Assembly: GCA_049325535.1 (NCBI GenBank)
Contig: JBMOKY010000001.1
Span: 29,002 to 93,001, forward strand
Length of the DNA: 64,000 nt
Direction: 5' to 3'
Source of the DNA: Patescibacteria group bacterium
GTDB lineage: Bacteria; Patescibacteriota; Patescibacteriia; UBA10025; JAHIVO01
Below are positions 1 through 64,000 of this stretch, piece by piece. Made by a program: the position numbers and the translations under genes. The notes beneath the pieces were generated by a model. It saw only the letters and a program-made list of their open reading frames with translations. It was not told the DNA's origin and did no database searches. Each line of letters starts with the position of its first letter. The first letter of the stretch is position 1.

Positions 1-1
1 T

Positions 2-232
2 TTTCCGACTATGGCGAGCCGTATGATCGGTGTCGGTGAACGGACGGGAAAATTAGACGAGAGCTTGCGGTATCTCGCCGCTTTTTATGAGGACGAAGTG
101 GATAATGCCACCAAAAATTTAGCCACCGTACTCGAGCCGGCACTGTTGTTATTCATCGGGGTGGTACTTGGTTTCTTGGCCATCGCTATCATCTCCCCTA
201 TCTATCAATTCACTGGGTCGCTCCAGCCGTAA
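2..232 (+). CDS. pilC: C-terminal fragment of type II secretion/type IV pilus platform protein (GspF/PilC family); gene runs off the 5' edge of the window
   Basis: Translation ...ATVLEPALLLFIGVVLGFLAIAIISPIYQFTGSLQP matches the conserved C-terminal TM segment of PilC/GspF. The ORF is open to the window start. Confidence 0.6.
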   Translation, partial: FPTMASRMIGVGERTGKLDESLRYLAAFYEDEVDNATKNLATVLEPALLLFIGVVLGFLAIAIISPIYQFTGSLQP

Positions 233-235
233 CGT

Positions 236-1495
236 ATGATGACTCTTTCCCGACAGGCGTATGGTATCGACATCTCCGACTACTCAATCGAGCTGATGGA
301 GATTCGCGGCCATATGGGTAGACTGGCGGTGACAGCCACTGCCCGCGTTGAGCTTGAGCCTGGGGCGATGAGCAATGGCTTGGTGCAGCAGCCGGATAAA
401 TTGATTGTTGCCCTCCAGCGGCTGCAATCTAGCGCTGGTCTGGAGCGGCGCGGCATTCGCCATGCTATTCTGGCCGTTCCCGAATCACAGATGTATCTGT
501 ACGTATTTACGGTTCCGGCCGAAGTTCAGCCAGAGCATGTCGGCGAATCGGTGCAGTATATGGCTGAAGAGACGCTGCCGTTGTCATTTGATCAGGTGTA
601 TCATGATTACCAGGTCTTGTCCCAGGGGCATGACGGAACCGATGTGCTGTATGTGGCGTGCGCCAAGCCGGTTGTGGACGGATTGCGGACAGTCTGTGAT
701 CGCGCCGGTATCGTACCAGTGGTCATAGAGCCGGAGTCGGCGGCACTGGCCAGGGCATTGATTCCTCCCGGACCGGTTGCGCCCGCGGTTCTCGTGGATA
801 TCGGATCACGGACCACTATTGTTACTATCTACGACCGGCACGGCATTCGCTATTCGTACACGCTGGCGGTAGCCGGTAATGCATTCACCGATGCCTTGAT
901 GCGCGGTCGGTCGATGAGCCGCGAAGAAGCTGAGCGAATCAAACGGGAACGACTCGTCACGGTCAGTGGCCAGCCAAATGAACTCAGCGAGCCGCTTGAT
1001 CAGATTGTGGAGCGGGTCAGCACGTCAATCAGTTACTATGAACATAAGACCGGTTTTGCGGTGACCCATGTCATTTTGGCTGGGGGCAGCAGCCTCATCC
1101 CCGGAATCGACCAATTTATTGGTGGCCGACTGCGGTTGCCGGTGTCAATAGGGAAGCCGCTGCAACATGTCCAGTATGAGCGATCATTGTTTCCCGATGA
1201 AAAACGGAGCGTTCTCTACGCTACCGTGACCGGACTGGCCCTACGCGGGGCCGGTCATCATCGGATTCAGGAAGGGCTCAATCTGCTGCGCCATGAAACC
1301 GCGCATCGGCAGCTGGCAGTGGGGCATTGGTTTCATCGTGGTACGCAGCACGCGACATCCCTAGCCCGTCCTGAGGTGCGGTCGGCATCGCATCGCCTGA
1401 ATGCGCCATTGAATCGGATGCAGCTTCTCTTACTGGTATTTGGCTTTCTTATCGTAGTATTTGTTGCCGTGCTGATCATCAGGCCAAACGGGTAG
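236..1495 (+). CDS. pilM: Type IV pilus assembly protein PilM (actin-like ATPase fold) with a C-terminal hydrophobic extension, possibly a fused PilN-like TM segment
   Basis: 419-aa ORF with the PilM/FtsA-like fold pattern (GIDISDYSIELMEI..., ILAGGSSLIPGIDQFI) and a C-terminal TM helix LLLLVFGFLIVVFVAVLII. Lies between the pilC fragment and the pilin gene. Confidence 0.65.
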   Translation: MMTLSRQAYGIDISDYSIELMEIRGHMGRLAVTATARVELEPGAMSNGLVQQPDKLIVALQRLQSSAGLERRGIRHAILAVPESQMYLYVFTVPAEVQPEHVGESVQYMAEETLPLSFDQVYHDYQVLSQGHDGTDVLYVACAKPVVDGLRTVCDRAGIVPVVIEPESAALARALIPPGPVAPAVLVDIGSRTTIVTIYDRHGIRYSYTLAVAGNAFTDALMRGRSMSREEAERIKRERLVTVSGQPNELSEPLDQIVERVSTSISYYEHKTGFAVTHVILAGGSSLIPGIDQFIGGRLRLPVSIGKPLQHVQYERSLFPDEKRSVLYATVTGLALRGAGHHRIQEGLNLLRHETAHRQLAVGHWFHRGTQHATSLARPEVRSASHRLNAPLNRMQLLLLVFGFLIVVFVAVLIIRPNG

Positions 1496-1498
1496 CAG

Positions 1499-1527
1499 TT
1501 GCCGGTTGTCATTTTTTGTGGTATAAT
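1499..1527 (+). promoter_or_regulatory. Sigma70-like promoter for the pilin gene: TTGCCG-17 nt-TATAAT with an extended -10 TG
   Basis: -35 TTGCCG at 1499-1504, 17-nt spacer, TGgTATAAT ending at 1527. The pilin ATG is at 1566. Confidence 0.5.
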
Positions 1528-1565
1528 GAGACCACTGAATATTTATTTTTTATTAGACATAGCTT

Positions 1566-2021
1566 ATGACCCATACGCAGACAAAAAAAGGGTTTACCCT
1601 GCTCGAGTTGCTGGTCGTGATTGGCATCATCGGCATCCTCGCCGCAATCGTGATCATCGCCATCAATCCGGGCCGACAATTCGCCCAGGCGCGCAATGCC
1701 CAGCGATGGAATGACGTCAACGCCATCCTCAATGCGGTGCATCAGTACGCCGTGGACAATAATGGTGAGGTACCGGCCGCCATCACCGCGGTTGCCACCA
1801 ATGTCGGTTCTGGCGGCGGTAATATTGACATTTGTGGTCAGTTGGTTGGTACCGAGGGTACCTATCTGACCGAGATTCCAGCCGATCCCACGACCGGGAG
1901 CTTTACGAGTTGCGCCTCATATAATTCCGGATATGACATTTCCCAAAACGCGACGTCGGGCCGGGTGACTGTCAGCGCACCGGATGCCGAGCTCAGCACC
2001 TCAATTACGGTCAGCCGATAA
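1566..2021 (+). CDS. Type IV pilin-like protein (prepilin-type N-terminal cleavage/methylation domain)
   Basis: N-terminus MTHTQTKKGFTLLELLVVIGIIGILAAIVIIAI has the class III signal motif (G/FTLLE + hydrophobic helix). The gene is 151 aa. Confidence 0.8.
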   Translation: MTHTQTKKGFTLLELLVVIGIIGILAAIVIIAINPGRQFAQARNAQRWNDVNAILNAVHQYAVDNNGEVPAAITAVATNVGSGGGNIDICGQLVGTEGTYLTEIPADPTTGSFTSCASYNSGYDISQNATSGRVTVSAPDAELSTSITVSR

Positions 2022-2087
2022 ATAATCGTCAGTCTATCATAAAACGTCCCGCGCAAGCGGGACGTTTTGGTAATGCATATGAATAGT

Positions 2088-3716
2088 CTAGATGGTTTCC
2101 TCTTTTTTCTGTTGCTGGAAACTGACCCAGTCCTCGATGGTTTCAACCAGAATTTTAAATGGCGCCTCAATAATAAAGTCCATGATAAACATGAATACGT
2201 TTACTTTTGAAGTACGACGGGCAATCCACCGCCCTGCCCGGAGGATCGGTAGTGCAAAGAAATCAAAGATAATATTGAAAAACCCTTCACGCCGGTCGAC
2301 AATGACCAGCTCCTTGGCAGTTTGCCTGAGCCGGAGGCCGAAGAAACTGATCACACTGAGGAAGAAGAGGAACAAAAATCCGCTGACAATAGAGAACTCC
2401 AGCGCATTGAGCAGCCAGATGATCAGTCCAAATGTTACCACATATGCCAGGCCATAGAGCACATTGAATAAACCATTGAGGAATCCGCTGGCCCGCATCG
2501 TCTGCTGTTTTTTCTTGGTGATTTCTTTTTCTTCAGGGTCGTAGACTACCTCATAAATTCCCTGATATATTTTTTGCGTGTTTCGATCGGCCGGCACCCG
2601 CATCGACGTGGCGATGAGAAACATCAGGGTCGGATGAAAAACTACATTGATGGCCAGGGGTAGGATTTTGACGTGTTTGAGCACCAACAGTTCATAGGGC
2701 AGCTCGAAGACGAAGGCCATGATAGTCTTCGTCAGGAAAATATAAATGATACTGCGGATGACTCCACGGCTGAGTTTGGCGCTGGCGGCGGCATAGCGAG
2801 TATTACATGCTTGGGTGACTGCTTGGCCAAGCTGTGTCGGGTCTCCCAGGATTGCTTCGGCTCGGTCTGGATGGGACTGGATGACGTCTTTAAGGATGGT
2901 AAAGATGGGGGCGAATTTTTTGGCATAGTTAAAGAGCCGGTCGCCGACACGGTGATTGATCTGCTGTTCGATACGTTCGACGTAGGCAGGGATTTGGGTG
3001 GCAAAGTCGCTGGTTTCGTCGGGAGTCATGAAGCGCCATTGGGGGGCATAGTAATACAAGAGGTGGTAGCGCAGCATGGCCGAGTCTGATTTTATCAGCG
3101 CCCGGTGGATGGCGATATAGACCTGGATGTCCTGATCCTCGGGATTAAAAATATCCCGCGAAAGATCAACTTGTCCTCGTAATGTTTTGTACATGAGCTC
3201 TACCAGCGCATCATCGCGGATGGAGGGCTTCAGATATTCTTCAATTTCAAATGCCATCACCGAAATGACCCAATTGATCGTCCGTTTTCGCTTTTTTTGG
3301 TCAGCAGTCTGGCGGTTCAGCGCATCGAGGAGGTAGGTGTATTTGATGATGATACTCTCGATGTCCGGCAGGCGCCGCTCGGGGAAATAGGCATTGGGCA
3401 GGTAGCCGGCACGGATTAGTTCGCGGATGAGTGGCGCTGCCACCTGAGCAGTTCGCTCTTGTGAAAAAATACGCCGCTTGAGCATGCGGGTGATGGCGTT
3501 TTTTCTGATCAGGTGCTCTTCCTGATAATCAATAGCTTGGCGTACTTTTTCATAGACGTATGCCATTTTACTGACCGTTTCATTGACGGTGACTTTCGGC
3601 TCGTCCTTTGCGCCCTCGATGGATTCTTCATTGTGCCGCTCACGAAAAATATCCAGAACGTCCTGTATATGTGGAGCGATTGATTGTTTGGATTGTGGCA
3701 TAGGGTAACCGCGCAC
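2088..3716 (-). CDS. Hypothetical integral membrane protein (542 aa): long soluble N-terminal region, 4-6 C-terminal TM helices
   Basis: Long ORF with a good coding pattern. C-terminal hydrophobic helices (FLNGLFNVLYGLAYVVTFGLIIWLLNALEFSIVSGFLFLFFLSVISFFGL...). No family recognised with confidence. Confidence 0.5.
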   Translation of the reverse strand: MRGYPMPQSKQSIAPHIQDVLDIFRERHNEESIEGAKDEPKVTVNETVSKMAYVYEKVRQAIDYQEEHLIRKNAITRMLKRRIFSQERTAQVAAPLIRELIRAGYLPNAYFPERRLPDIESIIIKYTYLLDALNRQTADQKKRKRTINWVISVMAFEIEEYLKPSIRDDALVELMYKTLRGQVDLSRDIFNPEDQDIQVYIAIHRALIKSDSAMLRYHLLYYYAPQWRFMTPDETSDFATQIPAYVERIEQQINHRVGDRLFNYAKKFAPIFTILKDVIQSHPDRAEAILGDPTQLGQAVTQACNTRYAAASAKLSRGVIRSIIYIFLTKTIMAFVFELPYELLVLKHVKILPLAINVVFHPTLMFLIATSMRVPADRNTQKIYQGIYEVVYDPEEKEITKKKQQTMRASGFLNGLFNVLYGLAYVVTFGLIIWLLNALEFSIVSGFLFLFFLSVISFFGLRLRQTAKELVIVDRREGFFNIIFDFFALPILRAGRWIARRTSKVNVFMFIMDFIIEAPFKILVETIEDWVSFQQQKKEETI

Positions 3717-3818
3717 TATAGCGTATCATGGCATGAGTGTCAAGGATGACGGAGGTAACATGCCAGCGAGTTTTTATTGTACCATTCGGGGGTATTTTTT
3801 TGAAGCGCACGCGCTGGT

Positions 3819-4046
3819 CTAAAACCAGCCGCTGGTGATCGGTTTTTTGCGCAGGCTGGCGGTACCGTCCTTGTCCACCACAAATTCATAGGTACGTCCT
3901 TTGATCTTGAATTCAGACCGCATTTTTTTTCGCGTGTCTTGAGCCTCCTTCATCAACGGATAGAATTTTTCCATTTTTTCTTTGTATGAAAAATAATTGA
4001 GCATACCGTCTTCGTCGACGATATCATCATCAAAGTCGATTACCAT
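3819..4046 (-). CDS. Small hypothetical protein (75 aa)
   Basis: ORF only. Confidence 0.3.
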   Translation of the reverse strand: MVIDFDDDIVDEDGMLNYFSYKEKMEKFYPLMKEAQDTRKKMRSEFKIKGRTYEFVVDKDGTASLRKKPITSGWF

Positions 4047-4089
4047 ATAGGTATGTGTAAGTGGATGAACATATGACTATCTATAGGTA

Positions 4090-4122
4090 GTGTATCAAAA
4101 AAAGAAGGCCATCACCATGGGT
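4090..4122 (-). terminator. Intrinsic terminator (hairpin GGCCGTCACCACCCATGGTGATGGCC followed by a T-run on the minus strand)
   Basis: GC-rich stem with a CCATGG-centred loop, then TTTTTTT on the minus strand. Sits downstream of the minus-strand membrane-protein gene. Confidence 0.5.
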
Positions 4123-4161
4123 GGTGACGGCCATCGTCATTGAAGGGGTGCGGACGTCCGG

Positions 4162-4440
4162 TCAGGCCGCGCTTTTCGCGTGTGATTTCCGTCTGGCGGC
4201 GGCTGCGTCCCGGAATGTGTCGGGAACCGATTCCAGCCATAGGATGGTCAGCACCGGTAGAGCCATAACCCCAAGTATCAGGAACAGCGGGGTGGGCATG
4301 CCATTCCCGTCATGCGCGCGTTCGACCGCCGAAAGAATAGGTACGATTACCCAGCGTCCGATGACGTATGAGATGGCCATGCCAATCAGGCACAGCAGCC
4401 CGCCCAGCAGTGTGAATGGGTTTGTAAGTACGGTACGCAT
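4162..4440 (-). CDS. Small membrane protein (two TM helices)
   Basis: Hydrophobic helices LLGGLLCLIGMAISYVIGRWVIVPILS and LFLILGVMALPVLTILWL. Followed by the terminator at about 4090-4122 on the same strand. Confidence 0.4.
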   Translation of the reverse strand: MRTVLTNPFTLLGGLLCLIGMAISYVIGRWVIVPILSAVERAHDGNGMPTPLFLILGVMALPVLTILWLESVPDTFRDAAAARRKSHAKSAA

Positions 4441-4549
4441 CGATCCTCCATGAAAAGAGCTTGGATATTGCTGCAGCCTACGCCATCCGAAGCAAGCTGT
4501 CAATATTTTTTGCAACCGGGGTTTTAATTTGGTACACTACAGGTCACCC

Positions 4550-5126
4550 TATGCATAAAGTCGTCTTCGATATCGAAACAAAAAATACATTTAGCGACAT
4601 CGGCAGTAGTAATCCCGGCAAGCTGGAGATATCACTGCTGGTCGTCTATGATTATGCCACGGACCAGTATTTGAGTTTTATGGAGCAGGATTTTTCCCGG
4701 CTGTGGAAAATTCTGGAAAATACGGATTTGATCATTGGTTTTAATTCAGACCATTTTGATATCCCGGTTTTGAACCGGTATTATCCCGGTGATTTAACCA
4801 AGATAAAGAGTCTGGATTTGCTCGATGCCCTATATCGTTCACTGGGGCGTCGCGTATCGCTCGATATGGTTGCCGCCGGGACACTCGGTACGCGAAAAAG
4901 CGGAAAGGGGCTCGATGCCATCCATTGGTGGAAAAATGGGGAAATCGATAAATTGAGAAAGTATTGCACCGATGATGTGCGGATTACCAAGGACATCTAT
5001 GAGTACGCACTCCGGCACGGTGAACTAAAGTATAAATTGGGTGGCGACGTGCATACGGTGCCGATTGATACACGGAGCTGGGAAGTGCGGGTACAGACGC
5101 CGCTGAATTACACGCTGCCTTTTTAA
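4550..5126 (+). CDS. RNase H-like 3'-5' exonuclease domain protein (DnaQ/PolB-exonuclease-like, COG3359-type)
   Basis: MHKVVFDIETKN...LIIGFNSDHFDIPVL...KYCTDDVRITKDIY resembles the Exo I (DxE) and Exo II/III motifs of DEDD-type exonucleases. Confidence 0.5.
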
Positions 5127-5217
5127 ATTGACTGATCCCATCGGCTGGTGTACGGTACACAGTATTCTTTTGTATGTTCTTTTTTTTCGCATGCACTCAA
5201 ACCATGGAGGACGAATT

Positions 5218-5454
5218 ATGCCCAGTCAACAGCGGCAGAACAAGACGACGCCCAACGTACTCCGCGCCAAACTGCGAAAAAAGCGCAATCGCCAGCTCCG
5301 TCGCATCCACGATTTTCAGGAAGCGGAAGCTCGCGGTATCACCGTGGATGAATTGCATCGTCAGCAGTATGCGATAGCGGCTACCATCCGCCGTCGCATA
5401 GCCTCCCCATCAGCTTACACTGGGGAGTACCGGCAGTGGTATCGTCAATGGTAA
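5218..5454 (+). CDS. Small basic hypothetical protein
   Basis: ORF with an Arg/Lys-rich N-terminus. The terminator immediately downstream at 5487-5516 supports transcription. Confidence 0.3.
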   Translation: MPSQQRQNKTTPNVLRAKLRKKRNRQLRRIHDFQEAEARGITVDELHRQQYAIAATIRRRIASPSAYTGEYRQWYRQW

Positions 5455-5486
5455 TTGGCCACATCATTTCGGCCAATAGCTACAGG

Positions 5487-5516
5487 AGCCCGAGGAATGT
5501 TTCTCGGGCTTTTCTA
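5487..5516 (+). terminator. Intrinsic terminator
   Basis: AGCCCGAG-8 nt-CTCGGGCT followed by TTTTCT. Confidence 0.55.
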
Positions 5517-5520
5517 TGCA

Positions 5521-5555
5521 TTGACAGATGTCACTTCCCATGCTAGAGTGTCGTT
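5521..5555 (+). promoter_or_regulatory. Sigma70-like promoter TTGACA-17-TAGAGT with a ~90-nt leader upstream of the RRM protein gene
   Basis: TTGACA at 5521-5526, 17-nt spacer, then TAGAGT. The ATG is at 5647. Confidence 0.45.
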
Positions 5556-5646
5556 GTTCGCCTCTTTTAGGAATACCGGCAGAAGCCGGTGATGAAAGGT
5601 CCTCCTAGAAAGAGCGGGTACTTTAATCAAGTTACGTATCAACACC

Positions 5647-5928
5647 ATGGGCAAAAAGCTCTTTGTGGGGAACCTTGCTTACGGCGTCACCGATGAAGAT
5701 CTCGGTAGTGCCTTTGCAGCGTCCGGTACCGTAGCATCAGCCAAGGTCATCACCGATCGCGTCACAGGACGCTCACGGGGATTCGGCTTTGTCGAGATGT
5801 CAACGGATGAGGAAGCGCAAGCAGCGATCCAAGCAATGGACGGCCAAGATATCGGCGGCCGACCTGTGAAGGTCAATGAAGCGCGTCCGCAAACGGACCG
5901 ACCGCGAGGCAATTTCTCTGATCGCTAG
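5647..5928 (+). CDS. RRM-type RNA-binding protein
   Basis: RNP-2-like LFVGNL and RNP-1-like RGFGFVEM motifs. 93 aa with a Gly/Arg-rich C-terminus. Confidence 0.85.
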   Translation: MGKKLFVGNLAYGVTDEDLGSAFAASGTVASAKVITDRVTGRSRGFGFVEMSTDEEAQAAIQAMDGQDIGGRPVKVNEARPQTDRPRGNFSDR

Positions 5929-5957
5929 ACACTCACCATAGCATCACACAAACAAAA

Positions 5958-5984
5958 AACACCTCTTTACCGGGGTGTTTTTTG
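5958..5984 (+). terminator. Intrinsic terminator after the RRM gene
   Basis: AACACC-loop-GGTGTT followed by TTTTTT. Confidence 0.55.
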
Positions 5985-6178
5985 GTGGGGAGGCTAGAGG
6001 GATTTTGTCGCCTCGCTCCGCTCGTTGTCCTGGGCAGCGACGATCTGCCAGTGGCAGATCGTCGGCGTTCAGCTTCGCGTTTCGCGCTTGCTTTACTGCT
6101 GCCCGTTCGAATCCCTCTATCAATTCATCTTAATAGAAAAACCGTCACCATGTCTTCGACACGGTGCCGCTTTTTCTA

Positions 6179-6254
6179 TGGGGTGGCTAGAGGGATTCGA
6201 ACCCTCGTCATCGGTGCCACAGACCGATGCACTAACCACTGTGCTATAGCCACC
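6179..6254 (-). tRNA. tRNA-His (anticodon GTG)
   Basis: Reverse complement GGTGGCTATAGCACAGTGGTTAGTGCATCGGTCTGTGGCACCGATGACGAGGGTTCGAATCCCTCTAGCCACCCCA folds as a cloverleaf with anticodon loop CTGTGGC. Confidence 0.7.
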
Positions 6255-6372
6255 ATGTTCAAACGGTGCTCCCGGTCCCATGTTCGATTATCATCAACCA
6301 CTTCACCTGCGCACACGTTTCTCATTTTTTTCGCCTGCCCATGGGCAAGCTTGGTGATAATTCGGAAATGGA

Positions 6373-6461
6373 TTGGTGCGGACGGGGAGACTTGAACTCC
6401 CAAGGGCTTGCGCCCACTAGCACCTCAAGCTAGCGCGTCTACCAAATTGCGCCACGTCCGC
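6373..6461 (-). tRNA. tRNA-Leu (anticodon GAG), long variable arm
   Basis: Reverse complement GCGGACGTGGCGCAATTTGGTAGACGCGCTAGCTTGAGGTGCTAGTGGGCGCAAGCCCTTGGGAGTTCAAGTCTCCCCGTCCGCACCA. Confidence 0.7.
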
Positions 6462-6578
6462 TCGAAAAGGGTGAATGGTTGCCGCAGCATTGCCTGAAGT
6501 ATACGTTTACCCCCTGATGTTTTTGAAATACCGGTCCCATTTTTCCGCCACACGTCAGGCTGGGCCGCTGGCAACTAA

Positions 6579-6923
6579 TTACTTGGCGGTAATTTCCTTG
6601 AGTTTTTTCTTATAGGTGCGCAGGTAGTTCAGTTTGGCGCGACGTACTTTTGCCTTTTTTACGACCTCGATTTTGGTGATCGTCGGCAGGTGGATGGGGA
6701 ATATTTTTTCTACTCCGATTCCCTCGGATATCTTCCGTACCGTGATGGTACCATTGATTCCCGAACCGCCCGTGCGGGCGATAACCATGCCCTCAAATTT
6801 TTGGGTTCGTTCCTTATCACCTTCCTTGATTTTTTGATAGACGGCAACGGTATGACCCGGGCGGATGTCCGGCAGGTCTTTTTTTAGGTGTTTGGCATTG
6901 AGTTCTCGTACGGTCGTTTTCAT
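6579..6923 (-). CDS. rplS: 50S ribosomal protein L19
   Basis: [66 protein letters not shown]... is a canonical L19 sequence. Confidence 0.9.
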
Positions 6924-6973
6924 ACAAAAATCGGCAAATACTAATTTTTTAAGTACTCACCAGCATACCCATA

Positions 6974-7930
6974 TTACCGTATACTGTCAAGAATTTCCGC
7001 TAATTTTTTCGGCAGCTCACATTCGACCATGAGGCGCGATCCATCGGGCAGCGGAAAGGCCAGATGGTAGGCATGGAGGAAAATGCGGTCAAGCGTGAGG
7101 GATGATTTCATTTTTTTTGGATGATAGAGCTGGTCACCGACGATGGGTAGGCCGTAGGCATTGAGGTGAACACGAATTTGATGGGTGCGGCCGGTGCGCG
7201 GCCTGACCCGGAGCAGGGTGTATGACCCGAGCGGTTCGATGATTTCAAATTCGGTCAGCGCGGGTTTGCCGCGGTCCCGCTCCTGTGATGGCACCGCGGC
7301 CATTTTGTGGTCGGCGGTGCTACTGCGGTCAATATTAAATTTAATTTCGCCATTTGGCTGCTGCGGTCGGCCATACACGAGCGCATAGTACCATTTTTCT
7401 ACCCGGCGGGATTTGAATTGAGTTTTCAGATGGTCAAACATATCCTGTGTTTTTGCGATGACCAGCAACCCGGAGACGTCTTTGTCTATTCGGTGTACGA
7501 TCCCCGGTCTCACTGGATCTTCTCCGATTTTCGCCACGTCCGGGTAGTGCCGTAGTACAAAATCAACCACCGTGGCTTCGTGTTTTCCGGGGGCGTCATG
7601 CACCAGCACGCCCGCCGGTTTATTTATGATGAGGTATTCGGTGGTGTCTTTGACAATAGGTATGTCCGGAATTGGTAACGGTTGAGTGGGTAATTCGGAT
7701 GGTTTCCGTGCCGACACAATCACATCATCGATCGCCACCCGGTCACCGACTTTGAGGAATTGGTGGACGGTAGGGATCAGGCCATTGACCGTGACCCGTC
7801 CGGACTTGATACGTTTCTGCAGCTGGGAGCGGGAGCTTTGTGGCAGCTGTGTATTGAGAAATTTATCCAATCGCTGACCAGCCTCCGGTTTAGTTATCGT
7901 AAAGTGAGTCATGATTTTTTCTGTAGCCAT
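6974..7930 (-). CDS. rluD: RluA-family 23S rRNA pseudouridine synthase (RluD-like) with an N-terminal S4 domain
   Basis: S4-like N-terminus (RLDKFL...RSQLQKRIKSGRVTVNG) and the catalytic HRIDKDVSGLLVIAKT motif. Confidence 0.85.
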   Translation of the reverse strand: MATEKIMTHFTITKPEAGQRLDKFLNTQLPQSSRSQLQKRIKSGRVTVNGLIPTVHQFLKVGDRVAIDDVIVSARKPSELPTQPLPIPDIPIVKDTTEYLIINKPAGVLVHDAPGKHEATVVDFVLRHYPDVAKIGEDPVRPGIVHRIDKDVSGLLVIAKTQDMFDHLKTQFKSRRVEKWYYALVYGRPQQPNGEIKFNIDRSSTADHKMAAVPSQERDRGKPALTEFEIIEPLGSYTLLRVRPRTGRTHQIRVHLNAYGLPIVGDQLYHPKKMKSSLTLDRIFLHAYHLAFPLPDGSRLMVECELPKKLAEILDSIR

Positions 7931-9360
7931 TGACGTGCAGCTGATGCGGTTCGGATTTCTCCCGCGAGTTGAGCTTCCCGGAGTGCGGCCTTGAGCGTGC
8001 CGATACGTGGCCCTGGCTTCAATTTCATCATCCGCATGATGTCATGACCCGAAAGGAGCTCAGCGGGGAGCGCCGCCCCGTGGCGCGGTTTGATTGATCG
8101 TATTTGCCGTTCCAGTTGCCGGTAGTCGGTGGCGTCGGGGCGATTATTTTTTTTAAAAATAGTCGCTTGGATATCGGCATATGAGAGCATGAGTAGCGCG
8201 GTTCCAGGCCGGGCCGATGAGTAAAAATATTTTTCAATCGTCGTTTTTTTCATGGGAGAATGTTTGCTGCTGGCTACGATCATGTGTCGACGGATAAGCC
8301 AGTTGACCTGCTCGGTATCCACCCCGGCGCTGGCTATTTTCAGGCGCTGCATGATTCGTGAAGCTATGTCCGCGCCGACGATATCGTGGTTATTGAACCG
8401 GAGACGGTCAGCTCGAGTGAGCGTAGCGGGTTTGCCGATGTCATGCCAAAGCAGCGCCACAATGAGCTCTGGGGTTAGCTGCTCCCCGGAAAATTTTTTT
8501 TTGAATGCAGCAGCACTGAGTTTCCTGAGACAAAGTCGGGTATGTGTCCAGACATCCCCTTCAGCATGGAATTCGGGCGGTTGTGGGCACCCTTTCATGA
8601 CAAGCATTTCTGGCATGAGTTGTGCCGTGCACCCCAGCTCATCATACAAATCGAAAGCCGCCACCGGACTCGCCACAAACGTTTTGACAAATTCAGCAGC
8701 AATGGTTTCGCGGGGTACGGTGTATTCCCCCTTTATTTTTTTATTGATATGTCGCATGGCTGAACGGATACTCGCGCGGGTGTCAGGTTCGATAGCGAAT
8801 CCGAGCTGGCAGGCAAAACGGATTGCGCGCAGCATGCGGGAGTAATCCTCGGCGAAACGCTGGGATGGTATGCCGACCGTACGGATTATTTTTTTCTTCA
8901 GATCACGCTGTCCGCGGTGCAAGTCGAGTAATGTTCGCTGGCGGACGTCGTATGCCAGCGCATTGATGGTAAAATCCCGGCGCTGCAAGTCCGATTCGAT
9001 AGGCAAACGATAATCCGACTGAACTGTCACATCGCGGTATGCCCCGGACATGCCGGCATGTTCGGTACGGGGCAGAGCGATATCGATCGGCTGGCGGAGT
9101 TTTGTATTGCTGGGGAGAAATTTCAGCACGCCGAAACGACGGCCGACCAGGTCGACCTGACCATGGCGCTGGAGCCAGGTCTGTAATTTTTTCAGCGGTA
9201 TCCCACGGATGACAAAATCATAGTCTTTTGAGGGGCGACGGAGCAGGGCGTCCCTGACGATGCCGCCGACCAAATAGATTTCCGACTGTGGAAAATCCCG
9301 CTTCAGGCGGCTGAGGAAGCCCAATTCCTTTCTTTGTGTGATGGCGTGGAGTGTTTGCAT
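7909..9360 (-). CDS. cca: CCA-adding tRNA nucleotidyltransferase / poly(A) polymerase family protein with an HD domain
   Basis: YLVGGIVRDALL...DYDF head motif. C-terminal HD domain (LLWHDIGKP). Confidence 0.8.
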   Translation of the reverse strand: MQTLHAITQRKELGFLSRLKRDFPQSEIYLVGGIVRDALLRRPSKDYDFVIRGIPLKKLQTWLQRHGQVDLVGRRFGVLKFLPSNTKLRQPIDIALPRTEHAGMSGAYRDVTVQSDYRLPIESDLQRRDFTINALAYDVRQRTLLDLHRGQRDLKKKIIRTVGIPSQRFAEDYSRMLRAIRFACQLGFAIEPDTRASIRSAMRHINKKIKGEYTVPRETIAAEFVKTFVASPVAAFDLYDELGCTAQLMPEMLVMKGCPQPPEFHAEGDVWTHTRLCLRKLSAAAFKKKFSGEQLTPELIVALLWHDIGKPATLTRADRLRFNNHDIVGADIASRIMQRLKIASAGVDTEQVNWLIRRHMIVASSKHSPMKKTTIEKYFYSSARPGTALLMLSYADIQATIFKKNNRPDATDYRQLERQIRSIKPRHGAALPAELLSGHDIMRMMKLKPGPRIGTLKAALREAQLAGEIRTASAARQWLQKKS

Positions 9361-9464
9361 ACCTACTTGTACGGTAGCGCATCCTCCATTCCTTGACAAT
9401 ACGAAAAATAATTGTCAGAGTGCACTATTACCGAATGAACGTTGACAAAACATATAGTAGGAGG

Positions 9465-10982
9465 ATGGATATGGTGCATGATCAGCGCAATGGCACACAA
9501 GAGTACGTGCCCGATCTCCATGGATGGGTTCGACAGGTTATGGACCGTGATTCTGACAAGCGCGCCCGCAAGATAGCTAATTACGTCTGCAATACGCCGT
9601 TGGCCGGCCGCGAAGCAGCAATGCAGCGGGTCGTGGCCGCGCTGGCTGCCCATCGGAGCGCTTACTTGCACAAAGGATGGAGCGGCGGTGTGGCCCTCAT
9701 CACTCGGTACCTGGCGGACTGTTCGCTCCGATTGGGCGATTACACATTTCTGAATGTAGTGTATGCTCCCCAGATTGATGTGCGGATGACCGCCCAGCAG
9801 CATACCAGGCTCGAATTGATGATCAGCTACTTTCAGTACGTCGCTTCGTCTGAAGAAAAGACGCGGCACTTTTGCCGGGTCATGTTTACCGATTTGGCGG
9901 AGCAGCTGGCTCCCGCGCTGAAGCAGGGCCATGCTGGGTTACGCTCTTTTCTGGACAAGCAGACGCCGCTGATGATAGCGATCATTTGGGAATCGGTGTA
10001 TTGTCCGGCAAGTGAATCAGGGCCGGTCAAGGGCTGGTTTACCAATTTGCTTCGCATGTTTGCTCAAACAGAAGACGAGGAGGCATTTGGGTGGCTGGAG
10101 ACGATCTGGTGGCTACTCACCTACCGCAGCGCCGAGGTACGCGTGTATGATCAGGGGAGATTTGAATTGTTCCTGGAGCATGCCAATCTCAGCCTCACTG
10201 AGTATATCATGGGCAGTTTTGATCCCGAATCACCTACGGTCATCATACCACGGGGTATGAGTGGGGCGTTTGAGAAATTCATTTCTGCACTTGATCGGCA
10301 TTGTGGTGAGCTGAGACAGGCCGCGGTCGAATGGTGTCGCTGGTTTATGTGGTATGAGCCGCAGCTGCGCATCGACCTCAGGGACATGCAGCAGGCGGTG
10401 ACGGAGCGGCCCAGCCGGCTGATTCGTCCGGACGGTCTGGACTGCATCGATGTGGGGCGGCTGACGGTGCTGCGCGACCTGGGTATCCAGCAGATTCGTT
10501 TCTATCCGAATGGCAGTCCGTGGCCCGCCATGGAAATTGGTTTTACCCTCCGGGTATTTGGTCGGCTGAATACAGAAATTCGTGGCCAGTTGTCCGTGAA
10601 TGGGCTCCAGGTATCCCCGGTTCTGTATGAGGGGTGCCTGCCTGAGGATCGGGGTCGCCGGGCAATCGTGCTCGAATATCTGGTATGGGAATGCCTGTAT
10701 CGCCTGGTGGTGAACCGTGAATCTCACGTGCATCATGCCGGGTGCCCGGGCAATGGACAAATGCGGCGCTGGACCGGATATGCTCCACATTGGGTGGCGC
10801 TGCCCGACGGTAAGAAGCCGAGTATCGGAGCCATCGAGCGTTGCTTGAAACTGTATCAGTTCAGGCCGCCCGACGGCCACACATTCAACAAAGGTTGTGA
10901 GGCATCTAGCCCTGACCACATGGTCGTCGTGCCGCCCCGGCTGGTACTGACCGATGATCTGCTCACCCATAGTACCTATTGA
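9465..10982 (+). CDS. Hypothetical protein (~505 aa), Trp/Cys/Arg-rich, no recognisable domain
   Basis: Long uninterrupted ORF preceded by an AGGAGG Shine-Dalgarno sequence at 9457-9462. The composition (GC-rich, W/R/C-rich) differs from the neighbouring genes. Confidence 0.5.
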   Translation: MDMVHDQRNGTQEYVPDLHGWVRQVMDRDSDKRARKIANYVCNTPLAGREAAMQRVVAALAAHRSAYLHKGWSGGVALITRYLADCSLRLGDYTFLNVVYAPQIDVRMTAQQHTRLELMISYFQYVASSEEKTRHFCRVMFTDLAEQLAPALKQGHAGLRSFLDKQTPLMIAIIWESVYCPASESGPVKGWFTNLLRMFAQTEDEEAFGWLETIWWLLTYRSAEVRVYDQGRFELFLEHANLSLTEYIMGSFDPESPTVIIPRGMSGAFEKFISALDRHCGELRQAAVEWCRWFMWYEPQLRIDLRDMQQAVTERPSRLIRPDGLDCIDVGRLTVLRDLGIQQIRFYPNGSPWPAMEIGFTLRVFGRLNTEIRGQLSVNGLQVSPVLYEGCLPEDRGRRAIVLEYLVWECLYRLVVNRESHVHHAGCPGNGQMRRWTGYAPHWVALPDGKKPSIGAIERCLKLYQFRPPDGHTFNKGCEASSPDHMVVVPPRLVLTDDLLTHSTY

Positions 10983-11078
10983 TAGGAGGATTGTACAATG
11001 CCACCGCGCTCTGATTTTGAGCCCGGTGGTTTTTTTATGGATGGATGGTAGGGGTCGTGGCCAGGATGATGGCGTTTT

Positions 11079-11750
11079 TTAACCAGCATGCGTGATTACG
11101 CCGTCCCGTATCTCAATAGTTTGAGTGGCGTATTTTTTGATGTAATCAGAATGAGAAATGACAACCACTGTTTTGTGATGGCGCGTATTCAGGTCGGCGA
11201 GCAGCTGGATGATGCCTTCGCCCGTTTTACTATCCAGATTTCCCGTCGGTTCATCGGCCAGGATGATATTTGGTTCGTTGATTAGGGCGCGGGCGATGGC
11301 GACCCGTTGCTGTTCACCCCCGGAGAGGAGGCTGGGGAGGTGGCGTGCCCGCTGTTCCAAACCAACTTGTTTGAGCGCAGCCCGTACTCGATCCCGGTCG
11401 CGATTTGAGCGTCGAGCGATGCCCGCCTCCACGTTTTGCTCTGCGGTCAGCGTGGGTATCAGATTGAAACTCTGGAATATGAATCCCATCAGGTCGCGGC
11501 GCATTTCTGTCAATTTCCGGTCGCTGATGGTGGTGATATCAACCCCCTGTATTTCGATGATACCATCGGTCGGGCGATCCAAACCGCCGATGAGCTGCAG
11601 CAGCGTACTTTTACCGGATCCGGACGGGCCGATGATGGCGAGGAAATCGCCTTGTGCCATTTCCAGATTGACTCCGTTGGTAGCATTGATTGCTTTGTCC
11701 CCCTGCTGGTAGCGTTTGATGGCGTTTGTGATTTTGATGATAGTGGCCAT
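11079..11750 (-). CDS. ABC transporter ATP-binding protein (MacB/LolD/FtsE-like)
   Basis: Walker [13 protein letters not shown] signature [15 protein letters not shown], Walker [12 protein letters not shown]. Confidence 0.9.
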
Positions 11751-11770
11751 GAGCGTATGCTAATTTTTTA

Positions 11771-13432
11771 TTACTCTAAGTTACGGAATGCTTCCTGCGG
11801 TTTCATCTTTGACGCTTTGACGGCAGCTAGGGCGCCGGCAATGATGGATCCGATCAGCGCCACCCCCGCGCCTAGCAGCAGGATGAGATATGTATAGGCG
11901 ACGTGAAGCGTGACCGTGGTCGTGGTGTCAGCGGTGGAGCCTTCACTCGTTGGCCCGCCAAAGAAACGTTGCGCCATACCAACCATGCCCTGGGGCTCGT
12001 TTCCGGTGATGGTAGCAGCGAGCGATATGTCATAGGTGTTGAGTAGGGCAATCATCCCCAAGCCGAGGCCGATACCGAGTGCGCCACCCGCCATTCCCAA
12101 AATTACATTTTCCCCGATAATTTGCCGAATAATTCGGGTGTTACTCCAGCCGATCGCTTTGAGTGTACCAATTTCGCGAACCCGCTTGTTGACCGACAGT
12201 ATCGTGAGCAGGCTGACAATGACGAACGCAGCTCCGATGATGATGAAACTGGTCACCCCAATGAATTTATTGGTCAGATTGGCTGCGTTGACCAAACTGC
12301 CCGTCACGAGGTGAGCTGTGTCAGTCGCATCGGTGACGGCCGCTCCTACAAAGAGATTCTCCAATTGTCGGCTGGCAGTTTCGACTGATTGGGCATCGGC
12401 TACTTTGATTAAGAGAATATTGATAGTTTCCGTACGGTCGGCAAGCGTCTGAAGATCTGCCAGTGGCAGATAGAGGTCAGCGGTGGTGGTGTATAATTCC
12501 GGTTCGACGATACCCGTCAGTGTCAGCGTTTTACCTCCCAGTTCGATCGTCCCCCCGACTGCCAAGCTCTGTTTGTCTGCGTATGAGGCATTGGCAATGA
12601 CCTGATCGGCTCCTGTAAACCAGGTGCCGCTCGTTATCTGATCGGGAAGGATGAGGCCGATGTCTGTTTTTGACGTGTCAACACCGGCGACCGTCAGATT
12701 ATTTGAGCTGATATTTGTTTCGATCGGGCCTACCCGCTGTGAGTAGATTCGTTCAGGAGCGGTAAATTTAAAGGTTTGTGATTTGAATCGCTCGGGCATA
12801 GCCGCATCGGTAGCCGACCGTACGTGCTCCATACCTTCGGGTGACCGTGGATCTATCCCCCGTGCCTGCAATTCAGCTTCTGCCTCCTTTCGGGCAGCAT
12901 CGACTGCCGCCCGCTCTGCGTCGGTCATGGCCGAAATTTCCTGATTGACTTCAAATGTTTCGCCCCCGGTTTGAAATTCAGCTACCACGTCGGGTATGGT
13001 CCCCTCCTGGTGCATAACATTCATGACCAGTCCCGCAGCGGCATTGGCGACCAGTGACCGATCGAGGGTGTCGGTGATCGACTGTTCAAAGGTCATCATC
13101 GATCCGGGCAAAAAGGTGTCGCTGGAAAATGTGGATCCGGGGTCGCCTAATGCGGCGAGATTCAAGCCGATGCGGTTGTCCTGCATCAATTCCTCCCGGG
13201 TGGCGTCGTCGAGCGCGGCCATACTTTCGGCGTCAACCGATCGGGTAATCAGTATATCAGTCCCCACGTTTTGTAATGGGTTGAGGACGGTGTCCTGGGC
13301 GGCAGACAGGCTTTGTGAAACGGAAATGATGACGATGATGATCGTGCTGGCAATAGCCAGTCCAAACGATATCGTTATTGTTTTTCCCCACCGTCTGGTC
13401 AGTTCCGCCCAGAGGTAGCGTAGATAAAACAT
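11771..13432 (-). CDS. ABC transporter permease, FtsX/MacB-like, with a large extracytoplasmic domain
   Basis: N-terminal TM helix, long periplasmic region, and a C-terminal FtsX-type 3-TM module. Immediately upstream of the ABC ATPase. Confidence 0.8.
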   Translation of the reverse strand: MFYLRYLWAELTRRWGKTITISFGLAIASTIIIVIISVSQSLSAAQDTVLNPLQNVGTDILITRSVDAESMAALDDATREELMQDNRIGLNLAALGDPGSTFSSDTFLPGSMMTFEQSITDTLDRSLVANAAAGLVMNVMHQEGTIPDVVAEFQTGGETFEVNQEISAMTDAERAAVDAARKEAEAELQARGIDPRSPEGMEHVRSATDAAMPERFKSQTFKFTAPERIYSQRVGPIETNISSNNLTVAGVDTSKTDIGLILPDQITSGTWFTGADQVIANASYADKQSLAVGGTIELGGKTLTLTGIVEPELYTTTADLYLPLADLQTLADRTETINILLIKVADAQSVETASRQLENLFVGAAVTDATDTAHLVTGSLVNAANLTNKFIGVTSFIIIGAAFVIVSLLTILSVNKRVREIGTLKAIGWSNTRIIRQIIGENVILGMAGGALGIGLGLGMIALLNTYDISLAATITGNEPQGMVGMAQRFFGGPTSEGSTADTTTTVTLHVAYTYLILLLGAGVALIGSIIAGALAAVKASKMKPQEAFRNLE

Positions 13433-13579
13433 ATAAAATATTTTTTTAGAAATCAAAATAAAATATGCGGTCGCCCGATACGGTCGTCGTATTGTGGCTT
13501 GCCGTATGCCTATATGTACGCACACTCTGACTATTTCATTTCAAAACAAAAACACCCTGCTATTTTGGCAAGGTGTTTT

Positions 13580-13655
13580 TGGTGCGCGCAGAGGGATTCG
13601 AACCCCCGACCGTTTGCTTAAGAGGCAACTGCTCTACCGACTGAGCTATGCGCGC
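13580..13655 (-). tRNA. tRNA-Lys (anticodon CTT), probable
   Basis: Reverse complement GCGCGCATAGCTCAGTCGGTAGAGCAGTTGCCTCTTAAGCAAACGGTCGGGGGTTCGAATCCCTCTGCGCGCACCA. The anticodon stem has one mismatch. Confidence 0.6.
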
Positions 13656-13905
13656 GCGTCGAAATGGTAACCCCGGTTCCGTTTCCTGCTGTGTAGGCAG
13701 GCACCTCCACCTTCGCACACATTTCCCCTTTTCCTCGTCCACCTATGGGTGGACTCGGTATTTTTTTTAATGACACCGATCGTGTCTCACCGGACTCGGG
13801 ATTGTGATCATAAGAAACGGTGAGATTGCATTAGTATAGTGCAGTAAACCGGTAAAATCAAGAATATCGCTAGAAATCGCCCAGCTTTTGGAGTATGATT
13901 GTGGC

Positions 13906-14547
13906 ATGCGTACTCGTGCTGTTCGATTTTTATTACTGATTATCGGCGCTGCCGTGCTCTTCTTTATTTTTTATCCGCTGTTTCATGATACCCGTTTTGG
14001 CGTCAGCATGATCAGCAATCTGCTGATAGCCTATGGCAGTGTGTGGTGCTTTTATTCACTCAAAGATGACCGCTCAATTCGTCAGTTGCTGGGCATCCGC
14101 ACCCTCGACCTGACCATCCTGGGCATCATTACTATGCTGACGACTGCCGGAGTACTGGGGGTGTTATTTGGTTTGGCGGGTACGATTAACCGGTACCTGG
14201 ATATCTCATCGTGGACTGGCGCGGCGCATCAGCCGTTGTTCCTTTTCACCATGCTTTTTTATGTACTCCTCAGTATTCCGCTCCAGGAATATATTTTCCG
14301 TGGGTATGTCTGGGCGCTGATACGGCACTCAGTATCGCATCCATGGGTAGCCATTGGTATCTCGTCATTTTTATATTCGATTTCCCACTTACAATACGGT
14401 TGGTTGATGATGGCTGTTACATTTAGCTTTGGTTTATTTCTGGGATACATCATGGAGCGGTATCGGCGCATTGCATTGCCGATCATTATTCATTTATTGG
14501 GGGGAGTGGCGTTTTTCTCTGCGAATCTGATCATTCATTTTTTGTAG
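13906..14547 (+). CDS. CPBP-family intramembrane metalloprotease (CAAX protease/Abi-like)
   Basis: Multi-TM protein with the EExxxR-like QEYIFRGY motif and a conserved C-terminal HxxxN/H segment (IIIHLLGGVAFF). Confidence 0.65.
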   Translation: MRTRAVRFLLLIIGAAVLFFIFYPLFHDTRFGVSMISNLLIAYGSVWCFYSLKDDRSIRQLLGIRTLDLTILGIITMLTTAGVLGVLFGLAGTINRYLDISSWTGAAHQPLFLFTMLFYVLLSIPLQEYIFRGYVWALIRHSVSHPWVAIGISSFLYSISHLQYGWLMMAVTFSFGLFLGYIMERYRRIALPIIIHLLGGVAFFSANLIIHFL

Positions 14548-14587
14548 CACAAAAAATTGATGCGCCGGCGTGGAGCCATCACGGGCA

Positions 14588-14881
14588 TTATTTTTTTATG
14601 GTTGGTTGTCGGGTGAGCAGCGCGCTTATCAACCAGAGTATGCCAAAGGTAATACCAGTACCGATCACTCCCGCCAGACCAATGGCGACATATTCATGGG
14701 CAATCCCCGGTACCGCATAATCCGGTATGACGCCGGAGAAATAGGTAATACTTCTGTCCAGGAAGCCCTGGTTTTCGGCAACGCGCTCCAATCCATCGGG
14801 AGATGGCGATGCGGCCAGTGATATGATACCCCCGACGAAGAAAGCGATGGCCAGAAGTTGGAGCCAGGTATTACGTTTCAT
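14588..14881 (-). CDS. PDGLE-domain membrane protein (CbiN-like small component of a cobalt/nickel ECF-type transporter)
   Basis: Contains the SPSPDGLE motif and two TM helices. Immediately downstream of cbiM. Confidence 0.6.
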   Translation of the reverse strand: MKRNTWLQLLAIAFFVGGIISLAASPSPDGLERVAENQGFLDRSITYFSGVIPDYAVPGIAHEYVAIGLAGVIGTGITFGILWLISALLTRQPTIKK

Positions 14882-15614
14882 GCTGATTGTCGGTGAAAAT
14901 AAATAATGGCTCATTGCGTTTTTGCAGGAAGGCAATGAAGGCGACCGTAATAATCGCTTCGCCAATGCCGATCAAGGCATGAATACTGAGCATGGCCGGC
15001 AGTACCTGGCTCATCGATATGGTGCCGGCCAGGCCGAATTCGAGCGAAGCAGCCGTTGCTGCCAACATGACTGATAGCCAGGCAGTGATTGCCATAGCCA
15101 GCCAGGTGTATTTTTTGTGTCGGCGGTACAGGCGGAAGATATATTGAAATACATGCCAGCCACCCACGGTGCCGATAAGCCCCATGTTGATGATATTGGC
15201 ACCAAGGGCGACTAGGCCGCCATCACCAAAGACAAACGCCTGGATAGCCACGATCACGGTGATGACGATGAATCCAGCCCATGGCCCGAGAATGAGCGCA
15301 GCGAGTACGCCGCCCAAGAGGTGGCCGGACGTACCGCCGGCAATCGGGAAATTCATCATCTGTGCGGCGAAAATGAGTGCACCGACGGTGGCCATGCGCA
15401 GCATGAGTTGTCTGCCAGCGGCGCTGAACTGTGTTTGGCTGCTCATGTCCATCGATCCGACGTCAGGCGCGGTTGCCAGCCGTTTTTTTTGGACCATGAC
15501 GCGTTTGGTTACCGCGCTGCGGAGTTTGTGAGCGGCGACGGCGGCGAAAGCACCGGCGGTGCCGAGAAGCGGGCCAGCCACATTATTATTGAGAAATCCA
15601 TCGGGGATATGCAT
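14871..15614 (-). CDS. cbiM: Cobalt/nickel transport protein CbiM (ECF transporter substrate-capture subunit)
   Basis: N-terminus MHIPDGFL is the hallmark CbiM start. 247-aa polytopic membrane protein. Confidence 0.8.
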   Translation of the reverse strand: MHIPDGFLNNNVAGPLLGTAGAFAAVAAHKLRSAVTKRVMVQKKRLATAPDVGSMDMSSQTQFSAAGRQLMLRMATVGALIFAAQMMNFPIAGGTSGHLLGGVLAALILGPWAGFIVITVIVAIQAFVFGDGGLVALGANIINMGLIGTVGGWHVFQYIFRLYRRHKKYTWLAMAITAWLSVMLAATAASLEFGLAGTISMSQVLPAMLSIHALIGIGEAIITVAFIAFLQKRNEPLFIFTDNQHET

Positions 15615-15617
15615 TGT

Positions 15618-16298
15618 CTATGTTCGTTTGATAATTAATTCTTCTCGTGGCTGAGCGCGCTTGAGATTGGTGATGATGCGCCGTGCCACATACGCCGGAT
15701 CCATGTATCGGTCATACTCTGCCGGTTTCTGTTCATCAAAGAAATGTGTTCGCATGCCACCCGGGTAGACGCCGATGACGCTGATGTTTTGAGCGGCCGT
15801 TTCGAGCCTGAGTGATTTGGTGAACCCGGTGGCCGCGTATTTACTGGCGCAATATGCCGCTGAATTGGCGCGACCGGTGAGAGCACTGGTTGATAAAATA
15901 TTGATAATGACACCTCGTTTCCGTCGTTGCATATAAGGCAGCACTGCCTGTGTACCATAGATCACCCCGAATAGATTTACGTCCATCATGTGGCGCATCC
16001 GTCGAGTATTAATTTTTTCCACCGGACCATGGGGGATGCGTGTGCCGGCATTATTAATCCAAATATCAATATGACCAAAGCGTTTGACGGTCGTTTCTGC
16101 CAAGCGGTTCATGTCGCCCGCTTGAGTCACGTCGGCACGCACCCACCATTCACGAGTTGCGCCCAGGGGGTTTCGACGTGACCGATGTCGTGCGGCGCGA
16201 ACCACGCGAGCGCCTTCATAGAGCGCGGCTTCGGCCAGCGCCCGGCCGAGACCTTTGCTGGCGCCGGTGATGACGATGACTTTTTTATTGAGTTGCAT
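15618..16298 (-). CDS. SDR-family oxidoreductase
   Basis: TGASKGLGRALA cofactor-binding motif and YxxxK catalytic motif (YCASKYA). Confidence 0.85.
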   Translation of the reverse strand: MQLNKKVIVITGASKGLGRALAEAALYEGARVVRAARHRSRRNPLGATREWWVRADVTQAGDMNRLAETTVKRFGHIDIWINNAGTRIPHGPVEKINTRRMRHMMDVNLFGVIYGTQAVLPYMQRRKRGVIINILSTSALTGRANSAAYCASKYAATGFTKSLRLETAAQNISVIGVYPGGMRTHFFDEQKPAEYDRYMDPAYVARRIITNLKRAQPREELIIKRT

Positions 16299-16313
16299 AT
16301 ATCGTGTATATCA

Positions 16314-18140
16314 TTATTCGCAGGGCAGTTGGTTCTGCAGGAGCGGATCCTGGAATACCGTTCCATAGTTGTGTGCGTAATAGAGGGTAGCTCCTGGATC
16401 AGTCAGTCGGCTGGGGATACAAAAGTCTTTTGTTCCGATATCAGTCGTCAGATTAATGATGAGTTGTGGCACGGAGATAGGATTTTCAGTTAAGTTTTGA
16501 ATCCCAATCAGCAGTGGAGCGGCGCCCTGAAGCATTGGTGATTCGGCCAACAGCGTTCCGGGGGTATACCCGCCAGGCGTCAACAACCCGAGCGTTTGTG
16601 TCTGATAGACATCACCTCGTCCAAACGCGATTGCAGTTCCGTCCGGCAAGTTCGCAGCAGTGGCAGTTATGATGAGGTTTGGACGAAAGCCGTGCTCCAA
16701 GAGCAGGGCGCAGTCCACGGGCGTTGTGGAATTTTGCAGTAATGGATCGGTATATGTATTTCCGTTTGATGCTACGTACAGCAGTTTGGTTTCGGATGGA
16801 CTGAGATCGACACTTTCAGCACAAGTGGTAATAGTCCCCTGATCACTCATGATCGTAAACACTTGTTTAGGAATAGTAATAGTCGTTTCTGAGTATTTAT
16901 TTTGGTATGCGATGGTAAGCGGTGCGCTGCCGGTCTGTCCCTGCAAGGCATTATCATCCTGAAAACCTCTTTCGAAATCGCCGGATTCGGTCTCGTGTTC
17001 GTGGAAATTTCCCATCTGGTATGTGGAATCTCCGATTATCGCTCGGTGAAAGATGATCGTGCCTGTATCGATCAACGCTGATAGACCTATATTAGACAAA
17101 TCATCTGGGTGAAAAGAACGCTCCTGAATCTGTGAACATGAAAAATTCAAGTAGGGATCAGATAAGAGAGCATCACGGTATGCATTGCCCTGTACATCGA
17201 TATACGTAATTTCAGAATCAAACGCGCCGGGTAACATCACGGAGGGCATACATACATTTTTGACGTTGCCTTCGCTATCCCATAGTGTCAGGAAGTCTGG
17301 CGGGGTTGCCAAATCATCGCCATCTCGTTTCGGATGTGGAGCAATAGCTAGTGGGGCCTGGCCATATGCGCGGAGATAGCAATCAGCACACAACCCCTCA
17401 CGATCGAAACCAAGCGGGTATAGATAACCAAACTCCCAGATATTATCCCAAAAACTACCTCGTACGATCGCGTGGTAATCAAAATTTTCCGGGTAAAATG
17501 TGCTTGTTCCGGCGTTGTATACGTTCACTACCATGCCTCGTGCAAGTTTTGCAGGACATGGTTCGTCCAGCGCCGATTGTGTGAGTGCGGAGTCAATATA
17601 TGGGGTACCGTATGTATCAAAAAATCTCGATTCCCCATTTACAAGTCCGTCAACGCATAATGTGACAATTTGGTTACCCGCGCTCCTGATAGTAATATGC
17701 TGGCTGCGGGGGAAGTCGCCATCTACCGCTGTTAGTGAAAGCGTCTGTCCAGTTGATGTTGTTTCGCCATCATGCGCGGTGAGAATGCACTTAGCCGGAT
17801 TTGTCAGCTGGGTGGACAAAAAAGATCCGAGATTCGCCTGACCGTTATGGAATACAAGCGCCGCCCCATCATCACACGCGGGGATGGTGGGTTCCCCGGA
17901 AAGCTGATCAAACATATCGGTCGAGAATTCCTGGATATCATTGATGACAAGCGGAGTTTGGGTGCTCTGCGTGTCACATTTTTTTGTTATTCCTAAAGTT
18001 TTTGATAAGAAATGTATTTGACTTGCGCAGTCATTAGGAAAAAGTGATGGGAGAAAACCAAAGATAAAAAGTCCAATGCTTAATAGTCCGATGACGGTTA
18101 CCGTAATGCCCCGTGTTTTCGTTTGGGTAGCCTGCTGCAT
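16314..18140 (-). CDS. Hypothetical secreted/membrane-anchored protein (608 aa), Cys-rich
   Basis: N-terminal TM/signal anchor (ITVTVIGLLSIGLFIFGFL) followed by a long Cys-, Thr- and Gly-rich extracytoplasmic region. No recognised domain. Confidence 0.55.
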   Translation of the reverse strand: MQQATQTKTRGITVTVIGLLSIGLFIFGFLPSLFPNDCASQIHFLSKTLGITKKCDTQSTQTPLVINDIQEFSTDMFDQLSGEPTIPACDDGAALVFHNGQANLGSFLSTQLTNPAKCILTAHDGETTSTGQTLSLTAVDGDFPRSQHITIRSAGNQIVTLCVDGLVNGESRFFDTYGTPYIDSALTQSALDEPCPAKLARGMVVNVYNAGTSTFYPENFDYHAIVRGSFWDNIWEFGYLYPLGFDREGLCADCYLRAYGQAPLAIAPHPKRDGDDLATPPDFLTLWDSEGNVKNVCMPSVMLPGAFDSEITYIDVQGNAYRDALLSDPYLNFSCSQIQERSFHPDDLSNIGLSALIDTGTIIFHRAIIGDSTYQMGNFHEHETESGDFERGFQDDNALQGQTGSAPLTIAYQNKYSETTITIPKQVFTIMSDQGTITTCAESVDLSPSETKLLYVASNGNTYTDPLLQNSTTPVDCALLLEHGFRPNLIITATAANLPDGTAIAFGRGDVYQTQTLGLLTPGGYTPGTLLAESPMLQGAAPLLIGIQNLTENPISVPQLIINLTTDIGTKDFCIPSRLTDPGATLYYAHNYGTVFQDPLLQNQLPCE

Positions 18141-18173
18141 ACATAGGTTATTATTTGTTATGCTTGCATAATG

Positions 18174-18250
18174 TGGTACCCCCGCTAGGAATTGAACCTA
18201 GATCCTCGGCTTAGAAGGCCGATGCTCTATCCGTTGAGCTACAGGGGCGC
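18174..18250 (-). tRNA. tRNA-Arg (anticodon TCT)
   Basis: Reverse complement GCGCCCCTGTAGCTCAACGGATAGAGCATCGGCCTTCTAAGCCGAGGATCTAGGTTCAATTCCTAGCGGGGGTACCA. Confidence 0.7.
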
Positions 18251-18416
18251 GCCTATATGAGGAGACAACCTCAGGTTTTCTCCTCATTACTTCTCTTTCC
18301 TGTGGTGTCGCTCAGCTCGGGACCGTATAACCCCAGCTTCGCGACGCTTCCTGTTCCTCCTCTACTCAGCTCGCTCACGCGAGCCTAGTTATTTGTAGTG
18401 AAATAAGCGGTTCTCG

Positions 18417-19274
18417 TCAATCTCGAGTGTAGCGGCGGGTGGTGGCAATGGTGGCATGCCCGAGCCGGGATTGGATGGTCTGTATGTCTTCGCCATCGAC
18501 CGCCAGTTTATGAGCATAGAGTTGACGCACGCGTTCGGGGGTAAGGTCAGGAGATAGATTGGCGGTCCGGGCGTATTTTTTTATAATACGCTCAATACTG
18601 CGCGGTGTTAATGGGGATGAGTTCTGGCGCCCGGCCTTATCATGCCGGACAAAGAGGGCCGGTGCGGCATCGGTGCGCTGATTGAGATATTGCCTGATGG
18701 CGAAGTGCGTTTGATGGGTCAGCTGGATGGTCCGAGTCGACCGACGCAATCCCCGGACAGCAATTGCTCGCCCGGTCGCCGGAATATCTACTCGTTTCAA
18801 TTCGACCAACTCGGACACTTTCATGCCCGTGGTAGCGAGCAGCTGCAGCAGTGCTGTATCCCGCAGTCGGATGATGGTGGGTGCGGCGGCGTTGGTCGCT
18901 GCGGCGAGCACACGGTTGATGATGCTCGGATGCAGCGTCCGAGATGGCAGGTGGTATGGCTCGAGGGCGACGTCATCCAGCGAGGCCGGTAACAATCCAA
19001 GTCGCGCCAGATAGGCAATGAACGCCCGGACCGCTATGAGGTGGTAGTTGATGCTGCTCGACATCATGGTGCTGCCACGGTTGGTATGGGTGCGCCTGAG
19101 CATGGCACGAAAAGTATCAATCGCCCGTTCGGTTATATCAGACGGCAGGTGGGCTCCGGTGGTCGACTGAAATCGGCTCAGGTAGAGCCGGTAATTTCGG
19201 ATGGTGCGGGGGGTGGAGCGGCTTACCATATCCTGTAAGAAAGATTCAATATAGTGCGTCAGATCGGTGGGCAT
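18417..19274 (-). CDS. xerC: Tyrosine recombinase XerC/XerD family
   Basis: 285 aa. C-terminal catalytic region with R...HxxR...Y (LGHATIATTRRYTRD). Confidence 0.8.
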   Translation of the reverse strand: MPTDLTHYIESFLQDMVSRSTPRTIRNYRLYLSRFQSTTGAHLPSDITERAIDTFRAMLRRTHTNRGSTMMSSSINYHLIAVRAFIAYLARLGLLPASLDDVALEPYHLPSRTLHPSIINRVLAAATNAAAPTIIRLRDTALLQLLATTGMKVSELVELKRVDIPATGRAIAVRGLRRSTRTIQLTHQTHFAIRQYLNQRTDAAPALFVRHDKAGRQNSSPLTPRSIERIIKKYARTANLSPDLTPERVRQLYAHKLAVDGEDIQTIQSRLGHATIATTRRYTRD

Positions 19275-19405
19275 AGCTATTTCATTTTACGACGCCATCC
19301 CCATCCAGTCAAAATATGGCCTGGGCGACCGAGATTGACATCGTGGCAGGTCAGTCGTATAGTCAGTATTCAGAAAATGTAAATATAGAACATCGACAAT
19401 AAACA

Positions 19406-20671
19406 TTGGAGGAATTCGTGAAGATCGATCCGAGTAAACGAATCGGCGGCGGGTACCGACGTGCCATCCAGATTTCTATCGAGGGCACAGCGCGTACGGT
19501 GGCTGCGCGTGGCGGACTCTTTCGGGGTGACCTGTATGTCATTCTGGAGGGCGTCCGGCAGCACATGGTCGCCATCCCCAACTGGGACAATATGGTCGCG
19601 CGCGCAGCGCTGGCATCTGGTGCCTATCGGCCGGATTATTATGACCCGAGCTGGTTGATGTACCAGGTATATACCAGCGTGTATGAAGCGCTTCGCTACA
19701 CATATTATGTGCTCGATCGGCAGTATGGCATTTCTTTCCATCACGGTGAAAAGGGTCGCTTGTCCGCTGCCCGTGAGGAACTGCTGGCGATCAATGAAAT
19801 TGCCGCTGGCCTCCGTCGTGGCAATGCGCAGGAGTTGGCTCCGGTTTTTTTCGAAAAAGCGCGGGCAATATTGGAGCAGATTGAAGAACACCCTCGTGAT
19901 CAACATAAGCGGGCCGCGCGGCGCATGAGCGTACCGCTGATGACCGTGTTTGACCGGACCGGCCGGGCAAATAGCACCGTCAAGATGGTGCAGGCGCTGG
20001 CCGCGCATGGCCAGCTGCGTCGCCGACAGGTGGCCATCAGCTGCATCGAGCCGGTGATTATCGCCCGACGGCAGACGCTCAAGTCGTTGATTGAGGAGAT
20101 GGAGCTCTTCTGGGAGGGTTTGTACGATTACCTCAATCGCTTGTTTGATCGACCGTATTGGGTTCGCGGTCAGTCGCGGTGCATGCAGCTGCTGATTGAT
20201 GCCATGGCTCGTCCATCGATGGTGCAGCATCTGACGATGTTTCACCAGGAGATCGGGCGGTACGATATCGCGCCATTTACCCAGACATCCTACCATGTCT
20301 ACCCCGAGCTGGGGCAGGTGCTGGAGCATATCCGGCGCGAGGAGTATGGCGCGGCGCGGAAGATTCTCGAGCGAATGTGGAATTCACTCAAGCTGCGGCA
20401 TATCCGCGCCGAACTGGAAGCAGCATTGTTGCCGTTTACGTGCTCACTGTATGGTGATCTGGTGGATCGCGCAGCCTATGATGCCATGATCTATAGCACC
20501 AAGCAGGCGCGGACCGCGCTGGCTCGAGTGGATGAATCGGGATTTGTCCACCCGGTGTCTCGGCACGCCATCGCGCAGTTGTCAGCCGCTCTCGAACTGT
20601 TGATACAGAAAACTATTACCAGCGGCCGTCAGGCCAAGGAACATATCAAAACAGCGCTCGGCGTGCTGTAA
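19406..20671 (+). CDS. Hypothetical protein (~420 aa), Arg-rich helical
   Basis: Long ORF with a non-ATG (TTG/GTG) start region and a GGAGG at 19408-19412. The opposite-strand ORF 19370..20329 is judged spurious. Confidence 0.5.
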   Translation: MEEFVKIDPSKRIGGGYRRAIQISIEGTARTVAARGGLFRGDLYVILEGVRQHMVAIPNWDNMVARAALASGAYRPDYYDPSWLMYQVYTSVYEALRYTYYVLDRQYGISFHHGEKGRLSAAREELLAINEIAAGLRRGNAQELAPVFFEKARAILEQIEEHPRDQHKRAARRMSVPLMTVFDRTGRANSTVKMVQALAAHGQLRRRQVAISCIEPVIIARRQTLKSLIEEMELFWEGLYDYLNRLFDRPYWVRGQSRCMQLLIDAMARPSMVQHLTMFHQEIGRYDIAPFTQTSYHVYPELGQVLEHIRREEYGAARKILERMWNSLKLRHIRAELEAALLPFTCSLYGDLVDRAAYDAMIYSTKQARTALARVDESGFVHPVSRHAIAQLSAALELLIQKTITSGRQAKEHIKTALGVL

Positions 20672-20685
20672 GAAAGGAGCAGTGC

Positions 20686-20934
20686 GTGGATACGAAGTTA
20701 CTGGAAGGCAAGATCGTTACCATCCCCTATATGGAGGAATGGAAACCGGGATTCTACATCGATGATGCATGTTCATGTGCGGTGAGGCTGGTCGCCCTCA
20801 TGCCGGACGGCGTAATCGTGGATATCGGTCCCGTATCGCTCGTTGATTTCGAAGCGCATTATGCCATCCTCAGGCAGGATCGTCGGCGGATCGAGATGGA
20901 TGCTTTTGCGCAGTATCAGATCGTCGGTCGGTAA
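20686..20934 (+). CDS. Small hypothetical protein (82 aa)
   Basis: GTG start preceded by an AAAGGAG Shine-Dalgarno sequence. Confidence 0.45.
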   Translation: MDTKLLEGKIVTIPYMEEWKPGFYIDDACSCAVRLVALMPDGVIVDIGPVSLVDFEAHYAILRQDRRRIEMDAFAQYQIVGR

Positions 20935-20959
20935 TCCGCACATCGTTCAATCGGTACTG

Positions 20960-20995
20960 ACACGGCAGCCTTCAGGGGCGCCGTGTTTTTTTATT
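20960..20995 (+). terminator. Intrinsic terminator
   Basis: ACACGGC...GCCGTGT hairpin followed by TTTTTTT. Confidence 0.55.
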
Positions 20996-21002
20996 TCATC
21001 CC

Positions 21003-21030
21003 TTGACAATATCCCCCGGTTTCCTATACT
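21003..21030 (+). promoter_or_regulatory. Sigma70-like promoter TTGACA-16-TATACT for the rpsO-NYN-pnp operon
   Basis: TTGACA at 21003-21008 and TATACT at 21025-21030, about 90 nt upstream of rpsO. Confidence 0.55.
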
Positions 21031-21117
21031 AGTGGGTACTTATACGTGATGACGAATGCTGGGTTTTTGGGGAAGGTTAGCCCCATATACTCGGATTCGC
21101 CAGAAAGGAACAAACAC

Positions 21118-21390
21118 ATGCTAACCAAGAAAGAAAAGGATAAGATAATTGAGAAGTACAAAATCCACGAGAAAGATACCGGGTCTGCTGAAGTGCAGAT
21201 CGCTATTTTGAGTGAGGAGATCAAGCGATTAACCGGTCATCTCAAGGATCACAAGAAAGATTTTTCCTCGAGACGCGGGTTGCTCCGGAAAGTTGGTCAG
21301 CGCCGCCGACTATTGCGGTATTTGGAAAAAGACAATCAGAAGAGCTACGACGATTTGACCGATAAGCTGAAATTAAAGAAGAAGTCATGA
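21118..21390 (+). CDS. rpsO: 30S ribosomal protein S15
   Basis: [69 protein letters not shown] is a canonical S15 sequence. Confidence 0.9.
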
Positions 21391-21905
21391 AATTGAAAGA
21401 TCAACGCGTCGGCGTATTCGTCGATGTCCAGAACCTCTACTATTCCGCCAAGAATCTGTATGGCGCAAAAGTTAATTTTGGCGAGGTGCTCAAAACCGCA
21501 GTTGCGGACCGACTGCTCATTCGGGCTATCGCCTACGTCATCAAGGCTGATAATGTTGATGAGCAGAAATTTTTCGAAGCGTTGGATAATCAGGGTTTCG
21601 AGGTGAAGATGAAGGATTTGCAGATATTCTACGGCGGTAATAAAAAGGGAGATTGGGATGTGGGCGTGGCTATTGATGCCGTCCGCCTCTCAAATAAACT
21701 GGATGTGGTGGTGTTGGTTACCGGCGATGGCGATTTTGTCCCACTGATCAATTATCTGAAGAATCTTGGTGTGTATGTTGAGGTGATTGCGTTTAGTGAA
21801 TCAACGTCCAGCAGCATCAAGACCCTCGCTGATGATTTTATCGATTTGAGTGCGGACAAGAAGAAATACCTTATCGCCAACCGCCGTCGGTTCATCGGAC
21901 GGTAG
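21387..21905 (+). CDS. NYN-domain (LabA/PIN-like) protein
   Basis: [15 protein letters not shown]...[14 protein letters not shown] is the NYN-domain signature. Confidence 0.7.
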
Positions 21906-22066
21906 TTATTTAATAATAGTAGATTTTTAATACATTGGCAGCGGTGGCTGCCGTAGCCGCGTTTCGTAGGCTTATTCATCGCAGTACACCGTCACGGGTA
22001 CTGAGGAGAACAAGTTTATGAGCCGGCCTGGTGCCACTTCCTGCCGTAAGTGAAAGGAACACCTCT

Positions 22067-24346
22067 ATGGCTCACATGCCACAACGGTTTACCACCGAGG
22101 TAGCCGGAAAAGAAATGATTTTTGAGTTCGGCAAGCTGGCCGGGCAGACGAATGGATCCTGTACCGTTCAGTATGGCGGCACAGTAGTTTTAGCTACTGC
22201 GGTTTTGAGTGATACCATCCGTGATGGCATCGACTATTTTCCGCTGATGGTTGACTATGAAGAGCGTCTCTATGCCGCAGGTAAGATCAAGGGCTCACGT
22301 TTTATCAAACGTGAAGGTCGTCCGACGGATGAGGCGGTATTGACCGCGCGCATGGTTGATCGATCGGTACGCCCGCTGTTTGACGAATCAATGCGTAACG
22401 ACATACAAGTCGTCATTACCGTACTGTCAGTCGACCAGGAAAATGATCCGGATATTGTTTCATTGATTGCCGCGTCAGCCGCTCTGTCCGTTTCCGATAT
22501 ACCCTGGAATGGTCCGGTAGCAGGGTTTCGCGTCGGTCGGGTCGGTGGTGAATGGGTGCTCAACCCTACCTATGACGCTCGTGACAAAAGCGATTTAGAT
22601 TTGGTCGTGGTCGGAACGGGCACGAAAATCGTAATGATTGAAGCGGGAGCGCATCAGGTACCTGAGGATGTGATGCAGCAAGCAATGGAATTTTGCTATC
22701 AGCATACCAAAAAAGTTGCTGATTTCATCGCGGACATGGCCAAACAGGTGGGTCGTCCGAAGATTGCCGTACCCGCCGAAGCGCTCGCTGATGAGGAAGC
22801 GGCGGCGTGGAAAAAGGTTGAAGAAAAAACAAATGCGTTTCTCGCTGATCGTTTGCCAGCCGTGTTTGCTATCAAAGGCAAAAAAGAACACAAGGCAGCC
22901 GTTGCCGCTATCAAAGATGACCTAGACGCCATGCTCAAGGCGGACAATGAAGTGAGCAAAGAGGCGCGCGCGAAAGCCCTCGGGTTGATTGATCAGGCAT
23001 ATTATCATGCTGCGCGTCGTCTGGTGCTGGATACTGATACTCGCGTAGACGGTCGCAAAACCGATGAATTACGGGAGATTTGGTGTGAGGCTGGTATACT
23101 TCCCCGTACACATGGTTCCGGCCTCTTCAATCGCGGTGAAACACAGGTACTGTCGATTGTGACGCTCGGTTCTCCTGGTGATGAGCAGGTTTTGGATACC
23201 ATGGAAGAAAGCGGGAAAAAACGCTATATGCATCATTACAATTTTCCGGGGTTCTCCGTCGGTGAAGCAAAACCAGTTCGCTCTCCGGGACGCCGTGAAA
23301 TCGGCCATGGAGCACTCGCCGAAAAAGCGCTTGAGCCGGTACTGCCACCGAAAGAAACGTTCCCCTACACCATCCGCGTCGTATCTGAGGTTTTGTCATC
23401 AAACGGATCGTCATCACAGGCGTCAGCCTGTGGTTCGACATTGGCGCTGATGGACGCAGGCGTGCCGATTTCCGATCCGGTTGCTGGCGTTGCTATTGGA
23501 TTGATTACGGATACGGATAATCCGTCACGCTATAAGATTCTAACTGATATTCAGGGTGTGGAAGACCATGATGGTGACATGGATTTCAAAGTAGCGGGTA
23601 CCGCCAAAGGAATTACTGCTATTCAGCTCGACGTCAAAGTAGACGGCATTGATTTTGGCATCATCGGGGATACATTGGCGGCGGCTCAGCGAGCGCGGAT
23701 GCAGATATTGGAGCGAATGACCGCGGTCATTGCCCAGCCGCGGGCCGACCTCTCCCCCTACGCTCCGCGTATTACGTCGATCAAGATTGACCCGGAGAAA
23801 ATTCGTGATGTCATCGGTAAGGGTGGAGAAACGATCAATAAGATCATCGAAGAGTGTGGGGGTGAAGATGTGATGAAGATAGATATCGAGGATGACGGTC
23901 TGGTGATGGTCACCTCAACCAATGGTGCCATGGCAGAAAAGGCCATGACCTGGATCAAAAATCTCACCCATGAGATTACTGTCGGGGAAATCTATGAAGG
24001 TACCGTGACGCGTATCGTCGCCGATCGTAACACGGGCAGTGAAATTGGAGCCATCGTCGAACTGTTGCCCGGCCAAGACGGGATGGTCCATATTTCCCAG
24101 TTCCGCCATGAGCGCATCAATCGCGTATCAGATGTGGTGAAAGAAGGCGACCATCTGAAAGTGAAGGTCATGGGGATCGACAAAGAAAAAGGCCGCATCG
24201 AATTGTCGCATAAAGTATTCCTTGAGGGTACTGCGGGTACCCCGTCGCCATCTCAGGATCGCGGACACGGGCATCCCGGAGGTGGCCGGGGAGATTCTCA
24301 TAACCGTAGCCGGTTTAATCGTCGACGACCCATCAATGATTATTAG
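22067..24346 (+). CDS. pnp: Polynucleotide phosphorylase with a Gly/Arg-rich C-terminal tail
   Basis: Two RNase PH domains, a KH domain (IDPEKIRDVIGKGGETINKI) and an S1 domain. The C-terminal ~40 aa are RGG/His-rich. Confidence 0.9.
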   Translation: MAHMPQRFTTEVAGKEMIFEFGKLAGQTNGSCTVQYGGTVVLATAVLSDTIRDGIDYFPLMVDYEERLYAAGKIKGSRFIKREGRPTDEAVLTARMVDRSVRPLFDESMRNDIQVVITVLSVDQENDPDIVSLIAASAALSVSDIPWNGPVAGFRVGRVGGEWVLNPTYDARDKSDLDLVVVGTGTKIVMIEAGAHQVPEDVMQQAMEFCYQHTKKVADFIADMAKQVGRPKIAVPAEALADEEAAAWKKVEEKTNAFLADRLPAVFAIKGKKEHKAAVAAIKDDLDAMLKADNEVSKEARAKALGLIDQAYYHAARRLVLDTDTRVDGRKTDELREIWCEAGILPRTHGSGLFNRGETQVLSIVTLGSPGDEQVLDTMEESGKKRYMHHYNFPGFSVGEAKPVRSPGRREIGHGALAEKALEPVLPPKETFPYTIRVVSEVLSSNGSSSQASACGSTLALMDAGVPISDPVAGVAIGLITDTDNPSRYKILTDIQGVEDHDGDMDFKVAGTAKGITAIQLDVKVDGIDFGIIGDTLAAAQRARMQILERMTAVIAQPRADLSPYAPRITSIKIDPEKIRDVIGKGGETINKIIEECGGEDVMKIDIEDDGLVMVTSTNGAMAEKAMTWIKNLTHEITVGEIYEGTVTRIVADRNTGSEIGAIVELLPGQDGMVHISQFRHERINRVSDVVKEGDHLKVKVMGIDKEKGRIELSHKVFLEGTAGTPSPSQDRGHGHPGGGRGDSHNRSRFNRRRPINDY

Positions 24347-24911
24347 TCTGAGCGGCAAACCAGGGTCCGGTAAGAGTACCATCGCCACCCGATTGGCGGC
24401 AGAGCTCGGTTTTGAACGTATTTACATCGGTGGCATGCGTCGTGCCATGGCGCGGACAAAAGGCATGACACTGCAGGAGTTCAATGCCTGGAGCGAAACG
24501 CATCCGGAGGGCGACAAGGAATTTGACGCATATATCACATCCGTCGCCTCCGGCAAAGATAATATCATCATCGAAAGCCGTACGGCTTTTCATTTCTTGC
24601 CACAGTCATTGAAAATATTCCTCGATGTCAGTGTCGAGGAAGGCGCGCGGCGGATTTGGGAGGCGCTCCAATCCGGCGCAAAGTCAGATCGAAATGAAGC
24701 GCCTGCCGTGGAACGGTATGAGGACGTGCTGGCATCGGTACGCGACCGGTTGCGCAGTGACGCGCTGCGTTATCGGAAGTATTATCAGATCGATATTTTT
24801 GATCCTGCGCAGTATGATCTGTTTCTGGATACCACCCAGCTCACCCCAGAACAGGAATACAGGCACGTGTATACGTTTGTGCGAGAAAAGCTCATGCATT
24901 TGGCTGGGTAA
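24336..24911 (+). CDS. cmk: Cytidylate kinase-like nucleoside monophosphate kinase
   Basis: P-loop ISLSGKPGSGKSTIATRLAAELGF and a cmk-like layout. Overlaps the pnp stop by 11 nt. Confidence 0.7.
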   Translation: MIISLSGKPGSGKSTIATRLAAELGFERIYIGGMRRAMARTKGMTLQEFNAWSETHPEGDKEFDAYITSVASGKDNIIIESRTAFHFLPQSLKIFLDVSVEEGARRIWEALQSGAKSDRNEAPAVERYEDVLASVRDRLRSDALRYRKYYQIDIFDPAQYDLFLDTTQLTPEQEYRHVYTFVREKLMHLAG

Positions 24912-25004
24912 TGTCCAGTCAAGCTGAGTCAAAATGGTGTGGATAAAAAATTACGGAATAATCGTAATTTTTTATTTTTATTTAATGTTAGCCAAAATGA
25001 ACTA

Positions 25005-25033
25005 TTGACAATGGGATGCGTATATGATATACT
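25005..25033 (+). promoter_or_regulatory. Near-consensus sigma70 promoter TTGACA-17-TATACT driving an orphan non-coding transcript
   Basis: TTGACA at 25005-25010, 17-nt spacer, TATACT at 25028-25033. No ORF follows. Confidence 0.5.
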
Positions 25034-25039
25034 GGTTTC

Positions 25040-25426
25040 ATACTGAAACTTGATAATTTATCCACAGGATAAAAACAAGGTAGTGGAAGCGGTATAGCCG
25101 AAATACTCGGATATATGCTTTCTCTACTTTTGGAGCGGTGCAGTTGGACATCGCGAATAAAAATCAAACAAAACAAAAAGGTACCTCTGTACGAAAAAAC
25201 AAAAAATGTAGAGAGGAAACCACAAGAAGGTAGAGAAATGCGCTTTTTGACATCCAACACAAAAGGCAAATAACGAGTACGCCATCTATGGCGCTTACTG
25301 CTCATATGTGTACCGGACGCGATCCGGTATAGATACGAGCGGTAAGCTCGCCTGGGCGCACCCGTCCAGGAGGTGTCGCATATAAAACAATATATTTTGG
25401 TGCGTTACACCTCCTTTTCAATTTCT
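25040..25426 (+). ncRNA. Candidate structured non-coding RNA (~390 nt) of unknown class, bounded by a consensus promoter and an intrinsic terminator
   Basis: There is no plausible ORF. Multiple local hairpins (TACCGGAcgcgaTCCGGTA, GAGCggtaaGCTC), a long-range complement (GCTTTCTCTAC at about 25112 with GTAGAGAAATGC at about 25228), and a terminal 12-bp GC-rich hairpin (25369-25414) followed by a T-run. Confidence 0.4.
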
Positions 25427-25562
25427 AAAAAAATCATATCTGAAATTCGCCGGCATTTTTTGGCACCAGTGGCGCGCCATAGTCGATAGTATAGAGCGAC
25501 GTTCGGCGCATTTTTTATTTTTAGTTACTTTTTATTGACGGGGATATATACTGAAAGTAACT

Positions 25563-26189
25563 ATGCAGCATCCAAACAGTAAACGGGAAAACGCATTGTA
25601 CCGTGCTGGGCATACATACGTAGCCGGTGCGGACGAAGCAGGGCGCGGGGCGTGGGCAGGGCCAATCGTCGCGGCAGCGGTTGTGCTGCCACCACGCGTG
25701 CGGATACCCGGTATCCGTGATTCAAAACAGTTGTCTCCGGCCATGCGCGAGCGACTCTCCGCGCGCATTATTGAGATTGCCGTTGCGTATCAGATCTGTG
25801 CCATCGCTCCGGTGGAGATTGACCGTGTCGGCATCGGTGAAGCAAATCGTGCAGCACTTCGCCACGCACTAACCACTATGGGGGTGGCGCCGACTTTTGC
25901 ATTAGTCGATGCTTTATCGATCGGGCGGATGCCATTTGGGACCGATGCCATTATCCGGGGTGATGCGCAGGTGGTCAGTATAGCCGCAGCTTCTATTGTA
26001 GCCAAAGTATCACGCGACCGTATGATGCGCTCACTTCATCAGCGGTATCCAAACTATGGATTTGTCCGACATAAGGGATATGGCACATTACAGCACCGGA
26101 TGGCGCTGCAACGGCATGGTATTTCCGCGGTGCACCGTCGATCGTTTGCTCCGATGGCGCAGATGCTCACCGGTTCTGGAGCGATGTGA
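25563..26189 (+). CDS. rnhB: Ribonuclease HII
   Basis: AGADEAGRGAWAGPIVAAAVVL...DSKQL motifs. Confidence 0.85.
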   Translation: MQHPNSKRENALYRAGHTYVAGADEAGRGAWAGPIVAAAVVLPPRVRIPGIRDSKQLSPAMRERLSARIIEIAVAYQICAIAPVEIDRVGIGEANRAALRHALTTMGVAPTFALVDALSIGRMPFGTDAIIRGDAQVVSIAAASIVAKVSRDRMMRSLHQRYPNYGFVRHKGYGTLQHRMALQRHGISAVHRRSFAPMAQMLTGSGAM

Positions 26190-26201
26190 TATACTGTAGC
26201 T

Positions 26202-26759
26202 ATGCAGGAAACCCATATTTCAGGATCTACATTTCTTCACCCGGAAAATATATTGGCCAAGGCGGGATTAACCGCCGGTCGGGTAGTGGCCGATTTGGGC
26301 TGCGGTGGCGGGTATTTTGCGTTGGCAGCATCGCGCATCGTCGGAGACACCGGCAGGGTATATGCCGTCGATATCCTAAAGGATGCCCTGTCCTCAGTTG
26401 CCGGCAAAGCTAAACTCTACGGTTTGAGCAATATCACCACAGTGTGGTCTGATGCCGAACAGGTAGGCGCTGCCCGGGTGATCGCCGACCGATCCGTCGA
26501 CTATGTGCTGCTGGTACAGATTTTGTCTCAGGTAAAGCATATGGACAATATATTCAAGGAGGCGCTTCGGATTTGTAAACCCCAGGCGACGGTCGTGGTT
26601 GTCGACTGGCGCGCTAATAATTTTCATTTTGGCCCGCCAACAGAAAAACGTCTCAAGCCCGAATTAATCATCACCGAGGCCTCCCAGCATCAATTAGCAT
26701 TCCACCGTGAGATAGAAGCCGGCCCGTATCATTTTGGATTGGTATTTGAGCGGGTGTAG
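26202..26759 (+). CDS. Class I SAM-dependent methyltransferase
   Basis: Motif I VVADLGCGGGYFA and a Rossmann-fold layout. Confidence 0.7.
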   Translation: MQETHISGSTFLHPENILAKAGLTAGRVVADLGCGGGYFALAASRIVGDTGRVYAVDILKDALSSVAGKAKLYGLSNITTVWSDAEQVGAARVIADRSVDYVLLVQILSQVKHMDNIFKEALRICKPQATVVVVDWRANNFHFGPPTEKRLKPELIITEASQHQLAFHREIEAGPYHFGLVFERV

Positions 26760-26817
26760 TGCCGGTAGTGACCGGTACCCATGAACCTTCCCTAGCAGAT
26801 TATTCTATGGGGCAGGT

Positions 26818-27171
26818 ATGACGTTACAAAAAAATATAGGGAACGAAGGTGAGCGGATGGCGGCCGAATTCCTCCACGCGCGGGGCTATGTGATCCGGGA
26901 GCGTCAGTGGACGTGCCGTTTTGGGGAAATAGACCTCATCGCTTACCAGCATACCACGGGCACGCTGGTTTTTATTGAAGTCAAACGACGTCGTGGGTTG
27001 ATGTCCGCGGCATTTATTGAGTGCGTCGACTGGCGGAAACAACAACGGTTGGTCAGTGCTATTACCTGCTATCTTCAGCAGCATGGCTATGACGGGCCGA
27101 TTCGTTGTGATGTCGTGCTGATAGATCGCACTGGCCGGATAACACATATATGCGACGTCGATCTCGGATGA
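26818..27171 (+). CDS. yraN: YraN-family (UPF0102) endonuclease
   Basis: GE..AA.FL..RGY.I..R.W.CRFGEIDLIA pattern. Confidence 0.75.
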   Translation: MTLQKNIGNEGERMAAEFLHARGYVIRERQWTCRFGEIDLIAYQHTTGTLVFIEVKRRRGLMSAAFIECVDWRKQQRLVSAITCYLQQHGYDGPIRCDVVLIDRTGRITHICDVDLG

Positions 27172-27260
27172 CCCTTGCAATTTTTTTACAGTATCGTATA
27201 CTGCAGTATATGAGACTAGTTATGTATATAACTGGTCTTTTTTAGCAGTAATATAAATAT

Positions 27261-28646
27261 ATGAAAACATCAGCCAATGAAATTCTCGAAGCTGCCAAGG
27301 CAATCTGCGAGGAAAAGAAGATTTCCCTCGAATCGGTCATCGAAACAATCGAGGCGGCACTTGCTGTAGCCTACCGTAAGGATTTTGGCGAAAAAAATCA
27401 GAATATCAAAGTGGAATTTAATATTCAGGATGGGACCGCACGGGTATTTGACGTGAAGACTGTCGTGTCCGATGAAAAGAAAGAACTGACGGAGCAGCTA
27501 CAGGCAGAAAAACAGGTGGCGCTGGAGGCGGCCGCAGCTGCCGCTGCAGCGGGGGCAGAACCCGTCGCACCGGTCGATGAGCCTGCGGGGGACACGACCG
27601 AAGAAGAATTTGAGCGGTATAATGCCAAGACAGAGATTTCCCTCAGCGAAGCGCAGGAAATACAAAAGGGCGCGGTGGAGGGCGATGTCATCAAGACCGA
27701 ATTGCAACCCCCGGCTGCGTATGGCCGCATGGCCGCCCAAACCGCCAAACAAGTCATCATCCAGCGCCTGCGAGAAGCGGAGCGTGATATGATTTTCCGT
27801 GAATTCAAAGATAAGGAAGGCGAGGTCATCAACGGTACAGTACAGCGGATGGAAGGCCGCATCGTACTGGTTGATTTGGGGCAGACGACGGCCATTATCC
27901 CGCCTTCGGAGCAGGTGCCCCATGAGCGCTATACTCCTGGGCAGCGTCTGAAATTTTTTGTGGTGGCGGTCAATACTACCCCCAAAGGCCCAGAAATTAT
28001 TTTATCGCGCGCGCATCCGGAAATGGTACGCAAGTTATTTACTCTGGAGGTTCCGGAAATCGGCAACGGGTCGGTGGAAATAAAATCCATTGCCCGTGAG
28101 GCCGGCTCTCGAACCAAAATAGCCGTTTTTACCGATCAGAAAAATATCGATCCAGTCGGATCATGTGTCGGTCAGCGCGGCTCCCGCGTTCAGACGATTA
28201 TTTCAGAGATCGGCGGTGAGAAAATAGACATCATCGAATGGGATGAAGACTCGGTAAAATTTATCATCAATGCCCTGTCCCCGGCAAAAGTATTGAGCGT
28301 CAAACTGAATGATCAGGAGAAGACCGCAATCGCCGAGGTCAAGGAAGACCAGCTGTCTTTGGCAATCGGCAAATCAGGGCAAAATGTTCGTCTATCGGCA
28401 AAACTGACCGGGTGGAAAATTGACATCGTATCCGAATCAGGGGAAAAGGTGAGTGAAGGCTCGCATAAAAAGGCAACCGTCGCCCCGGTTGATGCTGATG
28501 CGCCGGTAGCTGCAACTCCAGCTGCTGATCCGGCCGCCGCTCCAGACGCTCCACCTGAGACACCAGCGGTTCCCTCCGCTGATACTCCCGCTCCTGAGGC
28601 TCCGGCCGAAACCCCGGCAGCCCCCGTAGACCAATCAAAAGAATAA
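27261..28646 (+). CDS. nusA: Transcription termination/antitermination factor NusA with an Ala/Pro/Thr-rich C-terminal extension
   Basis: NusA N-terminal domain, S1 domain and two KH domains. The final ~70 aa are a low-complexity P/A/E tail. Confidence 0.85.
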   Translation: MKTSANEILEAAKAICEEKKISLESVIETIEAALAVAYRKDFGEKNQNIKVEFNIQDGTARVFDVKTVVSDEKKELTEQLQAEKQVALEAAAAAAAAGAEPVAPVDEPAGDTTEEEFERYNAKTEISLSEAQEIQKGAVEGDVIKTELQPPAAYGRMAAQTAKQVIIQRLREAERDMIFREFKDKEGEVINGTVQRMEGRIVLVDLGQTTAIIPPSEQVPHERYTPGQRLKFFVVAVNTTPKGPEIILSRAHPEMVRKLFTLEVPEIGNGSVEIKSIAREAGSRTKIAVFTDQKNIDPVGSCVGQRGSRVQTIISEIGGEKIDIIEWDEDSVKFIINALSPAKVLSVKLNDQEKTAIAEVKEDQLSLAIGKSGQNVRLSAKLTGWKIDIVSESGEKVSEGSHKKATVAPVDADAPVAATPAADPAAAPDAPPETPAVPSADTPAPEAPAETPAAPVDQSKE

Positions 28647-28672
28647 TAATTAATATCAATACATAACGATAT

Positions 28673-30667
28673 ATGTCTACCGCACTTATCATTGCACTGA
28701 CCGCGGCAGTCGTGGCCATCGGCTATGGACTGTTTTTGGCTCGCTGGATCATCCGCCAGCCTGCCGGATCGGAAACGATGCAGCATATTGCTAAAGCGAT
28801 CCAGCAGGGCGCCAGCGCCTACCTCAATCGCCAATATCGCACCGTGGCTATCATCGCGGTGGTGATTTTTGGTTTGCTAACCTGGCTTTTGGATCTGGAA
28901 ACCGGCATCGGATTCATAATTGGCGCGGTATTATCCGCACTGGCCGGATATATTGGCATGAATATATCGGTACGGGCAAATGTACGGACGGCTGAAGCCG
29001 CCAAACACGGACTAGCTCCGGCGCTTGCCGTCGCCGCTAAAGGCGGTGCCGTAACTGGATTGCTCGTAGTTGGCTTGGGATTGCTGGGGGTAGCCGGATA
29101 CTATGCGCTTACCAAGGATATATCAGCCTTAGTTGGTTTGGGTTTTGGTGGCAGTTTGATTTCAATATTTGCCCGATTGGGTGGTGGTATCTACACGAAA
29201 GCGGCTGACGTTGGCGCTGACTTAGTGGGAAAAGTTGAGGCCGGTATTCCCGAGGATGACCCACGGAATCCCGCGGTGATCGCGGACAACGTGGGTGATA
29301 ATGTCGGAGATTGCGCCGGTATGGCGGCGGATTTGTTTGAAACGTATGCGGTTACGGCAGTGGCGGCCATGCTGCTCGGGTCACTGACGTTCAGTGCTTT
29401 TGACAATGCATTACTATTGCCGTTGGTTATCGGCGGACTGTCCATCATCAGCTCCATCATCGGCGTTATTTTTATTCGTCTGGGTCGCACGCACAATATT
29501 ATGGGGGCGCTCTATAAGGGCTTGGCCGTTTCCGGCATCCTTTCCGCTGTTGCATTTTATCCTTTGGTACACTGGCTGATGGATGGTAATGGCCGCTATG
29601 CGACATCCAATCTTTATTTCACCGCATTGATCGGATTGGTCGTCACCGCACTGATCGTCGTGATTACCGAGTACTATACGTCGACGAAGTACGCGCCGGT
29701 ACAATCAATCGCTAAAAGTTCAGAGACAGGGCATGGTACCAACATCATCACCGGTTTGGCGGTCAGCATGAAATCGACCGCGCTCCCGGTCGTCGTTATC
29801 GCGGCCGGAATCCTCGGCGCCTATGCGCTGGCCGACGTGTACGGCATTGCCATCGCGGTGATGAGCATGCTGTCTCTTGCTGGGATCATTGTCACCATCG
29901 ATTCGTTCGGACCGATTACAGACAATGCCGGCGGGATTGCCGAGATGTCAAAATTGCCGGAAGACGTCCGGACGGTAACCGATGCGCTCGATGCGGTCGG
30001 CAATACCACCAAAGCCATCACCAAAGGGTATGCCATCGGTTCGGCTGGATTGGCGGCGGTGGTGCTGTTTGCCTCATACATCCAGGATTTGGCGGCGCAG
30101 CACAAATTTTTCGAATTCGCCCTCGATGATCCGAAGGTGATGGTGGGGCTGTTTATCGGCGGCTTGCTCCCGTATTTTTTCGGCGCCCAAGCCATGGAAG
30201 CGGTGGGCAAGGTGGCCGGCTATGTCGTCAACGAGGTGCGGCGCCAATTCAAGGAAAAGCCGGGCATCATGCAGGGTACGGAAAAGCCTGACTATGCTCG
30301 CACCGTCGATATCGTGACTAAAGGTGCTATCAAACAGATGATCGTCCCCGCATTGACGCCGGTATTGGCCCCGATTCTGGTCGGCTGGCTTCTTGGGCCG
30401 GTGGCACTGGGTGGGCTGCTGGTCGGCAGTATCGTCACCGGAATTTTTGTGGCGATATCCATGACGACCGGTGGTGCCGCATGGGACAATGCCAAAAAAT
30501 ACATCGAAGCAGGAAATCATGGTGGCAAGGGTTCCGAAGCCCACGCAGCCGCCGTAACCGGTGACACGGTTGGCGATCCATATAAAGACACAGCCGGTCC
30601 GGCCATCAATCCGATGATCAAAATTCTCAACATCGTTGCTTTGCTGATTATTGGCATTGTCATCTAA
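28673..30667 (+). CDS. hppA: Membrane-bound proton-translocating pyrophosphatase (H+-PPase)
   Basis: 664-aa polytopic protein with conserved GGG(I/L)[11 protein letters not shown](V)GKVE and DNVGDNVGD motifs. Confidence 0.9.
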
Positions 30668-30690
30668 TCATTTGTTTCGGAGGCCGGCCT

Positions 30691-31332
30691 ATGTATCGGT
30701 TCTTCTTCCGACTGTTGCGCCCACTTGGTCAGCGCGTCATCACGCCGGTGACGGGCAGGGAGAATATTCCAAAACACCCCCCGTATATTTTGGCTATGAA
30801 CCACGTGGGGTTTTTTGATGGTCCGGCCATTGCCATGACCATGCTGCCCTATCTGACTGAATCGCTTCAGTTTCTCACGCTTGATATCATGTGGCGCTTC
30901 TGGGGCGGTCCGTTTGCGACACGCTACTTTGGGATGGTACGGTTACAGCCGAATAATGTCCGTGGCTCATTGGATCGCATGATTGAACTAGTACGGGCGG
31001 GTAAGGCAGTCGGGATTTTTCCTGAAGGCGGCCGGAATACGCATCCTGACCAGCTATTGCTGGGGAAAACCGGTGCGATTCGGATGGCGCTCGCTACCGG
31101 CGCTCCGCTCATACCCGTCGGCATCCGCAACGCAATGGGCTTTTCCATGGCTAGTTCATTTGCCAGTTTTTTCCGGCCGGATCGCCACATCGCCATTCAT
31201 ATTGGCCGGCCGGTCGACCTGAGCGTTTATCGTAATCAGCCGATAACCCGTGAACTTTTGCATCGCGCCACTGATGATCTGATGCGTGCCATTGGTCGGT
31301 TAATTGGTGCCTCCATTACCCCACACACCTAG
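30691..31332 (+). CDS. 1-acyl-sn-glycerol-3-phosphate acyltransferase-like (LPLAT/PlsC family)
   Basis: NHVGFFDG (HxxxxD) and FPEGGRN motifs. Confidence 0.7.
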   Translation: MYRFFFRLLRPLGQRVITPVTGRENIPKHPPYILAMNHVGFFDGPAIAMTMLPYLTESLQFLTLDIMWRFWGGPFATRYFGMVRLQPNNVRGSLDRMIELVRAGKAVGIFPEGGRNTHPDQLLLGKTGAIRMALATGAPLIPVGIRNAMGFSMASSFASFFRPDRHIAIHIGRPVDLSVYRNQPITRELLHRATDDLMRAIGRLIGASITPHT

Positions 31333-31333
31333 T

Positions 31334-31996
31334 ATGTTTTATCCAATTTCACGTCGTACGCTATTTCCGCTGATCCGGTTTTTTATCAAAAAGACCATTG
31401 GTTTGGAAAATGTCCCACTCCGGGGACCGTATCTGATTGCGTGCAAACATCTGGGCCCGCTGGATGGTGTGTTTATCGGTGCCGTGCTACTGCCGTACCT
31501 CAGACAAAAAATATCCTTTATTTCTAATACGGCACCCTGGGGTTGGTTCTGGGAAAAGATTGTGGCTGAACAATGGGCAAATTGCATACCCTTCCACCGT
31601 GAAGCTCCCCATCTTTCGCTGGAGATTGCCGATGACCGCTTGAAGCAAGGCAAGATTGTCGGAATTTTTCCCGAGGGTATCATCCAGGATTATAATGAGG
31701 AGAAAATGCGAGCTAAAACCGGTACGGCGCGATTGGCGATTTGGAATCGGGTGCCGATCGTGCCCATCGGCATGGTCCACGATGTCTCTGTCCGACCCGA
31801 TTTGCCTAAATTACATCGTCGTCGTCAAGTAATTCGAAATATACTGTACAATCCTCATGCGCTGGAAATTCATATTGGCAAGCCGTTTGAATTGGCCGAG
31901 TACTACGGCCGCGAGATGACAAAAGATATGCTGATTGAAGCTACGGACATTATCATGGATCGAATTGACTCATTGACTCAAATTAATCGTAAATAA
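31334..31996 (+). CDS. Second LPLAT/PlsC-family acyltransferase
   Basis: CKHLGPLDG (HxxxxD variant) and FPEGIIQD motifs. Confidence 0.65.
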   Translation: MFYPISRRTLFPLIRFFIKKTIGLENVPLRGPYLIACKHLGPLDGVFIGAVLLPYLRQKISFISNTAPWGWFWEKIVAEQWANCIPFHREAPHLSLEIADDRLKQGKIVGIFPEGIIQDYNEEKMRAKTGTARLAIWNRVPIVPIGMVHDVSVRPDLPKLHRRRQVIRNILYNPHALEIHIGKPFELAEYYGREMTKDMLIEATDIIMDRIDSLTQINRK

Positions 31997-32009
31997 TAAC
32001 CAAACCATT

Positions 32010-33467
32010 ATGTCATACCTTTGGGATCGTATTACTCATATGTCGCCGGATGAGCAGCGGGCGCTGCAAAATAAGCGCATCGCACATTTTTTCCGGCACG
32101 AATTGCCGTACTCCCCTTTTTATCGGGCATTATTTGAAAAACACGGCATTGATTTTAAATCTATTCGTACGGTTGATGACGTGCAAAGAATTCCCTTCAC
32201 CACCAAGGCGGACATCGCCCCCACTCCTGACGATAAGGCAAAACCACGCACGTTCATGCTGCAGCCCGATGAGCATTTGATCAAGAAATATGCCCCGGCA
32301 TCCCTGCTGGCGAAGGTCATCTGGGGGAAGATTACTCGCCGAGATGTGAAACGGATGCTGGAGCGTCTCTACAAGCCGATCCACCTGCACTTCACCACCG
32401 GCCGCAGTGCTTTGCCAACGGCATTTGGCTACACTGAATCCGACATTGAGATTCTCAAGGAAGCCGGCGAACGGATGTTTAGCGTGGCCAATGTGTCACG
32501 TGATAAGGTGGCTATCAATGCATTCCCCTACGCTCCCCACCTCGCCTTTTGGCAAGCATACAACGCTTTGGTTCAGCTCGGTATTACTTCCCTGCAGACC
32601 GGCGGCGGAAAAGTCATGGGCTCGCAGAAAATTATGGACGCGCTGGAAGGAATGAAAGCCGGGCTCTTCATCTGCATTCCCGGATATGGGTATCATCTGT
32701 TGCGCGAGGCAGTGAAACAAAAGCGAAATTTTTCAGGACTCGAAACATTCATCACCGGCGGCGAGCGAGCGAGCGAAGGTATGCGGGTAAAAGTAAAATC
32801 CCTGCTGGCCCAGCTGGGCGCCCCGAATGTTCGTTTCTTAAGCACGTATGCTTTTACCGAAGCTAAGACCGCCTGGATCCAGTGCCACGAAAAATCGGGG
32901 TATCACCTGTATCCCGATTTGGGATATTTTGAGGTGATTGATAAAGACGGGAAACGAGTACCCGATGGCCAGCCGGGGGAATTGGTCTACACCAGTATTG
33001 GCTGGCGCGGATCAGTCGTGGTGCGGTATCGCACGGGCGACATGACCACGGGTATTGAGTACAGTCCCTGCCAGTACTGTGGGCGGACGGTTCCACGCAT
33101 CGGAGTTGATTTGCAGCGCACTACTGAAATCAAAGAATTTCATCTCACGAAGGTGAAAGGTGAATTAGTCAATCTGAATGATTTTTATCCTCTGCTATCC
33201 GGTTTGCCCGAAGTGGAAGAGTGGCAGGTGGAGATTTCCAAGAAAGACAATGACCCCCATGGGCTCGATGAAATCACGATTTACCTGGCGCCAAAAACAG
33301 GCGTTGACTTTGCTCAACTAGAGCGTACGGTCAATAAACTGGTGCACAATCAAATCTTTGTGACCGCCGCTATCCGTCAGAAGCCGCTTGATGAGTTGCT
33401 TCGCATGCTGGGTATGGAGACAGAATTAAAAGAAAAACGCATTGTCGACAATCGGCCAAAAGATTAG
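32010..33467 (+). CDS. Adenylate-forming enzyme of the phenylacetate-CoA ligase / coenzyme F390 synthetase (PaaK-like) family
   Basis: 485 aa. The N-terminal region and the TGGERASEG...YRTGD motif pattern are typical of PaaK-like acyl-adenylate ligases. Confidence 0.6.
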   Translation: MSYLWDRITHMSPDEQRALQNKRIAHFFRHELPYSPFYRALFEKHGIDFKSIRTVDDVQRIPFTTKADIAPTPDDKAKPRTFMLQPDEHLIKKYAPASLLAKVIWGKITRRDVKRMLERLYKPIHLHFTTGRSALPTAFGYTESDIEILKEAGERMFSVANVSRDKVAINAFPYAPHLAFWQAYNALVQLGITSLQTGGGKVMGSQKIMDALEGMKAGLFICIPGYGYHLLREAVKQKRNFSGLETFITGGERASEGMRVKVKSLLAQLGAPNVRFLSTYAFTEAKTAWIQCHEKSGYHLYPDLGYFEVIDKDGKRVPDGQPGELVYTSIGWRGSVVVRYRTGDMTTGIEYSPCQYCGRTVPRIGVDLQRTTEIKEFHLTKVKGELVNLNDFYPLLSGLPEVEEWQVEISKKDNDPHGLDEITIYLAPKTGVDFAQLERTVNKLVHNQIFVTAAIRQKPLDELLRMLGMETELKEKRIVDNRPKD

Positions 33468-34368
33468 TCAACCGCCACAGCGTGACATTGTTCTGGCATT
33501 TTCCGGTGGCGTGATGCAGGGCGTATTTGGCGCCGGGGTAGCAACCGCACTACAGGAGGCAAATCTGTATCCGCGCATCCATAGTGTGTATAGTTCGTCG
33601 GCCGGTGCTCACAATGCGGCGTATTTTTTGTCCCGACAGACACGACTCGGATCGTCAATTTATTATGAGGATTTGACCGGTCGTCAGTTCATCCATGTGG
33701 AGCGGTTGTGGCGATTTATCGGAGGTTGCGTGCGGCGGCTATGGGATCGGCGCGCCCCGATTCGTGCGCTGGCTGATTTAGATTACCTCATCACTGAGGT
33801 GGAACAGAAGCGAAAGCCGCTCGATATCGCGGCTATTGTTCGCCAGCCGATTCACTGGTGGGTGCACGGATATGATATTTCACGCCATAGCTGGACCTGG
33901 CTGGATGGCAAACGGGACACCTGGGCCACTCTCAAGGCGACCGCCACAGCGACGCCATACTATCCCCAGAGCGTGCCGTGTCAGGGGCGTTCAATTATTG
34001 ACGGCAGCGTCATTCGGAGCACACGGATGCTCGATGTGGCCCGGGACCATCCGGATAAAATTATACTATACATTCGCAATCGCCGTCGGACTCGGTGGGG
34101 CGTCGTCAGAGAGCTTCCGGGTCGCCTCCTTGATTCGATATTGGCAGCGATCATACACAATTGGCGAGTGGGTTGGGCGTTATGGATGACTGCTTTTGAC
34201 TTCCCCTTGCGTCGGCGGATAGAGGTCCTATCCAATGTCATCCTGATAGAAAATCAGCTGGGGTCAAATGCCATCGAGACGGATGCACAGGAGCTGCGCC
34301 GCATATATGCGCATGGGATCGCGGCCGGCCAGGCCGCACTGCAGCAATTATCTCGTTTCACATTTTGA
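33442..34368 (+). CDS. Patatin-like phospholipase/esterase
   Basis: Gly-rich oxyanion loop FSGGVMQGVFGAGV, nucleophile-elbow-like YSSSAGA, and DGSV Asp motif. Confidence 0.65.
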   Translation: MSTIGQKISQPPQRDIVLAFSGGVMQGVFGAGVATALQEANLYPRIHSVYSSSAGAHNAAYFLSRQTRLGSSIYYEDLTGRQFIHVERLWRFIGGCVRRLWDRRAPIRALADLDYLITEVEQKRKPLDIAAIVRQPIHWWVHGYDISRHSWTWLDGKRDTWATLKATATATPYYPQSVPCQGRSIIDGSVIRSTRMLDVARDHPDKIILYIRNRRRTRWGVVRELPGRLLDSILAAIIHNWRVGWALWMTAFDFPLRRRIEVLSNVILIENQLGSNAIETDAQELRRIYAHGIAAGQAALQQLSRFTF

Positions 34369-34425
34369 AATACCGGATAAACCTGATACAATGACGCTAC
34401 CATCGCGTCATTTTTTGCGTATCGT

Positions 34426-34968
34426 ATGTGGCTTTCTCTCATCCAAATCATCTGGTTTTTCTTTCCCGCAGGGGTAGCCAATATGGGTGCATCCATGTCC
34501 CGGTTTTTACCGGTACCGGCCCTGCCCGTCGATGCCGGCCGCACGTGGCGCGGAAAGCGTATCCTCGGTGACCATAAGACCTGGCGGGGCGTCATCACAG
34601 GTTTGATTGCCGGCACACTATTTTATTACCTCCAGCGGTGGTTATATCTGGCGTATGACTGGGCGCGGGAAATCAGCTTTATCGATTATGCCGATATGTC
34701 CATCTGGTTTCCTGTGCTTTTGGGGGCTGGCGCACTTATCGGTGATATGGTAAAAAGTATTGCCAAGCGGCAGTTCGGTATCGCGCCCGGGATATCCTGG
34801 ATGCCGTTTGACCAGATCGACTATGTGCTCGGGGCAGCTGCTCTGGTCAGTATCATTACGTTTCCCGGTTGGGGACGTATTGGTATAGCTATCGCGCTTG
34901 GTTTCACCTTTCACATCTTAGTTAATCGTATCGCCTACTTACTTCGTATCCAAAGAAATACATTATGA
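34426..34968 (+). CDS. CDP-archaeol synthase-like (CarS/DUF46 family) membrane protein
   Basis: GDHKTWRG and DMVKSIAKRQFGI motifs match the CarS/DUF46 CTP-transferase signature. 5 TM helices. Confidence 0.6.
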   Translation: MWLSLIQIIWFFFPAGVANMGASMSRFLPVPALPVDAGRTWRGKRILGDHKTWRGVITGLIAGTLFYYLQRWLYLAYDWAREISFIDYADMSIWFPVLLGAGALIGDMVKSIAKRQFGIAPGISWMPFDQIDYVLGAAALVSIITFPGWGRIGIAIALGFTFHILVNRIAYLLRIQRNTL

Positions 34969-36248
34969 ACGTTACCGTTACCAAACAACCAAAAAGTATG
35001 ATCCAGCTGACCGTAACCATAGAACCAGATGAACTGCAGTCCTATGTGGAGCGGGCTATTAGTGAGCTGGGGAAGTCGATGCGGATTGCCGGATTTCGGC
35101 CGGGAAAAGCACCTCGAGAATTGATTATTCGCGAGGCTGGGCAGATGAAATTGTATCAGCAGGCAGCAGAGTCGGCGGTGGAAAAAACCTATCCAGAGGC
35201 CGTCGTGCAGCATAATCTGCAGACGATCGGCATGCCGCAAGTATCGGTAGAAAAATTGGCTCCGGGGAACCCGCTCGTGTATACTGCCACCGTTGCCCTG
35301 TTACCCCAGGTGAAACTCGGGAATTACAAAAAAATCGTCGAAGAAAAAAAATCGGTGGCCGTCACGTCCGATGAAGTGGATGCTACCATCGGAAATTTAC
35401 GGCGCATGTTTGGTAAGGAAGTAAAGGTGGATCGTCCGGCGCGGCAACAGGATAAGGTTGAAATCGACATGGAAACGTTCATGGACAATGTGCCGCTGGA
35501 TGGCGGAGCCAGTAAAAAACAACCGATCGTCATCGGTGAGGGACATTTTATTCCGGGGTTTGAGGATGCGTTGATCGGTTTGGCCGCAGGCGTGAAGAAA
35601 GACTTGACCCTCCATTTCCCCAAGGAATACCATCGCAAAGATTTGGCGGGCAAACCAGCGACGTTCCGCGTGGCGGTCAGTGCCGTATATGAAATTACTC
35701 TGCCGCCGCTTGATGACACTTTCGCCAAGCAGGTGGGCGCTTTTGAAACACTCGACGCGTTGCGCCAGCAGATAGAAAAAAATATCCACGAGGAAAAAAC
35801 CAGCAAAGAACGGCAGCGCTGGGAACTGGCGGTAATCGATCGGATCGTCGGCACATCAACCTTTGATGAGATTCCTGATATCCTGGTGGATAATGAGTTG
35901 CACAAGATGCTGCATGAGTTGGAGCACGAAGTCACCAATCAGGGTATGAAATTTGACGACTATCTGGCCAGCATCAAGAAAACGCGAGACGAATTAAGCG
36001 TAGAGTTTCGCCCTCGGGCGGTTAAACGTGTACAGACAGCGCTGGCGCTGCGCGCTATTGCTCGTGCGGAGAATATTACGGTAGCTGATTCCGAGCTGAA
36101 TCAACAGATTGACGAGGAGCGCAAACAGTATGCCCAGAATCCGGAAATTATCAAGCAAATAAACTCATCGGAATATCGAGACTATCTGCATAATGTAATG
36201 CGCAGCCGCAAGGTTTTTGATTTTTTTGAGGAATTGAGCAGGAAATAA
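34965..36248 (+). CDS. tig: Trigger factor
   Basis: N-terminal ribosome-binding motif (GFRPGKAP), central FKBP-like PPIase domain, and C-terminal arm. Confidence 0.85.
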   Translation: MNVTVTKQPKSMIQLTVTIEPDELQSYVERAISELGKSMRIAGFRPGKAPRELIIREAGQMKLYQQAAESAVEKTYPEAVVQHNLQTIGMPQVSVEKLAPGNPLVYTATVALLPQVKLGNYKKIVEEKKSVAVTSDEVDATIGNLRRMFGKEVKVDRPARQQDKVEIDMETFMDNVPLDGGASKKQPIVIGEGHFIPGFEDALIGLAAGVKKDLTLHFPKEYHRKDLAGKPATFRVAVSAVYEITLPPLDDTFAKQVGAFETLDALRQQIEKNIHEEKTSKERQRWELAVIDRIVGTSTFDEIPDILVDNELHKMLHELEHEVTNQGMKFDDYLASIKKTRDELSVEFRPRAVKRVQTALALRAIARAENITVADSELNQQIDEERKQYAQNPEIIKQINSSEYRDYLHNVMRSRKVFDFFEELSRK

Positions 36249-36250
36249 TT

Positions 36251-37081
36251 ATGCTATTCGGCGCGCATGTCTCAATTGCCGGCGGGGTATGGAATGCGCC
36301 GCTCAATGCCGCGGCGGAACATTTGGAGTGTTTTCAGATGTTCACTCGGTCGCCTCGGGGCGGAGCGGCAGCTGCATTGACTCTGAGCAGTATCGCCGCG
36401 TTCAAAGAAAACTGTGCGGCGCACGCATTGCGCCGGTGCTACGTCCATGCGCCGTACTATATCAATTTTGCCTCGTCTAACACCCGGGTTCGTCAGGGAT
36501 CAATCACCGTCATTCGTGAGGAGCTGGAGCGTGCCTCAGCCTTGGGCGTGACCGCGCTGATGACTCACTTGGGGTCAGCCAAGGATGTTGGCTCGGCAAA
36601 GGCACTGGAAATGACTATTGCTGGATTGCAGAAGGCACTGGACGGGTATTCAGGAACATGCCAATTCCTCATAGAAAATGCAGCCGGAGCCGGGCAGGTG
36701 ATTGGCGATCGGTTTGAGGAACTGCAGAGCATTATTGATGCGCTGCCGGAGACGGTTGGCATTTGTTTTGATACCTGCCATGCATTTGCTTCCGGATATG
36801 ATCTCCGCTCGAAGCAAACGGTAGATGCAACTCTGAAGGAGTTTGATGCGCACATCGGCCTGGGTCGGCTGACGATTATCCACGCCAATGACAGTCAGGG
36901 CGAGCTCGGTTCGAAAAAAGACCGGCACGAACATATCGGCCAGGGGCAGATCGGGATGGCGGGATGGAAAGCGCTGGTTAGCCATCCGAAATTACAGCGA
37001 GTCGATTTCATACTGGAGACTCCGCCGGGCGATGCACGGGATCATGATCTGACAACATTACTAGCGCTCCGTAAAGTATGA
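36251..37081 (+). CDS. nfo: Endonuclease IV (AP endonuclease family 2)
   Basis: MLFGAHVSIAGG... start and the family-2 TIM-barrel metal-ligand pattern (HAPYYINFAS, ENAAG, ICFDTCHAFASGYD). Confidence 0.85.
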   Translation: MLFGAHVSIAGGVWNAPLNAAAEHLECFQMFTRSPRGGAAAALTLSSIAAFKENCAAHALRRCYVHAPYYINFASSNTRVRQGSITVIREELERASALGVTALMTHLGSAKDVGSAKALEMTIAGLQKALDGYSGTCQFLIENAAGAGQVIGDRFEELQSIIDALPETVGICFDTCHAFASGYDLRSKQTVDATLKEFDAHIGLGRLTIIHANDSQGELGSKKDRHEHIGQGQIGMAGWKALVSHPKLQRVDFILETPPGDARDHDLTTLLALRKV

Positions 37082-37722
37082 AAAGCGGCTGGGCGACACT
37101 TCGCGCGTTTGTCCTCTGGTTGATCCTCATCGGCCTGGGCGTGGTTCTCGTGGCCATGTACACGCAATTTAATTATTGGTTGGTCCGCCCGCTGGTACGT
37201 GATGAAGCGCCGGAACGTGTCGATGCGATTATCGTGCTCGGGGGCGGCGTGATTCGCGGTACTGACACCAATTTTTTACCCTATGGACCGCAGGAGCGCG
37301 TCCAGCGGGGTGTCGAGCTGTATCGGGCCGGGTATGCCGATCGGGTGATCATGACCGGTGGACAGGTCGAGGGCGAGACATACACTGAGAGTCAGTACAT
37401 GAAAGCGTATGCCGAAGTATTGGGCGTACCATCCGAGAATATCATCGAGGATCCGTATGCTCATGATACCAGTGAAAATGCGTATTTTTCTTTGCGGATC
37501 ATGAGCGATCGTCACTGGAAAACGGCGATTGTGGTTACCTCATATTTCCATACGCATCGCGCCTGTGCTGTTTTCGAAAAACAGGACGCGGACATCACCT
37601 GTGTGGCCGCCTGGCCGAACGAGGATTTCCGTCGCGACCCGTTCCGCAATCTCATCGAGTTTCGCTCCATCCTACGGGATTATCTGGCGACCGTGTATTA
37701 TTATATGGGAAATAAATTATAA
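37078..37722 (+). CDS. DUF218/YdcF-like membrane-anchored protein
   Basis: N-terminal TM helix. IVLGGGV...RVIMTGG motif pattern of the DUF218 family. Confidence 0.6.
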   Translation: MKSGWATLRAFVLWLILIGLGVVLVAMYTQFNYWLVRPLVRDEAPERVDAIIVLGGGVIRGTDTNFLPYGPQERVQRGVELYRAGYADRVIMTGGQVEGETYTESQYMKAYAEVLGVPSENIIEDPYAHDTSENAYFSLRIMSDRHWKTAIVVTSYFHTHRACAVFEKQDADITCVAAWPNEDFRRDPFRNLIEFRSILRDYLATVYYYMGNKL

Positions 37723-38273
37723 TGCGTGAAACGGAGCCGGAAAAATACGGGATCGTGCTGCTGCCTCCGCCTGACGTGCAGGATTGGCTGCAACAGTTGA
37801 ATATTATCGTGAATGCCGGTATGGCCCACCCCCCGCTGGTGCTAGGAAGCAATCATCTGCCCCACGTTTCCCTGGCGCATCTGTATGTGGCCGACCCGTT
37901 TGCTTTAGTTGAGCCGTTGACACGCCTACTGCAATCGACGCATCCCCTCGCCGTATCGCTATCCTCGCTGTCGGTCGATACCATCGGTCAACATACGTGG
38001 AGTTCGGTCGTGATCCAGGACACTCCGGTATTGCATCAATTGCATATCGATGTCATGAACACGGTGTTGCCGTTTGAAACGCGTCCGTCTCGCTATCGCG
38101 ACTCTTGTAGCTATGACAAATTTTGGCCGCATGTGACCGTAGGAGTGGATAGCATCCCGACTGATATGGAGTTTTCCTCCCGGCGGGTAATAATCGACCG
38201 GGTGGCGTTGGCACGCATGGGTAGGCCATATGCCACCTGTGATGCTATACTACGGGAGTGGACATTAATCTGA
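37722..38273 (+). CDS. 2H phosphoesterase (LigT-like) family protein
   Basis: Two H-x-(S/T)-x motifs (HVSLAH and HVTVGV) separated by about 100 aa. Confidence 0.55.
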   Translation: MRETEPEKYGIVLLPPPDVQDWLQQLNIIVNAGMAHPPLVLGSNHLPHVSLAHLYVADPFALVEPLTRLLQSTHPLAVSLSSLSVDTIGQHTWSSVVIQDTPVLHQLHIDVMNTVLPFETRPSRYRDSCSYDKFWPHVTVGVDSIPTDMEFSSRRVIIDRVALARMGRPYATCDAILREWTLI

Positions 38274-38280
38274 CATACCT

Positions 38281-38787
38281 ATGAAGATAGCGATTATTTC
38301 CGACACCCACGATAACTGGGCAAATATTGATAAAGTGCTGACTCATGTCAAAAAAGAAAAAGCCGACGCATTGATTCATTGCGGTGACGTCTGTGCGCCG
38401 ATCACGATGGTGCGTATCGCTGAAGGATTTGGCGGGCCTATACATCTCTGCATCGGCAATGTCGACGGTGACCCATTCCGCATGTTGCAAAAGGCTCACG
38501 ACGGGTCGGCTCCGAATGTGACTATCTATCCGGAAATTGGCGAGTTTGAGCTGGGAGGGAAAAAGTTTGCCATTAACCATTATCCTGACATCGCTTCCAA
38601 ATTAGCGAAATCAGGCGTATATGACATTGTGGTGTATGGGCATAACCATAAACCCTGGGAGGAGACGATTGGTCACACGCGACTAGTCAATCCAGGTAAT
38701 GTGGCGAATATGGTGTATGGGCCGACGTTTGCGTATTATGACACGAATGCCGATCAGCTTACCCTTATCCGGGTTGATGACCTATGA
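38281..38787 (+). CDS. YfcE/MJ0936-family metallophosphoesterase
   Basis: MKIAIISDTHDN...IHCGDV...GNVDG...GHNH motif series. Confidence 0.8.
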   Translation: MKIAIISDTHDNWANIDKVLTHVKKEKADALIHCGDVCAPITMVRIAEGFGGPIHLCIGNVDGDPFRMLQKAHDGSAPNVTIYPEIGEFELGGKKFAINHYPDIASKLAKSGVYDIVVYGHNHKPWEETIGHTRLVNPGNVANMVYGPTFAYYDTNADQLTLIRVDDL

Positions 38788-39557
38788 GTAGTTTTCGTAC
38801 CACCGCTGTCCGCGCCGCCCGATCGGCCGGTCATGAATTGATGCGCCATTTTCGCCATCTCACCACTCATCAGGTGAAAAAGAAGGGCCGCCATGATTTG
38901 GTCACCGAGGCGGATATGGCCGCGAACCGGGCTATCATTCGTACTATTCGGCGCCAATTTCCCGATCATGATTTCTTGAGTGAGGAGACCGGACTCGAGG
39001 ACAATCCTGGTGCATACCGTTGGACGATCGATCCGCTCGATGGCACGATGAATTTTGCTTTGCAATCCCCTCTTTTTTGCACTGCTATCGCCCTGCTGCA
39101 TGGGACCGAAATACGCCTCGGCGTGATTTATGCACCGTATATGAAGGAGCTGTATGTCGCCGAGGAAGGTAAAGGAGCCTGGTTAAACGGCATGCGGTTG
39201 CGGGTTTCCACTACTCGCGCGCTGTCTGATACATTGGTCCTCATCGGGCGGACGCACCGACGCCAGTCCCATGAAAATTTCGTGCGCCTGCAGCATCGGT
39301 TGGAGGATCGGGTATTCAACGTGCGCCGACTGGGGAGCGGATCTCTGGAGCTGGCCTATACGGCAGCAGGCCGGAGCGATGCCACCATCTTTACCCCTCC
39401 GGGCGTCAGTTTGTGGGATGCGCCGGCTGGGGTGCTGCTGGTACAGGAGGCGGGCGGTACGGTCACTGGATTTCATAATAAACCCTGGACGGCGCGCAGT
39501 ACCGGCCTCGTAGCTTCAAATGGCCACATTCACCGTTCATTGATTCGGGCACTGTGA
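38784..39557 (+). CDS. suhB: Inositol monophosphatase family protein
   Basis: DPLDGTMNF and WDAPAGVLLVQEAGG motifs. Confidence 0.8.
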   Translation: MSSFRTTAVRAARSAGHELMRHFRHLTTHQVKKKGRHDLVTEADMAANRAIIRTIRRQFPDHDFLSEETGLEDNPGAYRWTIDPLDGTMNFALQSPLFCTAIALLHGTEIRLGVIYAPYMKELYVAEEGKGAWLNGMRLRVSTTRALSDTLVLIGRTHRRQSHENFVRLQHRLEDRVFNVRRLGSGSLELAYTAAGRSDATIFTPPGVSLWDAPAGVLLVQEAGGTVTGFHNKPWTARSTGLVASNGHIHRSLIRAL

Positions 39558-39961
39558 TGCGGCTGATCACGATTTCGGGTACCGTCATATCCGGAGAACA
39601 GATTGGCGAACGCCAGGGGTATCCCACGGCAAATTTTAGCCGTCATGTATTGCGGCGGTCGGGCTTAGGCAATGGTATCTATATTGCCAGCATTACTATT
39701 GGTACCCGGTGGTATCGTGCCGTGGCGGTCATTGGAGTGCCTGGGGTACGCGTGCAGCGGCGGGGAAAAGTTGAGCTGTATATCATTGATTACCCGCGAC
39801 GGGAGCTCTATGGTCGACGGCTGCAATTCGTGGTGTATAAAAAAATTCGTCCGATTCGCCGGTATCGCCAATCGGCCGACCTGATGGCGCGTATTCGGGC
39901 GGATATCCGAGCGGCACGAAAATTTCACTATCCCTCACGCGCTACTCGGGGAAATATTTGA
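39554..39961 (+). CDS. Riboflavin kinase-like domain protein (flavokinase domain only)
   Basis: GTVISGEQIGERQGYPTANF resembles the RibF C-terminal flavokinase domain. No FAD-synthetase domain is present. Confidence 0.65.
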   Translation: MMRLITISGTVISGEQIGERQGYPTANFSRHVLRRSGLGNGIYIASITIGTRWYRAVAVIGVPGVRVQRRGKVELYIIDYPRRELYGRRLQFVVYKKIRPIRRYRQSADLMARIRADIRAARKFHYPSRATRGNI

Positions 39962-42281
39962 TCGGCCACTGTCGAAAGTCGCTGACGTACTGCAGGTCGC
40001 TGATTTTTATTTTTCCGATGTAGAGCTTCTTAAGCGTATCTTCCCCTTGCTCTTTGACCAGGCGCTCTATGATTTGGTTACCGGTAAAATAAACCGCATC
40101 TTTCGTAAATGCTCCGGGGACTCCGGTATCACTGAGCCCTCGCTTTACCCGCACACAGGTACGCCAGGCGCGATCGGGGGCAAGGCCGTAGACATCGACC
40201 ATCTGGTGGTAGAGATCGACGAAGGAGAGCTGCATGCCGAGATAAATGGCAATCACATTGTGCGCTGGTGTAAAAAATTTATCACCCAGGCTGACATGCA
40301 GCCGGTTTTGGTTGTAGATTGCCAGTCCTTCCTCAATCGTCAGATAGCCGGCAGTACCCTGTTCGAAAATGCGGTATTTCTGGAGCCGGCCGTTTTCCAG
40401 CCGGAAGATATGCGTCTCCACTTCATGGGCAATCAGGGCCTTGAGGCGGTTGATGCTAATGCGAGCGTTTTTATCGACGATGATGGTATTATTTTTTGTA
40501 ACCTGCATCCCAGCCGTGGCATCGGGTGATAGTTTAATTTTCCATTTGGTCAGTTTTTTTTCTAGCAAGTAGTTTTCCACCCGTTTGATGACGTCCTCAA
40601 TTTTCAGTATCTTACTGGAGTCAGCGACCATCGGTGTCTGTTTGACGAAGGTGAGCGCATCGCGGTATTGGCGCTCAGTCACCGTACCATACACCGCAGC
40701 AGAGCGTGTGGTCAGATCAGTTTCATCTACTCCTTCAGCAAGCTTCAGTTTATTGGTAATTTCGGTGATTTTATCCAGAAATAGCGGCATCAGCGGGTGA
40801 TCCACCTGGCGAGGGATCTTTTTCAGTTCGGTGCGCAGTGCCGCGAGCTGGTCGGTCGGTACGGTGTAGTTGAATTGCGGCGATACCGTCGGATGTTCCA
40901 TGAATCGCCGGTACTCTTCCTCGGTATTGGTTGGTTTGATTCGGGCTAGCAAATGAATCTGTTCATTGATCCGAGCCAGCCGCTGGTCAATGTTATAGAT
41001 AATTTTTTCAGCGATTGGCGTTGAGGCGCCTGGTGTGACGTTTGGTTTAGCGGCGGTTTGCCGCGTTGCATCGATCAGGAATTCCGTCAGAAATTTTCCC
41101 GACAGGATGAGCTGGTGTTTGGCATGTTCGATGGGCGCCTGGCGGAACGGCAGGCGAAGTTTTTTATCCTTAATACTGATATTCAGCAGTTTGGTATCGG
41201 GCGGAACCGCTATAGTTGATGACAGGACATTATGTTCGCTATGGGGGTCGATTTTCGCGCTGAGTGTGGTGATCCCGGGCAGATTGAGGACGTGGATTAA
41301 TTCATATAAACCGACGATTGGTTTGCTGGCCGGTTTGCTCGTTACTGGATTTTTTTCGGCAAGCACGCGGGTAAAAAGTGTCTGGCCGAGGCGCACTCCC
41401 TCACTGGGAGAGGCAACCTTGAGGTCCGCCACTTTTTCCAGGCGTTTGCGAAGCAGCGCTTGGTTTGATATTTGGATAGCCAATCCGGCTCGCGCATTCA
41501 GCTCCAATATTTTGATACCGGCGTTGGTCAGGGCAAGGTCAACGGCCAGATAGCCGATCTGGGTGTAGTACTGGGTTTTAGCCGCCGTCTGTAGGATCTC
41601 CTGCCATTGGGGCATGATAATTTTACGCACCAGATCACCGCCGGGTAGTTTGCGAATAAGCCGGTTTCCCTGGACGCCATAGGTCCCCCGCCCAGTCCCC
41701 AGGTCGATGCCCACGCCGATAGCTCCGAGGTGGAGGTTTGCTTTGCCGCTGGAGGCCGGGGTGGGAAGCCGGAGCATGGCGATGACCGGAACGTATTTGA
41801 ATATAATCACTCGAATATCCGGCAGCCCGGTCGAGCCGAGTGAGCGGAAATAATCGTGCGGTTCCAGTAATTCCTCAAAAAGAACCGTGTCGCCCAAACC
41901 GGAAATCGCATAGCGGCCGTCGAGGATGCTCAGGCTGTGCTCGTATAAATCAGCCCAGCGGTACTCTTTGCCGCCGGCGTCGGTATAGGTACCGTTCTTG
42001 GTATCCTGAACGGCGATGATGCCTTCGCCGCCGTATCCTTTGTTTGGTTTGATGACGAACCGCCGCGGTAGCCGGTCTGGTTTGAATGCGTGCAGCTCAG
42101 CGGAGCTGGAGATCTGGGCAAATAATTTTGCGACGCCGATCCCCCGCGCGTGGAGGAATCGCTTGGTATATAATTTGTCATCGGCAAGACGGCGGTTTTT
42201 TCGGGAATTGAAACGGGATACGTAGAGAAGGTTGCGGGCATTGATGCCCAATATTCCCGATACTTTGGCAAATACAGACAT
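39942..42281 (-). CDS. Fusion protein with an N-terminal RimK-like ATP-grasp ('alpha-L-glutamate ligase-related') domain and a C-terminal QEGLA-motif/DUF1704 domain
   Basis: N-terminal half has ATP-grasp features (FVIKPNKGYGGEGI, LAVDLALTNAGIKILELNARAGL). C-terminal half has ALIAHEVETHIFRLENG...TIEEGLAIY, i.e. the HExxH-like/QEGLA signature of the 'flavohemoglobin expression-modulating QEGLA motif' family. 779 aa. Confidence 0.7.
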   Translation of the reverse strand: MSVFAKVSGILGINARNLLYVSRFNSRKNRRLADDKLYTKRFLHARGIGVAKLFAQISSSAELHAFKPDRLPRRFVIKPNKGYGGEGIIAVQDTKNGTYTDAGGKEYRWADLYEHSLSILDGRYAISGLGDTVLFEELLEPHDYFRSLGSTGLPDIRVIIFKYVPVIAMLRLPTPASSGKANLHLGAIGVGIDLGTGRGTYGVQGNRLIRKLPGGDLVRKIIMPQWQEILQTAAKTQYYTQIGYLAVDLALTNAGIKILELNARAGLAIQISNQALLRKRLEKVADLKVASPSEGVRLGQTLFTRVLAEKNPVTSKPASKPIVGLYELIHVLNLPGITTLSAKIDPHSEHNVLSSTIAVPPDTKLLNISIKDKKLRLPFRQAPIEHAKHQLILSGKFLTEFLIDATRQTAAKPNVTPGASTPIAEKIIYNIDQRLARINEQIHLLARIKPTNTEEEYRRFMEHPTVSPQFNYTVPTDQLAALRTELKKIPRQVDHPLMPLFLDKITEITNKLKLAEGVDETDLTTRSAAVYGTVTERQYRDALTFVKQTPMVADSSKILKIEDVIKRVENYLLEKKLTKWKIKLSPDATAGMQVTKNNTIIVDKNARISINRLKALIAHEVETHIFRLENGRLQKYRIFEQGTAGYLTIEEGLAIYNQNRLHVSLGDKFFTPAHNVIAIYLGMQLSFVDLYHQMVDVYGLAPDRAWRTCVRVKRGLSDTGVPGAFTKDAVYFTGNQIIERLVKEQGEDTLKKLYIGKIKISDLQYVSDFRQWPIKYFPE

Positions 42282-42290
42282 ACGGTAGGG

Positions 42291-43847
42291 TTATTCCTCT
42301 TCTTCGATATCTTTTTCTTTAAATAGACTACGGAATCGTGCGTATTCCGTCCATCGCAAACCAGTGAATTTACCCAGCAGCACCATGCCAGCTAGTGGCA
42401 CGATAATCAATTCTGGCCATGATAGTACCAGATTGGTAAATGAGTCCCAGACGACGACGTAATAAGCACCAATGGATACCACCACCGTGGTAAACACTCC
42501 AAACAGCGCGGCACGGAGACCCTCTTCAGATTGGGCGGAAAGGAATTTGTCGGACATGGTGGACATCACCAGCATGGGAAAAATCGCCAGGGAAGCAGCC
42601 AGGGAGATACGGTAGAGCGACAGGATCCAAATCACCGCCAGAAATGATAAGCCGATGCTGGAGAGGATCAGGCTGGTTTTCGGGATGTAGAGCAGTCGGA
42701 ACCGGTTGAGCGCCAGCCGCAGGATGTAGCTGACAGCCACGACCACGATCAGCGTGCCGAGACCGACATAGATGCCTAGGATGAGGAATGATAGGGCAAT
42801 AACCAACGGCGTATAGATACCAAATGCGGTTATGCCGATGACTTGGCGCGCGAAGGTAATCAGAAAAGCAATAAATGGAACGGCGAGTATCAGATAAATC
42901 GTATTGGTGGGGATGCCCCGGGCGATGAAATTGGTGATAGCGTGTGACAGGAAAAAAACGTTTGATTTTTCACTGCGAGCATCGACGATGCGGTATTCGA
43001 TGGCGCGGCCCTCTAGGCTTGGCACCAGTTCCGTATTGTCTTTGGTTTCAAAAATGGGATTCAGTGCCTCGGGTCGGGTGAGAAGGATGAACGTCGGATT
43101 GATTACCCGGAATGACTGCTGTGCCAGATCCGCGGCGATGGACATGTTTTGTTCGGTGATGACAACTAGGAGTTTGCTTTGCAGGTTTATTTTTTTGCCC
43201 GTGTCCAGATTTTGCCAGTATCGCGTAAAAGACTGGAGTCCGGCAGCGGCATTGGTATAGAACAAGAGTCCATCCGCTTCGCGAATGAAATCCGCTTCCT
43301 GCGCGACCAGCGGCAGCAATTTTTCTTCGGTCAGGAAACCAGTGTCACCAGTTGGGGCAGTGAGGATTTTTAAGTACACTCCATTATTTGCCGCTTGTTC
43401 GACGATAGCATCCAGGTCCTGGACGATTTCCTGATCGGCAATCATCAGCAGTTTCGTGTCAAAGACAAATACTTCTTTTTCGCTGGTAACCACGGCGCCC
43501 CCCTGGGTGATGGTGAGTGTCACTTTATGGATGCCGGTGGCCGTGAATTCGTAGAGCAATTCCTGCCCAAATCGGGCTACCGGGCTGTCGGAAAAATCCC
43601 AACGGTATGATGCCTGTTCGTCGGTGGCCAGCTGGGAGTCGGTCGCGTCGAACAGCGCTTTTTTCCCGAATTCGATATAGTTATCCGAGGTAATTCGCGG
43701 GACGATCGTTCCCGGTTCAGCCGTCGGCTCTTCATTGGTGGGCGCGGGTGTGGTAATCGGAGTAATTTCTTCGGATTGCGCGTGCGTGTCCGACGCCGTG
43801 ATGGTCAGGCAGGTGAGGAGAATGCCGATAAGGAGTATTTTTTTCAT
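42291..43847 (-). CDS. Signal-peptide plus multi-TM protein of the '7TM domain fused to inactive transglutaminase' type
   Basis: Signal peptide MKKILLIGILLTCLTITASDTHA, an extracytoplasmic domain of about 330 aa, and 6-7 C-terminal TM helices. Conserved context between two ATP-grasp genes. The start overlaps the upstream gene by 4 nt (ATGA). Confidence 0.6.
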   Translation of the reverse strand: MKKILLIGILLTCLTITASDTHAQSEEITPITTPAPTNEEPTAEPGTIVPRITSDNYIEFGKKALFDATDSQLATDEQASYRWDFSDSPVARFGQELLYEFTATGIHKVTLTITQGGAVVTSEKEVFVFDTKLLMIADQEIVQDLDAIVEQAANNGVYLKILTAPTGDTGFLTEEKLLPLVAQEADFIREADGLLFYTNAAAGLQSFTRYWQNLDTGKKINLQSKLLVVITEQNMSIAADLAQQSFRVINPTFILLTRPEALNPIFETKDNTELVPSLEGRAIEYRIVDARSEKSNVFFLSHAITNFIARGIPTNTIYLILAVPFIAFLITFARQVIGITAFGIYTPLVIALSFLILGIYVGLGTLIVVVAVSYILRLALNRFRLLYIPKTSLILSSIGLSFLAVIWILSLYRISLAASLAIFPMLVMSTMSDKFLSAQSEEGLRAALFGVFTTVVVSIGAYYVVVWDSFTNLVLSWPELIIVPLAGMVLLGKFTGLRWTEYARFRSLFKEKDIEEEE

Positions 43848-44782
43848 ACTGCGTTTATGAATGTTTTGATGAGTCCGTGGTGAAATTCGCGGTAATGCAT
43901 ACACCAATGTTTGTATGGTAATCCCGGTTCGGGGTTTATTTCAAAAATATACGGCTTCCCCCGTTCAAATCCCATGTCGACGGCATAGATGCGGTTGCCA
44001 TACCGCTTCAGCCGGTTATCGATGCTGTGTACTAGCTGTTTGGCGCGTCGGGGGATGCGGGCAAGCGGTACTTGCCGGGCACGGGCGCCCTGGGCGACAT
44101 TGGCCACCATGAGGTGGGCGGGCGGGATACGGATAAACGATTGAACGATTGTGCCATCCATGACGGTGACGCGGAGGTCGTGACGTCCCCGATAGAGTCC
44201 TGGAATGCCGCCAGTCGTATCCACAAAGGTCTGTATCAGCCCGGGAAATTCCTTCACGGTACGCCGTATTTTTTCAGCACTGCCAATGATTACTCCGGTA
44301 CCGCCGGTACCATGAAGCGGTTTGTACACTATTTGATCGGTCGCTACCTTAGCGATTGCCGCCCTGAGTTGTTTTTTGTTCAGCACGCGGTAGGTCGGTT
44401 TCATGTAGCGATGGAAGGCCCGGTAGGTACCGTATTTATCATAGGTCAGCTGATAGAGCTTCCAGGGATTGACGACTGCCCAATCACGTCCGCCATTGCT
44501 CCGGAGTCGGTTTTTATTGTACACCACGCGGGCCGCGATGGGGCCATGATGCCCGACTAATGTACCGGTTTGGTAATGATAACCTCCTGAAAAGTTACCG
44601 TTGCCAATGTGGCGCTCCGCGCCGCGGACGTAGTAGACGGAAAAATGGGCTGATGCGGTTTTGAAAAAATCGAAATACGATTCTCTCCAGTGCGGTACGG
44701 TAAATGGATAGGAGCGAACCGTCCCGGATGGATGCAGAACGACGAGATTTGGTTTTCCATCGGTGAAGCGAGATGTATTCAT
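43844..44782 (-). CDS. Stand-alone ATP-grasp-fold ligase (RimK-like)
   Basis: KPLHGTGGTGVII and C-terminal IFEINPEPG are ATP-grasp features. First gene of the three-gene operon. Confidence 0.55.
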   Translation of the reverse strand: MNTSRFTDGKPNLVVLHPSGTVRSYPFTVPHWRESYFDFFKTASAHFSVYYVRGAERHIGNGNFSGGYHYQTGTLVGHHGPIAARVVYNKNRLRSNGGRDWAVVNPWKLYQLTYDKYGTYRAFHRYMKPTYRVLNKKQLRAAIAKVATDQIVYKPLHGTGGTGVIIGSAEKIRRTVKEFPGLIQTFVDTTGGIPGLYRGRHDLRVTVMDGTIVQSFIRIPPAHLMVANVAQGARARQVPLARIPRRAKQLVHSIDNRLKRYGNRIYAVDMGFERGKPYIFEINPEPGLPYKHWCMHYREFHHGLIKTFINAV

Positions 44783-44808
44783 CGGCCTCGGGTCAAAGAC
44801 AAGAGTGA

Positions 44809-44895
44809 TGGTGCCGCCGGTCGGACTCGAACCGACACGGGATTGCTCCCAAAGGATTTTAAGTCCTTCGTGTATACCAATTTCACCACGGCGGC
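44809..44895 (-). tRNA. tRNA-Leu (anticodon TAA), long variable arm
   Basis: Reverse complement GCCGCCGTGGTGAAATTGGTATACACGAAGGACTTAAAATCCTTTGGGAGCAATCCCGTGTCGGTTCGAGTCCGACCGGCGGCACCA. Confidence 0.7.
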
Positions 44896-44905
44896 ATGAA
44901 ACTTA

Positions 44906-45364
44906 TTATGGCTTGATACTGTGAAAGAGGACGATGCCGGCAGCAATGCCGACGTTTAAGGATTCCTTCTTTCCGTGCATCGGTATTTCGATAATCTGAT
45001 CGCAGATATTGAGCAGTCGCTTGGGCAGTCCCGTTATTTCAGCGCCGAGCACATAGGCTCGTTTGCGTTTCAATCGGACCGAGGAGTATGGTTTGCTCAT
45101 GGATGACTGTTCAAGCGCCACCAGCTGGTAGCCAGTGGCTTTGAGGGCATCAAGCGCTCGTTTGGTCTGATGGCAATAGGTGAAGGTCACTGTTTTTTCC
45201 GCGCCGAGGGCAACTTTGTCAATTTTCGGGTGCGGCGGTTGTGGGGTAATACCGCAAAGAATAATCCGTTTGACCCCGGCCGCATCTGCGGTACGAAAAA
45301 TAGCGCCTACATTGAAACGGCTACGGATGTTATAGAGGACCAATACGATGTCATGTTCAGGCAT
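44906..45364 (-). CDS. SpoU/TrmH-family RNA 2'-O-methyltransferase (TrmL-like, short form)
   Basis: SPOUT-fold motifs (VLYNIRSRFNVGAIFRTADAAGV, LGAEITG, ESLNVGIAAGIVLF). Confidence 0.8.
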   Translation of the reverse strand: MPEHDIVLVLYNIRSRFNVGAIFRTADAAGVKRIILCGITPQPPHPKIDKVALGAEKTVTFTYCHQTKRALDALKATGYQLVALEQSSMSKPYSSVRLKRKRAYVLGAEITGLPKRLLNICDQIIEIPMHGKKESLNVGIAAGIVLFHSIKP

Positions 45365-45380
45365 GGAAACGGATGATGGG

Positions 45381-45457
45381 CTGGAGCGGCAGACCGGACT
45401 TGAACCGGCGACCTTCTCCTTGGCAAGGAGACGTTCTAGCCAACTGAACTACTGCCG
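45381..45457 (-). tRNA. tRNA-Gly (anticodon GCC)
   Basis: Reverse complement GCGGCAGTAGTTCAGTTGGCTAGAACGTCTCCTTGCCAAGGAGAAGGTCGCCGGTTCAAGTCCGGTCTGCCGCTCCA. Confidence 0.7.
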
Positions 45458-45728
45458 CGTGATTGTCGAAAACCCCTTTTGAAAGTGGTTTTGGATACTT
45501 TCCGCAAAGATTTGTATCGTTCACCCGACATAAAGTCGAGGTTCACGATGCTTCATTATTTTCCTCACCTGCCCATGGGCAGGTTCGGAGCAATGATGAG
45601 AGTAAAAGCGCACCGTACCGAAGTGGAGGCCACGGGCGTCCCGTCCTTCGACAAGCTCATGACGGAATCTCCGCTGCGCTCCGAGAATCGAATCTCGCTT
45701 GGATTGTATTTCTCATAATTTTTCCTAA

Positions 45729-45802
<74 letters not shown>

Positions 45803-46126
45803 TAGGAAAAATTATGAGAAATCGAGCTCTCAATGAACTCGGCCAAAAATTGGATGTGAAATGGCGACTATCTGGACCCCACCCCGTCGCATGACGGGGA
45901 CTCCGTGGCCTCGTGAGGCTGATTCATCGAAAAAAGTGCATTCATGATCTATGAAATGCAAGCTGAATAGTACCAAAAAGGGTGTTAAAAATCAATAGGA
46001 GACCAATATAGTTCACCATTGTCCTAAACCCCGAAAAAATTTAAGGAAAGAGTCCTGCTCGGTATATTCAGGAGTATTCTGGTTGAGAACGCAAAAACCC
46101 GGATATTGCCGGGTTTTTTGTGCTGA

Positions 46127-46633
46127 TTATAGAATTTCTATAGTGGTATACCTGACGCCCCATTGCAGCGCCGCTTCTCGGCTGGTCATCCAGATATCAG
46201 CTTTGTGCCAGTAGCGGGCAGCCATGCGATCCTCGACGATAAATATCTTGTCGCCGAAGTAGTCGGGAAATCGGACTTTGGTGCCGATGGGCAGAAAATT
46301 GGCGGCGATAGTACCGTCGTGCACCCGTGTGCCCGATGCGGTGATAAAAGGATCGCCGCTTGTCTGATCGGGCGTCGAGGAATAGGCGGTGACGCTGATG
46401 CGCATGATTCGTTTTGCTTCAGGGCGTGGTTTGTCCGGGTTCTGGGGCAGCCGAGCTGACTCCGCCGGGGCGGAAATGGTGTCATTATTTTGACTTTGAT
46501 CCGTGGCTAGCGGGACTTCAATAGAAGCAGCGGCAACCGACTGGGGAAATGAAAATTGCCAGAAAAGTACGAATGCCATGATGGCGATGATATGCTTTGC
46601 TTTTGCAGTACGTATGTACCTGCGACCAATCAT
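46127..46633 (-). CDS. 3D-domain (MltA/RlpA-like) protein, secreted
   Basis: Signal peptide/TM helix. C-terminal RISVTAYSSTPDQTSGDPFITASGTRVHDGTIAAN...DRMAARYWHKADIW matches the 3D domain. Confidence 0.7.
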   Translation of the reverse strand: MIGRRYIRTAKAKHIIAIMAFVLFWQFSFPQSVAAASIEVPLATDQSQNNDTISAPAESARLPQNPDKPRPEAKRIMRISVTAYSSTPDQTSGDPFITASGTRVHDGTIAANFLPIGTKVRFPDYFGDKIFIVEDRMAARYWHKADIWMTSREAALQWGVRYTTIEIL

Positions 46634-46725
46634 AGAGATCGGTTAATGAATTAGATAGGCTAATATTAGCTAAAATAAGCAACTATCAGGGTATAATGGT
46701 GCTAACATTAGCTCTTTTTATCTAC

Positions 46726-46760
46726 CAAAAAACACCCTACTACAGGGTGCATGTTTTGGA
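46726..46760 (-). terminator. Bidirectional intrinsic terminator downstream of nrdG
   Basis: CACCCT-loop-AGGGTG flanked by A-runs and T-runs. Confidence 0.5.
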
Positions 46761-46802
46761 GTCAACCACCTTAGCATAGGCGGTTTTTTCGGTCAAGCCC
46801 TC

Positions 46803-47492
46803 TTAGCGGATGCCGACTTTTTTTATCATGGTATGCAATTGGTCGCGAAGAACGGCAAATTCTTGATCTGTGTAGGTGTGTTTGCCGAGAAAAGCGCTGT
46901 CATTTGCCTTGGTGGGGATGAATTTTTGTAAATAGTATTGATTTGCTCCTTTGATGGTATCGCCGATCCTCAGGATATCCTCTGGCGAGAGCTGTTCGCG
47001 GACGATGGTTGTGCGGAATTCATACGGAATGCCCGATTTCATCAGCAGTTCGATGCTCCTTTTGATGTCGTCTCGATTGACTGGCATATTGGTTATTTCT
47101 TGATATCGATCAAGCGGACCTTTGATATCCATAGCCAGATAATTGACGAGTTTTTCCTGGATGATCTGTTCCAGCATGGTGGGATTGGTACCCTGAGAGT
47201 CGAGTTTAATTTTGAAGCCTACATCCTTGATTTTCCTGATAAATTCAGGCAAATCCGCATGGATCGTGGGTTCGCCGCCGGTTATGACCACCGCTTGGAG
47301 TTTTCCTCGGCGGGAACGAAGGAAGTCAAGCACTTCTTCTTCCGGAATAGGTGCGGGGAATTGATCGGGTTGCACCAGCTCGGGATTGTGGCAGAATCCG
47401 CAACGAAAATTACACCCGGTGGTGAACACGATGGCGCTCACCAAACCGGGGTAATCAATCATGCTGAATTTTTGCAGCCCGCCGATCCGCAT
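46803..47492 (-). CDS. nrdG: Anaerobic ribonucleoside-triphosphate reductase activating protein (radical SAM)
   Basis: CNFRCGFCHNPEL is the CxxxCxxC radical-SAM cluster motif. Confidence 0.85.
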   Translation of the reverse strand: MRIGGLQKFSMIDYPGLVSAIVFTTGCNFRCGFCHNPELVQPDQFPAPIPEEEVLDFLRSRRGKLQAVVITGGEPTIHADLPEFIRKIKDVGFKIKLDSQGTNPTMLEQIIQEKLVNYLAMDIKGPLDRYQEITNMPVNRDDIKRSIELLMKSGIPYEFRTTIVREQLSPEDILRIGDTIKGANQYYLQKFIPTKANDSAFLGKHTYTDQEFAVLRDQLHTMIKKVGIR

Positions 47493-47507
47493 AGGGTTCG
47501 TGGCGAT

Positions 47508-49652
47508 TTAGGCGTTGACTGGCACCTTCACTGTTTGGGCGGATGGGGCGGCCGTGGTCGCTGCGGGTTTGTATACTTTGCGATTCTTAAATTCTTCCTT
47601 TTTGCCTTTATTCCATTGTTGTACTGGACGCAGGTAGCCGACCACGCGGGAGTATACTTCGCAGATAGCCTGGCAACTGGGACATTCGGCGTGCTCACCG
47701 CTGAGGTAGCCATGCGTCGGACAGACGCTAAACGTCGGTGTGAAGGTGAAGTAGGGCAAGCGATATGTTTCACAGATTTTTCTGACCATTGATTTGATGG
47801 TGGTTGGCTCGGTGATTTGTTCCCCGAGGAACAAGTGGATGACCGTACCGCCGGTGTAGCGAGTTTGCAGGCTATCTTGCAGGTCGAGCACCTCAAATAG
47901 ATCCTCGGTGTAGTTGACCGGCAGATGGGTGGAATTGGTGTAAAACGGTTCGGCATTGTTCTGGTAATCCGGCTCATTTGCTGCAATAATCGTCGGATAT
48001 TTTTCTTTGTCTTTCTTGGCTAGGCGGTACGAGGTACCTTCGGCTGGCGTCGCTTCGAGATTGTAATTGTTCCCCGTCTCTTTTTGGTACGTTATCAGAC
48101 GATTACGCATGAAGTCGAGCACCCGTTCGGCAAAGGCGTGACCCTCTTCGGTTCCGAGGTCTTTGCCGAGGAGATTCAGGGCAGCTTCGTTCATGCCCAC
48201 GAGGCCGATGGTGGAAAAATGATTTTTCCAGTATTCATTAAACCGTTCCTTCATGTGCCGGAGGTAGTATTTGGTATAGGGATACAATCCTTTTTCCGTA
48301 AACCGTTCCAGGATTTTCCGTTTGATTTCCAGACTGTCCCGGGCGATATCCATCAGGCGTTCGAGACGGGTGATAAACTCCTCCTCATTGCGTGAGAGGA
48401 AGCCGAGGCGCGGCAAATTGATGGTGACGACTCCGGTTGAGCCGGTCAGGGGATGGGCGCCAAAGAGCCCGCCGCCGCGTTTTTCCAGCTGGCGATTGTC
48501 CAGGCGAAGGCGGCAGCACATGGAGCGGGCGTCTTCTGGATCCATGTCGGAATTGATGAAGTTTGAGAAATAGGGAATGCCGTATTTGCCGGAAATTTTC
48601 CAGAGCAGGTCGGCAATGGGACTGTCCCAGTCAAAATCCTTGGTGATATTGTAGGTGGGAATGGGAAAGGTAAAGACGCGGCCTTTGGCATCACCCTCGA
48701 GCATGACTTCCATCAGGGCTTTATTGAATATGTCCATTTCCCTCTGGAAATCTTTGTATTGTTCTTTTTGTGGCTTTCCGCCGATGATCACTGGCTGGTC
48801 GGCAAATGTGGAAGGGACAGTGAAGTCGAGAGTGATATTGGTAAATGGCGTCTGGAAGCCGACTCGAGTCGGGACATTGATATTAAAGAGGAATTCCTGG
48901 AGAACCTGTTTTACTTCTTTTTCAGTCAGATTATCGTAGCGGATAAATGGTGCCAGCAGTGTGTCAAAATTTGAGAATGCCTGCGCGCCGGCGGCTTCAC
49001 CCTGGAGGGTGTAAAAGAAATTAACGACTTGGCCCATGGCAGAACGTAAGTGTTTGGGAGGTTTGCTTTCGATTTTTCCGGCCACGCCGCGGAAGCCCTG
49101 GCTCATCAAGTCATAGAGATCCCAGCCGACGCAGTAGACGGACAGGATATTCAGATCATGCATGTGAAAATCACCACTATCGTGCGCCTGCCGGACTTCC
49201 TGGGGGTAAATTTTATTCAGCCAGTACTTTTTACTGATTTCCGAGGAAATGTAGTTATTGAGACCCTGGAGGGAGAATGACATGTTGCTATTTTCATTCA
49301 CCTGCCAGTCGAGTTCGTCCAGATATTGGTCAACAAGGCTGACATGCGCAGAGTCGGCGATTTCTCGCATCTTTGAATGCTGCTCGCGGTAAATGATGTA
49401 CGCCTTTGCCGTTTTTTTGTACATGGAGGACAGCAATATTTCTTCGACGATGTCCTGGATCTGCTCGACCGAGGGGATGCCATCACCATTGATGACTTGC
49501 TGGGCCACGCTTAATACGCGCAGCGTAAGCTGTTTGGCAATTTCTTTATCGAACTCGCCGGTTACCTGGCCGGCTTTATATATAGCGTTCACAATGCGCT
49601 CGGGATCAAAGGCGACGATGCGTCCATCCCGCTTTCGTATCTTCGTAAACAT
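47508..49652 (-). CDS. nrdD: Anaerobic ribonucleoside-triphosphate reductase (class III)
   Basis: N-terminal ATP-cone, C-terminal Zn-ribbon CPTHGYLSGEHAECPSC, and glycyl-radical motif RVVGYLR. Confidence 0.9.
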   Translation of the reverse strand: MFTKIRKRDGRIVAFDPERIVNAIYKAGQVTGEFDKEIAKQLTLRVLSVAQQVINGDGIPSVEQIQDIVEEILLSSMYKKTAKAYIIYREQHSKMREIADSAHVSLVDQYLDELDWQVNENSNMSFSLQGLNNYISSEISKKYWLNKIYPQEVRQAHDSGDFHMHDLNILSVYCVGWDLYDLMSQGFRGVAGKIESKPPKHLRSAMGQVVNFFYTLQGEAAGAQAFSNFDTLLAPFIRYDNLTEKEVKQVLQEFLFNINVPTRVGFQTPFTNITLDFTVPSTFADQPVIIGGKPQKEQYKDFQREMDIFNKALMEVMLEGDAKGRVFTFPIPTYNITKDFDWDSPIADLLWKISGKYGIPYFSNFINSDMDPEDARSMCCRLRLDNRQLEKRGGGLFGAHPLTGSTGVVTINLPRLGFLSRNEEEFITRLERLMDIARDSLEIKRKILERFTEKGLYPYTKYYLRHMKERFNEYWKNHFSTIGLVGMNEAALNLLGKDLGTEEGHAFAERVLDFMRNRLITYQKETGNNYNLEATPAEGTSYRLAKKDKEKYPTIIAANEPDYQNNAEPFYTNSTHLPVNYTEDLFEVLDLQDSLQTRYTGGTVIHLFLGEQITEPTTIKSMVRKICETYRLPYFTFTPTFSVCPTHGYLSGEHAECPSCQAICEVYSRVVGYLRPVQQWNKGKKEEFKNRKVYKPAATTAAPSAQTVKVPVNA

Positions 49653-49717
49653 GGCGATGGTTTTTGTTAGTGTTTATGAGCACCCCCGAAAGGGCGAGAA
49701 CTGAACCCACCTTGTTA

Positions 49718-49765
49718 GCACAAGATGTAGTGTCTCTATAGGGTAGTATACCACTAGATGTAGTT
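49718..49765. promoter_or_regulatory. Tandem NrdR-box-like palindromes upstream of nrdD
   Basis: GCACAAGATGTAGTGT and ACCACTAGATGTAGTT are both ACAC-N8-GTGT-like. Their starts are 32 bp apart, 65-115 nt upstream of the nrdD start. Confidence 0.35.
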
Positions 49766-49940
49766 TTGATCAAGGATAGCGGGTTTTCTCCGCTAATCAC
49801 AGGCTAAAATATTTTTCGCTTTTCCATTGTAGCACGTTTGGCCAGTCGCGTGGGCGTGAGAATGATTCGCAGTATGTGGACAGGAATGGCCAAAAGGGCG
49901 ATTGGAACGTTTTACGAACCTCAGGTAGGATGAAGACAGT

Positions 49941-50576
49941 ATGAAACCAGTCGTTTCCATAATTATTCCTACATATAATCGGGCAGCCTATCTCCCCCGC
50001 GCTATTAGTTCTGTGGTGGAGCAGTCATATAGCGCATGGGAACTGATTATTATCGATGATGGGAGCACGGATGCGACGCAAGAGGTCGTCCGTTCGATTG
50101 CCGCCACAGAACGGCGGATCCGCTCTGTCCGCCGCCTGCACCGTGGGGTCTACCCAGCTCTGAATACTGGCATCCGAACGGCCGTAGGGACATACATTAC
50201 CTTTTTGGGGAGTGACGATCGCCTCAACTCCAGCCATATCAGTAGGCGCGTCGGGTATCTGATGCGACATCCAGAGGTCGATATGCTGCATGGAGGCGTC
50301 CGTATCATCGGACAGCCCTATGTGGTGGACGCAGATCATCCTGGCCGGCGAATCCACCTCAAATATTGTGCCATTGGTGGTACGTTTTTTGGAAGGCGGG
50401 AGGTATTTACCTCTTTGGGCGGTTTTCAGACCCGGCGATATGGTGGAGATGCAGCCTTTTTAGCCGTCGCCCAGGGCAGGTTTACGATTCGACATGTTTC
50501 CTGGCCTACCTATGTGTATCATCGCGATACACCTGGGAGCATCACCAATAAAAAATTAGCCAGAAACAAGGTATAG
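49941..50576 (+). CDS. Family 2 glycosyltransferase
   Basis: VSIIIPTYNRAAYL...LIIIDDGSTD and DxD-like FLGSDDR motifs. Confidence 0.8.
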   Translation: MKPVVSIIIPTYNRAAYLPRAISSVVEQSYSAWELIIIDDGSTDATQEVVRSIAATERRIRSVRRLHRGVYPALNTGIRTAVGTYITFLGSDDRLNSSHISRRVGYLMRHPEVDMLHGGVRIIGQPYVVDADHPGRRIHLKYCAIGGTFFGRREVFTSLGGFQTRRYGGDAAFLAVAQGRFTIRHVSWPTYVYHRDTPGSITNKKLARNKV

Positions 50577-50605
50577 TTTCTGATGCCTGACTGTGAGATG
50601 AGGGT

Positions 50606-51178
50606 TTAAGTAAATATTTCTTTGAGCGCTTGGTAACGACTTGCCACTTCCTGGCGCACATCCTCAAAGAAGATTTTTATTGTGTAATCCCGTTCTAATT
50701 TTTCTTGTACCCAGCTGATGAATTCTGCGTATGTTTTATTTTCCGGAATATGCATCCAGCAAAATTGAGGATAGAAATCAGTCATGAAATGGGCATATGC
50801 ATCAGCGGTTGTCAGGATTTTACCTTCGAGTGTCTGCGGCAGCTCATCCCCGCGGCATTCGTGAGGTTTGATAACTACATTCATGACCGTCTCGATTTCA
50901 TTTTCGGTGTAGCCTGCTTTTTGCAGAACAGCCCGTGATTCCTTGTCCGTCACCGCTTCGAATTGTGGATCATGGCGATTCAGGAAGGCATCGCCGAAGT
51001 CATGGAGTAAGGCACCCGCAACCGCTATATCAGTATTTGCATTATGTACATGGCATAATGTTTCAGCTTTTTTCGCGACAACTTGGACGTGATTATCCCA
51101 CATCCAAGCAGCCAATGCATCAGTGGATGATGCGTAGGCTTGGGCTACGAGTTGCGTGACCTTCTCGTGTTTGTTCAT
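50606..51178 (-). CDS. HD-domain phosphohydrolase
   Basis: H...HD (LLHDFGD)...D metal-ligand pattern. Confidence 0.7.
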   Translation of the reverse strand: MNKHEKVTQLVAQAYASSTDALAAWMWDNHVQVVAKKAETLCHVHNANTDIAVAGALLHDFGDAFLNRHDPQFEAVTDKESRAVLQKAGYTENEIETVMNVVIKPHECRGDELPQTLEGKILTTADAYAHFMTDFYPQFCWMHIPENKTYAEFISWVQEKLERDYTIKIFFEDVRQEVASRYQALKEIFT

Positions 51179-51330
51179 ATTTTATTGTTCATAGACAGTA
51201 AGCGGGTAAGTCCTTCGACTTCGCTCAGGATAAAGTCCGTCGAACCCCTGTCAACAGCTTGTCCCGCAACGATGAGGCGAATGTAATGAGCCCATCTTGT
51301 TGCGAGAATCCCGGATTATCCCGCCAAGGT

Positions 51331-51401
51331 AGCGGGTAAGGGGAGTCGAACCCCTGTCAACAGCTTGGAAAGCTGTGGTAATACCGTTATACGATACCCG
51401 C
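51331..51401 (-). tRNA. tRNA-Gly (anticodon TCC)
   Basis: Reverse complement GCGGGTATCGTATAACGGTATTACCACAGCTTTCCAAGCTGTTGACAGGGGTTCGACTCCCCTTACCCGCT. Flanked by degenerate partial copies (see findings). Confidence 0.65.
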
Positions 51402-51612
51402 TACCTTGGCATGATTTGTTTGTTAAGAAAAATTGTTTCGTGCGGGATCCTCGTCCTCCAAAGGCGGACGGGAGAAAGCTGTGGTAATACCGTTATATGA
51501 TACCCGCGCGTGTTATGAGGAAACACCTACGGTTTTTCCTCATTACTCTTTTTCCCTATAGTAGTATGCCTCGCTCGGAGTAAATCCGCAGCTCGTCATG
51601 CTAGGAGTGTTG

Positions 51613-51939
51613 TTAAGGATTCCAGAGATACTGATTGAGATCAACGTAGTAATTTCCTGCTCGCTGGGTGACGGTCACGCCATCCTTTTTCAGTAGTTTT
51701 GCCTGCTCGTGGCAGTCATGGATCTCACAGGTAGTGCTGATTCTTCCCTCGCGGTTGATGATGCGTTGCCAGGGCATGTTTTCCAGTCCGTTATTGTCGA
51801 TGGCGTGCAGTGCCCACCCCACCATCCGGGCGGCTTGCGGCGAACCAAGCAGAGCGGCAATTTGTCCATAGGTGGCCACCGTGCCTTTGGGAATTTGTGA
51901 CACTATAGCGTATACTCGTTTGTAAAAATCACCAGCCAT
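51613..51939 (-). CDS. Alkyltransferase-like (ATL) protein: MGMT-family DNA-binding domain with Trp in place of the catalytic Cys
   Basis: MGMT/Ogt C-terminal fold (YGQIAALLGSPQAARMVGWAL). The canonical PCHRV is replaced by PWQRII, as in the non-catalytic ATL proteins (PWHRV). Confidence 0.7.
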   Translation of the reverse strand: MAGDFYKRVYAIVSQIPKGTVATYGQIAALLGSPQAARMVGWALHAIDNNGLENMPWQRIINREGRISTTCEIHDCHEQAKLLKKDGVTVTQRAGNYYVDLNQYLWNP

Positions 51940-51973
51940 ACTACGTATGCTGTACTCTACGTTTTTTGGAGGT

Positions 51974-52312
51974 TTACGTCAAGCGCTCAAAACACGGACA
52001 CGGTTTTTCACGCAGGATGGCTCGTTGGCGGTGCGGAGTATCAATATAGGCCCATTGGGCGCGCATCCCGCGGGCCAATCGTTTATCCAGTGGCGAGCGG
52101 TGGCGGTATCCTCGGCGTTTCATTTCGTGTACCAATTGTTCATGCCGTCGGTACAGCGCGGCCAATTTACCCATCCACCGCTTGGTTTCCGGATGCTGGC
52201 TGTACCCTTTTTTGTTTTGCGTTATTACTGTCCAGACAGCATGCAATTCCCGGTGCTCTCCGAGTAGGTGGTTCCGGCAAAGATTTTTTGGATGGATGTC
52301 CCAGATGCGCAT
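51974..52312 (-). CDS. Pyrimidine-dimer DNA glycosylase-like (T4 endonuclease V / Pyr_excise family)
   Basis: MRIWDIHPKNLCRNHLLGEHRELHAVW N-terminus resembles the MR(L/I)W...LLGEHRE pattern of bacterial endonuclease V homologues. Confidence 0.55.
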   Translation of the reverse strand: MRIWDIHPKNLCRNHLLGEHRELHAVWTVITQNKKGYSQHPETKRWMGKLAALYRRHEQLVHEMKRRGYRHRSPLDKRLARGMRAQWAYIDTPHRQRAILREKPCPCFERLT

Positions 52313-52412
52313 AGAGGTAGGCATATAGTACTCCCCTGATTGGCAGGGACGCAAATCGGGCATATCGAAAATTCCTCTTGGGTAACGGTGAGCAGAGGTT
52401 CGATTGCGGATA

Positions 52413-54086
52413 CTATCCTGCGGTCACCGGCCGAGCTAGCGGCTGTTTATCGCGTGGGGAGTTGGATGATGCAATCGGCATCGGGCGGGGGGTGCTGGCA
52501 CGCACTAGTTTTTTGTCCATTTGGGTCAGTTTCAGGATGTGCTCCGGGGTGAGCGATTGGAGTTCAGGGGTGCGGTCAGTGGCCGGGTAATACACCGAGT
52601 AGATTTCTGGGAGCATAGGGCTGCTGATCTCCTCAAGCGTCACCGATTGCGCCAGCTGAAGAAAATGTTCGTAGTGGGACTCGACGTCATGGAACAGCAT
52701 GTCGATGCCAGTGGCAGGCACCAGTGACCCGGTGATCGTGGGGAGGTATGACAATACCAATCCATCGCCGCCATAGGCAGTCGTGTCGGTCGGTTCTATG
52801 GCATCCGCTTCGATAGCATCGCCCATCTGGCGCAGCAGTTGCTGCCAGGCGCGTTTGGTCGCGGTGAGGTCATTGACCTGAGAAAATCCGCCCAGGCATT
52901 TCATGCCGTAGTACAGAGCCACCATCAGGTAGCAGAGCATCATGCTGGGCATAATTTTTTTCTCCCGGAGCGCTTGAGTAAGCGCTGGGACAGTTGTTGC
53001 TACTGAGTAATCCATGCCCTCTGCCACGAGTCGTCCTTGCTGCAGGGTCATGCGTTTGCGGTGCTGTCGATCATTGAGTGCCCAGAACAGGTGGGTACCC
53101 CACTGTTTCTCTTCGGAGAAAGCACCGGGGATATTGTCAAAATGAATTTTCATGGCCTGATGGTAGCCTGGGTTAGTCAGCAGCTGATGGAGTGATGAGG
53201 CGGTATTGGGCAGGTGGAATCGGATCAGCAGTTCGCGTGTTAGCGATTCAATGTCCAAATATACGAGATCGGGTATCTGGACGTCGGAATTAGACGAGGT
53301 TTCGGCCGTATGGAATAGATCAGGCCATAGATTGAAATTGATTTTGGTGATTTGCTCCGCGAGACTGGCGGTATCCAGTACTGATGGATCAGAAAAATAG
53401 GTATCCAGACATTGGTGTACGGCGACGCAGCGCTCTCGGGTGATCGTCCCCGTGGCACCTTTGCTGTCGACAGCCCGATGTGCTCGGGCGATATCATCCG
53501 GGGTAAATGGGCGCATGGTATATGCGACCCCCATTTTTTCCCGATCCGGTAATATGGGGATGCGGATCAGGTTCGACGACCCATTGATACCGCCATGAAA
53601 AAGAATGCCACGCGGGTAGGCAGACGCATTATTGATAGATACGGTGGCAAACGAAAAAACAACCAGGTAGCGGAGATCGGGATCCTGTCGCTGGTGGAAC
53701 GGAAGTGAATCGATGATATTTGAATTGACAAAAAATGGATGGTCAATCGGGCCGTGATGGTCGGCCGTGGAGACGAGCGGGAATTTTTCAAGCTGGCGGA
53801 CAACCCCGTCGGCTACGGTTGCACCGAGACGATCCGCGGTTAGTTCACGGGCAACGGAAATCAGCTCATGCCGACGGGCCTCAGTAATGGGGAGTGATGG
53901 AAAACTGAAAAAATCGCGGGTAAATTCTAGTAAATTTTTTGCGCCGCGGCGCTGGATGATATCCGCAAGGATTGGACTCCGTTTCCAGACGGCGCTTTTG
54001 AGTGATGAGAGAGTGGCTGGGGAAGGGCGGTCGGGAACAGGCCCACTATCATCAGATTCTATCGTTGCTTCCATAAAGAGGCTCAT
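52413..54086 (-). CDS. Hypothetical protein (557 aa), no recognised domain
   Basis: Long ORF with ordinary composition. Sits between DNA-repair genes and an HD dNTPase-like gene. Confidence 0.5.
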   Translation of the reverse strand: MSLFMEATIESDDSGPVPDRPSPATLSSLKSAVWKRSPILADIIQRRGAKNLLEFTRDFFSFPSLPITEARRHELISVARELTADRLGATVADGVVRQLEKFPLVSTADHHGPIDHPFFVNSNIIDSLPFHQRQDPDLRYLVVFSFATVSINNASAYPRGILFHGGINGSSNLIRIPILPDREKMGVAYTMRPFTPDDIARAHRAVDSKGATGTITRERCVAVHQCLDTYFSDPSVLDTASLAEQITKINFNLWPDLFHTAETSSNSDVQIPDLVYLDIESLTRELLIRFHLPNTASSLHQLLTNPGYHQAMKIHFDNIPGAFSEEKQWGTHLFWALNDRQHRKRMTLQQGRLVAEGMDYSVATTVPALTQALREKKIMPSMMLCYLMVALYYGMKCLGGFSQVNDLTATKRAWQQLLRQMGDAIEADAIEPTDTTAYGGDGLVLSYLPTITGSLVPATGIDMLFHDVESHYEHFLQLAQSVTLEEISSPMLPEIYSVYYPATDRTPELQSLTPEHILKLTQMDKKLVRASTPRPMPIASSNSPRDKQPLARPVTAG

Positions 54087-54203
54087 TTGGATTTTCGGTC
54101 AGCATAGCGCAAGTGGTCCGAATAGTCAATCCCCTCGTCTTCGCAAGCCCCATATTAGCCAAAAAACTAACAAAGGTAAGGAAAGCTCCCGGGTGGGCAG
54201 GAA

Positions 54204-55223
54204 TTAGGCGGTAGCCAAATTCCCTAAAAATTTTAAAAAGTACCGCTTTGGCGCGCGCTCAGTGCTGACAATTTGTTTCCACTGTACGTCAGTTTCTGAC
54301 AGGCGAATGGAGGTTCCATTTACTGTGACGAAGGGATCGACCACGCGGGATTTACATATGACGGCGCGATCATATTCGTCGGGACTGTTTATCACTTGGT
54401 CGCGTGCGTGCATCCGATGGTAGAGTGTTTTTAAAGTGGCATCTGCTTCATGGAAGGGGTGCAGTTTTTTCAGGACTGCCCGGTCCGTGGTGTAGAGATC
54501 GTGGTAGGTGATATAGGTTTTGTCGAGCGCGTAAGCGAGATAGTCCCCGACTGTCTGGAGCATGACCGCCCCGAGGAAACTTGCAAAATACGTATTATTT
54601 AAATGGTGGAAAAGCTGCGAGAATTCTCGGGCAGCAGCAATATCATGGAAAAACCATTTTCCATCCTGGGTGGCAAGGGAATTGAGCAGTCTTCGTATTT
54701 TTATTGGCGTCCATTTTTTTTCGAATGCCTCAGCATTGCGCACTGCATAATCTATCCGGTCAGCACATAGATCCGGAAGTTGCCGCTCAAGCAAAGGGAA
54801 GCGACTATCATCAAGGATTTCTGATGGATCATAGCCATGTTTCGTGAGTATGGCGGGAATGTTTGTCTGGTTGATGTACTGATGAAAATATTCATCCTGG
54901 TGTTTTTGGGTGGCCCCGGATCCGTTTCTGAGCGCATAATCTATACAATGGGAAAATGCCGAGTGCGATACGTCATGAAGCAGTCCGGCTATTTGCTCTT
55001 CCAGTGATGCGTCATATATCCGAAGCAGTATACAAACGCCGACCGAATGGGCGAAACGGCTGAATTCTTCATCGGTGATGTCCGCATCGGGGTATATCCA
55101 CAGCGGACGATACCCGGCCTGGTCGATACCTTTGAGTCGCTGGAGGGCGGGATCTTGGATTAATTCCAATAAGACCGGCTCGGTGAACTCAACGGAACCA
55201 TACACGCGGTCAGTGTAGCGCAT
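54204..55223 (-). CDS. HD-domain dNTP triphosphohydrolase-like protein (COG1078 type)
   Basis: N-terminal DRVYGSVEFTEPVLLELIQDPALQRLKGIDQAG and LLHDVSHSAFSH HD motif. Confidence 0.65.
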   Translation of the reverse strand: MRYTDRVYGSVEFTEPVLLELIQDPALQRLKGIDQAGYRPLWIYPDADITDEEFSRFAHSVGVCILLRIYDASLEEQIAGLLHDVSHSAFSHCIDYALRNGSGATQKHQDEYFHQYINQTNIPAILTKHGYDPSEILDDSRFPLLERQLPDLCADRIDYAVRNAEAFEKKWTPIKIRRLLNSLATQDGKWFFHDIAAAREFSQLFHHLNNTYFASFLGAVMLQTVGDYLAYALDKTYITYHDLYTTDRAVLKKLHPFHEADATLKTLYHRMHARDQVINSPDEYDRAVICKSRVVDPFVTVNGTSIRLSETDVQWKQIVSTERAPKRYFLKFLGNLATA

Positions 55224-55228
55224 GTGCG

Positions 55229-55582
55229 TTATTTTTTTATTGCATCAATCTTCGCCGCCAGGATGAAGTCATTTTCATGCAGGCCGCGTACGGCATGGGT
55301 CCAGATGGTGAACACCACGTGATTGTAATGCACGCAGAAGTCAGGGTGGTGACCCTCAGACTCGGCAAGATCCTCTACTGTGCGTAAGAATGCCATGGCC
55401 TCACGGAAATCCTTGAAGACGATTTCCTTGGTAATAGCTTTGACGTCCACTGCTTTTTGTTTGGTGGTCGTGAGCTCCCACCCATCGACATGAGTCATGA
55501 GTTCTTTGATTTCCTCATCGGTGGCTGGTGGTACGCCACCTTCGCACGGGATGCAGCGTTTATGGGTGAGTTGGTCGGTCAT
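55229..55582 (-). CDS. Pterin-4a-carbinolamine dehydratase
   Basis: EGHHPD motif and about 115 aa, typical of PCD/DCoH. Confidence 0.8.
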   Translation of the reverse strand: MTDQLTHKRCIPCEGGVPPATDEEIKELMTHVDGWELTTTKQKAVDVKAITKEIVFKDFREAMAFLRTVEDLAESEGHHPDFCVHYNHVVFTIWTHAVRGLHENDFILAAKIDAIKK

Positions 55583-55671
55583 ATACATGGTTTGGTTACT
55601 GCCGATGTAATGATACTCCTATGGTAATTGGTTCGGCAAACGTTCATTTCCAAAATCCCTCAACATGATTG

Positions 55672-55681
55672 GGGGGGGGCG
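55672..55681. repeat. Homopolymeric G10 tract in the intergenic region upstream of the PCD gene
   Basis: GGGGGGGGGG seen directly in the sequence. Confidence 0.9.
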
Positions 55682-55796
55682 TTTAGTCGGGGTGACTAGA
55701 ATTGTTCGCCTCCGGCAGAAACCCACGATCTTCTCTGACGGTACTGTCGGGGAGAGCGAGCAAACAAACTGCCCGCAAAATTCGTAATGTTTAGAT

Positions 55797-55874
55797 TGGT
55801 CGGGGCGGCGAGACTCGAACTCGCGACCTCCTGCTCCCAAAGCAGGCGCGCTAGCCAACTGCGCTACGCCCCGA
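55797..55874 (-). tRNA. tRNA-Pro (anticodon TGG)
   Basis: Reverse complement CGGGGCGTAGCGCAGTTGGCTAGCGCGCCTGCTTTGGGAGCAGGAGGTCGCGAGTTCGAGTCTCGCCGCCCCGACCA. Confidence 0.7.
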
Positions 55875-55882
55875 TGAGGCGT

Positions 55883-56278
55883 TTATTTCTTTGTGCGGGG
55901 GAAGGCACCCCGGCGTCTGTCATACCGTTTTTCGTTGGTCTTGTACCCGTCATCAGATGACCAGCGAAGCCACAATCGTTTTTTAAATCCACCTTTGCGC
56001 ATCATATTTACTCTTTGGGCAGCCGCAACCTCACGGGTGGTTATCTTCTTTATTGATTTAATTTCCTCAATGACATCTATGACGTCGGCAATCTCACTGA
56101 CAAGTTCTGTACGAGAGGTGGCACGTTGCATACCACTCGCCTCTTCTTCAACTTTTTTGATGAGCTCTTGCTCGAATTTCTTTTTGGGCAGGACGCGCAC
56201 ATCATAATCAGCACCGGCGGCTTTGATGCGGCTTGGGATCCTGTCGCGAATGACTTTGTTGTAAAATATTTTTTTCAT
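55883..56278 (-). CDS. MazG-like all-alpha nucleoside-triphosphate pyrophosphohydrolase with a basic C-terminal tail
   Basis: KVIRDRIPSRI...ELIKKVEEE...EIADVIDVIEEI matches small MazG/HisE-like house-cleaning NTP-PPases. Confidence 0.6.
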   Translation of the reverse strand: MKKIFYNKVIRDRIPSRIKAAGADYDVRVLPKKKFEQELIKKVEEEASGMQRATSRTELVSEIADVIDVIEEIKSIKKITTREVAAAQRVNMMRKGGFKKRLWLRWSSDDGYKTNEKRYDRRRGAFPRTKK

Positions 56279-56403
56279 TCGCCTAATTGGAGAAAGGGTG
56301 GTGCCGAGTGCCAGAATCAGACCCCGTATGATTCCTCGTTTCACTCGTCATAACGGGGCAGGCTGGCGACGTACCAGATCATTTTCCAAATGTCTTTATC
56401 ATG

Positions 56404-56475
56404 TGCCGAGGGCCAGAATCGGACTGGCGACGCAAGGATTTTCAGTCCTTCGCTCTACCACTGAGCTACCTCGGC
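56404..56475 (-). tRNA. tRNA-Phe (anticodon GAA), unusual T-loop (TCCGATT)
   Basis: Reverse complement GCCGAGGTAGCTCAGTGGTAGAGCGAAGGACTGAAAATCCTTGCGTCGCCAGTCCGATTCTGGCCCTCGGCA. Confidence 0.6.
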
Positions 56476-56763
56476 TTGAAGAACCTCGGCACATGATAAA
56501 GAAAGTTATCAATGATTTTCAGTCCGGAGACCTGCCCCGCCATAGCTCACGAAGTGAGCGGTGCGGGGTCTACCACTGAGCTACCTCGGCGCGGGCCGTC
56601 CCCAGCATGAGTGAGTATTATTTTTTAAAGCCACTGGTGAGCGATCGAGTATAAGATCTTTCGCTTACGCTCAGGACGGCACCCGGGACCTCGTCATTAT
56701 CCTGTACTATACTCACTGCGTTTGCAAGTACAGGACGAGTCAGTGACGTTACCACCCCCAGAG

Positions 56764-56837
56764 TGGGCGACTCAGGAATCGAACCTGAGACCTCGTCATT
56801 ATCAGTGACGCGCTCTAACCATCTGAGCTAGTCGCCC
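56764..56837 (-). tRNA. tRNA-Ile (anticodon GAT), immediately downstream of the 16S rRNA
   Basis: Reverse complement GGGCGACTAGCTCAGATGGTTAGAGCGCGTCACTGATAATGACGAGGTCTCAGGTTCGATTCCTGAGTCGCCCA. Confidence 0.7.
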
Positions 56838-57136
56838 ACTCTGGGAGGGTATTGTGAAAGCGCTCCTGGTCCCGTATCAGGCGTAGCCATGGTACGGGAT
56901 AACCATCTGAGCTCGTCGCCCCAAAAAACAAACAAAAAACACAGCTATTATTGACTAGATTCTATCAGGTTATGACGAAATTGCAACGGCATAGCTGTGC
57001 TGCTTGGTGGAGGGGTCCCTTAACACCTGAAAAGCGATAAGAATTTGCCAGAGTTCCGTTATGTTCATCCCGCCATTGCTGGCGTAGATGGACGACCGTT
57101 TAATCTAAGATTTGCATCTTAGAAAAATTCTCCTTA

Positions 57137-58655
<1,519 letters not shown>

Positions 58656-59088
58656 AGAGATTGCTTCCATCTGCGGAAAACAGATGGATGGCTCTCAATA
58701 ATTGTAATCGCTTTGTTGACCTGTGCGATAAGCAGGTTGTGATTAATACCAGCGCTCTTCGCGCGTGATAATAACCGTGGAATCTGGTAATGTTCTTACC
58801 ACTTTTCAGTTGTTAATGGACTCCAAGACGATTGTTATAAGGATGGCCGTACCTGGACCTGTACGCTGCTTGAAATCAGCTGGTCTCAGGAGGCATTCGC
58901 AGATAAAGTTGAAATAAAAAATCCTGGGTGGCCAGGATGCATAATTATTACGAAGAAATTCAGTGATTTGAAAATTGTTCGTAATTAATATGCTCGCTAG
59001 GCCATTTCCTTTCTTTTTTCTGTCAACTTAGCGAATTTTCATCCACCAATCGTGGTGTGGATTATTGTAAGCTATTTCCCAGATAGTG

Positions 59089-59745
59089 TCAAGAATTTGT
59101 CCTCTGGGCAGATTTTCCAGTCCGCCAGGCCTTAATTTCCTTATGATTTCCCGATAGCAATTCATTTGGCACCCGCTTGCCTTTAAAAGTTTCTGGACGG
59201 GTGTACTGGGGATATTCGAGGTAGCCAGTGGTGCTATGTGACTCCTCCGTGGTGGATGTTGAGTCCCCGAGCACGCCGGGGATGAGCCTCGTCACCGCGT
59301 CCGTGATTACGAGTGATGGCAGTTCACCGCCCGTTAGTACATAGTTGCCAATCGAGATTTCTTCATCCACGTAATGCATAATCCGCTCATCGACGCCTTC
59401 GTAATGGCCGGCGATGAGGATGAGGTGGTTGTATTTTTTTGCATAGCTCTGAGCCATTTTATGATCAAAGGTTTTACCTTTGGCTGAGAGAAGGATGGTC
59501 CGCGCTTTCTTTTTGCGTCTGATTGATTTTAAACAACGATAAATCGGCTCCACCTTCATGACCATACCGGGGCCACCGCCGTAGGGTCGATCATCGGTGG
59601 TGTGGTGTTTGTCAGTAGCATAGTCGCGGATATTATGTATCTGCACGTCAATAAGTTTGTTTTTCCGCGCTCGTTTCAAAATACTCTCGCCAAGGTAAGA
59701 GTTATATATGTCGGGGAATATGGTCAGAAGGTCGAAGCGATACAT
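59089..59745 (-). CDS. trmD: tRNA (guanine37-N1)-methyltransferase
   Basis: MYRFDLLTIFPDIY...YGGGPGMVMKVEPI...GHYEGVDERI motifs. Confidence 0.9.
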   Translation of the reverse strand: MYRFDLLTIFPDIYNSYLGESILKRARKNKLIDVQIHNIRDYATDKHHTTDDRPYGGGPGMVMKVEPIYRCLKSIRRKKKARTILLSAKGKTFDHKMAQSYAKKYNHLILIAGHYEGVDERIMHYVDEEISIGNYVLTGGELPSLVITDAVTRLIPGVLGDSTSTTEESHSTTGYLEYPQYTRPETFKGKRVPNELLSGNHKEIKAWRTGKSAQRTNS

Positions 59746-59814
59746 AGTGTCAGTATAAACCAAAAACCGCCTGGGGTATACCCGGGACGGTTTTGGCGAT
59801 TTTTTGTATCGAAT

Positions 59815-60138
59815 TTATATTTTGAGATCGTCGACAGCTGAGGTGTCAGCTTCTTCTTCACGTGATCCACCTCTGTTCCCTTTGCGGAAACCTTCTGGTT
59901 CGTGGATCTTCAAGTTGACGCGTGCGTGGTTTTTGGCGCCGACGACACGGAGTAGGGTGCGAACGGCTTTTGCCGTTTGGCCCTGCCGGCCAATCACCTG
60001 TCCGAGGTCCTGGGGATTCACCTTGAGGGTGATGAGTACCCCCATCTCATCGACGGTTCGATCCGAGGAAACATCCTCGGGACGGTCAACGAGTGCCTTT
60101 ACCACGTACTCGACAAACTCTTGATCTTTTTCTGCCAT
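59815..60138 (-). CDS. KH-domain RNA-binding protein (YlqC-like)
   Basis: VIGRQGQTAKAVRTLL GXXG-containing KH motif. Position between rpsP and trmD is typical. Confidence 0.8.
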   Translation of the reverse strand: MAEKDQEFVEYVVKALVDRPEDVSSDRTVDEMGVLITLKVNPQDLGQVIGRQGQTAKAVRTLLRVVGAKNHARVNLKIHEPEGFRKGNRGGSREEEADTSAVDDLKI

Positions 60139-60274
60139 GTTCGTCGATACGTTAGCTGCTGATTAATTGATGTGCATTGTGTTGTTTGGTACCAGTCTGT
60201 CGACCAAAGCAGAGCTGGACGTATTCACAGGATACCAACGCCCCCCGGGAGTGTCAACCCCGCGAAATCGGCCA

Positions 60275-62410
60275 CTAGTAGCAGGCGATTGATTCATAGA
60301 TGCTGGTGCAGTGCATGATGCCCCATTTGTTTTTTCGGCAGGTATCGCGCACGGTGACGCTGACCGGAAGCTGAGTTACATTCGTACCATCGCTGACCAT
60401 AGCATTGACGAGATAGGTGCCGGCACTGTGTTCATCGGTGAACCAGGCAAATGAATGCCGCCCCGGCCAGCATCCGGACATATCCACAAAACGCGGATCA
60501 TCTACCCAATAGGTCAGAGCGTCACCCTCTGGGTCGGTGGCATTGATAGTGATGACGGCCCGCTGGCGCTCATCGACGGCAATCGAATCGATCGGCGCGA
60601 TGGCCGGCGGGCAGTTGTCACATACGGTGGGCGTGGTGAGCGGGTAATGGTCTGTCACCGTGCCCGCTAGAAACAGCGGTTCGTCACAAATGCCATCGGA
60701 ATTTACGTCCGCGCATCCCTCGCTGGGCTCGTCGTAGTCGCTGTAGTAATTACCTCGGCCATCCACGTCGGCTACCCCTTCATAAACTAACGCCTGATAA
60801 TAGCTGTCCGACATGCTATGGTATCCGTTTTCCACAAACGTATTTCCCGTGACGACCGTTCCAGTTAGTTCATCGTGCATATATACTGCCGAACCGCCGA
60901 AGAGGCCATCGTACCAGCCATTGTGATAGAAATAATTCTCGGTAATATGCCAGTTTACTGCCACACCGGGTAGCGACACCGCCACCCCGTCGAATACCTG
61001 GTAGCTGATATGGTTATGACTGATGGTGACATCGCTGATCGGTACCTGGGGCGCCTGATCCGGCCATGATTGATAATACATCACCCGGATCCCCCACTGA
61101 CAGTAACTGATGTCATTGTCCGTGAGCGTGGTATGGGAGGTGCCATTGGCGAGACTGATGCCATTGGCTGATCCGGTCGGACAGACGATGGTATTGCCGG
61201 TTGCGGTGTTGTCATGGGGAAAATAGTGGGTAGGGACGCCTCCGTCGGTTATGGTTTGGTATTGGAAATATAAACCATTCAAAATAAATACCTCAATATT
61301 GTTGTTACGTATCGTATTGTGATGGGCGTCGTGGAGTATGGCAACAGCGGCTGTATAATTTTCCACCCGAATGGTATTGTCTTCGATCAAGTTATTGTAC
61401 GCCGCTTGGCGGTATGCTGGATTGATTGGATTATAGTTAGACGGAAATCCATCGAGCTGTATGGCCATCAGTTCACCGCCGTACGTATTTTCATTGCGAA
61501 TAGTGTTGTGGTGGATGTGGTTATCATGGGCGCCACGGTCAAGTTTGACGGCAACGCCGGGTGGCGTAGTCTGGGTCGGGCCTCCCTGAGCCGCCCAATC
61601 AAACGTATTGTGGTGAATTTCATTGGAGCTCGAATCCTGGAAAATATGGACGCCTTTGTTGTTGTGGGTGGTATTGTAGGCTATGGTATTGTCGGACGAT
61701 TGGGCGGTGAGAATGGTGAAATATGCGTCCGGCCACCAATACCCATCGTCATTGTCCGCCGATCGTACATTATTCATTACGCTGCTCTGGGTGACGTGCG
61801 CCAGATATATGTCAGCCCAGTAGAGAGATTGATTGATGAATGTGTTATTCGTGACCGTGAGATCGGCGATGGTCCCGAGGCTGGTATTTTCACTGCCCGC
61901 CCATACCGATACGAAAAAATTTTTGAATGTGCAGTTTTTTACCGTGATCCCGCTTCGTCCCGGGTAGACGTATACCCCATCTGTCAGATGCTGGCTGGTG
62001 ATATCTTCTAGCGTAGCGCCATTACAGTCGAGAGTGACATCGTCAGCATCGATAGTGATCAGAGTGGTCCCCGGCGTGCTGCTATAGTAGGTGGTATCAG
62101 CGCAGAGGGTCAGGTCATCGGTCAGTGGCATCGGCGGCAGCGTGCAGTCGCCCGGTGATTGCGTTAGTGCGGTCGGAGAGAGCTTAATCGGCGTGGGCCA
62201 GCGGGTAGCGGTGATACGCAAATAGGGCGGCAGGGGGGCAGCCGTCTGATAGGCGATATGTATCGGCGTCTGGATCGTGTCTTGGCTCGTATCGATTATC
62301 TCATCGGTTATCGGTGCGAGGTCGATTGTAGCAGCGGCCGTGATGGCATCCGCTGGCGTCACCAAAGCACAGAGGGTGCCGATGGCGAGTATGTATACAA
62401 TAGTTTTCAT
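60275..62410 (-). CDS. Secreted right-handed beta-helix (pectin-lyase-fold) repeat protein with a C-terminal Ig-like (DxDGD...LTY) domain
   Basis: Signal peptide MKTIVYILAIGTLCALVTPADA. Repeated NNTF/HHNTIRNN/ITENYF beta-helix repeats. C-terminal NATDPEGDALTYWV. Confidence 0.6.
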   Translation of the reverse strand: MKTIVYILAIGTLCALVTPADAITAAATIDLAPITDEIIDTSQDTIQTPIHIAYQTAAPLPPYLRITATRWPTPIKLSPTALTQSPGDCTLPPMPLTDDLTLCADTTYYSSTPGTTLITIDADDVTLDCNGATLEDITSQHLTDGVYVYPGRSGITVKNCTFKNFFVSVWAGSENTSLGTIADLTVTNNTFINQSLYWADIYLAHVTQSSVMNNVRSADNDDGYWWPDAYFTILTAQSSDNTIAYNTTHNNKGVHIFQDSSSNEIHHNTFDWAAQGGPTQTTPPGVAVKLDRGAHDNHIHHNTIRNENTYGGELMAIQLDGFPSNYNPINPAYRQAAYNNLIEDNTIRVENYTAAVAILHDAHHNTIRNNNIEVFILNGLYFQYQTITDGGVPTHYFPHDNTATGNTIVCPTGSANGISLANGTSHTTLTDNDISYCQWGIRVMYYQSWPDQAPQVPISDVTISHNHISYQVFDGVAVSLPGVAVNWHITENYFYHNGWYDGLFGGSAVYMHDELTGTVVTGNTFVENGYHSMSDSYYQALVYEGVADVDGRGNYYSDYDEPSEGCADVNSDGICDEPLFLAGTVTDHYPLTTPTVCDNCPPAIAPIDSIAVDERQRAVITINATDPEGDALTYWVDDPRFVDMSGCWPGRHSFAWFTDEHSAGTYLVNAMVSDGTNVTQLPVSVTVRDTCRKNKWGIMHCTSIYESIACY

Positions 62411-62529
62411 GGTATATATCGCTCAAAAAATAAAAGTGGCCTTAGTATATGGTACTAAAGTAATCGTTGCATCCCCCCGACGGTTGTAAAAAACTTTTTT
62501 GCGGGAAGGTGATGGGCCAAGTAGGCGAC

Positions 62530-62883
62530 CTAGGCAGTTTTTTCAGCTGTGGGAGCAGCCGGCGCAGCAGGTTGTGCTGCTGGCGCGGTGGCGGCTGGGG
62601 TTTCCTCGGCTGGTTTTTTCTTGATATTGGCGACGGCCCGTTTTGCCTGACTGATAATTTTTTGATCGACGAGCAAGTTGTGGACGGTCCCAGACGCCTG
62701 AGCGCCGTGTGCCAACCAGTACTTGATGCGATCAGCTTTCAGGTCAGTGGCATTGGTATGCGGATTATGCGTGCCGACCAGCTCCAAATAGTCGCCTTTC
62801 GTGTCCTTGGTTTTTTCTGAAACCACGACGCGATAGAGCGGATGGTGCTTTTTGCCAATACGTGATAATCGTATCATTAACAT
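62530..62883 (-). CDS. rpsP: 30S ribosomal protein S16 with an Ala/Pro-rich C-terminal extension
   Basis: MLMIRLSRIGKKHHPLYRVVVSEKTKDTKGDYLELVGTHNPH is canonical S16. The ~35-aa tail is PAEETPAATAPAAQPAAPAAPTAEKTA. Confidence 0.85.
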   Translation of the reverse strand: MLMIRLSRIGKKHHPLYRVVVSEKTKDTKGDYLELVGTHNPHTNATDLKADRIKYWLAHGAQASGTVHNLLVDQKIISQAKRAVANIKKKPAEETPAATAPAAQPAAPAAPTAEKTA

Positions 62884-62925
62884 AGTAGCTGTATGGTAGG
62901 GAAAAGTGTCTGGCCTGTCAAGCGT

Positions 62926-64000
62926 CTAGCGATTCACTATTTTTTCCGCCTCTTCCATGTTCATGGAAAGCAGTTTGGAAACCCCATCATCTCCCATGGT
63001 GACACCGTAGAGCAGAAGGGCTTTGTTCATGGTCGCTCGATTATGGGTGATGATGATAAATTGGGTTTTATCGGAGAGGCGGTCGACGATGGCGGAAAAA
63101 CGGATGGAATTCGATTCATCCAGCGCCGCATCGACTTCGTCGAGGATTACAAACGGCGACGGGTTATTATGGATAATGGCGCAGAGCAGGGCAATAGATG
63201 TCATGGCACGCTCTCCGCCCGAAAGCATGCTGATGCCGCGCAGACGTTTGCCGGGCGGGGTGGCATGTATGTCGATACCAGTGACTACTTTTTCTCCGGT
63301 TGGCCGGGGGGCTGATTTTTCAGCTGGTGCATCGGCGTCCGCTTCATCAATATCGTCATCGTCTTCTTCATCGTCTTCATCAGTGGTTTGTTCACTTTCC
63401 GGACGGACTTCTTCGCGCACCAGACTCAAGCTGGCATTTCCGCCTTTGAAAAGTATTTTAAAGTATTCAGTGAAATGCGCGTTAATCCGTTCGAATGCTT
63501 TGGTGAATTGTTTTTTGATAGTTTCGTCCAGCTCGGCAATAATTTTTTCCAGATCATCGACGGCTTTTTGCAGGTCGGCACTCTGGGTGGTGAGAAAGTC
63601 ATAGCGTTCCTTGGTTTGTTGGTATTCGGTCGATACGTCTGTATCGATACCGCCGATCAATTCAAGCTGATGTTTCAGTTTTTGGATATCGCCGAACAGT
63701 TCGGGCTGATGATCACTTGTAGCCTCCGCCGCGTATACCGTATCCCGCTCCTCGTCGGACAGTTCGTCGACCATTTCTCGTTCCAGATCCTCCTGCCGGG
63801 TTTCAAGTTTTGCCAGCTCGATTTTGACCTCATTTTGTGACTGGATACGCTCGTTTAATTCCTGCTGCTTGCTGCGGAGTTCCTGTTGCAATTTAAATAC
63901 TTCCTCTTTCTGTTCCTGTTCACGTTCGTTGAATCCCGATAATTCCGTGTTGATACTGTCGAGTTGTGCATCCAGCTTGGCTATATGGGTAGCCAATGAC
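62926..64000 (-). CDS. smc: Chromosome segregation protein SMC, C-terminal portion (gene continues past the 3' edge of the window)
   Basis: C-terminal head with ABC signature LSGGERAMTSIALLCAIIH and Walker B ILDEVDAALD. Upstream coiled-coil. Confidence 0.85.
   Translation of the reverse strand, partial: SLATHIAKLDAQLDSINTELSGFNEREQEQKEEVFKLQQELRSKQQELNERIQSQNEVKIELAKLETRQEDLEREMVDELSDEERDTVYAAEATSDHQPELFGDIQKLKHQLELIGGIDTDVSTEYQQTKERYDFLTTQSADLQKAVDDLEKIIAELDETIKKQFTKAFERINAHFTEYFKILFKGGNASLSLVREEVRPESEQTTDEDDEEDDDDIDEADADAPAEKSAPRPTGEKVVTGIDIHATPPGKRLRGISMLSGGERAMTSIALLCAIIHNNPSPFVILDEVDAALDESNSIRFSAIVDRLSDKTQFIIITHNRATMNKALLLYGVTMGDDGVSKLLSMNMEEAEKIVNR

Follow-up and report, generated by a model that had tools for sequence, protein, structure and literature searches.

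The window analysed, a 64-kb stretch of the ~1.15-Mb genome of an ultra-small bacterium of the Patescibacteria, carries a bacterial 16S rRNA gene (58654-57138) upstream of tRNA-Ile and tRNA-Phe. The 16S gene and both tRNA units are encoded on the minus strand, as are all unit features described below. ARAGORN and Rfam called tRNA-Ile(GAT) and tRNA-Phe(GAA) as the intact genes of the locus and no others, and Rfam at E ≤ 10 over the locus returned only three tRNAs and the 16S end. All elements listed in an initial annotation of this DNA were present: the two intact tRNAs, partial copies of them and hairpins. What that annotation missed is the nesting of the copies, the rule governing encoded CCA ends, the conserved leader/trailer stem and the GIY-YIG cassettes found elsewhere.

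The outer Ile gene starts with nt 1-22 (GGGCGACGAGCTCAGATGGTTA, 56900..56921; 21/22 identical to the intact gene, E=5e-5). The 16S-Ile spacer has a conserved end, behind which this 5' piece is located, as are the plain Ile gene in L084 and the outer Ile copy in L089. As first annotated, it is joined to a CCCGTA...TACGGG hairpin, a module (TCCCGTA...TACGGGA, 56870..56899) with a perfect 7-bp stem located in the D-loop at 21/22. In L089 (Kerfeldbacteria) the Ile hairpin is likewise at 21/22, and the CCCGTA...TACGGG termini are found again in L084, L085 and L086. The D-stem 3' strand with nt 26 (GAGCGC, 56860..56865) is collinear with the intact gene and is followed at 26/27 by the insert carrying the inner gene (56750..56859), with the arms CCCAGAGT (56845-56838) and CTCTGGG (56763-56757). 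The inner tRNA-Ile(GAT) (called at 56837-56763, occupying 56837-56764 in the unit; ARAGORN; Rfam 70.4 bits) is intact and CCA-less, and its acceptor stem is prolonged by a perfect 16-nt inverted repeat. A stem homologous to this inner Ile stem, CCCTGAGT/ACTCAGGG, surrounds the inner tRNA-Pro in L002 and L084. The outer gene resumes, again collinear, with nt 26-35 (ACGTCACTGA, 56740..56749) and nt 36-48 (TAATGACGAGGTC, 56687..56699; 13/13 identical to the intact gene). The anticodon arm (56749-56687) is thus split at 35/36 by the 40-nt hairpin already recognised there (56700..56739; stem CCTGTACT/AGTACAGG), the stem of which L082, L083 and L084 have as well, in disrupted copies of tRNA-Phe. A degenerate T region (56646..56686) with a hairpin inserted at 56672-56647 leads to the 3' acceptor strand and A-CCA (ATCGCTCACCA, 56635..56645), which forms 6/7 pairs with the outer 5' strand; in the RNAfold prediction the outer ends pair around the entire unit.

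The Phe unit opens with outer nt 1-22 (56569..56590; 22/22 identical to the intact gene, E=2e-7) and, in agreement with the initial annotation, a D-region hairpin (CCCCGC...GCGGGG, then CAGG; 56535..56568). The sequence GCGGGGCAGG, complementary to CCTGCCCCG at 56362-56354, is also located behind the tRNA-Cys hairpin of L003. The 5' strand and loop of the outer anticodon stem (CCGGACTGAAAATC, 56514..56527) precede the leader arm of the inner stem (56484..56507), which is antisense to the 3' acceptor strand plus trailer and lies 8 nt before the tRNA 5' end. The inverted repeat noted earlier around tRNA-Phe measures 24 nt and is 92% complementary to 56411-56388 (duplex z = -7.7). Between the arms lies the intact inner tRNA-Phe(GAA) without encoded CCA (called at 56475-56403, occupying 56404..56475 in the unit; ARAGORN; Rfam 69.3 bits), followed by the trailer arm (CATGATAAAGACATTT, 56388..56403) and outer nt 39-53 (TCTGGTACGTCGCCAG, 56363..56378). 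At 53/54 the outer gene is interrupted by CCTG and a 37-nt hairpin, CCCCGTTATGA...TCATACGGGG (56322..56362, the hairpin itself spanning 56358-56322), the loop of which holds GAGTGAAACGAG. The module comes after the 5' strand of the T-stem and before the T-loop, instead of lying inside the loop as had been proposed; the 3' end noted along with it is present and terminates in GGCACCA (56321-56299). The 12-mer GAGTGAAACGAG also occurs in the Phe units of L082/L083 and the Lys unit of L006, and CCTG plus hairpin is located at the T-loop in L088 Pro too. Outer nt 54-76 with encoded CCA (TCTGATTCTGGCACTCGGCACCA, 56299..56321; 18/20 identical over nt 54-73) complete the gene. Its 3' end abuts a MazG-like gene, and L084 keeps both that position and the CCA.

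The same architecture was found within the window at tRNA-Gly(TCC) and tRNA-Cys. In the second nested example, the Gly unit (51198..51507), outer nt 1-35 (51507-51474) and 36-58 (51261-51239) are separated at 35/36 by a 212-nt insert (51473-51262) with an inner CCA-less tRNA (51401-51331) on the stem GCCAAGGTA/TACCTTGGC; a hairpin (51238-51210) precedes the outer 3' end (51209-51198). The third, the Cys unit (45624..45910), runs from the outer 5' end (45910-45900) through the hairpin CCCCGTCATGCGACGGGG (45899-45882), homologous in L003 and L191 with a compensatory change, to an inner CCA-less tRNA (45799-45728) bracketed by a perfect 20-bp inverted repeat (45822-45803 and 45727-45708), and ends with CGTGGCCTCCA (45634-45624) as the outer 3' end. 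An assembly artefact is unlikely, since the Gly unit has a 100% identical counterpart in an independent Logan assembly and the architecture recurs in many independent assemblies.

At the Ile and at the Phe locus, the pieces are not scattered debris: ordered and collinear, they make up one complete outer tRNA gene. Every locus is a nested ("Russian-doll") tRNA gene in which the intact tRNA is the inner copy only. GC-clamped palindromic modules break the outer gene in its D, anticodon and T regions. In addition, it is broken by one larger insert that holds the entire tRNA once more, without CCA and framed by a complementary leader and trailer. The outer pieces share breakpoints in tRNA order (Gly 1-35 / 36-58; Ile 26/27 and 35/36). 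The ancestral gene, with its encoded CCA, is the outer copy, still at its original site, which for Ile lies behind the 16S spacer and for Phe before the MazG-like gene.

Judged by their sequence, the interrupted copies look non-functional. When the inserts were removed in silico, ARAGORN at a relaxed threshold recovered tRNA-Phe(GAA) and tRNA-Ile(GAT) cloverleaves. This outcome, the CCA on the outer copies and the loop positions of the inserts, as in archaeal multi-intron tRNAs, would be expected if hairpins and inner segment were removed at the RNA level and the outer pieces joined into a second functional tRNA. The rebuilt outer genes, however, have defects: in Phe, a G7·A66 mismatch is present and one D-stem strand is lost, in Ile the T-arm is lost, and for Gly no call was obtained. 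Moreover, the host is a bacterium, the outer copies of relatives are progressively more degraded and an intact copy is always present. Archaeal-type tRNA introns carry two 3-nt bulges with a 4-bp helix between them at the exon-intron junctions, whereas the one junction inspected by eye, Ile 35/36, has 9 (5') versus 4 (3') unpaired nt. An archaeal-type intron with functional joined exons was accordingly rejected, as Phe and Ile were called only at the relaxed threshold and with defective D or T arms. A split tRNA, raised initially as a remote alternative, fares no better: the outer pieces are degenerate, the bulge-helix-bulge is missing at the examined junction and relatives have plain genes. 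In split or permuted genes, moreover, the halves alone supply the tRNA and are linked through complementary leaders, which does not match an intact gene of the same anticodon lying between pieces that are collinear on one strand. Joining of the outer pieces at the RNA level is in our judgement extremely improbable.

An encoded CCA is absent from the nested inner tRNAs of the window (0/4) and present in all its other tRNAs (7/7), and the lack of CCA goes along with leader/trailer pairing (Fisher p = 7.5e-6). The inner tRNA would probably be freed from the stem and the hairpin-rich 3' context by RNase P and RNase Z, perhaps with RNase III acting first, and CCA would then be added enzymatically, which would explain inner copies without CCA. 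In RNAfold predictions of whole units, the outer acceptor and anticodon stems pair around the inner cloverleaf, with z = -4.7 to -6.9 relative to shuffled sequences. The Phe leader/trailer pairing is kept with differing sequences in five genomes (window, L082, L084, L085 and L086) at a constant spacer of 8-9 nt, a covariation that points to selection at the RNA level. These properties, the correlation of stem and missing CCA, and the outer acceptor strands that are still complementary in L089 and L086 would suit a selected RNA architecture, in which the outer tRNA-like shell, the hairpins and the stem would serve as a scaffold in the precursor and govern how the inner tRNA folds, is processed or is stabilised within a 16S co-transcript. 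Yet plain genes suffice in close relatives, the surviving outer arms differ and decay (the Gly T-stem, the Ile T-arm and the Phe D-stem are lost), and the number and position of hairpins vary among orthologous loci. The occurrence of the same hairpin in both orientations also argues against an RNA motif. A selected scaffold is thus quite unlikely. The stem by itself may well have become functional secondarily, which is compatible with the explanation preferred below.

Comparison with relatives revealed plain and nested alleles of the same genes. In the close relative L002 (89% identity in NrdD), Gly(TCC) and Cys are uninterrupted, encode CCA and have the flanks of the window's outer copies, and in L088 the Ile and Phe genes are plain and CCA-encoding. 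The Gly(TCC) insert at 35/36 is present in the window and L084 and absent in L002; for Cys, the window, L003 and L191 have nested genes and L002 a plain one. Related genomes therefore differ by presence or absence of inserts with exact boundaries. In L084 the right flank of the window's Gly insert, about 90% identical, lies at the same 35/36 junction; the window-type copy is there broken by a hairpin, and a newer stemmed copy lies upstream. Such a broken window-type copy together with a newer inner copy indicates serial replacement: the nesting process is recurrent and can repeat inside an earlier inner copy. The outer acceptor allele is unlike the inner one in L084 Pro, L086 Ile and L089 Phe, and in L084 Pro and L086 Ile it equals that of a relative's working gene. 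A partial copy lay within 350 nt of 16/41 tRNAs in loci of related Patescibacteria (clade) versus 1/11 tRNAs in other loci. A genome scan with the HD-domain neighbour yielded zero relatives.

The hairpin stems are GC-rich, perfect and 6-8 bp long, as in MITE-like palindromes, and related copies are distributed over different tRNAs and genomes in both orientations, as in a multicopy miniature element. Examples are CCCCGCCATACGGCGGGG, identical between L003 Cys and L084 Phe, the CCTGTAC stem common to the window's Ile and the L082/L084 Phe units, and the loop GAGTGAAACGAG, present in three contexts. In a metagenome scan, a hairpin was located within 300 nt of a tRNA in 10/120 loci. Eight of these ten were read closely, and in each the hairpin lay in or beside a disrupted copy of the same isotype (Glu, Ser, Pro, Cys, Arg twice, Gln and Leu), in both orientations, once within another hairpin and often at T-loop position 57/58; L182, among the remaining two, has no tRNA copy at the hairpin. 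Numerous further matches to a hairpin 18-mer fell either in high-GC contigs without a nearby tRNA, probably from unrelated organisms, or in intergenic MITE-like elements of other metagenome contigs, where the 18-mer forms the terminal inverted repeats. For generic CCCG...CGGG hairpins the window showed no enrichment, with 9 observed and 8.3 expected in random sequence; a claim based on hairpin counts was therefore dropped, and the case rests on specific shared sequences and their location. No target-site duplication was seen at the window's inserts and no convincing one elsewhere, and the "CG" behind T-loop modules may just as well belong to the palindrome. The initial annotation had proposed hairpin insertion with tRNA decay and had regarded simple decay as the outcome if tRNA finders called only the two intact genes and the hairpins occurred nowhere else. 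The finders indeed called only these two genes. The hairpins, in contrast, recur at other tRNA loci of the window and in other genomes, which by that reasoning indicates an element family and not simple decay; the proposal of insertion and decay is right in what it states, and the nesting of the intact copy had escaped it.

Scars of integrase-mediated integration and excision, that is, phage or island att sites with interiors since deleted, had been suggested as well. Integrases targeting tRNA genes have sublocation preferences that include the anticodon loop and the T-loop, and the breakpoints at the present loci agree with them; arrays of 3' partial copies behind the intact Phe gene in L082, L084 and L085 also speak for this origin. 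Classical elements of this type supply only the 3' part of the tRNA, are kilobases long and encode an integrase. They share with the nested units the tRNA target, breakpoints in anticodon and T-loop, the supply of the destroyed part and the partial copies left behind. The units differ in providing a whole tRNA within about 110-210 nt without ORF or integrase gene and in leaving upstream 5' fragments besides complete inner copies, features that do not fit classical integrase scars. Several separate insertions in one 76-nt gene and hairpins common to different isotypes are equally foreign to such scars, and no direct repeat of a tRNA 3' part bounding an integrase island was found at the window's loci. 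An origin by integrase is hence highly unlikely.

In five other Patescibacteria loci (L107, L176, L210, L212 and L213), ORFs affiliated with PF01541 (GIY-YIG) have on one side an outer 5' copy broken by a hairpin and on the other an intact tRNA of the same isotype. Three of them (L210, L212 and L213) were picked regardless of tRNA context, and all three outer copies are cut at 35/36. The encoded proteins have ~85 aa and comprise the bare catalytic domain. No GIY-YIG gene or remnant was detected in the window and related loci by tblastn or by a family HMM on six-frame translations, so that the nuclease link rests on the more distant Patescibacteria contigs. As a role deduced from sequence context, these ORFs are suggestive of the enzyme that would mobilise the hairpin modules.

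The best reading, to which we assign a probability of about 60%, is that the nested units are decayed, nuclease-less remnants of a selfish element that targets tRNA genes and brings a replacement tRNA. The driver would be selfish DNA aiming at the loops of tRNA genes. The complete element, as represented in other Patescibacteria contigs, would consist of hairpin modules, a gene for the ~85-aa GIY-YIG nuclease and the replacement tRNA, and would insert, for instance, at anticodon position 35/36; the replacement copy would make disruption of an essential, putatively single-copy tRNA gene survivable. In the window the nuclease gene would have been lost, with hairpins, stems and tRNAs remaining. 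More tentative, and sooner expected to fail than to hold, is a detailed version with a self-propagating tRNA-replacement element. Its GIY-YIG nuclease and palindromic modules would open a tRNA gene by a cut in the anticodon loop or the T loop and copy in a cassette with a cleavage-immune, CCA-less, stem-flanked tRNA of its own, successive invasions leading to Russian-doll genes, turnover of tRNA alleles in Patescibacteria and hairpin-riddled shells. Besides the missing nuclease ORF in the window and related loci, the lack of clear target-site duplications and the stems that vary between events, further points count against the selfish-element reading: it gives no account of how the replacement copy escapes a nuclease that recognises tRNA genes, and a purely selfish-DNA account has no need of the RNA-level selection indicated for the Phe stem.

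Inner and outer copies are near-identical in the window, and local duplication instead of import is therefore possible. Local mutation without a mobile element, by template-switching, fold-back synthesis or break repair at tRNA genes with their inverted repeats, would produce partial duplications, palindromic filler and leader/trailer repeats, after which selection would keep one copy and the rest would decay. The stem sequences vary from event to event and hence do not represent conserved ends of an element. Often they prolong the acceptor stem exactly, such that the discriminator pairs with nt -1, as would result from acceptor-primed fold-back. Likewise, L006 Lys and L082 Phe duplicate the flanking leader/trailer along with part of the tRNA in the manner of a tandem duplication, and L006 Lys holds an inverted copy of its own anticodon arm. 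Such a process does not readily account for identical or near-identical hairpin modules in different tRNAs and distant genomes and in both orientations, for the recurring breakpoints 35/36 and 57/58, for inner alleles unlike the outer ones in L084, L086 and L089, for the exact presence/absence difference among close relatives or for equivalent inserts holding a nuclease ORF. We regard local mutation as unlikely.

The gene-within-dead-gene layout was not found in the searchable literature on CPR tRNA introns, fragments and nested genes and is apparently undescribed. The selfish-element reading has its closest parallel in phage T4, where SegB, a GIY-YIG homing endonuclease in a tRNA cluster, drives inheritance and amplification of the tRNA region (PMC2330249, PMC13096335). 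In both cases a small GIY-YIG gene lies beside an intact tRNA and, at the five loci named above, a broken copy. The SegB system combines selfish inheritance of the tRNA region with nuclease-driven segmental duplication of full-length tRNA (PMC2330249, PMC13096335). In contrast to this tandem amplification in a phage, a resident gene of a cellular genome is here split from inside and replaced by the nested copy, palindromic modules accompany the insert, the proteins are bare domains of ~85 aa and the window loci have no nuclease gene. Disrupted tRNA genes of archaea comprise multiple-intron, split and tri-split genes, transposing introns and disruption by mobile elements (PMC3293823; PMC4090602; summarised in PMC10714607). 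Similar to those, the nested units have non-canonical insertions in D, anticodon and T regions, related inserts in different tRNAs and, as after arrival of a mobile element, a tRNA 5' fragment beside the new gene copy. In archaea the inserts are cut out by the splicing endonuclease at the bulge-helix-bulge and the interrupted gene stays functional, whereas in this bacterium the motif is absent at the one examined junction, the interrupted copy appears dead and the embedded duplicate would function in its place.

If the reading is correct, bringing a spare copy represents a new route for selfish DNA into an essential RNA gene that cannot be spliced, and it would explain why tRNA genes with and without an encoded CCA are so patchily mixed in these small genomes. 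It also points to lateral transfer replacing tRNA alleles. Annotation of Patescibacteria tRNAs would hide many dead copies, and "att sites" defined by partial copies may not mark islands. The units supply testable substrates for the abundant, uncharacterised family of ~85-aa GIY-YIG proteins and, judging from the predicted folds, may be natural examples of a tRNA expressed from within a tRNA-like scaffold.

The modules themselves resemble REP/MITE-like repeats and rRNA intervening sequences in being short, multicopy, GC-clamped palindromes at helix tips of structural RNAs. Unlike REP/MITE-like repeats, they pile up in dead tRNA copies, where different isotypes have them at the same positions in the loops, and they are accompanied by a replacement tRNA; we know of no transposase for them. 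Extended hairpins were found at loop positions of the tRNA copies (D, anticodon and T) and at the tip of 16S helix 44, as is typical of intervening sequences excised by RNase III. Short non-intron insertions are known from CPR rRNA genes in a study that does not mention tRNA (PMC11270868). The hairpin extension at the helix 44 tip of the window's own 16S rRNA is similar to the modules of the tRNA units.

Downstream of a bacterial 16S rRNA gene (58654-57138) lie the intact genes for tRNA-Ile(GAT) (56837-56763) and tRNA-Phe(GAA) (56475-56403), in this order and, like all features of the locus, on the minus strand. ARAGORN and Rfam called these two genes and no other tRNA in the region, even at E<=10. 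The Ile and Phe fragments and hairpins listed around them by the initial annotation are all present. Those of Phe include a copy of nt 1-22 (56590-56569, 22/22 identical) followed by a hairpin (56568-56535), and a 3' end with CCA (56321-56299) preceded by another (56358-56322). Those of Ile include nt 1-22 (56921-56900, 21/22 identical) with a hairpin behind it (56899-56870), and an anticodon arm split between nt 35 and 36 by a 40-nt hairpin (56739-56700). The inverted repeat flanking tRNA-Phe exists as well, its extent being 24 nt (92%) and not the 19 bp first annotated.

The fragments are collinear parts of one complete outer tRNA gene per locus, with the intact gene nested in an insert. The outer tRNA-Ile consists of nt 1-22, a hairpin, GAGCGC (nt 22-26), a 110-nt insert with the intact gene, nt 26-35, a hairpin, nt 36-48, a degenerate T region with a further hairpin, and ATCGCTC-A-CCA. 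The outer tRNA-Phe consists of nt 1-22, a hairpin, the anticodon stem and loop, the insert with the intact gene, nt 39-53, CCTG plus a hairpin, and nt 54-76 with CCA. After in silico removal of the inserts, ARAGORN at a relaxed threshold called tRNA-Phe(GAA) and tRNA-Ile(GAT) cloverleaves, and both were defective; RNA splicing or a split tRNA, by which the outer pieces would be rejoined, is barely credible. Two further genes of the window are built alike. In tRNA-Gly(TCC), the upstream piece comprises nt 1-35 (33/34 identical over the aligned nt 2-35) and the downstream piece nt 36-58 (23/23 identical); the 212-nt insert sits exactly at 35/36 and carries the intact copy on the stem GCCAAGGTA/TACCTTGGC. 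The tRNA-Cys unit has an outer 5' end with hairpin CCCCGTCATGCGACGGGG, an outer 3' end CGTGGCCTCCA, and an intact copy bracketed by a perfect 20-bp inverted repeat. RNAfold predictions for the whole Phe, Ile and Gly units (z-scores -6.3, -4.7 and -6.9) pair the outer acceptor strands, and in Gly also the outer anticodon stem, around the inner cloverleaf, whose acceptor stem is lengthened through leader/trailer pairing.

Further partial tRNA sequences accompany two other genes. A 3' fragment of tRNA-His ending in CCA lies 175 nt downstream of that gene (6253-6179, minus strand), directly before a terminator-like hairpin. In the same region, the T-arm also occurs as an antisense copy, TAGAGGGATTCGAAC, and positions 6038-6064 form a perfect hairpin of 12 bp; together these remnants (5983-6004 and 6105-6119, minus) may be an older nest at a later stage of decay. 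Downstream of the plain, CCA-encoding tRNA-Pro gene (55873-55797) are two weak look-alikes of its 3' end, CTCGCTCTCCCCGACAG and AGTCACCCCGACTAA (55690-55760, minus); Pro is fully nested in the related loci L002 and L084.

Comparison covered a 64-kb portion of the genome, the window, and a few dozen related loci. The organism belongs to the Patescibacteria (CPR), its NrdD being 89% identical to that of a "Patescibacteria group bacterium" MAG (L002), and an independent Logan assembly agreed with the window at every position of the Gly unit (100% identity). L002 itself encodes CCA in Gly(TCC) and Cys genes that are plain and free of interruptions, and these have the flanks of the outer copies described here. 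Plain Ile and Phe genes with an encoded CCA stand behind the 16S gene of L088. Hence the outer copy represents the ancestral gene, still in its original place. tRNAs that are nested or partly duplicated and bear hairpins occur in L002 (Pro), L003 (Cys), L006 (Arg, Lys), L084 (Phe, Pro, Gly), L085 (Phe), L086 (Ile, Phe, Pro), L088 (Pro) and the Kerfeldbacteria locus L089 (Ile, Phe). A same-strand partial copy was present within 350 nt of 16/41 tRNAs in the clade loci, versus 1/11 in unrelated loci. L084 holds the right flank of the Gly insert (...CCTTGGC GGGATAATCCGGGAT.CTCGCAACAAGATGGGCTC...CATCGTTGCGGGA | CAAGCTGTTG) at ~90% identity and at the same junction, 35/36. Its outermost Gly 3' end carries CCA, the copy of the type found in our window is itself broken by hairpins, and a new CCA-less copy with a different stem (GCTAACACA/TGTGTTAGC) lies upstream. 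The outermost Pro 5' fragment of L084 carries the allele found in the working Pro gene of the window, and the inner copy has the L002-type one. In L086 the outermost Ile acceptor allele is that of the plain gene in L088 and differs from the inner one; in L089 the acceptor stems of outer and inner Phe copies differ, each being internally complementary. A working inner copy of one genome is thus the dead shell of another, a pattern of serial replacement.

The initial annotation asked whether the hairpins form an element family; they do fall into families, window hairpins recurring at different tRNAs and in different genomes. L003 (Cys) and L084 (Phe) have the hairpin CCCCGCCATACGGCGGGG in identical form, and the window Cys hairpin differs from it by one compensatory pair. 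The stem CCTGTAC(T)/(A)GTACAGG is common to the Ile 35/36 insert and the Phe copies of L082, L083 and L084, the loop motif GAGTGAAACGAG to the window Phe hairpin, L082 Phe and L006 Lys, and the stem CCC(A/T)GAGT/ACTC(T/A)GGG surrounds the inner copy of Ile in the window and that of Pro in L002 and L084. A metagenome scan with CCCCGYCATRCGRCGGGG matched at least 120 loci; among the 120 matches listed, ten had a tRNA no more than 300 nt from the hairpin. In the eight of these read closely (Glu, Ser, Pro, Cys, two Arg, Gln, Leu), it lay in or beside a disrupted copy adjoining an intact gene of the same isotype; L182, one of the other two, had no tRNA copy at the hairpin. Metagenome hairpins occur in both orientations, which favours a DNA-level element over an RNA motif. 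They are often placed at T-loop position 57/58, singly or in pairs, and one sits within the loop of another. Generic GC-clamped hairpins were not over-represented in the window, so the case is based on shared sequence and placement. Purely local mutagenesis through template switching or duplication is an unlikely account of the units.

On metagenome contigs of GC 0.34-0.40 (L093, L108, L112, L121, L122, L142, L170, L189, L194), the 18-mer hairpin used in the scan also makes up the terminal inverted repeats of short MITE-like elements that lie between genes (GACCCCGTCATGCGACGGGGTGACAA...TTGTCACCCCGTCGCATGACGGGGTC) and in some cases contain tandem repeats. At L180, such elements flank a GIY-YIG gene.

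In two more distant Patescibacteria contigs, L107 (Gln) and L176 (Arg), an ORF of 89 and 75 aa, respectively, separates the intact tRNA from the outer copy broken by hairpins; its product contains the catalytic domain of GIY-YIG nucleases (PF01541, E = 2e-11 and 3e-14). This ORF family is abundant in Patescibacteria. In all three homologues picked without regard to tRNA context (L210 and L212, Ser-CGA; L213, Leu-CAA), the outer 5' part stops at anticodon nt 35. Two hairpin modules come next, then a short piece that resumes at nt 36, the GIY-YIG ORF and finally an intact same-isotype tRNA, stem-flanked and CCA-less in L210. Neither the window nor its closest relatives gave a family-HMM match to such an ORF or to a remnant of one. 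The GIY-YIG homing endonuclease SegB of phage T4, encoded in a tRNA cluster, drives tRNA gene inheritance and segmental amplification, a precedent for a GIY-YIG enzyme among tRNA genes (PMC2330249, PMC13096335). With a probability of about 0.6, the units are decayed, nuclease-less remnants of a selfish insertion system that targets tRNA genes and supplies a replacement tRNA. Sequence comparison demonstrates the nesting, the ancestral status of the outer copy, its serial replacement and the hairpin families; we infer a nuclease-driven mechanism, and comparative presence and absence suggests mobility of the elements. Integrase scars are highly improbable. For CPR bacteria, the searchable literature, of which coverage is incomplete, yielded no earlier account of nested tRNA genes or of hairpins inserted into tRNA loops.

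The inner Ile, Phe, Gly-TCC and Cys genes do not encode CCA, whereas the other seven tRNAs of the window do. Across the window and eight related loci, strong leader/trailer duplexes were found in CCA-less and not in CCA-encoding tRNAs (z <= -2 in 15/18 versus 3/23; Fisher p = 7.5e-6, Mann-Whitney p = 3.7e-5). The tRNA-Phe leader contains, 8-9 nt ahead of the tRNA, a complement to the trailer and the 3' acceptor strand, and pairing is retained although the trailers differ among the window, L082, L084, L085 and L086. An encoded CCA prevents cleavage by RNase Z, and stable hairpins bring exonucleases to a halt. From this we infer that inner copies would be excised endonucleolytically and receive CCA enzymatically, while the stem would insulate the inner tRNA from the identical, competing outer sequences. 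The stem may well be functional in its own right; a selected precursor scaffold is a rather improbable account of the whole units.

Several minor features surround the Ile/Phe locus. Neither behind the 16S gene (57138-58654) nor elsewhere in the window was a 23S gene found; the 16S gene is followed by tRNA-Ile, tRNA-Phe and genes for proteins. The rRNA genes thus appear not to be linked, and L084, L085, L088 and L089 share this layout. Helix 44 of the 16S rRNA has at its tip a hairpin extension with a GC clamp, CCCCCGCC...GGCGGGGG (57216-57258, minus), ~20-27 nt longer than in L085 and L089 and resembling the tRNA-shell hairpins in style. The mechanical ORF call at 55883-56344 (minus) takes the GTG at 56344 as its start and overlaps the 3' end of the outer tRNA-Phe; the MazG-like gene itself most probably begins with the ATG at 56278, and its 131 aa are then identical to an NCBI MAG protein.

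A structured leader of ~105 nt is conserved directly 5' of plain CCA-encoding tRNAs, at 13765-13656, 6362-6254 and 45592-45459 (minus) in the window and at L002:6768-6877, L002:13800-13909, L003:8080-8188, L089:3660-3767 and L085:10897-11006. It comprises a hairpin (ACCGAG...CGAGG), a purine-rich GAGGAAAAGGAGAAAUG, a long-range helix AAAUG.GUGC/GCACCAUUU and an internal hairpin, and ends in CGACGC at tRNA +1. Compensatory changes affect 22/28 predicted pairs, no Rfam family matched at E<=10, and the leader may be a new tRNA-leader RNA motif of the clade. In L089 it precedes the outer and not the inner tRNA-Phe. Its first hairpin is a recurring palindrome, TGCCCATGGGCA(GG), upstream of tRNA-His and tRNA-Gly(GCC) (6337-6346 and 45571-45580) and of the Kerfeldbacteria outer tRNA-Phe (L089:3676-3685).
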